This document shows, in pieces, positions 1 through 64,000 of a stretch of DNA of 64,000 nucleotides. This DNA is from Tubulanus polymorphus. Taxonomy: Eukaryota; Animalia; Nemertea. The stretch's first letter is position 1; the number at the start of each line of letters is the position of its first letter. A program made the translations under genes and the position numbers. The DNA lies in contig NC_134034.1 of NCBI RefSeq assembly GCF_964204645.1, positions 12,226,962-12,290,961 of the forward strand, written 5' to 3'. A model generated the notes under the pieces. It was given only the letters and a program-made list of their open reading frames with translations, searched no databases and was not told the origin of the DNA.

Positions 1-195
1 AGCTTTATTTGTTTGATAACGTAGTCGGGTCAGAAACGACTCAGTATTGTTAAATCTATACCATAAAATGAGAGGTCACAGTCTTTAAAGATATCTAACG
101 AAACCGCCCGAACTGGTTTTTAAGCCAAGCGTAGGTATTTCATTTTGTGCATCGCAGTTTTTAAGGATTTTTAACGAGGGTTTACTGGTGTTTTT

Positions 196-1833
196 ATGAT
201 GGGTATGCGTAGGCAGTTGTACGCGTTATGGATGATGTCTTTAGCCGCCAATTTTTTAACAATTACCCTGACCGTTGTCAACATTCACCTGTACGGTTTG
301 AACTGCAATACTTCATGCGCAGGTAAGAAGCGACTGCTTTCAAATAATATCGATTGTACATTCTAGAGTAGTACGCAAGAATAGTTTTTTAGTGGTTAAC
401 TTGATTTCATTGAAACTATCGCTAGTACATTGTAGTAGATAGTGGCTTCATCGGGTAGATGAGACCTGTTGCAGCTACAATGCACTTAAAGTAACTTGTG
501 TTCTAAAAACAATCAAGGTTACCTGCCGTTCTAACCAGTATTCGCGTTTATTGATTTAAGACGACTACAAATTCTAGACGAACACAATCAACCCTCATAT
601 GACGTTTGATGTCGTTGTTTTGCAGGTTGTGTGTCTTTAGTGTTAATCGTTATAACCGGTATTATCAGTGATATTCGCAGACGAGATCCCAGTGATTCTC
701 ACTCCTGGTCCAGTCTCTATCGTCAATACCGATGCGTAGTAATAACGCTTATCACCGGAAGATGGCGCTACGCTCAATTCACACGTCACTCGCTGGACGT
801 CGCCAAGCAACAAGAAGCCGTTCTTGTTGATCTGATGAGGGAAGCAAGTCACACAGAATACGGCAGGAAATTCAGATTCGCCAAAATTGACGACGTAAAG
901 AAATTCCGACAGCAGGTGCCACTGTCTAAATACGACAGTTACCGTGAACTGGTGGATAGGATGATAGAAACAGACGCCGGGGACCTGGTCAGTCCGGGTA
1001 AAGCCGTCAAATACGGTATGACGTCGGGAACTACAGGCAGGAGTAAACACATACCGTACAATAATAAAGCGTGGAAAATGCTGTTTAGTTATTATCATTA
1101 TTTCTTCAGGTACATTGAGTGCAAACACGATGTCACATCAAGAGTGGGTTTGGGAAAAATATTGGAGCTACGTATGTTACATCGACCGATTCTAAACCGC
1201 TTCGGTAGGGCAGTAGCTGGGGCATTAGTTTTACTAGGTGAACAGGCTTATTCGGTAAAACCGGACTGTATGCGAGGGCAAAAACTGAGTGAATCGGTAC
1301 AGATGTACATTCAGGCGCGGATTGCTTTACAAGAACCAAAACTACAATTCATACAAGGCTCATTCCCGACTATAATGCGCAGTTTCGTTTCCACGATCGA
1401 ATCTCGCTGGCAGGAAATCTGTGACGACATCGAACGCGGTACATTGACCGATAACCTCGACCTTGACATCGACCTGCGCCGTCAGATCGTCTGCCAACTG
1501 AAACCGGATAAAGCTCGCGCGGATGAACTGAGAATGTTGTTCGGTGAAGGTTTCGATAAGTTGCTCAGTCGTGTGTGGCCGGAGTTGCAGATGGTTGCAC
1601 AGGTGACGACTGGAGCGTTCACTCACGAGTCAGCTGTCATCAGAGCCAAATATCTGCACGATTCTGTAATGATGAAGTCTATAATGCACGGAGCTACTGA
1701 AGGTTTATATGGTATCACTATGCCTGGTGTTCCTGATGGTCATTATGTTCCGATGTTACATCTACAGTTTCTAGAATTTATACCTCGTAATGAATGTGAA
1801 CTCGACAAACCGACCACCAGACTAGCTCATCAG
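196..1833 (+). CDS. GH3-domain locus, 5' variable module A (exon 196-322 + exon 626-1833); no own 3' exons
   Basis: ATG at 196 opens MMGMRRQLYALWMMSLAANFLTITLTVVNIHLYGLNCNTSCA; donor G|GTAAG at 323 (phase 1); acceptor ttttgcag at 624-625 joins in frame to ORF 631-1878; GH3 motifs QVPLSKY, TSGTTGRSKHIP (P-loop), WPEL, HGATEG, FLEFIP; phase-0 donor CAG|GTTTCA after 1833. Confidence 0.85.
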
Positions 1834-2612
1834 GTTTCAAAAATATTTTTACATCACTCTATTGGTATATTACGTTAATTTATTTTTTTTTATTTTCATT
1901 CCTCATTTCCCAAGTCTTTATGTGTTTTTTTTCTCAGATAATGATTAAAATCAATATAGCTGCAAGGCAGCGATAACATGTTTTCTACGCCTCTTACATT
2001 TGAACTCAGGGGAATGACCATAGAATTTACAAGGTTTATAAGGTAGATTCATTGCCGGGAATTCGAAGCTGATAAGAGAAACTAATGGAGAATGTGACTG
2101 AAATGGATGTTTGATTCGGATATTCCCGGAGCATTCCATTTATTTTGGCACATGAATAATGCTCACAACACAAACAAACGAAGAGTTTGTGATTTCCTAC
2201 AGCAATTATATACCTACCTACGAGAATCCTTGAAATTGAAATATATAATAATTTCAAGTTTTACCTCATTTGTTGATGGTGTTCTGTTTCGTAAATAACG
2301 AGTTTAAAATAGGATGCATACCACATACATGGAATCCACTACTTCAGAGTGTCTGTTTTATTTTTGTCAGAATTTATTATCGCGCCAAGATGCTGCTACT
2401 AGTCGAATTTGATAGGACATTAATTTTTTAGAACGCTCGCGAAAGGGGAATGGAAAATGATATCACGAAAATAACAATAGTTTCCTGCGAAGTTATCAGT
2501 GATGATAATTTAATTTTCTTTTCTGCGCTCCACTGCGTTTCAGAGCAGTTTACATACTTAAGTAAAAAAGTGCTCGATGCTTTATAACGCAGTCCTGTCA
2601 GACAACTGGATA

Positions 2613-2865
2613 TACAGTCGACCTCGCAATAATCGTCAATTTAGGGACCGGCTCAAAAGTAACGATTCATCTAATTGACGGATTAAGTGCATTGTGACTT
2701 TCTGACTCATATCACCAGTCTTTGTTTTTCAATATCTACTATGAATGAATGAGAACATGCCAAGAGGTCGTCGTGATACATATATGTATCGATTTTCTGT
2801 GTGTATTTGCTACAAAGCTATAGGGTCTGCGTCAAGGCAATATGGGCTAATTATTGCGGCACCTG
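2613..2865. mobile_element. Degenerate Tc1/mariner-type MITE remnant (duplicated at ~8073-8325)
   Basis: TA|CAGTCGACCTCGCAATAAT start and a partly complementary ATTATTGCGGCACCTG end; absent from the homologous spacer after module B. Confidence 0.35.
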
Positions 2866-3069
2866 TTGATTAATATTCATTTGTGCATCGACGGTTTAAC
2901 TGATATCATTAAATTTACGTATGAGCAGTACTTATAAACGGACTAGATGTAGCAGTATTTATGCAATAAAATGACAGCTCGGTCGCTATAGATATCTAGC
3001 GAAACCGAACAGGTTTTCAGGCTAAAGGAGAATATTTCATTCTGTGACTGCGCGGTGTAAGGCGTTTTT

Positions 3070-4697
3070 ATGACGTTGGGTATGCACAGGCAGTTATACG
3101 CGTTATGGCTGATGTTTTTGACGGCCAGTTTTGTCACAATGATCTGGATCGCTGTCAATATTCACCTGTACGGTTTGAACTGCGATATTGTATGCGCAGG
3201 TAAGAAGCGACTGCTTTCAAATATTGATTATATCGATCGTAAATTCTAGACCAAAACACGTGAAGACTTATAGTAATTAGTAGGTAGATTGTATAAGTAA
3301 TTTTAGCTTCAAGTGCACAGTGGCTCAATCAGGTTTAATGAAACCCGGCGAAGCAGCAACTGGTCACTAGTAACGAAAGCTTGCATTTCTCGTGTTACCA
3401 GTCTTCGCGGTTATTGATTTAACACCTCTTCAAATTCTAGACGACCTCGATCAACCCCGATGTTAATGACCTTTGATGTTTTTGTTTCGCAGGTTGCGCA
3501 TGTTCAGTATTAGTCGTTATAACTGGTATTATCAGCGATATTCGCAGCCGAGATCCCAGTGATTCTCACTCCTGGTCCAGTCTCTATCACCAATACTACG
3601 ACGTAGTGAAAACAATGACCACCGGAAGATGGCGCTACGCTGAGTTCATACGTCACTCGCTAGACGTCGCCAAGCAACAAGAAGCCTTTCTAGTCGATCT
3701 GATGAGGGAAGCAAGTCACACAGAATACGGCAGAAAATTCAGATTCGCCGAAATAAACAACATAAAGAAATTCCGACAGCAGGTGCCACTGTCTAAATAC
3801 GACAGTTACCGCGAACTGGTAGATAGGATGATAGAAACAGACGCCGGGGACCTGGTCAGTCCGGGTAAAGCCATCAAATACGGTATGACGTCGGGAACTA
3901 CTGGCAAGAGTAAACACATACCGTACTGTTGTAGAGCGTGGAATTCACTCATGAACGATTTCTTCCCTTTACTGAGATACACTGAATACAAACACGGTAT
4001 GACTGCACGAGCGGGACTTCGTAAAATCCTCGAGATTCTTATTCTACAAAAACCGAATTTAAACCGTTTTGGTAAACCAGTTGCCGGTATAATGGCGCTA
4101 GTAGGCGAGCATGCTTATTCGTTAAAACCGGACTGTATGCGAGGACGGAAACTGAGTGAATCGGTACAGATGTACATTCAGGCGCGGATTGCTCTACAAG
4201 AATCAAAACTACAATTCATACAAGGCTCATTCCCGACTATTATGCGCAGTTTCCTTTCCACAATCGAATCTCGCTGGCAGGAAATCTGTGACGACATCGA
4301 ACGCGGTACATTGACCGATAACCTCGACCTTGACCTCAACCTGCACCGTCAGATCGTCTGCCAACTGAAGCCGGATAAAGCTCGTGCTGATGAACTGAGA
4401 ATGTTGTTCGGGGAAGGTTTTGATAAGTTGCTCAGTCGAATGTGGCCGGAGTTGCAGATGGTTGCACAGGTGACGACTGGAGCGTTCACTCACGAGTCAG
4501 CTGTCATCAGAGCCAAATATCTGCACGATTCTGTTATGATGCAGTCTGAGTACGGAGCTACTGAGGGCAAATATGGTATCACTATGCCAGGTGTTCCTGA
4601 TGGTCATTATGTTCCGATGTTACATCTACAGTTACTAGAATTTATACCTCGTAACGAATGTGAACTCGACAAACCGACCACCAGACTAGCTCATCAG
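3070..4697 (+). CDS. GH3-domain locus, 5' variable module B (exon 3070-3199 + exon 3493-4697); no own 3' exons
   Basis: ATG at 3070 (MTLGMHRQLYALWLMFLTASFVTMIWIAVNIHLYGLNCDIVCA); donor GTAAG at 3200; acceptor tttcgcag at 3491-3492 in frame with ORF 3606-4772; motifs TSGTTGKSKHIP and YGATEG; one codon shorter than A; donor CAG|GTTTAT after 4697. Confidence 0.85.
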
Positions 4698-5647
4698 GTT
4701 TATGAATATATTTTAATCATTTTACAAGTACTTCTTATCAATTTCGTTTTATATAATTTTTCCATTCCTTAGATTCTAAGCTTTTACCGGTTTGTTGTTT
4801 TTTTTTCACAGATAATGATTATGATTAATGCACCTGCTAAGCAACGATAAGCAGTTTTCCGCACCTTTTGCATATGAAGTTAAGGGATTGAAAAATTGCA
4901 AAAGATATTTATTGCCGGGGAATAAAACCTGATATTATAACTGTAGAAAATCGGTAATGTTACTGAAATGGATATCTGATTTGGGTATTCTCGGTTCCGT
5001 CCACTTACTTTGGCACGTGACTAATGTCACAAACGATCAATATCGTGCAGTAATTATATCCGAATCCACAACAGTACTTGAAACTGAATTTTCAAGTAAT
5101 TGTACGTTTGACCGTATTTCTGGGTGGTGTTTTGTTCCGTAAAATAAACATTTTAAAATAGGATGGACGGTACACATATTGAAACTACTGGTCCAGAAAG
5201 TGTGTTTTATTTTTGTCAAAATTTATTATTACGTTTAGAAGCTGTAACTAGTCGTGTGGACGAGGCACACGTTTTATAGAACGCTTGCTGCTTGGAAAGG
5301 AGATGAAAATGACAATCACGAAAATAAACATATTATAGAATTTTCTGCGAAGTGCTAATTACTGATGATGATTTCATTTCATTTTCTCTGCGCTCGACTA
5401 CGTTTCGTGGCGGTTTACATGTTCAAATGTCAATAAGTCAAAATCAAAAATAGCTTTATTTGTTTGATAACGTAGTCGGGTCAGAAACGACTCAGTATTG
5501 TTAAATCTATACCACAAAATGAGAGGTCACAGTCTTTAAAGATATCAAACGAAACCGCCCGAACTGGTTTTTAAGCCAAGCGAAGGTATTTCTTTTTATG
5601 CGACGCAGTTTTTAAGGATTTTTTAACGAGGGTTTACTGGTGTTTTT

Positions 5648-7287
5648 ATGATGGGTATGCGTAGGCAGTTGTACGCGTTATGGATGATGTCTTTAGCCGC
5701 CAATTTTTTAACAATTACCCTGACCGTTGTCAACATTCACCTGTACGGTTTGAACTGCAATACTTCATGCGCAGGTAAGAAGCGACTGCTTTCAAATAAT
5801 ATCGATTGTACATTCTAGAGTAGTACGCAAGAATAGTTGTTTTAGTGGTTAACTTGATTTCATTGAAAACTATCGCTACTACATTGTAGTAGATAGTGGC
5901 TTCATCGGGTAGATGAGACCTGTTGAAGCTACAATGCACTTAAAGTAACTTGTGTTCTAAAAACAATCAAGGTTACCTGCCGTTCTAACCAGTATTCGCG
6001 TTTATTGATTTAAGACGGCTACAAATTCTAGACGACCACAATCAACCCTCATATGACGTTTGATGTCGTTGTTTTGCAGGTTGTGTGTCTTTAGTGTTAA
6101 TCGTTATAACCGGTATTATCAGTGATATTCGCAGCCGAGTTCCCAGTGATTCTCACTCCTGGTCCAGTCTCTATCGTCAATACCGATGCGTAGTAATTAC
6201 GCTTATCACCGGAAGATGGCGCTACGCTCAATTTATACGTCACTCGCTGGACGTCGCCAATCAACAAGAAGCCTTCCTAGTCAATCTGATGAGGGAAGCA
6301 AGTCACACAGAATACGGCAGGAAATTCAGATTCGCCAAAATTGACGACGTAAAGAAATTCCGACAGCAGGTGCCACTGTCTAAATACGACAGTTACCGTG
6401 AACTGGTGGATAGGATGATAGAATCAGACGCCGGGGACCTGGTCAGTCCGGGTAAAGCCGTCAAATACGGTATGACGTCGGGAACTACAGGCAGGAGTAA
6501 ACACATACCGTACAATAATAAAGCGTGGAAAATGCTGTTTAGTTATTATCATTATTTCTTCAGGTACATTGAGTGCAAACACGATGTCACATCAAGAGTG
6601 GGTTTGGGAAAAATATTGGAGCTACGTATGTTACATCGACCGATTCTAAACCGCTTCGGTAGGGCAGTAGCTGGGGCATTAGTTTTACTAGGTGAGCAGG
6701 CTTATTCGGTAAAACCGGACTGTATGCGAGGACGGAAACTGAGTGAATCGGTACAGATGTACATTCAGGCGCGGATTGCTTTACAAGAACCAAAACTACA
6801 ATTCATACAAGGCTCATTCCCGACTATTATGCGCAGTTTCCTTTCCACGATCGAATCTCGCTGGCAGGAAATCTGTGACGACATCGAACGCGGTACACTG
6901 ACCGATAAACTCGACCTTGACATCGACCTGCGCCGTCAGATCGTCTGCCAGCTGAAGCCGGATAAAGCTCGCGCTGATGAACTGAGAATGTTGTTCGGCG
7001 AAGGTTTCGATAAGTTGCTCAGTCGCGTGTGGCCGGAGTTGCAGATGGTTGCACAGGTGACGACTGGAGCGTTCACTCACGAGTCAGCTGTCATCAGAGC
7101 CAAATATCTGAACAATTCTGTAATGATGAAGTCTATAATGCACGGAGCTACTGAAGGTTTATATGGTATCACTATGCCTGGTGTTCCTGATGGTCATTAT
7201 GTTCCGATGTTACATCTACAATTTCTAGAATTTATACCTCGTAACGAATGTGAACTCGACAAACCGACCACCAGACTAGCTCATCAG
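5648..7287 (+). CDS. GH3-domain locus, 5' variable module A' (exon 5648-5774 + exon 6080-7287); no own 3' exons
   Basis: Near-identical copy of module A about 5.45 kb downstream; same splice sites; ORF 6085-7332 intact; donor CAG|GTTTTT after 7287. Confidence 0.85.
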
Positions 7288-8533
7288 GTTTTTAAAATCT
7301 TTTTACATCACTCTATTGGTATATTTCGTTAATTTAGTTTTTTTATTTTCATTCCTCATTTCCCAAGTCTTTATGTGTTTTTTTTCTCAGAAAATGATTA
7401 AAATCAATATAGCTGCAAGGCAGCGATAACATGTTTTCTACGCCTCTTACATTTGAACTCAGGGGAATGACCATAGAATTTACAAGGTTTATAAGGTAAA
7501 TTCATTGCCGGGAATTCGAAGCTGATATTATAATTAGAGAAACTAATGGAGAATGTGACTGGAATGTATGTTTGATTCAGATATTCCAGGAGCATTCCAT
7601 TTATTTTGGCACATGAATAATGCTCACAACACAAACAAACGAAGAGTTTGTGATTTCCTACAGCAATTATATACCTACCTACGAGAATCCTTGAAATTGA
7701 AATATATAATAATTTCAAGTTTTACCTCATTTGTTGATGGTGTTCTGTTTCGTAAATAACGAGTTTAAAATAGGATGCATACCACATACATGGAATCCAC
7801 TAGTTCAGAGTGTCTGTTTTATTTTGTCAGAATTTATTATCGCGCCAAGATGCTGCTACTAGTCGAATTTGATAGGACATTAATTGTTTAGAACGCTCGC
7901 GAAAGGGGAATGGAAAATAATATCACGAAAATAACAATAGTTTCCTGCGAAGTTATCAGTGATGATGATTTAATTTTCTTTTCTGTGCTCCTCTGCGTTT
8001 CAGAGCAGTTTACATACCTAAGTAAAAAAGTGCTCGATGCTTTATAACGCAGTCCTGTCAGACAACTGGATATACAGTCGACCTCGCAATAATCGTCAAT
8101 TTAGGGACTGGCTCAAAAGTAACGATTCATCTAATTGACGGATTAAGTGCATTGTGACTTTCTGACTCATATCACCAGTCTTTGTTTTTCAATATCTACT
8201 ATGAATGAATGAGAACATGCCAAGAGGTCGTCGTGATACATATATGTATCGATTTTCTGTGTGTATTTGCTACAAAGCTATAGGGTCTGCGTCAAGGCAA
8301 TATGGGCTAATTATTGCGGCACCTGTTGATTAATATTCATTTGTGCATCGACGGTTTAACTGATATCATTAAATTTACGTATGAGCAGTGCTTATAAACG
8401 GACTAGATGTAGCAGTATTTATGCAATAAAATGACAGCTCGGTCGCTATAGATATCTAGCGAAACCAGCCGAACTGGTTTTCAGGCTAAATGACAATATT
8501 TCATTCTGTGACTGCGCGGTGTAAGGCGTTTTT

Positions 8534-11500
8534 ATGACGATGGGTATGCACAGGCAGTTGTACGCGTTATGGCTGATGTTTTTGACGGCCAGTTTTGTCA
8601 CAATGATCTGGATCGCTGTCAATATTCACCTGTACGGTTTGAACTGCGATATTGTATGCGCAGGTAAGAAGCGACTGCTTTCAAATATTGATTATATCGA
8701 TCGTAAATTCTAGATTAAAACACGTAAAGACTTATAGTAATTAGTAGGTTAACTCGATTTTATAAGTTTAGCTTCAAGTGCACAGTGGCTCAATCAGGTT
8801 TAATGAAACCCGGCGAAGCAGAAACTGGTCACTAGTAACGAAAGCTTGTATTTCTCGTGTTACCAGAGTTCGCGGTTATTGATTTAACACCTCTTCAAAT
8901 TCTAGACGACCTCGATCAACCCCGATGTTAATGACCTTTGATGTTTTTGTTTCGCAGGTTGCGCATGTTCAGTATTAGTCGTTATAACCGGTATTATCAG
9001 TGATATTCGCAGCCGAGATCCCAGTGATTCTCACTCCTGGTCCAGTCTCTATCACCAATACTACGACGTAGTGAAAACAATGACCACCGGAAGATGGCGC
9101 TACGCTGAGTTCATACGTCACTCGCTAGACGTCGCCAAGCAACAAGAAGCCTTTCTAGTCAATCTGATGAGGGAAGCAAGTCACACGGAATACGGCAGGA
9201 AATTCAGATTCGCCGAAATTGACGACGTAAAGAAATTCCGACAGCAGGTGCCACTGTCTAAATACGACAGTTACCGCGAATTGGTGGATAGGATGATAGA
9301 AACAGACGCCGGGGACCTGGTCAGTCCGGGTAAAGCCATCAAATACGGTATGACGTCGGGAACTACTGGCAAGAGTAAACACATACCGTACTCTTGTAGA
9401 GCGTGGAATTCACTCATGAAAGATTACTTCCCTTTACTGAGATACACTGAATACAAACACGGTATGACTGCACGAGCGGGGCTTCGTAAAATCCTCGAGA
9501 TTCTTATTCTGCAAAAGCCGAATTTAAACCGTTTTGGTAAACCAGTTGCCGGTATAATGGCGCTAGTAGGCGAGCATGCTTATTCGTTAAAACCGGACTG
9601 TATGCGAGAGCACAAACTGAGTGAATCGGTACAGATGTACATTCAGGCGCGGATTGCTTTACAAGAACCAAAACTACAATTCATACAAGGCTCATTCCCG
9701 ACTATTATGCGCAGTTTCGTTTCCACGATCGAATCTCGCTGGCAGGAAATCTGTGACGACATAGAACGTGGTACATTGACCGACAAACTCGACCTTGACA
9801 TCGACCTGCGCCGCCGGATCGTCTGCCAACTGGAGCCGGATAAAGCTCGCGCTGATGAACTGAGAATGTTGTTCGGTGAAGGTTTCGATAAGATGCTCAG
9901 TCGCGTGTGGCCGGAGTTGCAGATGGTTGCACAGGTGACGACTGGATCGTTCACTTCTGAATCGGCTGTCATCAGAGCCAAATATCTGAACGATTCTGTA
10001 ATGATGAAGTTTACCGTGCACGGAGCTACTGAGGGCAAATATGGTATCACTATGCCAGGTGTTCCTGATGGTCATTATGTTCCGATGTTACATCGACAGT
10101 TTCTAGAATTTATACCTCGTAACGAATGTGAACTCGACAAACCGACCACCAGACTAGCTTATCAGGTTCACGCAAACATGCATATTTTCATTTTCTATAT
10201 CAAGAAGGTTCAATTCAATTACGCTTTATCGAGGTTCCTTGAAAAGTCATTTCAGATTAAGCTTATGACCGAGCAAAAAGTCATTTTTATCCATAAAACA
10301 TATATTTTAAAGGGTCCATGAGCACAGTGTAAAGTCATTGATCGGTTGCAAATATTCCAAATGCATATTTTTCTAGAAACACAATTTTTGCGTTCTTCAC
10401 AAGTGCGTTGCGTGAATATTCTGTTATTTCATTTTGTTCTCCTGCCGATGACTTATATTACTTTTGGCCGAAATTTTGCTCGAAATATATACCACAGAGC
10501 TTTTCACTTTTGGCTGAATCTATTCTGGGATTTCCCTCTTCATCGTACACGGATAATGTGTATCTTCTCCACCCATGTATTAACTAATAACTATGATTTC
10601 TATTTTTGGTATAGTTAGTCGAGGATGAAGAATATGAAGTTGTCAGTACAGGAATGAATGGTGTTTACAGATATAGGACCGGGGACGTGGTTAAAGTGAA
10701 AGGTTACTGGAATCAGTTACCAGTTTATCGTATAGAATACAGGTAAACTCCCGAAAACATGGCTGCCAACATAAGTCCCATTACGACATCAACGTCAAAA
10801 CACTCTTGATTGGTCGCTTCCACAATCCCTCTTCGGCATCATGTGACCACTCGTCACGAATTTCAATCTTGTATTTTTTTTCTCTCGAAGGTTGGGTCAA
10901 CTTTTGAATTTGTTTTGGGAGAAGACACCAGAGGGCGTATTTCAAGCAGCTATCGACGCAACAATGGGCGAATTGACGGAGGTCGAACTGGTCAGTTACA
11001 CGGCAACCGAGAACATACACTGGCAGGCGATTACTGGAGAAGGTGAGTTTGAAATATATACAAGGGCAGTTTTGCAGTCATGGTTTGGAGTGAAGACCAG
11101 TCTAAGACGAACTTGGTTCCATAGCTAATCGAACCAATCTAAGCTAATTGCGGTCATAAAGCCATTCTAAAAATTTCTTAGTTACCGAATCGTTAGTGGT
11201 AAGTTTTTTGCAATCAGATGGGCTTATACCAATATGTGGTTTGTGAAAATATCCGATCGTGCGTGAAACTATACCACAGGACATGTTACTCACTAGACCA
11301 GTCTAAAACCAGCATAGTCCTATAGCCGATCTAACAACTTGAGCTAAGTCTAAGCTCACTTTGGTTCTATAGCCAATCTAACAGCTTAAGACCAGTTTAA
11401 ACTCATTTTGGTTCTACAACCAATCTAACAACTTAAAACTAGCCCTTTTAAGATATTTAAACCAATTTGTAGTGAAGTCACGTTGACTGTGATGCAACGA

Positions 11501-12385
11501 GGCTCGGGAAACTATGTATCTGCATCTAATTCCATGTTCTGTGTTTATGTTTCATTAAGACGGAGGAGATGAAGGGAAGCAACGATTTTACGTGTTGTTT
11601 ATTGAGATACAAGGAGACACGGCATTGACAGCTGAACAGAAAACAAAGGTATTTCTATTAACTAAAGTTCTGCGAATTTGATAAGAATCCAGGAAAAAGT
11701 CAAACCACGATAAACCCATGGTCGGCTCCGGCCTACCATCCGGCCAGTTGTGATCTCGATCGTGTCTTTTGATTAATATTTCCCTATCACCCTTAAGTAA
11801 CTTGCCTCAGTGAGATAAGGCGTGATGCCGTTGCATCCACTATCAGTGCTGAGTGACCAGTGGGTTCGAGTCCTGCTGGCTGACTTGTGCGGGCAACACG
11901 TCAAAGGCCTTAGTCCCGTCGTGAGGTTAAACGAATAATCGGACATGGTTGGGGAAAACAAGATCCAAACGACGTTAAGCCAAAACAAACAAACAAAACT
12001 TTATACCGAGGGGGACCTTTGTAGCGTGACCTGATGCCATCACCCTATTTTTACACTTACCCACCCACTATAAGACTAATTGAACCATACGCGAAATCAC
12101 GAACATCCCCTACGAACTTGTTTATCCTCATCGTTTTTTTCCCCCTCTTCGTTCTAGTTCGACGAGAATTTGATTCGTAAATTCGACGTTTACGGCATGC
12201 TCAGGAAAAACGGTTCGATCAGTCCCATGCAGGTGATACAGGTGCAAAAGGGAACGTTCCTCGAGTTGAAACTTCTTTACCTAGAACTGAACCCGAACAC
12301 AACCAGCAACCAATTCAAACAGCCCAGAGCTATTCGAGATGAAAGGTGTCTGGAATTAGTCAAACGTAACATCTTTCAAGCTTGA
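8534..12385 (+). CDS. GHDC: Complete GH3 domain-containing protein (GHDC-like), 644 aa: module B' exons 8534-8663, 8958-10165 + shared exons 10615-10742, 10891-11042, 11560-11648, 12158-12385
   Basis: All introns GT-AG with compatible phases (1,0,2,1,0); spliced length 1935 nt = 645 codons; junction RLAYQ|LVEDEEYEVVSTGMNGVYRYRTGDVVKV contains GH3 motif III (YRYRxGD); later exons give NLFWEKTPE, FYVLFIEI and NQFKQPR (cf. plant GH3 QYKTPR); symbol denotes family likeness, not proven orthology. Confidence 0.9.
10615..12385 (+). CDS. Single-copy 3' (constant) exons of the GH3 locus: 10615-10742, 10891-11042, 11560-11648, 12158-12385
   Basis: No copy of these exons is present in the spacers 1834-3069, 4698-5647 or 7288-8533; the first acceptor (ggtatag|TTA GTC GAG) is phase 0 and matches the donors of all four modules. 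Confidence 0.85.
11063..11446. mobile_element. Degenerate MITE-derived repeats in a GH3 intron (same family as 55434-55567)
   Basis: Repeated agaccagtctaa / ttggttctatagccaatctaacaactt blocks shared with 55434-55567, ~41470-41625 and ~58150-58270. Confidence 0.55.
11803..11999 (+). mobile_element. tRNA-derived SINE in the last GH3 intron
   Basis: A-box-like gcctcagtgagataaggcg, B-box GGTTCGAGTCC, 3' end gacgttaagcc followed by an (AAAC)n tail. Confidence 0.6.
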
Positions 12386-12625
12386 AATAGATTTATGAAT
12401 ATGAGAAATTAGCAATTTCGTCGCACTTGTTTCTTAGAAACGTAATAAGTTTTAAGATGAACATTGAGAGAAGAAAACGATTTCTAAATATTGTGATTAT
12501 TTTAACGTCTGGGGATTACTATAAGCTTAAACTTTTCAAACAGCTATTTCCTCATTTTTTGTTTATTAGAAAATCATACGGTAGTTTTCGATTTGAAGTA
12601 TTCCGGTTTAGGAATATCAATTCCG

Positions 12626-13627
12626 GATTACAAACTCTCTACCGGCCGCTTCCGTTAGGTTTACAGATTACAAACTCTCTGCCGACCGCTTCTATCAGGT
12701 TTACAGATTACAAACTCTCTACCGGCCGCTTCGATCAGGTTTACAGATTACAAACTCTCTACCGGCCGCTTCTATCGGGTTTACAGATTACAAACTCTCT
12801 ACCGGCCGCTTCTATCGGGTTTACAGATTACAAACTCCCTTCCGGCCACTTCTATCAGGTTTACAGATTACAAACTCTCTACCGGCCGCTTCTATCAGGT
12901 TTACAGATTACAAACTCTCTACCGGCCGCTTCTATCAGGTTTACAGATTACAAACTCTCTACCGGCCGCTTCTATCAGGTTTACAGATTACAAACTCTCT
13001 ACCGGCCGCTTCTATCAGGTTTACAGATTACAAACTCTCTACCGGCCGCTTCTATCGGGTTTACAGATTACAAACTCTCTACCGGTCGCTTCCATCGGGT
13101 TTACAGATTACAAACTCTCTACCGGCCGCTTCTATCGGGTTTACAGATTACAAACTCTCTACCGGCCGCCTCTATCGGGTTCACAGATTACAAACTCTCT
13201 ACCGGCCGCTTCTATCAGGTTTACAGATTACAAACTCTCTACCGGCCGCTTCTATCGGGTTTACAGATTACAAACTCTCTACCGGCCGCTTCTATCAGGT
13301 TTACAGATTACAAACTCTCTACCGGCCGCTTCTATCAGGTTTACAGATTACAAACTCTCTACCGGCCGCTTCTATCAGGTTTACAGATTACAAACTCTCT
13401 ACCGGCCGCTTCTATCAGGTTTACAGATTACAAACTCTCTACCGGCCGCTTCTATCGGGTTTATAGATTACAAACTCTCTACCGGCCGCTTCTATCAGGT
13501 TTACAGATTAAAAACTCTCTACCGACCGCTTCTATCAGGTTTACAGATTACAAACTCTCTACCGACCGCTTCTATCGGGTTTACAGATTACAAACTCTCT
13601 ACCGGCCGCTTCTATCGGGTTTACAGA
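12626..13627. repeat. 40-bp minisatellite, ~25 copies
   Basis: Unit ttacagattacaaactctctaccggccgcttctatcaggt. Confidence 0.97.
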
Positions 13628-15062
13628 ATATGCTAATTCCGGAATAGGTAGAGCGTATTCTGGTTGAAACGTACGCGCCAGAAGAGAATCCCGGAATCGG
13701 CAGATGTCAATCGAAACCTGCCTAAAGTTCATAATATGAGCCCTATGAAGAATTCAACGGATCCAAATATTATTCCTAGCCCGACCCGATACTGTCAAGT
13801 ACTAAACTGAAGTATACACTAGAAAAATAACTTGTCAATAAATCTAAAAGCGACGAAAATATGTCGATGAAATTAAGCGCGGTAATTGATCTGAATTTGT
13901 GGAAATGAATTTTAGTAAGGCGACGAGTAGCGAGCGAACGAGGTTCAATGGTCGTAACCCAGACGCGTAAATTACATTCGATAAAAACGTCGTGTCAAAA
14001 TGTGACAAAACAAGTGGCGCTCTTGACTTGATTTTCCGCATTGAAAACGACGCCATTTTCACCGGCAAATAATAATGTTCGCCCCTAGTAGAAACCGATT
14101 ATGCAAATGAAGGGCTTCTCGACGAGTCTCAGCGAGATATAAACAAGGTCCATTAGTCGAGATGAGAATATATTCATTGTTAGGCGAGGATTTATATCGT
14201 TAGAAGTTTCTACTCTTTACGATAAGGATTTAGAGTCAGATTTGGCCCGTTGTATTGTGAATATTTGTTAGCTGGAGTGAATCTCCCGACGGTGGGGTAT
14301 TCGTGCGCCGGAAAAAAATAATCCCTCTCCGTTTAGTTGTCGAGAAACAACGGATTAACGGAAGCATAAAGAGATTAGGATTATCATGGTTCTGTTTCGG
14401 CGTTCGATGGACGCGGAAAGAAATTATAGGTATTGAATTTGGAGCGAGATGTAGCGCAAGTCTAAGGACGGAGCGCCCCCTGGGGAGTGAGTAGCGATAG
14501 GTCAGACTTGATCCCGGTCCACGCGGGGATAATTACGAACAGACTTTAATAAAATCCCGAAGCGCATGAAATTGAATAACGATAATATAATCGCGTTGTA
14601 AGATACCGGCTAAACGAATGATAAAATGTCTGCCGCTGACCTCTTCTGGGAACGATCTCTCTCAGTAGATCAACGGGGTCAAAACTCCTCACCCTATAAT
14701 TCGGTTGGGACGTTTGTACAAGCAGTTTGTCACTCACTCTCTATAACTGAGGTACATTTATTCCTCACGACGGTTTTTCCTCAACTTGACCACTGAAAGC
14801 AAGATTCTCGCTAAACTTTCCGTGTTCGTACGTAACTAGTCGTCGGAACTTTCCGCGGGTCTGGTTGTCAATAACGGATGACTCCAATAAATTCGCGGGT
14901 CGGCTTGAAATAAGTAACCGGTTAAAAGAATTATCGAATTGGTTTGAAAACCAAAGAACAAGCACATATCTATATAACCCACCTCTAAAAGTTTGATAAA
15001 ACGTCCCACATCTGTGTATAAAATGTGATCGTATGTTCTGTATTGAAATAGTATTCCGACAA

Positions 15063-15226
<164 letters not shown>

Positions 15227-15490
15227 TAACCTGTTTTAATGTTAATCTAAAGCGCTATTATTATTTTAGAATATATAGCGCTATATAAAGAAATAAATTA
15301 TCATCATCATCATTATATTATTAAAATTAGTTGTCATTTACCTGATCAATGTTTCCGTTTAGCAGAAGCAGCAATAGGTTGAAGGTCACCAGTCCATCCA
15401 TTTCTCTGCCGGTTCGATTTATCGCATATAAATCCAACAATGACTAAAAAACACTTTTGAACGTTTCAAATGTTCGTCTGCAACGAGTGA

Positions 15491-15720
15491 ACCCGATTCG
15501 ACTCGATCTATAGAATCGGCAATGTCCGTCGCTTACGCAGGAATCCGATTCGACTCGAACTATAGAATCGGCAATGTCCGTCGCTTACGAAGGAATCCGA
15601 TTCGACTCGAACTATAGAATCGGCAATGTCCGTCGCTTACGAAGGAATCCGATTCGACTCGAACTACAGATTCGGCACTGTCCGTCGCTTACGAAGGAAT
15701 CCGATTCGACTCGAACTATA
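15491..15720. repeat. 52-bp tandem repeat, ~4 copies
   Basis: Unit gaatccgattcgactcgaactatagaatcggcaatgtccgtcgcttacgaag (copies start at 15541 and 15593). Confidence 0.9.
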
Positions 15721-16868
15721 TCCGTCGAATGAATCTCATTCGGCACCTCGTGAAAATTCGGCAATGTCCACAGGTTCTCTCGCGGATGTTGAGAGCGCAC
15801 ACGTCGGTTCAGTCTTATGTATCAATAAACCTCGGTAACCTTCAGAATGATTCCGAATCGAAGGGCTCACCACTTCGTCGGTCGAATGTAGGCCGCCCTA
15901 TATTTGATTCCCCGGCAAATTTCCACTTTTCTATGGTGAGAGGACTATTTATATTTCTAGTTGAATTCGTCTGGCGAATAACCACGATACACGCGTATCA
16001 ATTGCATATTAGTGACCGTTAAAAACTGTTACATTCAAATTCGAAATATTGACCCGATACCTTCTTGTCCAAGCGTAGTAGTGAAAACTATCGGTATTTT
16101 TGAACAAATGGGTTTCTAGACACAGTGTTTTGGAATCCGATATTATTCTATGTAAATATATATATTTATATTAGATCTTAAAATCGGCTTATTAAAGTTA
16201 TATATCATATACATATACTTCTAACAGGTGATCTACACGGAAGGCTACGGGAACGAACCGCAAAAAAAATTACACCGAAATTCCCCTCACGCCGAACCTC
16301 TTACGACAAATTCTAACCAATCAATGCTGATGGCTTTCTCTCCCGCTCTCCGTATCTCCTCTCTCTCTCCTCTCTCTCTCTCGGTAGATGTGCCTGGCTA
16401 CAGATTTCGACGGATTAGTCTGTGTCGATTGCGTTCGCTTATCTGAAAAGAGATTACAAACAAGATTACAGACGTGGCGAATGTTTGCACTAATGTACCG
16501 GGACTAATTTAACAATGACAGCGAGCGGATATTGCCACTGTTTAGACACGAACGCACCGCCTGACGTGCAAACTTCTAAATCAACAACCTGACGCGTGAC
16601 GTCATCCACGCCATCGGTATCGACAGCGATATCGCCGCTGTCCACGGGCTCATTAAACTTTTTATAAGGTCAGCTACCCTTTTCAACAAAACTGTGGAAC
16701 GTCTATGGTTAGGTAGTCTACACTAACTGTCCCTACTCAGAGCGTATTTCTAGCAGATGGTAGTGGGCCCTCCACCAAGAAATTTTGAAAAACTGCCCTT
16801 TTGCAAATATTTTTGTTAAAATATCCTTTTCCGGATTTCTCTGCCCCTCAAAATTCAAATGCTAGGAA

Positions 16869-17032
16869 TGTGGAACTGAATCCAGATTCAAAATCAAACT
16901 CACAATACTGTGGAACTGGATGCAGAGTTGACTGAAACCTGCACAACTGTGGAACTGGATCCACGGTCAAATTAAACCGACTTTACTGTGGAACTGGATC
17001 CAGAGTCGAATTAAACCCGCACACTGTGGAAC
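16869..17032 (+). repeat. Degenerate array of the dispersed 39-bp repeat
   Basis: Repeated ctgtggaactggatccagagtc-aattaaaccc. Confidence 0.8.
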
Positions 17033-18262
17033 CGTTTATACAGAGCCAGCACGTTGGAATTGGTTATATTCTATTCAAACTCTATTCAACAACATATTTT
17101 TATGTATCAATAATTTTGCGCCGTTTCGTTTCGATTCCGCTACAAACGCTCGATAAACGATTAGACACAGAAACTCGAAATCCTCCGCTAAGATCTAAAA
17201 TCTAATATCTTAAATCTTAAATAGATCGAGGTTTTACCGTCTCTAGGTTTCGTTAACGATAACGATGGAATTACTATTAGTCTGTCTGAAAAACCTTTAA
17301 TACGCGGACAAAATCGATGGTTTACATTAATGTCCCGTTCCGAGTGTGGTTTATTGAATTCCCGGAGAATCTCGCGAGAACTTTCACTTAACACTTTTAA
17401 CTGTTGAAATATGTAGGAAATCGACAGATATTTCTGGGTTTATCTACACAAAAAAAAATCTTAATGGACTGCGCAGAAATCTGTAGAAAGCAACAGGCAA
17501 CTGCCAACGCGGCTACTGGTGGTAATAGAGGATTCCACTTATGGCAAGCGAGGAACCTTTAGGTGTCGCTAGTAGTAGTTGCTCGGTCTTCTAGGTTCAA
17601 TTTTTCTAAACATCAGTTAAAAATCGAATTTGAACTTTTCTCCTGGAAATGTTTCCGAAATGTCCCCTTGAACTGTCAGTTAGAACAATAGCCAATCATC
17701 CAGTATTGCTGAAGATTAGTCTCAGGATAAAGTCAAAGCGATGGAAATATAACTACGTACAATAGCTCAAGGAAACATTTCAGACTCGTTTCGTTCTTTG
17801 TGTACATAAATATTAGCGCTGGCTACTTTACCGCTCACACATAGTCTCCCCTCCCTCCCCTCCCCTCCAATAAATAGAACGATCAGAAAATGCTCACTTT
17901 TTAGCTAAACACTAGTCATTATTTTCGCTCCAGAAGAATTAACGTGCTGTGAATGTCGCCACAGTGGCACAGAAGTCTTTCACCCAGTCACACATTTTTA
18001 AAGATTGTGCCGCGCGATTAGGACTGGTTTTTATGAATTGGTATCAGTAGCACAGCGGGAGGGTGGAGGGAGTCAGTTGTTTACGGGAAGGAAAAGTAAA
18101 AATGGTGATACGGTCTGTTTTTACGACTGTTGCTTAGGTGGCAACAGCCGCTCTGCAAAACAGAAAGACACCATGTTCAAAAAACTCGAAACCTATAAAT
18201 GAAGAAAATTACATCTAACAGAACAGATGGAATGGATTCGTGGTGAGAGCCCGTCTGCTTAC

Positions 18263-18692
18263 GAGGGAGAGAGTGTCCTCTCCTCACAGCTGTAGAGGGA
18301 GAGAGTGTCCTCTCCTCACAGCTGTAGAGGGAGAGAGTGTCCTCTCCTCACAGCTGTAGAAGGAGAGAGTGTCCTCTCCTCACAGCTGTAGAGGGAGAGA
18401 GTGTCCTCTCCTCACAGCTGTAGAGGGAGAGAGTGTCCTCTCCTCACAGCTGTAGAGGGAGAGAGTGTCCTCTCCTCACAGCTGTAGAAGGAGAGAGTGT
18501 CCTCTCCTCACAGCTGTAGAAGGAGAGAGTGTCCTCTCCTCACAGCTGTAGAGGGAGAGAGTGTCCTCTGCTCATAGCTGTAGAGGGAGAGATTGTCCTC
18601 TCCTCACAGCTGTAGAAGGAGAGAGTGTCCTCTCCTCACAGCTGTAGAGGGAGAGAGTGTCCTCTCCTCACAGCTGTAGAAGGAGAGAGTGT
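18263..18692. repeat. 32-bp minisatellite, ~13 copies
   Basis: Unit gagggagagagtgtcctctcctcacagctgta. Confidence 0.95.
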
Positions 18693-20747
18693 CGATGAGT
18701 TTTAAATCTGTAACTCAGAACTGTGGAACTGGGTCGAGAGGAATAGTTTATATGGCCTGACTGGTCACGACAGCGATTAACGCACGGACCAGATTAACTT
18801 TCAAACCCTTAACATTCCGCGCCTAGCGCCGTAGTACACAGTGGTAGTCGTGCAATTTCTGAATGCTGGGCTGCAATAAGTGATTTAAGTTTTAACTGAC
18901 TGGAAATAAACTGATTTCAACTCAGAACTGTGGAAACTCTATCCTGGGTTCTTTATTTGATAAATGAGTGACGTCGTGGTGGGAATGGGAGATATTGGTG
19001 ACGACTGGAACCAACCATTTTCCTTTCCTCGATAAGAAGAACTGCTTAAACCAACAGGAGATATGTTTTATGATGTTTTTTAGTGACAACTTACGACGGT
19101 TACTAGCATCAGTTTGTCGATTATCCGACTGACTGCTGACTGTGTTATCTGAAACACATCGACCTGAAGGTGAACACTGTCTGCCCACGCGACGGATCGG
19201 AGACGCCCGCTTGCAGTTCTACGCGGATAAGTGCCATACTTCTATATTGACCACATGTTGTCTTATCCGACTGTTCACACGACTTATCACGCTTACCTCT
19301 CTTATCAGTGTATAAGGTTTTGTAATACGCGTTAAAGACCGTGCGCTATGGTATACAGCAGCGAATCCGGCCGGAGTAATTCGAGCGCGCTAGACGGTCA
19401 AGCGTTCACTCCTCAGACGTCTCAGGTACCGGGTGAGAACTTATGTTCGGTGACCTAAACTTTGATTTCAACAAAATCAACCGACCATCCAAACCTATAT
19501 CTATATCTCTATTCAAAATCAGACCCTCTGCTTTGTCCCCTATAGGTGTAAATCTGGTCGGTTTGCGAAGGAAACGCCAAAGATAGAAAAAACCATTGAC
19601 TTTTCAACAATGATTTATCAACTATGATATCTGTACTTCATTTTCGGATTTCAAAATTTAATCCTCTGTGTCGTCCTTGGTAGGTGTGGTGCTGGGTTTG
19701 TGGGAAACTCGAAGGATCAAATCAAGTCAAAGAGCGAGAATCATCCTTATATTTCAATCAAGATTTAATGAAGAATATAGTTTGGACCTCGCCATCCTTG
19801 ATTGCCAGTGTGGCTGAAGGCGACCAAACCCTGGCAAGCGAGGACGGGCTGATAAATGTTTTCAAATCTAAGTCTTTGCTAACGAATTGACGCGTGTTTA
19901 TACTTGGCTCCGTTCGTTTTACAAATCTCAAACGGATCTGATTTATAATTCCGATATACTTCCCTGCACACGCTCGTTCAGCGAATGAAAATCGTGATTT
20001 TGAAAACTGTTAGCGACAATCTGTTTGATCTGAAAGCCCAATCCCCCGCGGGAGCTGTTGCTACCCGGCTATATCGTCCGGCAGATCACGTAACAACAAT
20101 TAATCAAACAACTTAAAACCGTTTCGGCTTCTAGTCGCTCACGCAATGTTCAGACTGCTCGTCGTGTTATACACGAAATTGGTCGTCATCATCAATTACG
20201 GTACAAATTCAAACATCTGTAATAATTTGATTAAAAAATACGCCGTCGTCGTCGTTTCGCCTTCACGAGTCGGTAGTTTTCATTTTACAAGCAATCGATC
20301 TTCGCAGACGAAACGAAACGATGTTGTTATATTGAAACAAGTGTTGTTCGCGTTTTAGTAATCGCCGAGCCGTGCAGCGCGTGTACGGCTCAATCGCGTC
20401 GTTAAGTCGTTAATCTTCGACGTATTAAAAATCTATTCCGCCGACGGCGACGGAGAAATATTCGGCGGCAATTAATGTTTCTTTAGAGTTCACCGGTTGG
20501 GTTAATTGCGTCTGTGTACGTTTTAACGCTTGTTTTTCTTCAGTATAGTTTAAACTTGTCGTCGCGCAGCTGCTGCTGCTGCTGCTGCTGCTGCTACTGC
20601 TGCCGCCTCTCCCTGCTTTGGTGATCGTTATACACTGATTAATCCAAATGACGATTTTCACTTAGTAAATTGGATTATTAGAAATACAGATCGGGAATCA
20701 AAAATGCAATGTGCCGACTTATCCGAATGACGACTTAACCTAGTTCT

Positions 20748-20821
20748 AGCAGCAGCAGCAGCAGCAGAAGCAACAGCACCACCAGTAGCAGCAACACCAG
20801 CAGCAGCACCAGTAGCAGCAA

Positions 20822-20862
<41 letters not shown>

Positions 20863-20901
20863 CCAGCAGCAGTAGCAGCAGCAACACCAGTAGCAGCAGC
20901 A
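20748..20901. repeat. Imperfect (CAG/CAA/CAC)n microsatellite
   Basis: gcagcagcagcaacaccagcag runs; a shorter (CTG)n tract lies at 20568-20602. Confidence 0.9.
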
Positions 20902-21768
20902 CTGCGCCATGACCCAATGACATCCTGTACAGTTTTACATTCAGTTATCACACAGTCGTTTCCCCCAACGAGCAAAACATGTTCCAGTAAAAAACCCCGA
21001 ACATGAACAGCGCATTACTATAGAATAGTCCGTACGCTCGGAGAATAGATTTAATCAAACCAACTTCATAGAAATACAAAATTCAAAAGATTTAGATTGA
21101 AATTTATTTGTCAATATTGTTAAATTAATAAATCATTATTTTCTATTTTCCTCATTTAAACAAACTATCTTTTTTACTCTCCGAAGCTTTGTTCCATGAT
21201 CTTGATGCTATTCATTATTACAGAAAACTAAAAAACAAAAACGTCTGAACGGTTTTGAACACAATAAGTTTTTAAGGAGCGGTGGTCACCCGTCATTTTC
21301 ACACCTACCCTCTCTGATAATCGGGCATTCCTGTTGAAAGATTTGCAGCAAGTATGTTCTTTTTTTATTTTAGTGGCTAAATAAGCGGCAAATTGTATAA
21401 AAAATTAAGTTTTTTGTATATGTTGACGTAGACAGCCTCGATGTTATATCAGAGGTATGTACAGTCCCACATACTCCAGCATAATGGAGGATACCCATCT
21501 TGATAGCAGCGACATCTACCGCCGATTTTGGTCAACGATCGCGTTTCGTTGTCCATTAATTTTTTACTCGCATTGTCGACGAATGAAAATTGGAATCGTG
21601 CGAGTGCTTATCACTGACTTATCACCGGCTTATCATACGGGTATAGCTGCTTACCGTAGCGTGTTATTACCGAATCAGACCCGATCGCTTATTGCGCGAC
21701 GAGTCATGAATCGAAACCGGTCCCTACGGAGTTATACATAACATACACTTCAGCTGCGGGTCAAAAAC

Positions 21769-22118
21769 CAGCAGCAGCAGTAGCACCACCACCAGCAGCG
21801 GCAGCAGTACCCCAGCATCACCACCAGCAACACCACCAGCAGCACCAGCAACACCACCAGCAGCACCAGCAGTGGCAGCGGCAGCGGCAGTACCCCAGCA
21901 CCACCAGCAACAGCACCACCACCAGCAGCAGCAGCAGCAGTACCCCAGCATCACCACCAGCAACACCACCAGCAGCACCAGCAGTGGCAGCGGCAGCGGC
22001 AGTACCCCAGCACCACCAGCAACAGCACCACCACCAGCACCATCACCACCAGCAGCAGCAGCAGCAGTACCCCAGCATCATCACCAGCAACACCACCAGC
22101 AGCACTGGCACCAGCGCC
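21769..22118. repeat. Compound CAG/CAC repeat with higher-order gcagtaccccagca units
   Basis: Low-complexity tract giving poly-Q/H/A/P ORFs in several frames. Confidence 0.9.
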
Positions 22119-24831
22119 ACAGCCATTACATTTTATGCTTAAACTCAAGTTTTAATTTTTGGAAACCAGAGATTTAGAAAAAAACATATAGGATTTAGAA
22201 GTTTTTCACCAACCACAAATACACGTTAAAAAGAGAAAGAAAAACGAAGGAAAACTAAGAGACGTTTAGACTAGTTTTGAAAATGTCTCCCAGTATTGAG
22301 AATAAATGTCACTACTCGCTTAGTTTTTCTTCATATTCGATGGTTTTTCCTGAATTACTGTTCTTACTGTCTATCACTGCACTACTGGGCAGATAGAATT
22401 GACCTCGCAGATTATCGATCGAAACATGAAATTCTCCGATTCTCGCAAACTTCCGGCTGCTGCAAACGGCAACATCCGGGACATTATTTGTAAGTTCCGG
22501 TCCTCGCGGCGTGGTCGATCGATACGATCCGCCTCGTTGTCGCGCGGTAATCCAATCGATAATTCTAATGCAGACGACACGTCATATGGGAAACATCACG
22601 ATAAAACAAACTTCATATCAGACAATTTCATTTTCGTTTTGTATACCGCATTTTGAGTAAAATATCGTTCCATTGAAAGTCGATTCAATCAGTCGTGAAA
22701 GTCGTGACTTGAATCAGAAATTGGCATCAAATCTTTAGACTTAGTCTGAAAAAGGCAAGAAAACTAGAATCCGAAATGTTTCCTAAAATAGTTGATTCGA
22801 CCTATGGGTTAATTACTAGTCGTTCCGGAAGATGATTGAACTGTTATCTCAAGGAAACTTTTCTGACCCGTTTTTTCGTAACTTCTGTAATTCAAAGATC
22901 GACAGTGGGATAAAGTCGAAACATCCAATAAGCGACTAGCCCAGGGAAGTTTTTCCGACTCAATCTTTCATTCTTAGCGTGAGGATTCTCTATATTGGAT
23001 TGTTGTCTCCTCGCTTCTGATCTCGCCGCTTTAACCCGGCACGAATGCCGTACAAAATAACTAACTAGCCGCTTATTGGCGGTCAATCGAAAATGGCAAA
23101 AGCCAAACGTCGGGCACAAGCGAGGATGACAAGTCTTGGAACAAAAGATCAACAAGCCGACGATTGATGTTAGATAGATGACGGTGGATATTTCTGTAAC
23201 GACAAGAGTAGAGAGAGAGAGAGAGTTCACCGACGGGTCTCGTTTGTATCAATAATATTTCTGTGAGTCAGAAATAATGAAAGGATAATGGAAATCCGGT
23301 TTTTCTCGTGTGGTTATCAAGATTGACGGTGGTCGGTCGAGGGAGACGCGCGCGGTGAAATTGACCGAATGATTTTTTCAATTAATTGTCGATGAAGATA
23401 GCGACAATAGGGAAGTGTTCTATAGGGAGTTATAGTGGCAACATAATCATGTACTTTTTATAGAAAAGAGAAGGGAACTTGTTTTTTTAGAAAACATCCA
23501 AGTCTTTATCTAACCAATTCTATTGTCTAATTTATAATTTTACAAGTCATTTTAGATTCCAGCTTCTTTTCGCAATGGTAAATTCTCAGAATCCAGGTCC
23601 CTTGTGTTGTTCACGAGTTCGATTAAGCTCCCTGAGTTGAAATAAGTTACTTATTGAACAGAGTGAACACGTTAGTTGTTTGTCCATGTTGTGAGTTCAA
23701 GTGGAGTGTTCGAGACTAACTTTCGAGGTTACATCGTTAGGTTTATCAGCGAACCGAGAGGGACCAAACGTCGTGAGGTCGGCTTTCTATAGCACAGCGT
23801 GACGCTAAGCCATAACATAAAGTACAAATTGTTCCAGTTTATTAAATATAAGTTCGTTTTTAATTAGATTATTTAGACTCGAATTTCACCTCACATCATT
23901 GTGTCACATGTATCTGAGTCCAGAACCGTGCGTGTTCATCTTGCCAAACACGTCTTGCGCTGTCAAACCAATCAAACCGCTGAAAAAGACCCGTCTGCCG
24001 GTGACGACCGATTCGACCCCGACAACAATTCATATCCCAACGTAATTGATTCGGTAACGAGTAGACGTTAATCTTGATCGTGTGCGCGCGATACTCGAAT
24101 GACGAATGTGGAGCGTTACTTTGATCCAGGGGTTAATTGAAACGTCGCTGCGGTGACCGGACAGAGTTTTATATTTACTGATGGCAAACGCGTCGTAGCG
24201 AAGGGAGGAATGGAAAAAGCCCACCAAAGATTTGGATTTGAACCTGATGGTATCACGAGCATTCGTATAGATAGACTGGTTGCCTGTCGAATTCTGCGCC
24301 GCCCACATTCGCAGTCCGAGACCGGCAACCAGTCTACTCGCATAGAAAAGTAACGAAAAAGAAAATAGCCCTAACACTGGGATTCGAACCTGATGGCCGT
24401 GCACCACGGTGTGTAGAACTAGAAGCTATTCCCGAGAACCCAGTTTTCATCGAGTGAGAATAACGAGGACAGTGCAGCTTACAAAGTGCTCAAACTTTAT
24501 TTTCACAGAATCACCGATTCTCCACTCGCTGTCCCGAGAGGGGGGGTTGGGGGTAAGAGCGTTAAGACTGACTGCGCTCGACGACCCCTGCTGCGGTATA
24601 ACGGCGCCATCGGCAAATTGAAACCAATAAACGTCAATTGAGATGAATATATGTTGATGAAATGCGTCGAGAAGTCACAGTTAAATCGTGACATGTTTAC
24701 TAAACTCACATAACAACAGAGCTTGAGTCTCACTGCGCAGTGTTCATCTAATCAGTAAACAGCGATTATACACTGCGATAACTACTAACGCAATATTCAT
24801 TTAAATCTGGACCCGAATACCTACCTATGTG

Positions 24832-25311
24832 CAGTTCCACAGTGTGGATTTGATTTGACTCTGAATCCAGTTCCACAGTTGTGTGAGTTAAATTTGACTC
24901 TGGACCCAGTTCTACAGTTGTGTGAATTTGATATGACTCTGAATCCAGTTCCACAGTTGTGTGGGTTTAATTTGACTCTGGACCCAGTTCCACAATTGTG
25001 TGGGTTTAATTTGACACTGGACCCAGTTCTACAGTTGTGTGGGTTTAAATTGTCTCTGGATCTAGGTCCACAGTGGGTTTAATTTGACTGTTAACCCAGT
25101 TCCACGGTTGTATGGGTTTAATTTGTCTCTGGATCCAGTTCCACAGTTGTGTGGGTTTAATTTTACTCTGGACCCAGTCCCACAGTTAAATCGGTTTAAT
25201 ATGACTATGAACCCTTTTCCAGAGTTATGTGGTTTTAATTTGACTCCGGATCCAGTTCAACAGCTGTATTATGAATTAGCTGTTGAACTGATTTGACTCT
25301 GAACCCAGTTC
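24832..25311 (-). repeat. Array of the dispersed 39-bp repeat, reverse orientation
   Basis: ccagttccacagttgtgtgggtttaatttgactctgga units. Confidence 0.9.
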
Positions 25312-27486
25312 GACATCCAGTGTTTATTTCAAGACTGTAAATTTTTTTAACTCGAATTCGATTCAAACCGACGTGCACCCGGATCCATGTTATACAATGA
25401 TTAAAGCCACGTTTCCATGATTGAGTTAATGAATAAACACTACCAAAAAAAACTATATAAGATCTGATCCAATTAGGACATGAAATAAGCTTTTGATAAT
25501 GTGTATAGGAAAAAAAATATCGGCGGAAGAAGACAACGAACGGGGCTAGGAAGACGGCTTTATCAGTGTTGTAGTAAAGGATGGGCCCTTTAATAAATAA
25601 TCCAAGCGTCACGATTCGTCACTCGTTTCAACATGCCTCCTTATATAAACACATATTATCAGCGTTAAACTCTTATCCGAACTTCACGTCTCTTCCGGGG
25701 AGACGAGGTGCTACAAATTGAATTCCCTCGAACAGCACCGCGTCGCGCGCGGTCAACCATCGTTTCAAACGAAACAAAAATACAACTCGATTGATGGAAA
25801 GGACACTTGTTAATTTGCGCGCTTGTTTTAGTCTTCGGTTCGGGTTTCGGATCGATGAGGTTCGCGCGCGAAGGGGTCGGGGGTCGTGCAGAGCAGGCGG
25901 AGAGACCGGAACGTCGATCTATCTCCGTAAACGTCCCGGGAACATATCGTCGTCTGAAATGTTAGTCGCCTGTGTGAGACAGTTATATGTTCTAGTAATA
26001 CGTCAGCCGGTCGTGTCATCTCAATGTGACAGTAAACAACGGCAATTTATATTCGTTGAACGATCAGTCTTCCCCGAAACAGATGAGTCAATACCGCAGG
26101 TACCGACGCCTGAAACAATGGAGTACCGGCCTCGCTACTGTGGCAATCGCGGATTCCACGCATGGCAGGCGAGGATCCACCAGGTTCGCTAATGGTTACT
26201 CGGTTACCGCGTTTCAATTCCTTCTACATCATAAATTAAATTCTAATCAACTTTTCTCATTAGTAAATCAATTTCTAATCTAATTTTAACTGCCAAATAA
26301 CTGAGTGTATTGTAGCGCCAACTGGTGTGTGCCGATACCCCATGGCCGCGATCACACGGCCGATATCGCCCCGCACCTACTTTAGCGTCGGACAAGGCCC
26401 GAAACTCCGAAACGATGTTGGGCGCCGGGGATTCACTGTTTCAAGCCTGAATAAAGTTCCCGTATCTACCGGCTCTCACCAGATGGCGCAAGAAAACACA
26501 TTCGTAGTGAAAATAAGTTCATTTCAATAAAATTTGAAATTATGATTTCACTGAAAATTGATTTACTAATCAGAAAAAAAGGACTGGGAATTTTATTGAA
26601 ATGTAGGAGATATTGGGTCGCGGTAACCCAGCGCCACGGGTGACACCTGGTGGATTATCGCCAAATCCTCACTTGCCACAGTAGCGTTGCCGGTGCCCCA
26701 TCCCCTCGACGGCAGTGACATTGAACCAATTGAATGTCGAGACGTGATTTTTCGTGTATAATAAAAAAAACAGTAATTCGCGTCATCACATTTTGACAGA
26801 CAGTTGAAATTACTTCATCGCTCTTGTGCGCAAGCTGTTCCAGACGTCAACGACAAATCGTTAGATTGGACACAACGTCAACGCGCACCGCGCGCGTGTG
26901 CGCTTGACAAAACCGACAAGAAAAACTATCAACAAACGGCGGGTGGCTCCGGGCGAAATCGAGCGATCGAGTTCATCATCGACGTCGTCATCAGAGTTTG
27001 AAATATTTCAATCTTGTCCCCACTGGGGGAGAACCTCATACCGTCAATATCCGCGATGATTATTTTTGTGTATTACGCATCGGTAGAAATGATGTTTCGG
27101 CGACGGCGGCGACGGAGGACTCCGCGTCGTTCGGCAGACGATTTTCAAATGGAACAAGTTACTTTTATACGGTGATTGCTGCCAATAATGTCGTCTAGTG
27201 TTATTAATAACGCTCTCTCTCTCATACGTAAGAAGAAATAGACAATAATCAAAGTTTTCGATCTCTCAGAACTGCGGATGATCGACTGTGACTATGCACT
27301 CTCCGTTCGCGGTGGTATAAAATTGATGGACACGTCCGATTAGGAAATCAATCGTATTTTCTCGGAAGAAAGATAATAGAAACGCACCGACTTTGCGCAT
27401 CCGTTTTATTTGATATAGTATCTCACGATAAGAACGAAAAAGAGTCTGAAATGTTTAATTTAGTTAGACGGAGGCCTGATCTGATG

Positions 27487-27830
27487 AAAAACTAAGAGAT
27501 TATTGTCGTTTAGACTCAATTCTATATGAGACATTTTCAAAAACTAAGAGAGTAGTGACGTTAAGACTCAATTCTATGAGCTATTTTCAAAACTAAGAGA
27601 GTATTGACGTTTAGACTAAATTCTAGGAGCCATTTTCAAAAACTAAGAGAGTATAGTGACATTTAGATTCATTTCTATGAGCTTTTTTCAAAGCTAAGAG
27701 AGTTGTGACGTTCAGACTAAATTCTATGAGCCATTTTCAAAAACTAAGAGAGTATAGTGACATTAAGATTCATTTCTATGAGCTTTTTTCAAAACTAAGA
27801 GAGTAGTGACGTTTAGACTCAATTCTATGA
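27487..27830. repeat. ~55-57-bp tandem repeat, ~6 copies
   Basis: Unit aaaactaagagagtagtgacgtttagactcaattctatgagccattttc. Confidence 0.9.
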
Positions 27831-28630
27831 ACATTCATTACTCATTTTTAATTTTTCTTCAAAAAAAAATGATGGACAGTCACGTGTCTATTGAAACCAA
27901 CATGGTCGCTCTCAAGTATTCTAACCGAGACGTGAGAATGATTTCATGTTGGCTGTTCTTCATCTGACTGTGGATTTTTAAGTGAAAACCTTTTGAAAAA
28001 AATGGTTCCATCGATAAGACAATAATCTAATGCTAAAGCCGGCACGTCGCCATGGCGTGTTACTTACAGGCACGACACTGTGCGCATGACATTTAGCGAT
28101 CTAATTTTCATTATTCTGAAAATTTCATCGAATTTTTTTGTTCTTGTTGTTGTTTAAAATCCCATCCATCACACGGAGTTTAAGACGCGTAGATTAGTCG
28201 CTAGGCGCATTGACATTTTACAATCTGATATCCACGCGCGCGCGCTGTGATACACGAGTAATCGCGGCGCTATTTTCATCTTGTTCACCGGCGTAATAAA
28301 ACAACGACTCACGCGAGAATTAGACGCGTGATTTTACGAGATTTCATCGGCTGATATGTAATTCGTAGCTGATTAATCTTCGGCGACTTTTTTACAACTT
28401 TTGCTTTAACGACTGACGAGATATTGCGATATTTGACGAGGTTTTGTAATTAATGCTTTCACTGATTTGAATCTGTTTGAATGAATGGACGGCTTGGTTT
28501 CTTAGATCCATGGGGATAAAACCATTAGGAGACAAATTACGCCGTGTCGACACACGGCGTTGCTGATGGTGTTACCCTCCCGACCTATTAGGCCAAGATG
28601 CAGCCACTATGAAACGAGGTGAAAATAAAA

Positions 28631-28850
28631 AGATCGCTAGGCGGCGCTGATGGCAGCGGTCTTGACGACCCTCTATCGCATGGCCATAACGAAACTTATA
28701 ACGTCAACAAGACAGTATTGATAAACAGATCGCTAGGCGGCGTTGATGGCAGCGGTCTTGACGACCCTCTATCGCATGGCCATAACGAAACTTATAACGT
28801 CAACAAGACAGTATTGATAAACAGATCGCTAAGCGGCGCTGATGATAGCG
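28631..28850. repeat. 96-bp tandem repeat (2.3 close copies plus degraded flanking units)
   Basis: agatcgctaggcggcgctgatggcagcgg...gtattgataaac recurs at 28631, 28727 and 28823. Confidence 0.9.
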
Positions 28851-30725
28851 TTCTCCGACCCCGAGAACTAGCTTGGAACAATATTCACCGAGGCTGCGGG
28901 AATGTTGCGTTTAAGACAGTAAAAACAAACGACCACTAGACGGCGCTGGTATCAGCGCGTTCTCGTTCCCGCGATGATACGGCCATTACGCGACTAATTA
29001 CGCCGCATCGCGACAGGTGTCGTAAAAACGAATGACAAACATCAGCTAGGTGTTTTTAATGACCGACTCGATGGGGATTTGATGTTAACGTTTGATCGCG
29101 ATTGATGACGATAACAATCAGTGTTGACTGCGTCCAGCAGCAAGTCCTCGAGGCTCGTAAAATACAGACTAGGAATTAACGCTTTTGGCTGTTAATGGCA
29201 GCGCCGGGTAACACTGTTCCCTCGTCATAACTATCATTCGCTATCAGACAATTGGAAGTTGAAAAAGTCAAGGTTCTTTGTTCATGAAATATGGATTGTT
29301 CCTGTTATCTATTTCATCGGTAGACTCGTCTGGGACTCTGACAAACCCATCACACCAGCCGCGAAGCAGGGGGTTCGATTTTGATATCGGAAATCGAAGT
29401 AGAGATTTTGTTGTATGATCGGCGGTTGAATTTACAGATTTGTTTGTTCGAATCGAAATACATAATTGGAAATTTCGGCCTAGGTTTTAACTGGATAATA
29501 TTGACTGTATGTATGCGACGAGTATCATTTTCGTGAGCAAATATCTCAAAATGATTGATATCTGTCGACCGACAGACAGACGAGGATTTAACGCGTTCCA
29601 GATAATTGACAGCTCATTATAATCAGCATCAAGATTAATCTTGCAATTCGATCTGATGCGTGATTTACTGTAAATATCGGCTGCTCGAACAATATCGATT
29701 GAAATAGTGGTGAAATTAAAAAGTAAATTGAGATTAGGGATGGGATCTAGATGATCCCCATCTGTACCGAGCGGTGAAGATAGCTTTGCTTTATTTACAT
29801 CGGATCTTAGTTTCCAAAGACTAGCGACTACAGCTGAACAGGGCCATGGTAGGTCATGCTAGGTTTCAGTATCCAAAGATGTGCTAGCAGCCCTCCCCCA
29901 TGCTTTGCTGAGCCCTTCGCTCTCCATCCCACAGCCCCGGTCATGCTAGTAGCCCATCGCTCTATCCAGCCCACACCCCACAGCCCCCTCCCATCATGCT
30001 GAGCCCCTCACTCTCCAGTCCACACCCGACGGACTCCTCGATGAAAATTCCATCCGTCGAGGTGACTGAGGAAGGGTAATAGAGGTTTTTGCTCTGATAT
30101 AACAGTAAATTTTTCGATCCAGCTGTATACTAATGAGTTAAGATTTATCTAACGGTTAACTAATTCGTTGAAAATTACTGAGAGTTCAGTTTTAGCTCTA
30201 ACTGCGGAGCTTGGATCCTCCCGGCGGCCGTCACTCCGCAGTGAGAGCGGCGTCGTGGCTTCAGTGACTGTTGATTAATCAAATTTTGATGTCATGCACG
30301 GATCGTTGAGTTTTAGAATCGTCGACGTTTTAATCTCTATAATTGAACTACACGCGAGACGACGGCGGCGGAGAACAGGAGAGAGACATGCCGCCGGAGA
30401 GATAAATCGTCTGTCCGCCGCCACAGTCTCGTTTAACTCGAGAACACGCGTCGCTCGATGCTCATCATCTCGAGATATGAGAAACGAAGTTGTGAACGAA
30501 GAACGACAGCGAGTTTTAACAGTGTCTGGTGACGAGAGAGGGGAACTGGAAAATTGGATCGAAAACTTTTGCTTCTACATTCACACAAACACACACGCAC
30601 GCACGCACACATTCACGCACGCAGATTCATCGAGTGAATCGAAAATTATGTTTCAAAAAGGCACCTTGAAATTCGGAGATTCAAGATGGCGTCGCCGCGT
30701 GAGGGCGCTACCAAACGATATGCAT

Positions 30726-31044
30726 GACTGTACCTTACTTAACGAACAACGCAAAAACTTTTTGAATTTGAATACCTTTAATACCCTTGATATTCTGAAA
30801 AAACCAACGGTCAACTTAGCTAAATTCATTAAGACCGGCTTAGATGTATATAGATCCCTCCAATAGTATATATAGTATTGTGAATAGTTGATGTATATAT
30901 ATATTTTGTTACGTTTTCATTCTCTAAATTTTAATCACTTCAGTGTTGTTTTGTAAATATTTGTATACACATGTGTAATAGTTTTCCTCCATATACCATG
31001 GAAATGGTTGGAGTGTAAATAAATCGTAATCGTAATCGTAATCG
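30726..31044 (+). mobile_element. 3' end of a non-LTR retrotransposon (5'-truncated LINE) with (ATCGTA)n tail
   Basis: Reads DCTLLNEQRKNFL...NLAKFIKTGLDVYRSLQ*, resembling LINE ORF2 C-termini; followed by an AT-rich 3' UTR, AATAAA and a microsatellite tail; second copy inverted at 50447-50706. Confidence 0.65.
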
Positions 31045-33920
31045 GAATCATAGACTCGATTATCGCTGGGGCCCAACGTGCAAATTACATGTACTTGAGA
31101 AAGTGGCCCCTGGTATCCAGTTGGTATCTTGAATAACCCTACTGTCTGACGGAAGAGGGCACTTTCATACTCTACGCACGTTTGAACTAGGTGGTAGCAT
31201 CAGACACATTGAATAAATCAATGTTTGAACCGAATTCGTGCATCGAATACTCATTTACATAACGAACCAATTAGCCAATCAAATTCGATTAATAGAAGAA
31301 AGTTAACATGTTGATACTTAAAGCGTAAACGCACCTGGGTTTGGGTTTTCAAAATAACCGAAATTAACCATGTTGCACCGGGGTTTAGCTTTACATACTC
31401 ATTTGCATAAAACGTTCGATTGGCCAAATAAATTCGATAAAACTAGAAATGTCGCCCTTTTAACTGAAAGCGCACAATAGGTTTTCAAAAAACTAACCGA
31501 AATTATCTACGTCGCATCGGGCAACTTAAACGTACTCACTTACATAAAATATTAGATTAGCCAATCGAATCAGTGCATTTGAATCGGTGGCGGTCTCGTG
31601 ATCGGATTGACGGTTAGAGAAAGTGTCGTCTGCTGTTGTCGGGTATAACTCGGTTAATTACACCGAGAAAAGAAAAACGCCGCCGCCCTTCCGAATTACG
31701 AATAAATCACAGACACACACTTCACGTTTTAATCGGATTGTTAAACGTGCGTGGTGACCCGAGAATAGAAACCGAGTCGATATCAGCAGACGATAAAGAT
31801 TTCATTGAAAGCGTCGTTAACAGCTAGTGACATCCTGGATACGGGGTCGCGCGTGATCGAAATCTTTTTACCGCCCGGGATGAGATACACACGCTGTCTG
31901 CGGTAATTCGATTCCGCAGCTGGGTTCTTGTTCTCCGGGGGAGAGGCGTAGGCCTGTTCCACCGCGATTCAGACTGAAAAACTCGGTTATCGTCGATAAC
32001 AAATTCAATTGGCACCGACCGCATCGAACTCTCGCGGGACAGACGAGAGATGATCGGTAGTCTCGCGAGAGTTCGCTGATACATGTTTTACTCATAGTTT
32101 CTGAGTCGTCATCTCGTGATAGAATTTGTTTGATCAGTTATAGCGTCACGACGGGGGTTAAGTCAGTATGCAGCACTGTAGGCCCAGGCCCTATTCTTAT
32201 TTGGCCAAGTTTTGATATGAAAACTACGGATCTCGTTGAGCCATAGTATGAATTTTACAACATAGCGAAATTTCGAGTTTTGTAAATCGGAATTTCGGTT
32301 TCAAAGTCGAAATTCCGACTTGAAAAGAATTTTCATGTGACCGCAATGCTCTTCCGTAGAAAACGCCTTCAATACAAATCTACGAACTTGCTGGACCAGT
32401 TTTGGATTCTTGAAATTGAATACATAGGCCCTATAAAATCTTATGTTTTTATCATGTTAAAAAGTGATACTAAAATGATCTTGATATCGTCTGATTGATA
32501 CCAATCTGATTAATTACTCCAAGGAATGATATAGTGAGTATACATGTACACATATTTCATATTTGCGTGCCTATAACTTATGAATTCTGACTAGCCCATG
32601 GGCTAAGCCTGGTCTTTATTAAACGTCGAATTTGCAGTTCTTGGACTTATTGCTTCCAATCTGGTTAGATCATGAACTCGCCTCGTCTCTAAAACTGAAA
32701 TGTCCATCGTCAGAGTTATCTGACGCAAAAATAGCACTGCTACAGTCCAATCTCAATTGTCACTATATAGCCTGTGATGCGCGATCGCTCCATCGCCCGT
32801 GTGTCATCGGGTTCGAATCCCAGCGGAGGCAGGGTAACTGCACGGGTTAACTGGGTAGATTTAACGAGACAGGGTCCATTGTCGAAGCTGTCAGGCTGGA
32901 CACGAACTGCAGTTGTTCTGCTCTGATCGACCTAATACCCGTTTCGCGCCGCATCTCGCCGCAAACGCAATTACCAACTTTTTTCTCCAACCGACGACGC
33001 AGTAGTTTTTACAGGAATAACTTCTGACGTGAACATAATCAGAAGGGTCGTGTTGACGAAACCGACGCCGACAGCGCGCCCGGGGGATCAGCGATTTAAC
33101 GGATACAATTATACATCGAAAACTTCACAAGAAACAAGTTTAGATGTATTTCGATATTACTCGTCGCATAGACCAGGAGTTAAACGGGCAATTAAATAGA
33201 AACCATCCACCGCCTCCACCGTGACCTTGAAAACCACTGCCGAAACCGATAAACATCAATTTTACAATTCTGAGAACTACTTTAACTAATACAATGTGAA
33301 CAACGATTTTGTATCAGACAAGATCTCTTCCAGGAGATTGCGTGAATGACATTGTCCCATAAAACTGAAACCTCATAAAACTGAAACCTCATAAAACTGA
33401 AACCCTCCTAGTAGAATGAATCGCGTGCTATCGGAGTAAATCGAGTTCGAATCCTGCATTGTTAAGACAATTTTCTTAATCTAGCGCGTTCAGATTTTTA
33501 CGAGGGAATTTCAAACCAAATGGATTTATTTTCATGTTATCACCTAGCGTAGTACAGATGTAGCCTGCTACATACATACTAACCAAGGCAGAGATGTCTC
33601 CTTGTTATTTGGTGATTACTTCTGCTCAGCAGCCGCGCGATGTCGTTCGCTGCCTGAAGCAGACGGTGAAACTGATGGTGATGATCGCGGTGACAATTAA
33701 ACCCGTTGATGAGTTTTGGAATTAACCGTTTTTCTGCGGTAGCTCGAAAAACGCACTCCGCTTTTAATGAACTACAGGAAGAAATACCGCCACATAAAAT
33801 ACCCGCGATAACAGGAAGAACTGCACGAGGAACTGTGTTATTATAATGTTATTTGAGAAGGTAGCTTAATTGAAAGGATTCCAAAAACGAGCCCAACCAA
33901 ACCACCCTCTCCTACAACAG

Positions 33921-34124
33921 GTGGAACTGAGTCCAGGGTCAAATTAAACCCACACAACTGTGGAACTGAGTTCACAGTACACACAATTGTGGAACTGGAT
34001 CTAGAGTCAAACTGAACCCATACAAACTGTGGAACTGAGTTCACAGTCAAATTGAACACGCACAACTGTGGAACTGGATCCAGAGTGAAATCGAACCCAT
34101 ATTTCGTAACTGGGTCTGGGTTCA
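33921..34124 (+). repeat. Array of the dispersed 39-bp repeat
   Basis: aactgtggaactg...gtcaaattaaacccacac units. Confidence 0.85.
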
Positions 34125-36266
34125 AGAAGTACCTATAGTATCTGCGACCGAATATAGAATTTAAAGGATTGGTTTAAAAACATTGAACAGCGTGCAGAAA
34201 GAGTGTCAAACTGTTACAGTGAAATTATCAGATTAATTAAACTCGATCAGAACGAGACGGAAACTGGGGAATCCCCGTCGAGAATATAGAAAGGTTCTAC
34301 GCGAAAATTACGAGCGCATTAACTGCGTTAATTTCTCGCAATTTCTCGCCTACGCACGGCGAGATTCCCCGCGACGAGAACACCGCTTGCCGTTAATTGT
34401 AACATTTTTCGCAGACGACTTTAAAAGACGCAGTAAAATATCGACGGTTATGTGTACTTAAATATTTCTCTATGACAGTATCGCGACTGGTTGTATCGGT
34501 ATGCTGGTAGTCGGGTTACACGGGAATGCTTTTACGAAGCGCAATCTCAATAGAATAGCGGGCGGTAATTAGGCGGATGTTGTTGAATAACACGTGGATG
34601 AATACATCGACATGGCGCGCGGACGCCACGGCGGGTTATGATGTAACTTGAGAGACTCGGAGGGCTTTCAGAGCAGCGGGAACTGACTTCTCTATAACAT
34701 CAAAGTAAAAGTTAAAAGGAAAACGCACGTTCTCCCGATAAAAATATCGTAAACGAACGGAATGGAAAATGCGTTTGTGACCGGTTTTTTCAGCGGCAGC
34801 CATTTTGAAAAGATGTCTAACGCCGGATGTGCGTGCGAGCGGAGAACTAGTGCCCCGTGTCACCTTTTCGAAAAAACCAATCAAGTGAACCTTTTTAAAC
34901 GTTTTTAGATTTGAACAGAGTAAGAAAACGGATGAATTGGTTCTCAGTGAACCCCGCCTCTCTCTCCTCACAGCTGATATATTATATTAGATATAATCGC
35001 GTCCTTGACATTTTTCAATATCTCGTCTGCAGCGAGGTTAGAGGAGGTATTCTGAAGAAAAACAGATGGTAGCGTGTTGGGCGTGTACTGGCGTGCTATG
35101 ATTTCCCTGATGACGTGGTACGGAGTGGCTTTTATTGGTCTGGATATAGTTAATGCCCGTAATGACTGTGCATCGTTGGAATAATAACTAGTAAGACAAC
35201 TGAGTATAACAGAGATAACTGTCACGTCCTCAATCTATAGATATCGTCGGCAAATTGCGACCTCGCCTGCCAGGGCTCTCGGTTATCGGTTGCGAACGCA
35301 CGATACACGACCAAACCCTCGGAGTTCGTAGGTTCGAGGCCCTTATCGAAAATATGCCCTTCAATATCTGGTTTTTTGTTTATCTTGGCTATACGTCATC
35401 GGGATCTTTGTTTCCCGACACTAACTTAATAGAGGTCTTGCATTGACGTCAACATATCACGTGACATCATGTTAATCGGCCATGTTGGTTTGATATTTAA
35501 ATGTGCTCAATTTATTCAACTCAGATTTTCTCAATCCTCCACACTGCACCCCCCCCCCCTTACTTAATCACACCGTCTCTTGACACGACTTGACTTTCAA
35601 ATCGAACTATAAATATTTCGTGTAAAATACGAAAAATGTTCGGGGCCTCGGGAGAGTTAAAGCGATCGCGTTGATGACGATGAATAATGTCCTCGTGAAT
35701 TATTTATTTCATAAGCTCGAAAATACTCGACGACCGACGCTTTTAAAGGTTTCCCAGGTTTATTCGTCGTTCGTCCGTTCATACGAGATATATATATATA
35801 TATACCAAACCCAATTAGTTTTTAGGCCAGCCGTAGGTAAAACAGCAAATCCAATTCAATTATGTTTTATTGAGCAAATTTCAGAAAATTCAATTCTATT
35901 CCGCATTCAAATCAATGAGACCGAGGGGAAAGATTTATGTGAGGTATTTGTTCCTGCCAGCTCCGGCAGCTGCCTGTGCTACTTATGAAAACTTGAAAAA
36001 TTGAATTGTGTAAATTATTAGCCTGGGATTGACTAGTCTATGAGCTGGGAGTGTATTTGGACAAATCTAACCCACAGAATGCATCATTTGCCATTTTATG
36101 AAAAGCTGACAGGCTGGCCATAGTGCCCCTTGGGGCTCTTTGTTTCACAGTTTCCGCCGCCATTGTATCCGTAAGAAGTCAACAATCTTTAGAGACTTTC
36201 AAGAACAGATGGCCACCTCTACGAAGTCTCCCTATGACGTCATCAAATAAACCATGCCATCTCCAG

Positions 36267-36321
36267 GGCCCGGTTCTACAGTTCTGAGTCATATCTTAAC
36301 TCAGAACTGTGGAACTGGATC
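36267..36321. mobile_element. Minimal 55-bp Harbinger-like MITE
   Basis: CAG|GGCCCGGTTCTACAGTTCTGAGT...ACTCAGAACTGTGGAACTGGATC|CTG; inverted termini with CWG flanks. Confidence 0.6.
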
Positions 36322-36847
36322 CTGAGCCTTCCGGAAAAGATGGCCGCTTCCATAAGTCTCTCCAACTTAAAACCCCCAATGACATCGTAAAATTATCTAG
36401 CCAATAGATCTTAAGACTTGTACAGAGAAGATGCCCACTTTACAGAAATCCCCTAATAACATTATGGATTCATTTTGATCACAAAAGCAAGCTTAAAGAG
36501 TAGGAACTGATAAGCCGTTACTTGGGAATTTAGGAAAATCGGCGGTTTTGTCATGAATATTAGATGACAAATCGACAGTGAATGTCACCTTCACGCAGAC
36601 ACACAGACTGATAGTGGTCAGCAGCAGCAGCAGCAGCAGTGCAGCTCATGCTGTGACGTATGATTGTTATCTGATGATGTCTCCAAGGATCACGAGATAA
36701 GATTCGGCATCATCGGATGTAACTTTGACAGTGGTTTGAACGTCGAGGGAGCAGAACAGTCGGTGTAACGGTTTCACGCGAAATTGGGTTAAGCCAGATT
36801 ATATACACTAGTTGATCAGTATAATAGAGGAAGTGAGGGGAAATAGA

Positions 36848-36888
36848 TCGAGAGAGGAGAGAGAGAGAGTGAGGAGAGAGAGAGTGAT

Positions 36889-36960
<72 letters not shown>

Positions 36961-36980
36961 AGAGAGAGGAGAGAGGAGAT

Positions 36981-37077
<97 letters not shown>

Positions 37078-37160
37078 AGAGATGGAGGAGAGTGAGGAGG
37101 AGAGAGAGAGAGTGAGGAAGAGAGAGAGAGAGAGAGAGGAAGGTAGAAGAGTAGAGACAG
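36848..37160. repeat. (GA)n microsatellite
   Basis: Imperfect GA run. Confidence 0.97.
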
Positions 37161-37393
37161 AGGGGGCGGGCGAGTGCACTCTGAACAAAATGGTTCTTTG
37201 GGGGGCTTTCCAAAGAACCTAAGAGCTCTTTACGCAACCTTGGGGTTCTTCAGCACCCCAGAGTAACATTCGAGGGGTTGTTTGTCAATTGAAAGGTTTT
37301 CAAAGAACTCACACACAGCCTCTTTCACTTTCTTCGCATGTGAAGGGAGGCGAAAACATATTCAACTAACCTAATATATTGACACTACTCCGT

Positions 37394-37484
37394 CTGTGAC
37401 TGCACTGTGACTACACTGCACCGTGACTGCACTGCACTGTGACTACACTGCACCGTGACTACACTGCACTGTGACTGCACTGCA
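37394..37484 (-). repeat. CAGTG/CAGTCA minisatellite, reverse orientation
   Basis: ctgtgactgcactgcactgtgactacactgca units, complementary to 38115-38368. Confidence 0.85.
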
Positions 37485-38114
37485 CCGATAGCGATATCTG
37501 AAGTTGAAAATTGACATTCCAACAAAACATACAAATCCTTTTCGCACCTGACAACTTTCATTCAACAGCAGCAACGCGTCATGTCTCTAAGTGTACTGTT
37601 TAAACCTGATGGGGAAAGAACATAATTAATTTTGAAGAAAAAAAAAACCAAATATAAAATCTGCTATTGACATTTTGAAATTCGTCGGTAATCCGTTGAA
37701 TCCGCTTTCGAAAGAAATTCGGTGCGAGGCGCAATTTTTTTTAAATTTTACACTCGTCTGCATTTGAAACTTTGAAGAAAAGAAACTAAACTTGAAAGTA
37801 ATCTGCGCGGGGTCTTTTCGATGACATTTCAAGACGTTTGAAACTGGTCTTTATCCAACTGAAACTGAAACTGTCCCCAGAGCAGCAGACTATAGAATGT
37901 TCTTAGCGGCATTTTCCTAAATCTCCGTCGTGAAAAAAAATGTTAATTACTTTAAGAGTTAGTTATTCCGCAAGCGTCTCGTTGTCTGCAATTTCTATAC
38001 CTTCGCGGAAAATGAACACGTAACGAGTCGTTTACACGATTAGAACCTGAAATCGAGATTGGATTCGAACCGTGTCGTTTTGATGAGTACTTTTTTCGTA
38101 AAATGTTGCAACGA

Positions 38115-38368
38115 TGCAGTGCAGTCACAGTGCAGTGTAGTCACTGTGCAGCCACAGCGTACAGTGCAGTCAGAGCAGTGCAGTCACAGTGCAGTGCAGT
38201 CACAGTGTAGTGCAGTCACAGTGTAGTGTAGTCACTGTGCAGTCACAGCGTACAGTGCAGTCAGAGCAGTGCAGTCACAGTGCAGTGCAGTCACAGTGCA
38301 GTGCAGTCACACTGCAGTCACAGTGCAGTGCAGTCACAGTGCAGTGCAGTCACAGTGCAGTGCAGTCA
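38115..38368 (+). repeat. CAGTG/CAGTCA minisatellite (16-bp cagtgcagtgcagtca core)
   Basis: Tandem units visible directly. Confidence 0.9.
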
Positions 38369-40665
38369 TAGCGCTTTGAGTGCGTGGCCGCTAGGCTGTA
38401 AGAGACAGGTTAGAATTTATTTTTACTTTTATTTACTTGAACTTGAACTAGGAGAAAATTACTATTTCCTATTTTTTCATTGCTATATTGTGGCCCCCTC
38501 TACCCTTACAAGATTGAAGATACATTTTTTTCTGAAACTTTGTATTTTCTACTCATCCCTGTAAACTTCTTTCAGTCTCTCTCTCTTTTAACGTAAAGAG
38601 AACTACTTGTATCGTTGTATTTATTCTACACCCGGTAAACAAATCTTCTTCAATCCAGTGATTCTCACTCCCTCTCTCTTCTCCCCCTCCCTCCATCTAT
38701 CTAAGTATAATCTCCCCAACCCTCGCTCTCTCCCCTCAGTCCACCGATCCATTTCTCAGCGCATCTTACCGATCGTCAGCCGGCAGTAAAGCGCGCTGCA
38801 CTGGTGAGACTCGGCGGTTCTTAACGACTAATTTAGCAGAAAGCACCATAAATTACCCTTTGTTATGCGTTGACCACCGCAGGGACCTCTGACAGCGAGC
38901 TTGTACTGGACCTAGTCTCACAGCTCACTTATACACGACCCGAGCTGCTGTATATGTGTATATATATTTATTTATTGTATTATCGTGTTGGGAGGATGAT
39001 AATCAGTGAAATCGCACCGGGCGGCGACAAAAATTATCAGCTCGCAAAATATCGGTGAGGATATCGTCATCTTCAACGAGTTTTTATATGAAGTCCGGAT
39101 GTAGAACGTGCGACTGTCACGCACACGCACACGCACGCACTGGCGCGGTAATAAAAATCAGCACGATCAGACGGAGTGCGGTGAGCTAAAGCCAGTTCCT
39201 CGCCCCCTCCAGATACAGTTGTACCAGATATTAATTGTTAGAGTTCCTAGAACACTCAGTGCCCATGGATCCATTTACACAGTACGTGTGGTTTTAATTT
39301 GACTCTGGACCCATCCTCGCTTGCCAGGGGTCCGGGATTACTCCCATACTCGCTTCACCAGCCCCCTGGCCTCACGAAGCGTGAATTCATAACGGGCGCT
39401 GTTGCGCATGACGTCATATATCGATTTGCGAAATACTTCCTTGTTCGGTAAAACGTTCGCTGATTGGTCCATGTAACGGGAAAAACAACAGAGGTCTTAT
39501 GTCGTTCGTTACAAGCGCTGTGATTGGTACGGTCGGATTCTGGTCGGCTAGTAACGACTCCAACGACTCGTGAGGTCAAGGGGTTCGGGGAACAGCTTTA
39601 TCGTAGTGGGTTCGAATCCCTTGACGGGTGAAGATGCTCTGGACCCACCAGCACAGCTGTGCGGATTTATCTACAGTTGTGTGGGTTTAATTTGCCTCAC
39701 AGGTGGTTCCACAGTTTTGTGGGTTCGGTTTGATACCGGTTCCATTTTCACAGCTTTCCGCAGGGTTTAGTCTCCACTGTGGGCTCAGCTCCATGACATT
39801 TACTGTGTGTTCAAAACGAGACAATTGAATTATATCAGGGTAAATTGGTAATCTGAGCAGTTCATTTTCAATCGCGAATCATCTCCTACTCGCTCCTCAA
39901 ATATTAATAATCACCCAGATGCGTTTAATTCATCATGACTTGGGGCTGAAAATCTCCGAGATTCGAAAAATCGAACCGAAAACTAATTATCAAATCGGTA
40001 ATTACGTATCTACGCGACGTCTCTCGGGCGGCCGCGATTGTTAACGAACGAGCCAATGAGCGTCGAAATAGACGACGGAAATCGCTATTCGGTTTCGCTC
40101 GGAGCCGTTCGGAAACGCGCAGACGACGAACGAGAATGGCTGTATTTACGCGACTTCCGCCGCCAAATGACAACGAAAATCATAGCTTTAAGCTGCCTAT
40201 TAAATTCGACGTTGAGTTCAGTAGCAGTATTTATTTTGTCAGTACTATACGCCGAGACTCTCTACTCTCACGGCGCAGTAGTTAGAGGCGTTATTCGAAG
40301 GCGAAATGTGTAATTTTAAAAACAGAATTTTCACAAGCACTGCAAACCGCCTCCCATAGATGAACTGGAAATTGGTCTCATGCACGATACCTTTACAAAT
40401 GTTTATCATCAATATTCCGAGCGCTGCGCGTATGAATGAAACCGTCATTTGCAGTTTACAGTGGACTCCAAGCCGTTATTTTCTATTTTCGGCTTGACTG
40501 CGAAGACTGTTATATAATCCAATTGTCAGAAAAATATGTATTTTGCAGTAACTCTTTGTTATTATATGGAAATATGCATCTTTTCCACGAGACTGATACA
40601 CTGTTATTGGCCTGAGAAAAACAGTAACCGGTAATACTTCGGCGATCACTTTTATTCATCCTAGA

Positions 40666-41010
40666 GTGGAACTGGGTCCGGGGTCAGATTAAACCCACAA
40701 ATCTGTGGAACTGGATTCAGAGTTATGCTAGACCCACACTTACTGTGGAACTGGATCCAGAGACAAATTAAACCCACACAACTGTGAAACTGGGTCTAGA
40801 GACAAATTAAACCCATACAACTGTGGAACTGGATCCACAGACATATTAAACCCACACAACTGTGGAACTGGATCCAGAGACAAATTAAACCCATACAACT
40901 GTGGAACTGGGTTAAGAGACAAATTAAATCCATACAACTGTGGAACTGGGTCTAGAGACAAATTAAACCAATACAACTGTGGAACTGTGTCCAGCGGACT
41001 CGGTTCCACA
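40666..41010 (+). repeat. Array of the dispersed 39-bp repeat
   Basis: aactgtggaactggatccagagacaaattaaacccatac units. Confidence 0.9.
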
Positions 41011-41970
41011 GTGCAATGAATGTTCTCAATACAGTTAAACATGTATTCCAAGAGTTTGCTGTAATTACAATAGAACTTAACTAAAGAAGAGTAGAACTGA
41101 ATATGTTTTATTATACAACGACGAGTGAGTTGTCGGTGGTAGAAATCTCGTATAGAATCGTCGTAAAGCTTTAGGGAATTGAATAGTTGAATAGTTTGTG
41201 GCCGCTACACGCTGGCGTCCTCGGCGACAATTTACATAGAATCATCGGATACTACTATCACTCACTCAACAGTTCCACCATGTTTTATTCATCTCGTCTG
41301 ACGGTATTTTTTCGCTCACACATATCCCCACAGGCCTAACCGATGATGTCCAGAGAACGCGCGCTATATGGCGAGCGGGGAGAGCGGGAAATCGCGGAAT
41401 CGTCGGCATTTTTCTTTTTAACAATCCGAACTCTTTTTTCCCGATCCTTCTCGTGTTTAAATCGAGAAGGCCGGTTAGTTGCATAGTCATGGCTTTGATC
41501 CAAGACCAGCCTAGATAGCCACTTAACCATTTAACAACTTATGACCTTAAGTTCTATAACCAACAACCAGCCTTAACTCATTATTGTTGTATCGTTACTT
41601 TATGACTTAAATCACAACTGTAGTCCCCTGAGTGATAAGATTGAACCTGGAAATCATTCACACTGTGTGAATATCTACTTCTTTCAGCTTCTTTGTGAAC
41701 TCAATATATATATTTGAGTAATTATTGGGACTGATGGATGTTGTCGGTGAATGGACACGGCGCACTACTGAGGTGTCGTGTAGTTGTAGAGAGTATCAGT
41801 CTCCGCTGTCGCTGAATCGATGAATAGTGAATGATTCTAATAGATAATGATAACCCGGTATCTTTTTACCCCCTTCGTATCTTGTATCTACAGCGATGTG
41901 AGTCGATTATGAAGAGTCCACCGTCGCCGTGCGTGCCCACTGTGTGTCAGTATGCAAAGCGAGAGACGAC

Positions 41971-42337
41971 AGAGAGAAGAGAGGAGAGAGGAGAGAGGAG
42001 AGAGGAGAGAGGAGAGAGGAGAGAGGAGAGGAGAGAGGAGAGAGGAGAGAGGAGAGAGAGGAGAGAGGAGAGAGGAGAGAGGAGAGAGGAGAGAGGAGAG
42101 AGGAGAGAGAGAGAGAGAGAGGAGAGAGGAGAGAGGAGAGAGGAGAGAGGAGAGAGGGAGAGGGGAGAGGGGAGAGGGAGAGGGGAGAGGGGAGAGGGGA
42201 GAGGGGAGAGGGGAGAGGGAGAGGGGAGAGGGGAGAGGGGAGAGGGGAGAGGGGAGAGGGAGAGATGAAAGAGGGGAGAGGGGAGAGGGGAGAGGGGAGA
42301 GGGGAGAGGGGAGAGGGGAGAGAGGGAGAGGGAGGGA
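41971..42337. repeat. (GAGAGAG)n / (GAGAGGG)n purine-rich repeat
   Basis: 7-bp units grading from gagagag to gagaggg. Confidence 0.95.
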
Positions 42338-44015
42338 TATCGTTAAAAGCTATGATAGAAATTCTCGTTCACCTATCACCACATTCTGAAAATACGAACC
42401 CTGGATTTATATCGGGCATCAATCATTTCGTTTGCGGAGTCGTAGTCGTTAGTTAGTTTTGGACGGCAGTACAATTCATTCCGGTTGCAGCGATGTGTCA
42501 CTGAAGGTCGTTGCGACTCTAATTGCCTGCTCCGCGCAATTGTAAAATACCGCGAAAAGATTCATGATTTTTTTTCCTGTCAGTGATAGTATTGTTGTAC
42601 TGTACACGAGACGAGATCGAAAATCATATTATTTGCTCTCGGGATGTTTCTGTTTGAATAGCGAAGGCTTCATTTGGGTCCGAACAAGTATCAGCTATTC
42701 GCGTTCGGTCGTCAATCAGCGATATTTATGGAGGCAAGATAAAGACATAAAGCATTTTTCATCAGAAAAGCAAAGACATCGCAACGAATTGGCCATCCTC
42801 TCGTTCGCCTGGAGCGGACTGGGAGTAGCCCCCGCGTAATTCACTCCCTTAAAACGGGTTCGCCTAGAACACACTGGGCCGACGCTGAATGCTATACACT
42901 GCCCCCTAGCGAAAGCGTGGAAAGGAAGTGGGTAATTTGGCAACGACGAAAATCTTTTTTAAGAATCCATAGCAAAATTTTCATCGCTATCTTCCTAAAC
43001 CCGCGACCGACTCGAGTCCGGGTGATCTCTCACAGATTCAGTACTGTCAAATATCCGTAAACAACTACTATCAATATGTAAATATCTGAGAAGGCTTCCC
43101 TCCTGACACGGTCATAATTTGTTGATGTTTTTTCTTTTTGATTCCCTCAACCCACTAAGCGCCCACGCAGGGCATTGTAAGCGGGTTCGATGTTTCCTTT
43201 TCCCATTGGGAGAGACCAGAGAAGAACCTTCGACCAATAAACTCTGTCGCCACCAGGCTTTGCATAAATCAGGTTTGCATAAACCGGCGTCTTTATCCGA
43301 GCGTAAACCTAAACGGTTTGCGTTAACCGACTAAACCGGTTTACGAGCGGTTTGCAACATCCAACTGACTTATCAACATGGCCGAATAAGGAAATTTCCG
43401 CGGTCATCTGACTCAAGCTGACTTTTCGTTCTGTCGCATTTGTATCGCTCAACGGCAAACCGGTTTGTAACGCAACAATCCGATTTCAAACAAATGCGCC
43501 TCTGGATTGACGCGACCACGCGGCCACTGCGTCTTTCTACTAATCTCTACTAACTACTCTAATAGTTTAGGGTAATCGTTAGATTCCCACTACGTTTTTA
43601 ATAATCACAGTCGATGTTGAAAATGAAAGAGTAGAAAAAGATCTCTGACGGGGTAGAGAATTTTAGAGTTTGTTTTTCATTAATCAAAATAAGCTCTTAA
43701 GTTTCACCCTGACTCTTTAATCATCTGTAGTCATTCATTGAGCTATAGCTTTACACGACTGGATTATAGAAACGCGGCGTGAGATTGAGTACTGAAGGGA
43801 GGTGACTCTCTGCTTGAATGTGTAAGCTGGGTGTGGTGGGATAACCTACGACCCGATATCATTTAAAACAAATCCCCTCGAGAGAATGGAACGTCAACCG
43901 TCAACCGACACAGCACCGCGCTCTGTCGCTCTACAGGTATTCCGGGGGTACTCGGGCTGCAGGTAGGCATGGCTCACATTTACGCGATTGAACGCTGCTA
44001 TTCTACTTTCCTTTG

Positions 44016-44255
44016 CACAGGGTTTGAACCTGATGACATCGTGAGACTCGTCACAGCACAAACCCCTGTCCTAGTAGACACATCCTCCCTCACAGGGATT
44101 TGAACCTGATGACATCGTGAGACTCCATTACAGTTCAAACCCCTGTCCTAGTAGACACATCCTCCCTTACAGGGATTTGAACCTGATGACATCATGACAC
44201 TCTGTCACATCACAAACCCCTGTCCTATTAGACACATCCTCCCTCACTGGGGTTT
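44016..44255. repeat. ~76-bp tandem repeat, 3 copies
   Basis: cagggatttgaacctgatgacatcgtgagactc...aaacccctgtcctagtagacacatcctccc. Confidence 0.9.
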
Positions 44256-46003
44256 GGATTGTGCCCACTGAACTGATGTACTGCCCATGTTATTCTAGCG
44301 GATCTTACAGATTCTTAGAGCCTGAAATGTGCTAAGGAACGAAGCGGAGACTGAAGCTCATTTCGTGCCATTTCAAAAAATATGTCCGATCACAGCGGTG
44401 GAGAGGGAGAAATATGGATGTCAATTATCTGAATTGATATGAACGTCACGACACACACTCTCGTGTCGGAGTTACTGAGCAGTGCGGCGTGAGACCCTTC
44501 AGAGAGGTTTGTAATAACGAGATAACTAAAAAACCGAACAAAATAAATACTGGTGGTTAGCCACAGTTTGTATACGCATGAGAATATCGCCAAAACTTCA
44601 TATCATCTAATTATAGACAGCACAGCGACCTGGCTGCGGAGTCAACCCAAAACCATCGTTTCACTGGCAAATTAAGAACGAATTGAACTGGATTGGTTCG
44701 AACCCCCGATACCCACCGCCCCCAACCCCCTCGCGCCACGGGCCTACGACGGTTATAAATCCTATAAATCTCATTGAAAAAAAATTACATTATATTATAC
44801 AATACTGCGAAAAACAGCAGCAGGCTCCATGAGCTCCCTGTGGAATCCCAAATTATTCGATGAATTGAAGTCTAATCTTTTGTCGTGTCAACAAAAATCG
44901 TCAGAACCATAATATCGTAGCACTACTGAATCATTGGCACTAATATTATCAGCATCCCCTGGCGAAACAATGCTGGTCGCTTCCATAAAATACCCGCGTA
45001 CTACACGCGCGAATTGATGACGTCATTGGGGGGATGTATACGTTGTTGAATTTTATGAATACTTCGTTTTGAGTATGGACGCTTTCGGGCAATTCAGAAA
45101 TAACGATTGGTAAATCGAACCGAGATCCGAGACTTTCGCGCAGCATTCGAAGCAATTGTGTTCATTTTGAGTTACTTTCAGCTCAATGTCAACTTCGGAC
45201 AGCGGAACTTCAAAATCTCTTTTTCATTAAAAAAAAAATCTTAATTTTCGTGATAAGTCATAACTCAGAAATTAAAGTGGAGTTTTAGATAAGCTTAGCT
45301 AACCTGCAAATGTCAAATCGGTAAACACAATAGTACTTAGAAAAATAACTTGATTTTGTTCAATTTTTCATTCTTTTACCTGACGAAGCTTGCACTTGTA
45401 GCGAAAGCATTCGTGTTAACCAAACAAAGTACTGAACAATCTCCACGTTTATAAAAACCCAAGAAAATAATAAACCCAAACTATATCTTACCTTCTGCGT
45501 TGGGGGTTTATAGCGAAATCATATCTAAATCCGCGAAGGAATAAAAGTCCTGGTCGACGAGAAAGACGCGATTTGATCGTTGCGGAGAGAGACTGCAGAG
45601 AGCAGACGATAGCAGCGACGAGATTTGAATATAATGTTTGATCAGGCGCGGAGAGCGGTTGGTTGACTCTCTCTCTCTCACGTCATATCAGTACCTGCCG
45701 CCGCACCAGCGACTTATTAACGATATTAATACTAAATTCACGATAGCAGTCTTATTTCGAATTCATTGTAAACAGTGGTGTCAACGACCCATCATTATTT
45801 TCTAAAATTTCGTGGAAATATTGATTCTGAATGTTCAAACGAGGTAGCGTACACACATAAAATCATGCCAACCTGAACTAAACTCACGTCTAAGAAGTGC
45901 TTCATATATATTCTAAACCCTCAATATATTCTAAAATGCTTTGCTGTCACGCCTATTGATCTGTGCAAATCCTGTATTCATATTCTGAATAATAATTATT
46001 ATT

Positions 46004-46093
46004 TGTACGATGTAAGCAGGGGGGATAAACCCACAGAAATAAACAATTATTGTTAATTTCTATGGGTTTATCCCCCTGCTGCTTACACTGTAC
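46004..46093. other. Near-perfect ~90-nt palindrome/hairpin
   Basis: gtaagcaggggggataaacccacagaaataaacaat pairs with attgttaatttctatgggtttatccccctgctgcttac. Confidence 0.85.
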
Positions 46094-46557
46094 CCGGTGA
46101 GGCTGACTAAGCGATCGTGTTGGATTATATCATTTTTCAAAATGCGCATTGATGTTATACATCGTTGTGATTTAGTTGTAGTCTTATCGTTTATTCAACT
46201 ACCCTTTGCCAAAAGTCGAATTTATTTCATATGAAGTCATTCCTTGTAGAATAGAAGGGTGAGCCATGAGGTGCTGCACTCGAGTGAAGGCCCGTGATCC
46301 ATTGACCCCCTGAAAAGATGAACATTGCAAACTCGAAGACAACAGCGATGGCGACCACGATGACCGCAGACAAATTTACAATTTCTGAAAATCGTTATTA
46401 GAGCCTTTGATGAAACACTGCGTCATCGCCAGGAATACTACGATAAGATGATTACATTCCCGAAGATGACTATAACTATTGTCGAATGATAACCAAAATT
46501 TGCTCGAGGAAATATTTCGGTCTTGTTTTTTATTTTTATCGTTTATATCGCGCCATC

Positions 46558-46625
46558 AGAGCTCAGTGGTCTAGTATGGTTAGTGCGCTGGCCTGCCAAG
46601 CCGTCAGGTTCGAGGTAATTGGGTT
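46558..46625 (+). mobile_element. tRNA-like SINE head / tRNA pseudogene fragment
   Basis: gctcagtggtctagtatggttagtgcgctggcctgccaagcc...ggttcgag has A-box, anticodon-arm-like and B-box-like segments but no acceptor stem closure. Confidence 0.4.
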
Positions 46626-48045
46626 TGCAGCTCAATAAAGATCGCTTAAAAAAAATATTTTTTGTCTTTTATCTGTCTCGCCCAGTTGGTTGAAAATATA
46701 TTCCCACGTCGCTACGAAATTTCAAATTTCCAGGCTATGTACGGCGTAAAAATGCCACAGTGAACCACCAGCGCCCGCGAACTCTTCACGCGCAGTCTCC
46801 GCGCGAGATAAAATCAGACGGCGGCGTCGATTCTCGATTAAAACGATTACAGGCGAAATGACGATTTCTCCTCGTCGCTTGAGCCGCAATTAAACAAATA
46901 AAAACACACAACAACCAGACGTGGTCGAGGTAATCATATACATATATAGATCACACGGCTTCTGCACTGACAATCACTGACAATCACTGACAATCATATT
47001 GATGTGATAGTGAGAGTTCGACTGAGCAATGTGTCCTTTGTTTTCAATTTACAAAATCTCGCTTTTGAATTCTGACATTTGTACAAAGTGAGCTTTCATG
47101 ATTTTAATGATTTATTTTCTTGTTAAAACATTATAAACATAAGTTCTTTGGATACATTTTCATAAATAATAGGTACGAGGTATCTATTCTCCACACGTTT
47201 GGCTTTGCTATTGCTTATCCATTCATCTTACACTTAAGAATTCGCACACCATGCATCAGTTAAATGCACTAACCACTTGTACTAGAATGAACAGCCGCCT
47301 ATATTAAACAGTTAAATCCCTTTAGCCACATTTCGATTATTGGCGATGCAATTACCGAATATTGTAAACTTATTGTCTAAATCCCGATCGTATAATACGT
47401 ATATACTTTTGAACAACCTCCGATTCAGGCTATGCTGTAGCCTTTCTGGGCGCCGGAAAAAAACGTAGGATTCGAACCCTCGCAAGCAATTTTAATCTTC
47501 AACACCAAAAAAAACTTAGGATTCGAACCCTTTGCGAGGTCCACTTCTCTTGGACGCTGTATACAGTCAACCCAACCATTTATCTTGGACACCAAAAACT
47601 TAGGGTTCGAACCCTCGCAAAGCCCATTTCTCTTGGACGCTATATACAGTGAACTACTATTGCCGTGATGTGCGGTGAGTCCCGCACCTTCCTTTCTTCT
47701 ACATGAAATTTCTTTCTGCAGTCGCATTTATTTTCCGTTGTTCCCAATTAGTCACTCTCCCTCATTGCACTCCTCATTGCACTGGCAGTCGATCGTAATT
47801 CAATGAAAAACGCATCAGCGCCGACCGGCAATTACCGAACTATCAACAAACAACAGTAGATTCAATTTACCCCCAGCGCAAGCAGATTCAACAAGAGAAA
47901 GAAAAACAAATTTCTCCGGTGTTTGAACCATTCACAAGAGACCTTTATAAACTATACAAAAATCACGATTCATTATAGACTCGATCAAAGGTGGAAAATC
48001 GGAATCTGTAGAATCGGATTCCAGTGTAAAATGAAGCCGCCATGA

Positions 48046-48830
48046 AACTGTGGAACTGGATTCAGAGTGAAATTAGGCCAATACAATTGTGGAACTGGAT
48101 CCACAGTCAAATTAAACCCACACAACTGTGGAACTGGGTTCAGAGTCAAATTAAACCACACAACCGTGGAACTGGGTTCAGAGTCAAATTAAACCCACAC
48201 AACTGTGGAACTGGGTTCAGAGTCAAATTAAACCCACACAACTGTGGAACTGGGTTCTGAGTCAAATTAAACCCACACAACTGTGGAACTGTGTTCAGAG
48301 TCAAATTAAACCCACACAACTGTGGAACTGGGTTCAGAGTCAAATTAAACCCACACAACTGTGGAACTGGGTTCAGAGTCAAATTAAACCCACACAACTG
48401 TGGAACTGGGTTCAGAGTCAAATTAAACCCACACAACTGTAGAATCTGACCCAGAGTCAAATTAAACCCATATACAAGTGTGGTCCAGAGTCATATCAAA
48501 CCTATACAACTGTGGAACTGGATCTAGAGTCAAATTAAACCGTCACAACTGTGGAACCGGCTTCAGGGTCAAATTAAACTCACACAACTGTGGAACTGGG
48601 TTCAGAGTCAAATTAAACCCACACAACTGTGGAACTGGGTTCAGAGTCAAATTAAACCCACACAACTGTAGAATCTGACCCAGAGTCAAATTAAACCCAT
48701 ATACAAGTGTGGTCCAGAGTCATATCAAACCTATACAACTGTGGAACTGGATCTAGAGTCAAATTAAACCGTCACAACTGTGGAACCGGCTTCAGGATCA
48801 AATTAAACTCACACAACTGTGGAACTGGAT
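48046..48830 (+). repeat. Largest array of the 39-bp repeat (~20 units)
   Basis: Unit aactgtggaactgggttcagagtcaaattaaacccacac, with an internal higher-order duplication. Confidence 0.95.
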
Positions 48831-49419
48831 AAAGAGGTAATCTTAAAATTTAAGAGGTGGAACTGAGTTAAAAAATCAAAGAAAGAAAATATACATAAAA
48901 AGCAATCAGAATGGAGGAGTAATTTGGTGAAAATTGATTTACAGAATCAAACATCTGTGAGATTGATGGTTGATGTGCATGCGTGTCAGAAGTAATGAGT
49001 CGGTGGTATACTGTTTGAGGGTCTGGTGTAGGGTTTAGGTACCTACTCGGTATTTCCGCTGTACGCGACACAGTCGAATTGGTTCGTGACCACATTTACA
49101 GAACAATCGTTCCCAAAGAGATTGAGTTTTATTGATTGATTGGCCGGCTCGTCGCCCACTTGAGAGGAGGGGGGATTCAGGATGGAGCCGGATAGCGAGT
49201 GTGAGTGGAAGGAAGTTATAAGTTGAGGGTATTTGGGCAAACGAGGTAAAGGGAAGGAGAGGTAGTCATGAGAGGGAGATTGAGAGATGGAGCGGGGTGG
49301 GGGGGGGGGGTAGGTGAGGGAGTGAGAGGAGGTAAATGGTATGAAAAATGAGAGATGAGAGATAAGCGGAAGAGAGATTGATAGATTGATGGATCTGGAT
49401 GTCAGAGAGGATGGGAGGG

Positions 49420-49856
49420 TAGGGAGGTTAGGGGAGGTAAAGAGGAGGGAGTATGAGGTGAAAATTGGAGGTTAGAGGGGTAAAAAGGAGGAGTGCGAGA
49501 AGGTGAGATGAGAGGTCAGGGAGGTTGGGGGAGTTAACGAGGAAGGAGTGTGAAAAGGTGAAATGAGAGGTCAGATCAGAGGTTAAGGGAGGTAACGAGG
49601 AGGGAGTGTGAGGTGAAATGAGAGGTCATATTACAGGTCAGGGGGTCAAGGAGGTTAGGGGAGGTAACGAAGAGGGAGTGCGTGAGGGTGAGATGAGAGG
49701 TCAGGGAGGTTAGGGGAGGTAACGAGGAGGGAGTGTGAGAAGGTCAGATAAGAGGTCAGGGAGGTTAGGGGAGGTAACGAGGAGGGAGTGTGAGAAGGTC
49801 AGATGAGAGGTCAGAGAGGTTAAGAGAGGTAACGAGGAGGTAGCGCGAGAAGGTGA
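49420..49856. repeat. Degenerate ~50-bp G/A-rich tandem repeat
   Basis: gagaggtcagggaggttaggggaggtaacgaggagggagtgtgagaagg units. Confidence 0.8.
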
Positions 49857-50320
49857 ATTGGGATTGCAAGAAACACAACAGTGTTGTTATCATCGATGAA
49901 GTTAAGTTCGTTATGATATTCATATTATGAACACGTCTGTTGCGGAGGATGTGTAGGATGAAAACGATGATGAAGATGACTAAAAGTATAGATGTTATTA
50001 TCGCTAATTGACCGCAGCAGCAGCAGCAGCAGCATCTTCACCTCCTGTCCCTCTATCTCTCGTGTCTCGTGTACATACCAAACCATCCGGCCAATAATGA
50101 GCAATGGATATTTATCGATAACTAAGACGGAAATCATGATAGTCGTTACTTAGACCTCACCCATAAATAACCATGATTATATTATCTTTTATTATCATTA
50201 TTATGATTATTATTATCATTCCATCCAAGGTCGGGAATTTGCAGCGGGGATAATCGTTGATGAGGATCATCATCAAAAATTCATAAAGACTATAAGATTT
50301 TTGCCATTATTCATATCCAG

Positions 50321-50419
50321 GGTCCGGTATGATAGACTGGTATTATCTTTAACCCGGGGGTTAACTCAATTGAAAATTAATTAAGTTATCCCCGGGTTAC
50401 CGATCTATAAAACTGACCC
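50321..50419. mobile_element. Harbinger-like MITE with CAG target duplication
   Basis: CAG|GGTCCGGTATGATAGA...TCTATAAAACTGACCC|CAG. Confidence 0.6.
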
Positions 50420-50446
50420 CAGCATCTCAACGCTCATCAAAGAATA

Positions 50447-50706
50447 TTACGATTACGATTACGATTACGATTACGATTACGATTTATTTACACTCCAACC
50501 ATTTCCATGGTATATGGAGGAAAACTATTACACATGTATATACAAATATTTACAAAACAACACTGAAGTGATTAAAATTTAGAGAATGAAAACGTAACGA
50601 AATATATATATACATACATCAACTATTTACAATACTATATATACTATTGGAGGGATCTATATACATCTAAGCCGGTCTTAATGAATTTAGCTTAGTTGAC
50701 CGTTGG
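50447..50706 (-). mobile_element. Second, shorter copy of the LINE 3' end, inverted
   Basis: Reverse complement of ~30803-31044 including the (TACGAT)n tail. Confidence 0.7.
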
Positions 50707-51696
50707 GTATTAGAAAGGGATCTGGGGCGACACCACTGAGGTCGACGTCGGACACCGGAACTATTTCGTATACTGGAACCTAAGATGTCGTATCTCCTGG
50801 CAAAGTATAAACAGTAAAAACTCGTCGTTGTAATTGAGGCGATTATCATGTTGTTGACGAATCATCCAAATGGCGATTCCTACTTAGAAAATTGAATCGG
50901 AAATTTAAATCGGGGTTCAAAATTAGAGACGCCACTACTTCCAGTAATGCAAAGACTTAGATTTGGTAAATTGAATTAGAAGTACAAATTGAGACTCAAA
51001 GATTCAGTTATGCGATTCTGATGACAATTTGTTAGCGAGTTCAACTGTAGATAAATTTCATTTTTCCATGCGAAGGACTTTTGTTCAATATCTCTGAATA
51101 GATTATAAGGGTTTACGGTAGATACAATATTGTACAAATGACGAATTAGACTTTATTAAACTGAATTGAAAATAAAAACGCTAATTGGGACTCACAAACA
51201 GTGGTGACTTCAAAAATCTGACGACTTAAAAAACGGAGACGTTTCATTCAACCCGGTGACATTCGGAGCGTGGTCGTTCTTTTTTCTTCCTTCAAATTGC
51301 AATAAAAAATGCGTGACGAAGGAGCACAAAGATATATAATGAAGACGACGATGATAGTCGATACACTTGTCAAACATATCTAGTCAATATCTCTAGCCCC
51401 GGGATTCCGCGTAGCTCGTGTGAAGACACGTCTCTACGTGGTCTACTGGGCTATTATCATTTGGCCAGTGTTTTTTTGTGTTGATACACACTGAATGTGT
51501 ACAATCGTTATATTGAATATTCTTACGTCAGACAACGTGTTTAACAAGACGCAATATCGAACATATACATCAGACGGGAAAAAAAAAACGATGGATATTC
51601 GTATATGTTACGGGGTTTTTATCAAGACACCTTCGTATTCACGGGAAGATAGATCGTAATGATAGAACGCTACTCGTCGCGACCTCCACTGAGATC

Positions 51697-51991
51697 CACA
51701 CGTTCCCCGGGCCAAATTGGCACGGATCAGGCTCGGGCAAAATTTGGCCCGTGCCTAATTAGAGAGTGCGCTCATACGCAAACCACTCACTCGATACTAA
51801 ACAATGCTCAAACAAAGCGATTTCCGGTGCCAGTTGCAAACAAAGCGAAGTGGATCATTTCCGGTGCCAGTTGCAATTCAAACGCAATCATTTGTCTGGT
51901 GCTGAAATTTGTCTCGACCTGTTCCGACGTTTTTGGTCGGGCCAAATTTGGCCCGGGCCAAACAGGCTCGAGCCGATTTGGCACCCGTGTG
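51697..51991. mobile_element. MITE-like element with imperfect inverted ends
   Basis: cacacg...gccaaattggcacgg...cgggcaaaatttggcccg mirrored by cgggccaaatttggcccg...ccgatttggcacccgtgtg. Confidence 0.5.
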
Positions 51992-52045
51992 AACAGTTGT
52001 TCCGGGGCAAATTCCGGGCAAAACGCTCGTGTGACCGCGGCTCTA

Positions 52046-52435
52046 AATTCGGGTGAAGATCGTGATAGGTGTGAGCGCTCCTCACCGCGCAGAGCGACAA
52101 TCACTGATATCCACGTACTCGGCGGGAACCCTCAATTCGGGTTAAGATCCTCCGCGGGAACCCTCAATTCGGGTCGGGTGGGGATCGTGGGAGCGCTCCT
52201 CACCGCGCATAGCGACCATCACTGAGATCCACGTACTCGGCGGGAACCCTCACTCAATTCGGGTCGAGTGAAGATCAATTCAATTCAATTCGGGTTAAGA
52301 TCCTCCGCGGGAACCCTCAATTCGGGTCGGGTGAGGATCGTGGGAGCGCTCCTCACCGCGCATAGCGACCATCACTGAGATCCACGTACTCGGCGGGAAC
52401 CCTCACTCAATTCGGGTCGGGTGAAGATTGTGATA
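52046..52435. repeat. Complex tandem repeat (gagcgctcctcaccgcgca...ccacgtactcggcgggaaccctca), 3 units
   Basis: Unit recurs near 52074, 52191 and 52344. Confidence 0.85.
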
Positions 52436-53088
52436 GTAGAGAGCGCTAAGTAACGTGACGACCTTACCTATCACGTTAAGCGAAATTCGACTGATAAAAC
52501 GAGATACGCAGCATATACGAGTTTTAAATCCTGTGTTCAAATGACATAGATATATACATAGTTTTCTCTAAACGGTCGGTTTAACTTGAAACCGGGGGCA
52601 AAATCAATTTACTAATAGTTTTGAATCGACCCCCGGGTGTCTATTGAATCTTTTCTTGGATAATACCCTCGAGTTTCTTTTTCATTTTACTCGCTTGAGA
52701 AACCGAGGAATCAACAACACACACGACACTCCGGTGTGATACATTAATATCATGAGTTCTCTTATAACCTTGGAAATTGTTAGCGGCCGCGAAAATTGTC
52801 TAATAAATAAATCATTCAAGCGAATATACGTCGCAAAGCAACCACCGTTAGAAACTTTCATTACATGGATAAATAACCCCCCACGTCGCCGCTGGCTGGT
52901 CGGAATGCTGCCGCCGCCGTTGTCGCCGTCGTACATTTTATATTTGATATCCATGCGCGCTTTAAAACAACCGACGAACAGCAATCATTGTCAAAAACAG
53001 CGGGCCGAATTAATTTTTTCATTCCAGGTGACGTCCACTGTCTCTGGTTCCGGTGACTATTTCAAATTGGATTGTTTCAAAATTAGCC

Positions 53089-53792
53089 GAGTAAGAGTTT
53101 GTGAAATACAGTAGACTCTGTCTCTTACTGCGGTAAAGTTTGAGACTGGTAAAATTCTACCCCGAGTTGGTGTCAAATACAGAGTAAGAGTTTGTGAAAT
53201 ACAGTAGACTCTGTCTCTTACTGCGGTAAAGATGAGACTGGTGAAATTCTACCCCGAGTTGGTGTCAAATACTGAGTAAGAGTTTGTGAAATACAGTAGA
53301 CTCTGTCTCTTACTGCGGTAAAGTTGAGACCGGTAAAATTCTACCCCGAGTTGGTGTCAAATACAGAGTAAGAGTTTGTGAAATACAGTAGACTCTGTCT
53401 CTTACTGCGGTAAAGTTGAGACTGGTAAAATTCTACCCCGAGTCGGTGTCAAATACAGAGTAAGAGTTTGTGAAATACAGTAGACTCTGTCTCTTACTGC
53501 GGTTAAGTTGAGACTGGTAAAATTATACCCCGAGTTGGTGTCAAATACTGAGTAAGAGTTTGTGAAATACAGTAGACTCTGTCTCTTACTGCGGTAAAGT
53601 TGAAACTGGTAAAATTCTACCCCGAGTTGGTGTCAAATACTGAGTAAGAGTTGTGAAATACAGTAGACTCTGTCTCTTACTGCGGTAAAGTTGAGACTGG
53701 TAAAAATTCTACCCCGAGTTGCTGTCAAATACTGAGTAAGAGTTTGTGAAATACAGCGTAGACTACGTGTCTCTTACCGCGGTAAAGTTGAA
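53089..53792. repeat. ~92-bp tandem repeat, ~7.5 copies
   Basis: gagtaagagtttgtgaaatacagtagactctgtctcttactgcggtaaagttgagactggtaaaattctaccccgagttggtgtcaaatac. Confidence 0.95.
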
Positions 53793-54067
53793 ATCCATCG
53801 AAACATTAATCCTACTGAATCTAAATTGAATATGAATTGAAATAAGCATTTTTGTAGCGAGCAGTGTAATTATTCCAGTGGGATAGATGAGAGGCAATCG
53901 GGGAACGCGAGCCATTCATTAATTTCACGCTGTTGTTGACTGGTTTACGATTTCCCGATTAATTCCCAGTCTGTATCTACCAGAAATATTACATTTTGAT
54001 TGAATTCGAATTAAATTGAAACATCTCGATTCTTAATGGTGTTTTGAATGGATCTCTCCCTTCTACG

Positions 54068-54984
<917 letters not shown>

Positions 54985-55433
54985 TTGATCTGATATCTAA
55001 TTAGAATACCGAATGCAGTGCGTAGTAAAGATTTCAAACGAGTCGAGTATTGGAGCATTTGATTAAAATATCCAAGAGAATTTAATGTTTTCAGTAAAGT
55101 GATCGTCTATTCTGGATTCCGACGACGTTCTTATCCCGGTTCGCGTCGATGTCGCTTGGAGCCATCCTCCTAACGACCGTTTCAAGTATCTACACAGTAA
55201 AACAGCGAGATATTCATTAAAAAGAAATTCGGCAACGACACGATATCATTTCATTTCAAACTACGGCTTTTCTTTAATTACTTGGAGTACGGATCCGCCT
55301 ACCTGAATTCTACAAAAATCATCGAATCAAAAAAATGATTTTCACCCCTCCTAAGTGTTTTCATCACAATTTTTCAATTGAAATATATCAAGGGTATTTT
55401 CGGAAAAATTTTAGGGCTTCCGTATGAACCCTG

Positions 55434-55567
55434 GGGCCAGTTGCATAGTCGTGGCTTAGACTTAAAACCAGTCTAAGACTAACTTAGTTCTATAACCAAT
55501 CAAATTAAGACCAGTCTTAAGATTTAAGACCACTTTTAGACTTAAGTCACAACTGTGCAACTGGGCC
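55434..55567. mobile_element. Harbinger-like MITE with CTG target duplication
   Basis: CTG|GGGCCAGTTGCATAGTCGTGGCTTAG...CTTAAGTCACAACTGTGCAACTGGGCC|CTG. Confidence 0.7.
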
Positions 55568-58501
55568 CTGTGGAAACCGAGCATTTATGTGCACGTTTTC
55601 AGAAATGTATCACTTTTTAACGAAAATATTTTTTGGCAATAAAGTGGACTTAAAAACTCGAGTTTAAAGGAACATCACCGATGGAGAATAAAACGACGAT
55701 AGTCTGATCTGATGCCGCGCGCTGTTGTTGGCCTTACATCTGACAAGTTGATGGAAATAATAATTATTACTACGGGCGTTCTTCTTTTTTTCCTAAGAAT
55801 GTTTAACCAGTAGCTCGCACAGTTGTGGCATTGATCGACAACACCCACCACATAAAATATACTTGTCATCATTTTATCAAATATGAAACACTTTATTCAT
55901 AGCTACAGGGCGTGACGTACTTTTTGAACCCAGGATCGCTGTCGTAGAAAAATTTGAGGCAGCTATTCTACTGGTTCGACCACCTAGAGGAATTTAATGA
56001 TTTGTGTAGGCGACCGTATTCTTAAGAAATGTCTACAAAGGGCAGTACCGTGATGAAATATTAATGATTGTCAAGCAAAATGCCACCGTCAACTGCTGAA
56101 CGGCATTTAGAAATGTCAAATGGCGAAAATGTCGCAATTTCAAGGAGGCCGCCAGGCAGCAATAAAAAGTGACGCACTTTTTCCGTTGTATTTGGTGTGA
56201 CCTGAGACGTACGAATTCCAATTTCTCGATGAAGCTGTGTAAATGTTTCACGATGCGATCACGAAATTCCGAGCGAACAGTCGAAAAAATGAGGCGACGA
56301 TTCGTGACCGTATTATCAACTCGAACCAACGCGCTGCTAAACCGTGTTGGAATTTCATCGTAACTAGCGATTAACGGCGCTGTTTGAAAATTCAAAAAGC
56401 TCCTCGTTAGCCGTTAAAACCGTTAATGAAATTCGAAATTCAAAGCCGCCGTCGCAGACGTTTCGGAGAGAGAATGCGCGTTGGATGAATATCTCTTGAG
56501 TAATCTGTTCGCGTGATCAGTGATTCTGTAGGGGGACTAACTCTCCTCGGGGAGGCGTCGAAATACGTGGAAATCAAGCCGAAATTAGATACTTTATAAC
56601 GAGTATTTTTAACTGAGAGGTGCCGTGGTCGTGGCAACCACTGTTATATAGTAATATCATTTTATGTTACCCCGGTCTCTGGTAGATCGTGTTGAATGCG
56701 ACCCGGAATAATCCCTACGCAGACCACTCATGCGCAATCTATAGATTGACCAAATAGGTCAGTTTTTGATTGTTCTGGTACAAACCAGTTCGTGGCGTGT
56801 ACGACAAAAGGTGTCCGTGTTATTGTGGTGACGGCTCTGTGGGCTCAGTTCTGTACGCGAGAATCTTACAATGAAACACTGATTTGAACATTATGCCATA
56901 CTTATACAAAGTTTGATTTGTGGAGAGAAAATGTTTCAATTCAACTTAAATCTTCCAAATAATTCATAAAACAATTCCTGCCGTAAATTACACAATGGAA
57001 AATTTGTCGCAAGAAATTCTGGGAATTATTCTATTGAAAAATATCATGAAAAAATCACGAAGAATAGAATTCTTTTTATAATTCGGATCAAAAAGGAGCG
57101 TTCATTGCGAAGGAGCAACTACGATGGAATTGATTGTTAGTACAGACAAAAAACGAATGCTTCAAACTCGCAAAGTATCATTGTCCACTTAATCACCCCT
57201 GTGCTATCCGATGTGTAAAAGAGATCGTACCACAATCCACAATCGCCCCGATTACGAATCATCAATTTATTTCAACAAAAAACTATTCGACTTTTTATCT
57301 ATTCGGGCACAAAAAAAGAACGTACGGTGATAACTAAATTACAGCTGATGGACCAGTGGTGATCTTTATCAGGTAATAGAAACTAATAAAGGATGGCTCC
57401 GGCAATTTGCTACTAGGCGCTGATATGGTTATTGCTGGTTTTATGGCCTCAGCCTCGTTTCAAGTTCGATTCAATTAATCGTCTGCCTCTGAATAAGAGA
57501 TAAATAGCGACCACGTGTTTGCCGTTAACGACGACACGGTCTACTGCCGTCGACGGCTCGGAGACTCTGACGGGCGCATCTGCGCAGATAATCTTAATTG
57601 GATTTAAGCCTGGTATGATCCCGGATCGCGAAGTCAGCCAGGGCTAATCGCCGAGTTGTAAAAAGATCGCCGTCCGCCAAACGGTACTCGCTGCTGAATT
57701 TATACCGATAAGCTCTGAACCAATAACGTCTCTTACGTAGGATTAGTCGGCTAGGTTTCTTTAGATGGTCCGAATTAAATCCATTAATTAAAGATGACGA
57801 TGACCCCATGTGAGGAGACCAGAACTAGCCGACCTAGTGCGATAGACCCAAAATGTTTTGAATTGTTATTTTGTGTAACGCTTCTTAACTTGTTACTGCC
57901 GTTCTTGTACGGTCTCCAGTGATGGAGAAAGGTTTTCCTGGAAGCTGTCACGACACCCGGTGCCGGCATCTTCTCACCAAAAGTGAGGGATGCCTTGCTG
58001 ATAAGCTTAAAAATGTGCCTTTTCAATGACCTAAACAGCCCAATCTCACTTAGTGTTCAGTTGATCTGCACCACCGGAATCTGGCTGGGCTGCGACGACC
58101 ACGGTGGAGGCTACAATGGAGGGAATGATTCAGTATCTGTATTTGAATTGGCCCCAGGTTCATGACCATATGTCCGAAAGTGGTCTAAATTCTTAAGACT
58201 GCTGTTAAGGTTGTAGAACTAAGTGGTCTGATACTGTCTTAGATCTAAGCCATGACTGTGCAAGACTCGGCAACGGGGAGGAGAACGTTGATTTATTGAT
58301 TGGTCAATAATTGATTTCTACCAATACGTGTTGTGCGCACTGTTGTGTTTTTACCCGCAAAATATAAATTGAATCATTTTACGTTTAATGAGCCGCGATA
58401 CCCGAAAGATTTCACAACAACGGTTTCGGCCGATAATTATTGCAACGAATTCAATTCAAGTTTTATTGTCTCCATGTCGTTTTCCGTCGATAATCACCAA
58501 T

Positions 58502-58513
58502 CCAAGATGGCCG
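58502..58513 (+). promoter_or_regulatory. YY1-like motif CCAAGATGGCCG upstream of the SEC22A-like start
   Basis: Matches the CAAGATGGC core typical near housekeeping start sites; ~140 nt before the ATG; reverse CCAAT (attgg) at ~58299. Confidence 0.35.
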
Positions 58514-58642
58514 CGCCCATGGATTTCAATTTTTAATTTTCAGCGCATACGTGGCCGAAACATCGTCGTACCATCTGCCCAACGATTGCCTCGGGCCCCG
58601 ATTTCGATCATTGACATTTCGATCAGTTTTTAAAGTTGGAAT

Positions 58643-61600
58643 ATGTTGCTGTGCGCGACGATTTCTCGAGTAAACGATGGTTTACCGCTGTCGGCCACGA
58701 CGGATAATACAGTGAACCAGCAATCTGGTGTCGTGGACGCTCAAAAATACGTGAAAATCATTTCGAAAAGAGCGGCACAACTTCCCGAACGGTCGATGGT
58801 GAAAGGTGATGCATTTGTTATCTGGTAAGTTTTTGGTATGATCAGAATCAGATTGCTAAACCTGCCGTGGTGTCGGGCCACACAAGAATGGTGTGATTTA
58901 ATGACCCATGGCCTCAACATCTTTCTATCCAACCCCAATTGTACATTTATTTATGGCAAGAAGGGGACGTAATTAATTGTTCACAGAACATAAACTAGTC
59001 GCAGCAAAGCAACATTGTCCGTGCAAACAAGAGAAAACTGGGTTTTTTTACTTTTTGGGGAATACCATATGGAATTCCCTAAAATCCCATACAAGCGGCC
59101 ACATACCTGGAAATTCAGGTAATCAGATAAATCGAGAAAAAAATCAGGGAAAACAAATTTTACCCAAATACCCAAAAAACTCTGTGAATTTGATATTCTA
59201 TTTAGATCATGTTTTCCTTTATCAAAGTACGAAATTCAATGAATAACATTTTAAACCTAAAAATTTCTCTGAACTTTGTGTTAATCACATTAGAAACGTC
59301 CGGGGTTTTTGACAAACAGCGCAGAATAACACTCGCGGTCGGCAGTATATTACAGCTGATAGTAATCGAAGATGTTTATCTTTTATGTTTTCAGTTTTGT
59401 GACGGACGTCAACAACGTTTGTTACATCGTAGTGTCGGAGTTAGAATTCTCGTCTACGATCGCGTTCGCGTTCCTCGACGAAATTCAAAAACAATTTATC
59501 AGTACATACGACCCCATCAGAGTTAAAAATGCGCAAAGACCGTACGCGTTTATACAGTTTGGTGAGTATGGATGGCTCGAAACAAGTAGCAATCACGGCC
59601 AGTTTGATAATTGAAGTCGAAAGATCCTCTTCGATCTTTAGGCTAAATAAAAATGATACCTTGTTTCTCCGCAGCGGCCGGGTCATTTTTGTAAAATATG
59701 ATAAAATTTATAAACAGTTCATTTCTATAGCGGCCGGGTCTGTTATGGTGAAATTGATCACGATTTTTAAAAAAGTAATGTATTAGGGTAGATAGGCGGC
59801 CGGGTCAACATTTAAGCTCAGCAGAGCGGAGAAACAAGGTATCAATTTTTTTTAGCCTTAGAGTGGTCTCTTAAGTTGCCGGGTGGCCAATAACCTGGAA
59901 AACTCTGGGAATCAGAAACATCTAGAAATACTCTGGGAATCTGACAAATTTTACCAAAATCCTGGAAAACACATGGAATTTGGTTAATGCTATTGACCGC
60001 GTGTTTCATTAACCCTTTCAGTGCGTCTACACCGCAGTGCGGTGTATAAATCGGTGATGGATTTTGCTAGTACACCGCACTGCGGTGTATTGATGTAATT
60101 AGTAATTTGTAATTATCTCTATTGAAAAATGGCAGAAAGTGTCAAACATAGTGAAATACTAGTAACTAACGATACACCGCACTGCGGTGTAGACGCACTA
60201 TAGTGGTATTCCCATTGTTCAACACACTAGGGTGGAATTTTTTAGAATTTTCAAATTTTCTCCAGCACTATCGGGTATTAATTAGTCAGCACTGAAAGGG
60301 TTAAATCAGTACGTGATTCAATGAAAAATGAATGAATCGTAACATTTTAAACCTAGAAATTTCTCTGATTCATTCGGGGAATTCTGTGCAATCACATGGA
60401 AAAGTCAGGGAAAACTCCAATAGGATTTGTAAATGGGCGGAAAGTGGCCATCCTGAGTTAATATATTGTTTACATAGGAATAAGATGTATATGGTCTTAG
60501 ACTGGGCTTAATTCTAATATTATAAGCCATTACTATGGAACCAGCACCTGTAGCCTTCGTTTAACCCACTCCACTCGGCCTGGGACAACCTTTTCGGATA
60601 TATTCATCATTCGAGTATGAAATGTAGCATTTATACTATATTAACAGATACAGTTCTACAGAAAACGAAATCGAGATTCAATAATCGCGGAATGACGATG
60701 AAAATGGATCGATTAGTCGCCGTACAACACGACTTAGCGTCGAATCCACCGCAGAGAATCACGACTGAGGAATTAGAATCGATGTACTACAGCTCTCCAC
60801 AATCTCAATCAAACGGAACATCGTCGTCGTCATCGATGGTGAAAACATGGAAATCACGAGGTAACGTTTTTAAAATAATGAACTAGGCCTATAAACACCC
60901 GGGTCCGGTTTCATAGACTGAGCATCTAAGTTTTCCCTATGGATAAATCCTCAATCTGGGTGACAACCACGATAGTAACAATGAGAAACCACGGTTATAA
61001 CTGACAAATTTCAAAATGTTCTCAGGGACTATTTTTCTCCCATATCTATGAAACCCAGCCCAGGCATTTAACATTTTGTCAGTCACACTTTCAAAAACTG
61101 ATCGTCCACACTTCACATGTGTTCAGGACTTCACCTGAGATATTTCTAATTGAAAGTTAACTTCAAACACAAGACATTAGACATTTAATCAGCACACTTT
61201 CAAAAAATGATCATCCACATTTCACATGTGTTCAGTACTTCATCTGAGACAATCGAAAATTAGCTTCAAACATCAGATATCAGACATTTCATCAGCATAC
61301 TTTCAAAAACTGATCGTTCCTATATTGCGTTGAGCAGATTGTTTGATATATTTACAGTATCCCCGAGGAGAATGTTTATGCCGTTGACGCTGAGCGGTTT
61401 CGTTGCTGGTATTCTGTGTTTAGTTTGCGGTGTGTTGAATCTTGTTCGCGGTATGTCGATAATTAACGATGGTCATATCGACACCGGTCAGGTACGTGTC
61501 AAATCTGCTAGCTTGAAAACGGTCATTTAGAGATGTACCAGTAGACTCAGTCTTACTGCTCAAGTCAGTAGATTTTACTGAATGAATCTATTTGCAAATA

Positions 61601-62380
61601 CTTCTACTGACAAGTAGACCCCTCACACAAATCATTTGGAACAGTGATTTGTGTTAGAGTTAAATGATAATTTGACTTAAAAGTATTCGAGTTAAGAATA
61701 GTATTTCCCAGATTCTTAACTCGGTATCGAAATATTTATTCCTCAACGCTACCGAGAGTAGAGCAGAGTTTACCAAACCAATTTGGATTCGTCTACGGTT
61801 GCCCGACGTTTGTTCCATCTATTTTCAGACGGACAGTTCACACAGTTTTCACGAGGAGAAAGATGTCTATAAATACGGAACAGTCTTCCTAATGGCCTGC
61901 TTACTGTGTCTTTACCAGGTAAAAATCAATTTTACGTCTAATGTAGGACCCAGTTCTATTGACTGGTTTTGACTTTGACCCGGGGAGTTTTTATTTAAGT
62001 AGCTTTACTAACACGAGAACAATTTCACAATATGTAAGTATGCTTAAGTCTTTTGGAAAGAAATTATCGGCAATAGTTAGCCCCCGGGTTGAAGGTAATA
62101 CCAGTCTATAAAACCGGGCCCGTTTTTAAGATCATGACATTATTATTTTGTACGATTTCCTTTTCTCTCCGTCTGCTAGGTCTACCTGTTAACTCATACG
62201 GCGCACTGGAGGAAATACCAGGCGTATGTCGTGCTCATCTTCGTTTTATTGTGCAATTTTTATCTGTCGGAGTTGAGGAATTTGCTGCAGTTGACGTTTC
62301 ATTGCGCCGTCTGCGGTTTCTCGACCGTGCATATTATCACCAGACAATTACAGGGAAAACTGCCGCAGTACAACGTTTAA
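58643..62380 (+). CDS. SEC22A: Vesicle-trafficking protein SEC22a-like (longin domain + C-terminal TM helices), 328 aa; exons 58643-58824, 59395-59561, 60648-60860, 61358-61491, 61829-61918, 62180-62380
   Basis: RVNDGLPLSATTD, AFAFLDEIQKQFISTY, RPYAFIQFD, TLSGFVAGILCLVCGVLNLVRG, CLYQVYLL, CNFYLSELRNLLQLTFH and C-terminal RQLQGKLPQYNV* parallel human SEC22A as I recall it; all introns GT-AG and in phase; 987 nt. Confidence 0.93.
59641..59857. mobile_element. PIF/Harbinger-like MITE with TTA target duplication, SEC22A intron 2
   Basis: TTA|GGCTAAATAAAAATGATACCTTGTTTCTCCGC...GCGGAGAAACAAGGTATCAATTTTTTTTAGCC|TTA. Confidence 0.75.
59879..60455. mobile_element. Older MITE (GGGTGGCCA...TGGCCATCCTG) interrupted by the TTAA element
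   Basis: Short inverted termini with internal cctggaaaa/ctgggaa repeats on both sides of the insertion; related fragments in intron 1 (~59090-59300). Confidence 0.5.
60013..60300. mobile_element. piggyBac-like MITE with TTAA target duplication
   Basis: TTAA|CCCTTTCAGTGC...GCACTGAAAGGG|TTAA; internal palindromes tacaccgca(g/c)tgcggtgta x3. Confidence 0.8.
60902..61060. mobile_element. Harbinger-like MITE in SEC22A intron 3
   Basis: GGTCCGGTTTCATAGA...TCTATGAAACCCAGCC termini. Confidence 0.55.
61071..61320 (+). repeat. ~105-110-bp repeat (about 2.3 units) in SEC22A intron 3
   Basis: cacactttcaaaaactgatcgtccacacttcacatgtgttcag units; inverted copies at 62488-62700. Confidence 0.85.
61946..62121. 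mobile_element. Harbinger-like MITE in SEC22A intron 5
   Basis: GGACCCAGTTCTATTGACTGGT...ACCAGTCTATAAAACCGGGCCC termini, same family as 50321-50419. Confidence 0.6.
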
Positions 62381-62487
62381 AAAGTCCAATTGTCAACTTG
62401 TCATCTTTATCAGTCAACTTATCCGTCAATGTTATAACTAAACATCCGTTCGGACATCGGTCCGAGACCAGGCATTCAAAAGTTGGA

Positions 62488-62700
62488 TGAAGTCCTGAAC
62501 ACATCAAGAGTAGATGATCAGTTTTTGAGATTGTGCTGATAAAATGTCTAATGTCTGGTGTTTGTAGTTCATTTTCAATTAAAAATGCCTCAGGTGAAGT
62601 ACTGAACACATGTGAAGTGTGGACGATCAGTTTTTGAATGTGTGCTGATAAAATGTCTAATTATCTGGTGTTTGTAGTTCATTTTCGATTTAGAATGTCT
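62488..62700 (-). repeat. Inverted copies of the intron-3 repeat downstream of the SEC22A stop
   Basis: 62589-62635 is the reverse complement of ~61093-61139 with one mismatch. Confidence 0.85.
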
Positions 62701-63254
62701 GTGTGCTGAATTCTGAGCACTATTTTCTTGATTAGAAACTTAAATCAAAGCCAAGCGCATAATGGAGGATCTCGTACCCTGAGGAGATTCACTACTATAA
62801 TGTATAAATTTGGGCCTTGCAAGCAGCCCAGCTGCCTTGACGACAAGTGTGATTGTGACATAGCTTAAAACAATGAATATATGAATTTGAAATAGAGCAT
62901 TAAAACTGTCAAACATTGATTTATATACATGTACCATTGAGTATCGATAATATATTACCAGTTATATTTTTAAAAATATAGAAATACATTATGTTTACAA
63001 GATTAGAATGAAAGTTCATATTCATCTTTGATGTTTTCGAGGTCTGGGGAACCGACCACTGAGGAAATAATCGACACAAAATTTCAGTAGACTTGGCTTG
63101 CCTCAGATCTGACCGCACCTATGAATTTCTATCTGAGGTATCCAAGTTCTGGGTTGCAGTCAGAGTATGATGATTCATAGTTAGAAAATTTGTGAAGTTT
63201 GGTGTGCGCTTATCCGAGGCAATTGACTCCAGGGCATGCAGTTATCCACTCCAG

Positions 63255-63362
63255 GGTCCAGTTCCACAGTTCCGAGTTAAAATTTGACCCCGAGTTAACT
63301 CACTGAAAATGAACTAATTTTAACTCAGAGTTAACTCTAACTCACAACTGTGGAACTGGGTG
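63255..63362. mobile_element. Harbinger-like MITE with CAG target duplication
   Basis: CAG|GGTCCAGTTCCACAGTT...AACTGTGGAACTGGGTG|CAG. Confidence 0.7.
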
Positions 63363-63921
63363 CAGGGCGTGTGGTATTCCAAGGCAATCCACTCCAGGGC
63401 ATGCCGTAATCCGAGGAAATCCACTGCAGGGCATGCGGTAATCCCCTAAATTCTCTGAGGTACGCCAGTTCTTAGAGCAAGCAGGGAAGGGATGTTTTCA
63501 CAAATTGTAGTGAAAATTTGTAAATGTATTTTCACAGAGTCAGGCCCCATACGGTACCAGTAATTCAAGTTAAAATCAGTCCTAGAGATGAAATAAAGAA
63601 AATACATGAATTTATTTTAAAAATGTTCTCTTGATCGATTGCACTTTATTGAAATGTAACAAATATCATCGATATATTTGATACAGACTTCATAAACGTG
63701 TGGGTAAAATTCAACAATTTGAAAGTTTTTCACAGTTGAGAGTATTAATACAGTCTGATCTAAACCCGGGGACCACGTAGCAAATCTAACAACTTGAAGC
63801 CTAACTCAGGTCGCACAAGATCGGATCGGAGTGCACTTAAGACCGATCGTACGGTCGTAGCCAATGAACAGCGATGTATACGTCACATGATGACTTACCG
63901 TAAGTAGCTTCGGTGGTTTAA

Positions 63922-64000
63922 CCCTTTCAGTGCTGACTGATTAATACCCTATAGTGCTGGAGATAATTTGAAAATTTTGAAAAATTCCACCCTAGTGCGT
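63922..64000 (-). mobile_element. Second piggyBac-like MITE copy, cut by the window end
   Basis: TTAA|CCCTTTCAGTGCTGACT... is the reverse complement of the right end of 60013-60300. Confidence 0.8.

Follow-up and report, generated by a model that had tools for sequence, protein, structure and literature searches.

A GH3 gene of the nemertean Tubulanus polymorphus with ten tandem two-exon 5' cassettes and a single common 3' exon set

The GH3 gene of Tubulanus polymorphus is made up of ten tandem two-exon 5' cassettes (V1–V10) followed by a single common 3' exon set, the whole locus occupying about 12,213,700–12,239,350 of contig C10 (NC_134034.1). Cassettes V1–V6 are located at C10:12213733–12226206, upstream of the window, i.e. 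the complete 64,000 nt stretch of DNA that was analysed, and the last four cassettes, V7–V10, fall within it (Table 1). The original prediction described four two-exon modules, A, B, A' and B', each starting with an ATG and free of stops. All four were recovered where they had been placed, but the count holds for the window only, as the array totals ten cassettes with six more upstream. A search with exon 2 returned ten open copies on C10 and copies of exon 1 likewise numbered ten. The ATG, the exon-1 donor GTAAG and the phase-0 exon-2 end CAG/GTT (the slash marks the splice site) are kept in 10 of 10 cassettes, no stop or frameshift is present in any of them and exon 2 measures 1205–1208 nt throughout. 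In the window each exon 1 ends at a phase-1 CAG/GTAAG donor. Also borne out for the window modules were a large exon differing in length by one codon only (1205 or 1208 nt), its phase-0 CAG/GT donor, which was confirmed as CAG/GTT, and a length of 643–644 aa for the joined protein.

Table 1. Features of the GH3 locus within the window (positions of the 64,000 nt stretch; letters in brackets are the module names of the original prediction).
Feature	Position	Strand	Remarks
V7 (A) exon 1	196..322	+	ATG, first hydrophobic helix; donor CAG/GTAAG, phase 1
V7 exon 2, 1208 nt	626..1833	+	second hydrophobic helix and GH3 N-terminal domain; CAG/GTTTCA, phase 0
V7 hypervariable block	1036..1299	+	alignment columns 181-268, directly 3' of SGTTG..KHIP motif
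V7 second small variable patch	1672..1707	+	alignment columns 393-404, around YG(A/G)TEG motif
V8 (B) exon 1	3070..3199	+	
V8 exon 2, 1205 nt	3493..4697	+	end CAG/GTTTAT
V9 (A') exon 1	5648..5774	+	
V9 exon 2	6080..7287	+	end CAG/GTTTTT; RNA junction to 10615 maps to the donor at 7287
V10 (B') exon 1	8534..8663	+	
V10 exon 2	8958..10165	+	end TATCAG/GTTCAC (Y variant); 449 nt before first constant exon
Constant exon 1	10615..10742	+	phase-0 acceptor; GH3 central domain, YRYR.GD motif; PF23571
Constant exon 2	10891..11042	+	RNA-like junctions
Constant exon 3	11560..11648	+	RNA-like junctions
Constant exon 4 with stop	12158..12385	+	GH3 C-terminal domain, PF23572; lysine invariant across homologue alignment

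Intron 1 of the cassettes ranges over 79–557 nt and the spacers separating them over 294–1246 nt, the gaps from V1 to V5 being only about 300 bp. Amino acid divergence among the ten is 3–17%, with all of them different. V6–V10 are the product of a recent duplication with a unit of 5.46 kb, and the A-B-A'-B' order in the window is the tail of a (B A)(B A) B pattern. Every variable unit consists of two exons with an internal intron and not of one exon lacking a 3' splice site, so the architecture is filed as a variant rather than as a typical member of the variable-first-exon class.

The constant exons have phases 0/2/1/0 and encode 198 aa. That only one downstream exon set exists, with a phase-0 first acceptor, had been claimed from the window and is true even genome-wide, a single matching constant-exon set being present in the 268 Mb assembly, on C10. 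Eight other GH3 loci (exon-2 match of at least 350 residues) were found, and at these a match to exon 3 adjoins in 8 of 8 and a match to the last exon in 7 of 8. Relics of constant exons were sought in the spacers between cassettes at the protein and the DNA level; no match was found at either and the idea was rejected. A dispersed intronic repeat at 11076–11491 was the only part with other copies in that search. ARAGORN detected no tRNA at 10000–14000 of the window.

In RefSeq, LOC141911654 has isoforms X1, X2 and X3, which consist exactly of V3, V4 and V2, respectively, followed by all four constant exons, and the coding sequence of these full-length isoforms starts at the cassette's own ATG. 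Direct joins to the constant exons are given by RefSeq isoform for V2, V3 and V4, and not individually for V1 or V5–V9. V1, V5, V6 and V8 are modelled as separate truncated genes of 447–482 aa terminating immediately 3' of the exon-2 donor, with tiny tail exons used for V1 and V5 and with V8 represented as a read-through truncated protein (LOC141912165). Neither V7 nor V9 has a protein model in RefSeq. The last 40 nt of exon 2 are identical in V5–V9, so that in a short-read annotation junction reads cannot be attributed to any one of these cassettes, which could alone explain the truncated models. The public annotation has one gene split into five, and this is correctable.

Pfam searches were performed exon by exon. 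Exon 2 of V7 matches the GH3 N-terminal domain (PF03321, E 8e-52), a match also precomputed for the RefSeq proteins of the locus, while constant exon 1 matches the central domain (PF23571, E 4e-11) and the last exon the C-terminal domain (PF23572, E 1.5e-7); the central and C-terminal domains are found only in the constant part. The nucleotide-binding motifs SGTTG..K and YG.(S/T)E are present in 10 of 10 cassettes and YRYRTGD lies in constant exon 1. The SGTTG..K, YG.(S/T)E and YR.GD motifs of the locus align to those of plant GH3 proteins, and of the 26 positions at which the homologue alignment is invariant, 12 are in the constant part. Fold prediction and the PDB search were restricted to one stored protein, P0002, which is V4 plus the constant part. 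Its AF2 model (pLDDT 85, pTM 0.82) found AtGH3.15 (6e1q) as the best rigid match, with a target TM of 0.83 and an rmsd of 3.4, and as modelled V4 with the constant part is a complete two-domain GH3 fold. The nemertean proteins carry two hydrophobic helices at the N-terminus, both cassette-encoded (exon 1 and exon 2); membrane anchoring is an inference. No biochemical function of an animal GH3 member was found in the literature searched, where GHDC is mostly a bile-acid abbreviation, and enzymatic activity is likewise an inference.

Evidence at the RNA level came from contigs of the RNA-like run X2, set beside those of the DNA-like runs X1 and X3; a 2015 run labelled with this species (X5) contributed no contigs. 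A search for the junctions between modules and constant exons had been proposed. The junction 7287->10615 (GT..AG), which skips V10, was found in two contigs of run X2 at a depth of 654, and a non-V10 cassette was thereby detected in use; 10165->10615, the junction from V10, was not listed among the RNA-like contig junctions. The same run also has 10742->10891, 11042->11560 and 11648->12158 (depth 1330), all three constant-exon junctions being exact, and none of the four junctions occurs in runs X1 and X3. The contigs carrying 7287->10615 overlap the constant exon by only 26 nt, and on account of this short overlap and the identical ends of V5–V9 the junction proves use of a non-V10 cassette but not of V7, V8 or V9 individually, which remains inferred. 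Loose ends of contigs, at 8953 and at 8665, correspond to the end of V4 exon 1 and the start of V3 exon 2. They were therefore taken as distal cassettes with intron 1 spliced out, and the RNA-like contigs include exon1-exon2 joins specific to V3 and V4. Cassettes that are not next to the constant exons do become spliced to them. In 10 of 10 cassette exon-2 donors the +3 base is T, whereas in six paralogues the homologous donors, where read, have a purine there, and a good acceptor is present at each downstream exon 2.

Joining of exons by a local script was used for translation and dN/dS only. The cassettes are under purifying selection, with a mean dN/dS of 0.29 (about 0.3 including the youngest pairs) and a pN/pS of 0.20 (p = 2e-5) for the V7-V9 pair and 0.34 (p = 0.003) for V6-V8. 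Variation among cassettes is concentrated in two patches, both in regions whose plant GH3 homologues form the acyl pocket. The dS is 0.74 in the hypervariable block against 0.11–0.22 in its flanks (Fisher p 4e-7 to 1.5e-14), and the exon-2 flanks appear homogenised, as by strong gene conversion. Positive selection in the block is not claimed, the pairwise dN/dS being 0.25. The block maps to the region of plant GH3 that holds seven acyl-pocket residues and the second patch has as its homologue the beta8-turn-beta9 motif in the GH3.6 pocket. Together they cover 11 of 13 GH3.6 pocket residues. This match is by region and not by residue, as the hypervariable block aligns poorly to plant GH3 proteins. 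A differing acyl-substrate preference of the isoforms may be inferred from variation concentrated in pocket-homologous patches, but the support that sequence comparison lends to it is indirect.

Taken together, the ten cassettes with one constant set, the junction that skips V10, the RefSeq isoforms and the purifying selection support the variable-constant organisation put forward in the original prediction. We favour, with a probability of about 0.8, a single complex GH3 acyl-acid amido synthetase gene with ten cassettes and one constant set, in which the promoters, the use of all ten cassettes and the specificity are inferred. Each cassette contributes its own start codon, a pair of hydrophobic helices and some 400 residues of the acyl- and ATP-binding GH3 N-terminal domain. 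The 3' exon set completes this domain and adds the hinge and the mobile C-terminal domain, which carries residues that do not vary among the aligned homologues. In a transcript starting at one cassette the small intron 1 of that same cassette would be removed, and the weak phase-0 exon-2 donor would then be spliced to the sole phase-0 acceptor at 10615, skipping the intervening cassettes by a mechanism that is unexplained. The product would be an enzyme of 642–644 aa with an inferred conjugation activity. By inference, each cassette would further have its own promoter, all ten would be in use and the isoforms would differ in acyl-substrate preference, the two pocket-homologous patches having escaped the homogenisation seen elsewhere in exon 2. 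In the absence of transcription start data, a separate promoter for each cassette is unproven. A block about 70–150 nt upstream of the cassettes is alignable in 10 of 10 and moderately conserved; the upstream 160 nt are however conserved no better than intron 1, and upstream conservation was for this reason set aside as promoter evidence.

It is possible, if unlikely, that the array is only partly used, so that V2, V3, V4 and perhaps V10 yield full-length proteins and the others, V7–V9 of the window among them, are recent 5' partial duplicates that are silent or give truncated N-terminal proteins, through read-through or via small local terminal exons. The RefSeq models of V1, V5, V6 and V8 that stop just after the donor, the lack of any protein model for V7 and V9 and the recent origin of V6–V10 by duplication of the 5.46 kb unit would fit this, as would an acceptor-like poly-T CAG about 100 nt 3' of the donors of V5–V9. 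However, purifying selection is significant even in the youngest pairs, not one cassette carries a stop or frameshift, and a cassette alone would be without the 12 invariant residues of the constant exons. A mini terminal exon lying locally 3' of each cassette donor was rejected as a reading in its own right and survives only within this partial-use alternative, since no such RNA-like junction is listed and the depth of run X2 in the V9-V10 spacer is 8–31, whereas the junction that leads to the constant exon has 654. Short-read ambiguity over the identical 40 nt ends could itself yield truncated models.

Even less probable is a single promoter upstream of V1 giving one long transcript from which mutually exclusive cassettes are chosen by alternative splicing. 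In its favour, start-site data are lacking, the upstream blocks are only moderately conserved and low-level contig coverage extends across the inter-cassette spacers in the RNA-like run, but such coverage could equally arise from upstream-promoter pre-mRNA or DNA carry-over. Every cassette begins with its own ATG, at which the coding sequence of the RefSeq full-length isoforms also begins, and inspection by eye of the 30 nt and 300 nt upstream revealed no convincing 3' splice site before the ATG of any cassette. That the array is an assembly artefact, in which ten complete genes were collapsed or mis-joined or one cassette was artificially expanded, can hardly be maintained, although tandem repeats of 1.6–5.5 kb are error-prone in assembly and the stretch is not spanned by any single DNA contig examined. 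Against it, the ten cassettes are all distinct in protein sequence, intron 1 and spacer length, further constant exons exist nowhere in the 268 Mb, a DNA contig of run X1 is identical to 10130–11246, the DNA depth of the constant exons is about 30–36 and not multiplied, and the RNA junction skipping V10 agrees with the assembled order.

The single gene of ten cassettes and one constant set resembles the vertebrate UGT1A cluster in its tandem 5' units with their own start codons, which encode the N-terminal, substrate-recognising domain of an enzyme that conjugates small molecules, and in the splicing of these units to one common 3' exon set encoding the shared domain. The transmembrane segment of UGT1A is in the constant part, whereas the hydrophobic helices of nemertean GH3 are in the variable part. 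The GH3 array further differs in its nemertean host, in belonging to the GH3/ANL-type adenylating superfamily, unrelated to the GT-B glycosyltransferases, and in a two-exon variable unit, the internal intron of which provides each downstream exon 2 with a real acceptor that needs to be skipped. UGT1A has multiple variable first exons and shared exons 2–5, with hypervariable regions that line the acceptor pocket (PMC1885805; PMC3325998), and the variable-constant organisation of the Ugt1, Gcnt2 and Ugt2a clusters has been termed vertebrate-specific (PMC1885805). Gene conversion, which appears strong in the GH3 array, is reported as not predominant for UGT1 (PMC1885805).

The Pcdh alpha and gamma clusters likewise have many large variable 5' exons with constant exons in common. 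Their variable exons contain homogenised and unhomogenised segments, a pattern that the contrast between the GH3 hypervariable block and its flanks fits. The Pcdh proteins are adhesion receptors with stochastic promoter choice under CTCF and enhancer control (PMC3333863), whereas the GH3 product is an enzyme and its cassettes are two-exon. Plant GH3 proteins (AtGH3.15, GH3.6, GH3.12, JAR1) and vertebrate GHDC share the Pfam domains, motifs and two-domain fold, and the nearest named relatives outside the species are fish and invertebrate GH3 domain-containing proteins at about 26–32% identity; in contrast to the array, each homologue found is one protein, about 560–630 aa long, the two N-terminal hydrophobic helices set the nemertean proteins apart, and no cassette array for plant GH3 or GHDC is described in the literature searched. 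The expectation that this architecture was undescribed for GH3/GHDC genes stands for that literature, although RefSeq already has part of it as isoforms. The locus is a real variant of the variable-first-exon architecture, not previously described in the literature searched.

Variable-first-exon clusters are a textbook case of protein diversity from one locus, and this locus would be an independent origin of the layout, in a spiralian and with an unrelated enzyme fold. Because acceptors have to be skipped and the GTT donors are uniformly weak, it offers a natural test of long-range 5' splice-site choice. An independently built, UGT1A-like GH3 panel of at least 10 membrane-anchored isozymes with different acyl pockets and a shared catalytic C-terminus, chosen by cassette, is a tentative reading, somewhat less likely than not. 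If true, it would provide an invertebrate example of variable-first-exon architecture for a metabolic enzyme, and an initial hint of what animal GH3/GHDC proteins do, namely conjugate a range of carboxylic acids, be it in detoxification, signalling or chemical defence. The locus gives a testable handle on these proteins: as the isoforms differ mainly in the pocket-homologous segments, comparative substrate screens could reveal the compounds that are conjugated.

The Tubulanus polymorphus GH3 locus is a real and well-supported variable-constant gene with ten cassettes, for which use of every cassette, promoter choice and substrate diversification have not been shown. Repeat finding and a four-way alignment agreed on the four tandem modules of the original prediction (cassettes V7–V10) at the coordinates claimed, in A-B-A'-B' order with a duplication unit of 5.46 kb. 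The own ATG, stop-free frame and phase-0 CAG/GT donor claimed for each module were all seen. Exon 1 opens with the ATG, is 127 or 130 nt long and ends at a phase 1 donor, CAG/GTAAG; intron 1 is roughly 300 nt; and exon 2, the large exon, spans 1205 or 1208 nt and ends at CAG/GTT in phase 0 without a stop. The array itself is larger than predicted. A six-frame search of the whole assembly (268 Mb, 77 contigs) using the V7 large exon as query returned ten open exon-2 copies in tandem on contig C10, and 40 kb of sequence upstream of the window was added to the analysis. Every copy is preceded by its own ATG exon and none of the ten cassettes has a damaged splice site; six of them (V1–V6) lie upstream of the window, which covers C10:12226962-12290961.

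The downstream exons, predicted to exist as a single set, proved to do so: the first and last have one high-identity copy each in the genome, both 3' of V10. No relics of constant exons were found between cassettes at the protein or DNA level, and the gaps separating V1–V5 (294–332 bp) are far too short to hold the 1.77 kb constant region. By Pfam, the large exon of each module is the GH3 N-terminal domain, while the first and last downstream exons are the central and C-terminal domains, respectively. Together the four constant exons encode 198 aa.

Window positions and phases of the constant exons
Feature	Position	Phase
Constant exon 1	10615-10742	0
Constant exon 2	10891-11042	2
Constant exon 3	11560-11648	1
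Constant exon 4	12158-12385	0

The control consisted of eight other GH3 loci whose exon-2 match reaches 350 residues or more, including a tandem trio on C3. An exon-3 match adjoins in all eight and a last-exon match in seven, the C1 locus giving none. Tandem duplication in this genome thus ordinarily gives whole genes, and C10, with ten front halves and one back half, is the exception. The C3 trio (C3:8621315-8629765) consists of paralogues that share roughly 29% identity with the C10 cassettes and carry C-terminal exons of their own; a TAA is present in one of its large exons.

Splicing was evaluated by comparing 5991 bases (6400-12390) with contigs of four public runs. In the RNA-like run X2, whose type is unrecorded, exon depth was much above spacer depth and four GT..AG joints were observed, none of which is present in the DNA-like runs X1 or X3. 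Three of these (10742 to 10891, 11042 to 11560 and 11648 to 12158) are exactly the predicted constant-exon junctions. The fourth, 7287 to 10615, is a junction that the original prediction had named as a check; here a cassette donor is spliced to constant exon 1 past the whole of V10, and the joint was present in two contigs with a summed depth of 654. V10 is ruled out as its source because only this cassette has a T at -6. As the short side of the joint is 26 nt and the last 40 nt are identical in V5–V9, the joint is proof of splicing from cassettes other than V10 to the constant exons but does not identify them. Two loose ends in X2, where the letters before 8953 match the end of V4 exon 1 and those after 8665 match the start of V3 exon 2, represent distal cassettes with intron 1 spliced out. 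A 10165 to 10615 joint is not listed in the contigs, which show presence only, so this is no evidence of absence.

RefSeq proteins of LOC141911654 agree with the variable-constant picture. Isoforms X1, X2 and X3 are exactly V3, V4 and V2, each with the complete set of four constant exons after it, while X4 and X5 consist of V10 from residue 85 and V4 from residue 112, respectively, plus the constant part. Alternative isoforms of the NCBI pipeline are understood to need transcript support; the evidence behind these models was not inspected. RefSeq treats V1, V5, V6 and V8 as truncated genes in their own right (447–482 aa), the V6 and V8 models being read-through and those of V1 and V5 spliced to tiny local exons, and neither V7 nor V9 is in any RefSeq protein model. 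One locus (C10:12213733-12239343) is in this way five RefSeq genes (LOC141911620, LOC141911654, LOC141912164, LOC141912120 and LOC141912165). Short junction reads are hard to attribute to one cassette when cassette ends are nearly identical, which may account for the truncated models.

Mean dN over the ten cassettes was 0.075 and mean dS 0.259, a ratio of 0.29. The youngest pairs likewise deviate from neutrality: V7–V9 (12 non-synonymous and 17 synonymous differences, pN/pS 0.20, p = 2e-5), V6–V8 (pN/pS 0.34, p = 0.003) and V8–V10 (pN/pS 0.33, p = 9e-5). In an alignment of 33 animal and bacterial homologues, 12 of 26 invariant residues sit in the constant part, among them the YR.GD region and a C-terminal lysine, so that a cassette by itself probably does not make a functional enzyme. 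That every cassette is under constraint would imply that all are joined to the constant exons, use of each not being shown.

Cassette variation clusters in exon 1, in an 88-codon block directly 3' of the SGTTG..KHIP motif and in a 12-codon patch surrounding YG(A/G)TEG. Synonymous divergence in the block averages 0.74 (maximum 1.56) as compared to 0.11–0.22 in three flanking segments; for deep pairs, Fisher tests make this contrast highly significant (p 4e-7 to 1.5e-14). By their block sequences the cassettes sort into old classes ({V4, V7, V9}, {V1, V5}, {V3}, {V6, V8, V10} and {V2}); the flanks differ little from one cassette to another and are nearly flat. Gene conversion that homogenised the flanks, with the block escaping it, would be expected to leave such a pattern. 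Positive selection in the block was not shown (dN/dS 0.25).

In solved plant GH3 proteins the block aligns to the segment that separates motif 1 from the MY.Q motif, approximately residues 113–210 of GH3.6, and the patch aligns to the M-Y-A-S-S-E turn. Thirteen residues line the acyl-acid pocket in a GH3.6-inhibitor structure (Tyr134, Leu175, Tyr178, Tyr179, Phe184, Thr193, Tyr195, Val231, Ile312, Met337, Ala339, Ser340 and Ser341; PMC9894192). Mapped by region only and not residue by residue, seven of the 13 belong to the stretch that corresponds to the block and four to the patch. An AlphaFold model of P0002, a stored protein made up of V4 and the constant part (pLDDT 85, pTM 0.82), superposes on AtGH3.15 with a target TM of 0.83, and the most variable stretch is helix 188–208. 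Two hydrophobic helices, at about residues 10–28 and 39–58, are found in all ten cassettes.

The exon-2 donor of every cassette carries T at +3, where homologous donors of six paralogues have A or G; by this comparison the weak donor is inferred to be derived and common to the whole array. In V1–V9 the ~120 nt that follow the donor are well conserved (C10:12215625-12226300 and window 1834-1955, 4698-4820 and 7288-7410), at 0.67 versus 0.27–0.34 in intron 1 and upstream regions, while the V10 flank differs. An intronic splicing element could explain this conserved flank, as could an extended conversion tract. The 160 nt before each ATG are alignable, with conservation no better than that of intron 1, and were not counted as promoter evidence. 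A V1 transcript would have to leave out as many as nine 1.2 kb exons that look competent; we infer that their large size and weak donors may work against exon definition.

Constant-region introns carry very high-copy repeats at 11076-11491 and 11800-11999 (DNA-run word depth ~48,000 and ~4,600, versus ~30–60 elsewhere), in which ARAGORN found no tRNA. Copies of the former lie ~300–460 nt before the V1 ATG and inside V3 intron 1, and are also arrayed ~36 kb upstream of the window. At 12626-13627 a 40-nt unit is repeated 25 times almost perfectly (96% matches). This repeat starts ~240 nt past the stop codon in constant exon 4, within the 3' UTR or shortly after it, and gives rise to an artefactual 406-aa ORF. 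A 39-nt tandem-repeat family occurs in either orientation at at least four places in the window (16869, 24842, 40666 and 48046-48828), and long simple repeats at 36850 (GA), 41971 (AGAGAGG) and 54073-54984 (CTCT) account for skew spikes.

No comparable architecture for GH3/GHDC was described in the literature searched, and the original prediction's view of it as undescribed holds to that extent, with the reservation that RefSeq holds part of it implicitly. Variable-first-exon organisation of UGT1, GCNT2 and UGT2A has been described as vertebrate-specific (PMC1885805). Unlike the variable exons of UGT1A and Pcdh, each GH3 cassette includes a genuine acceptor site, that of its exon 2. The locus fits the multiple-variable-first-exon class, as known from UGT1, GCNT2, UGT2A and Pcdh, but differs from it in host phylum, enzyme family, two-exon cassette and the apparent prominence of gene conversion.
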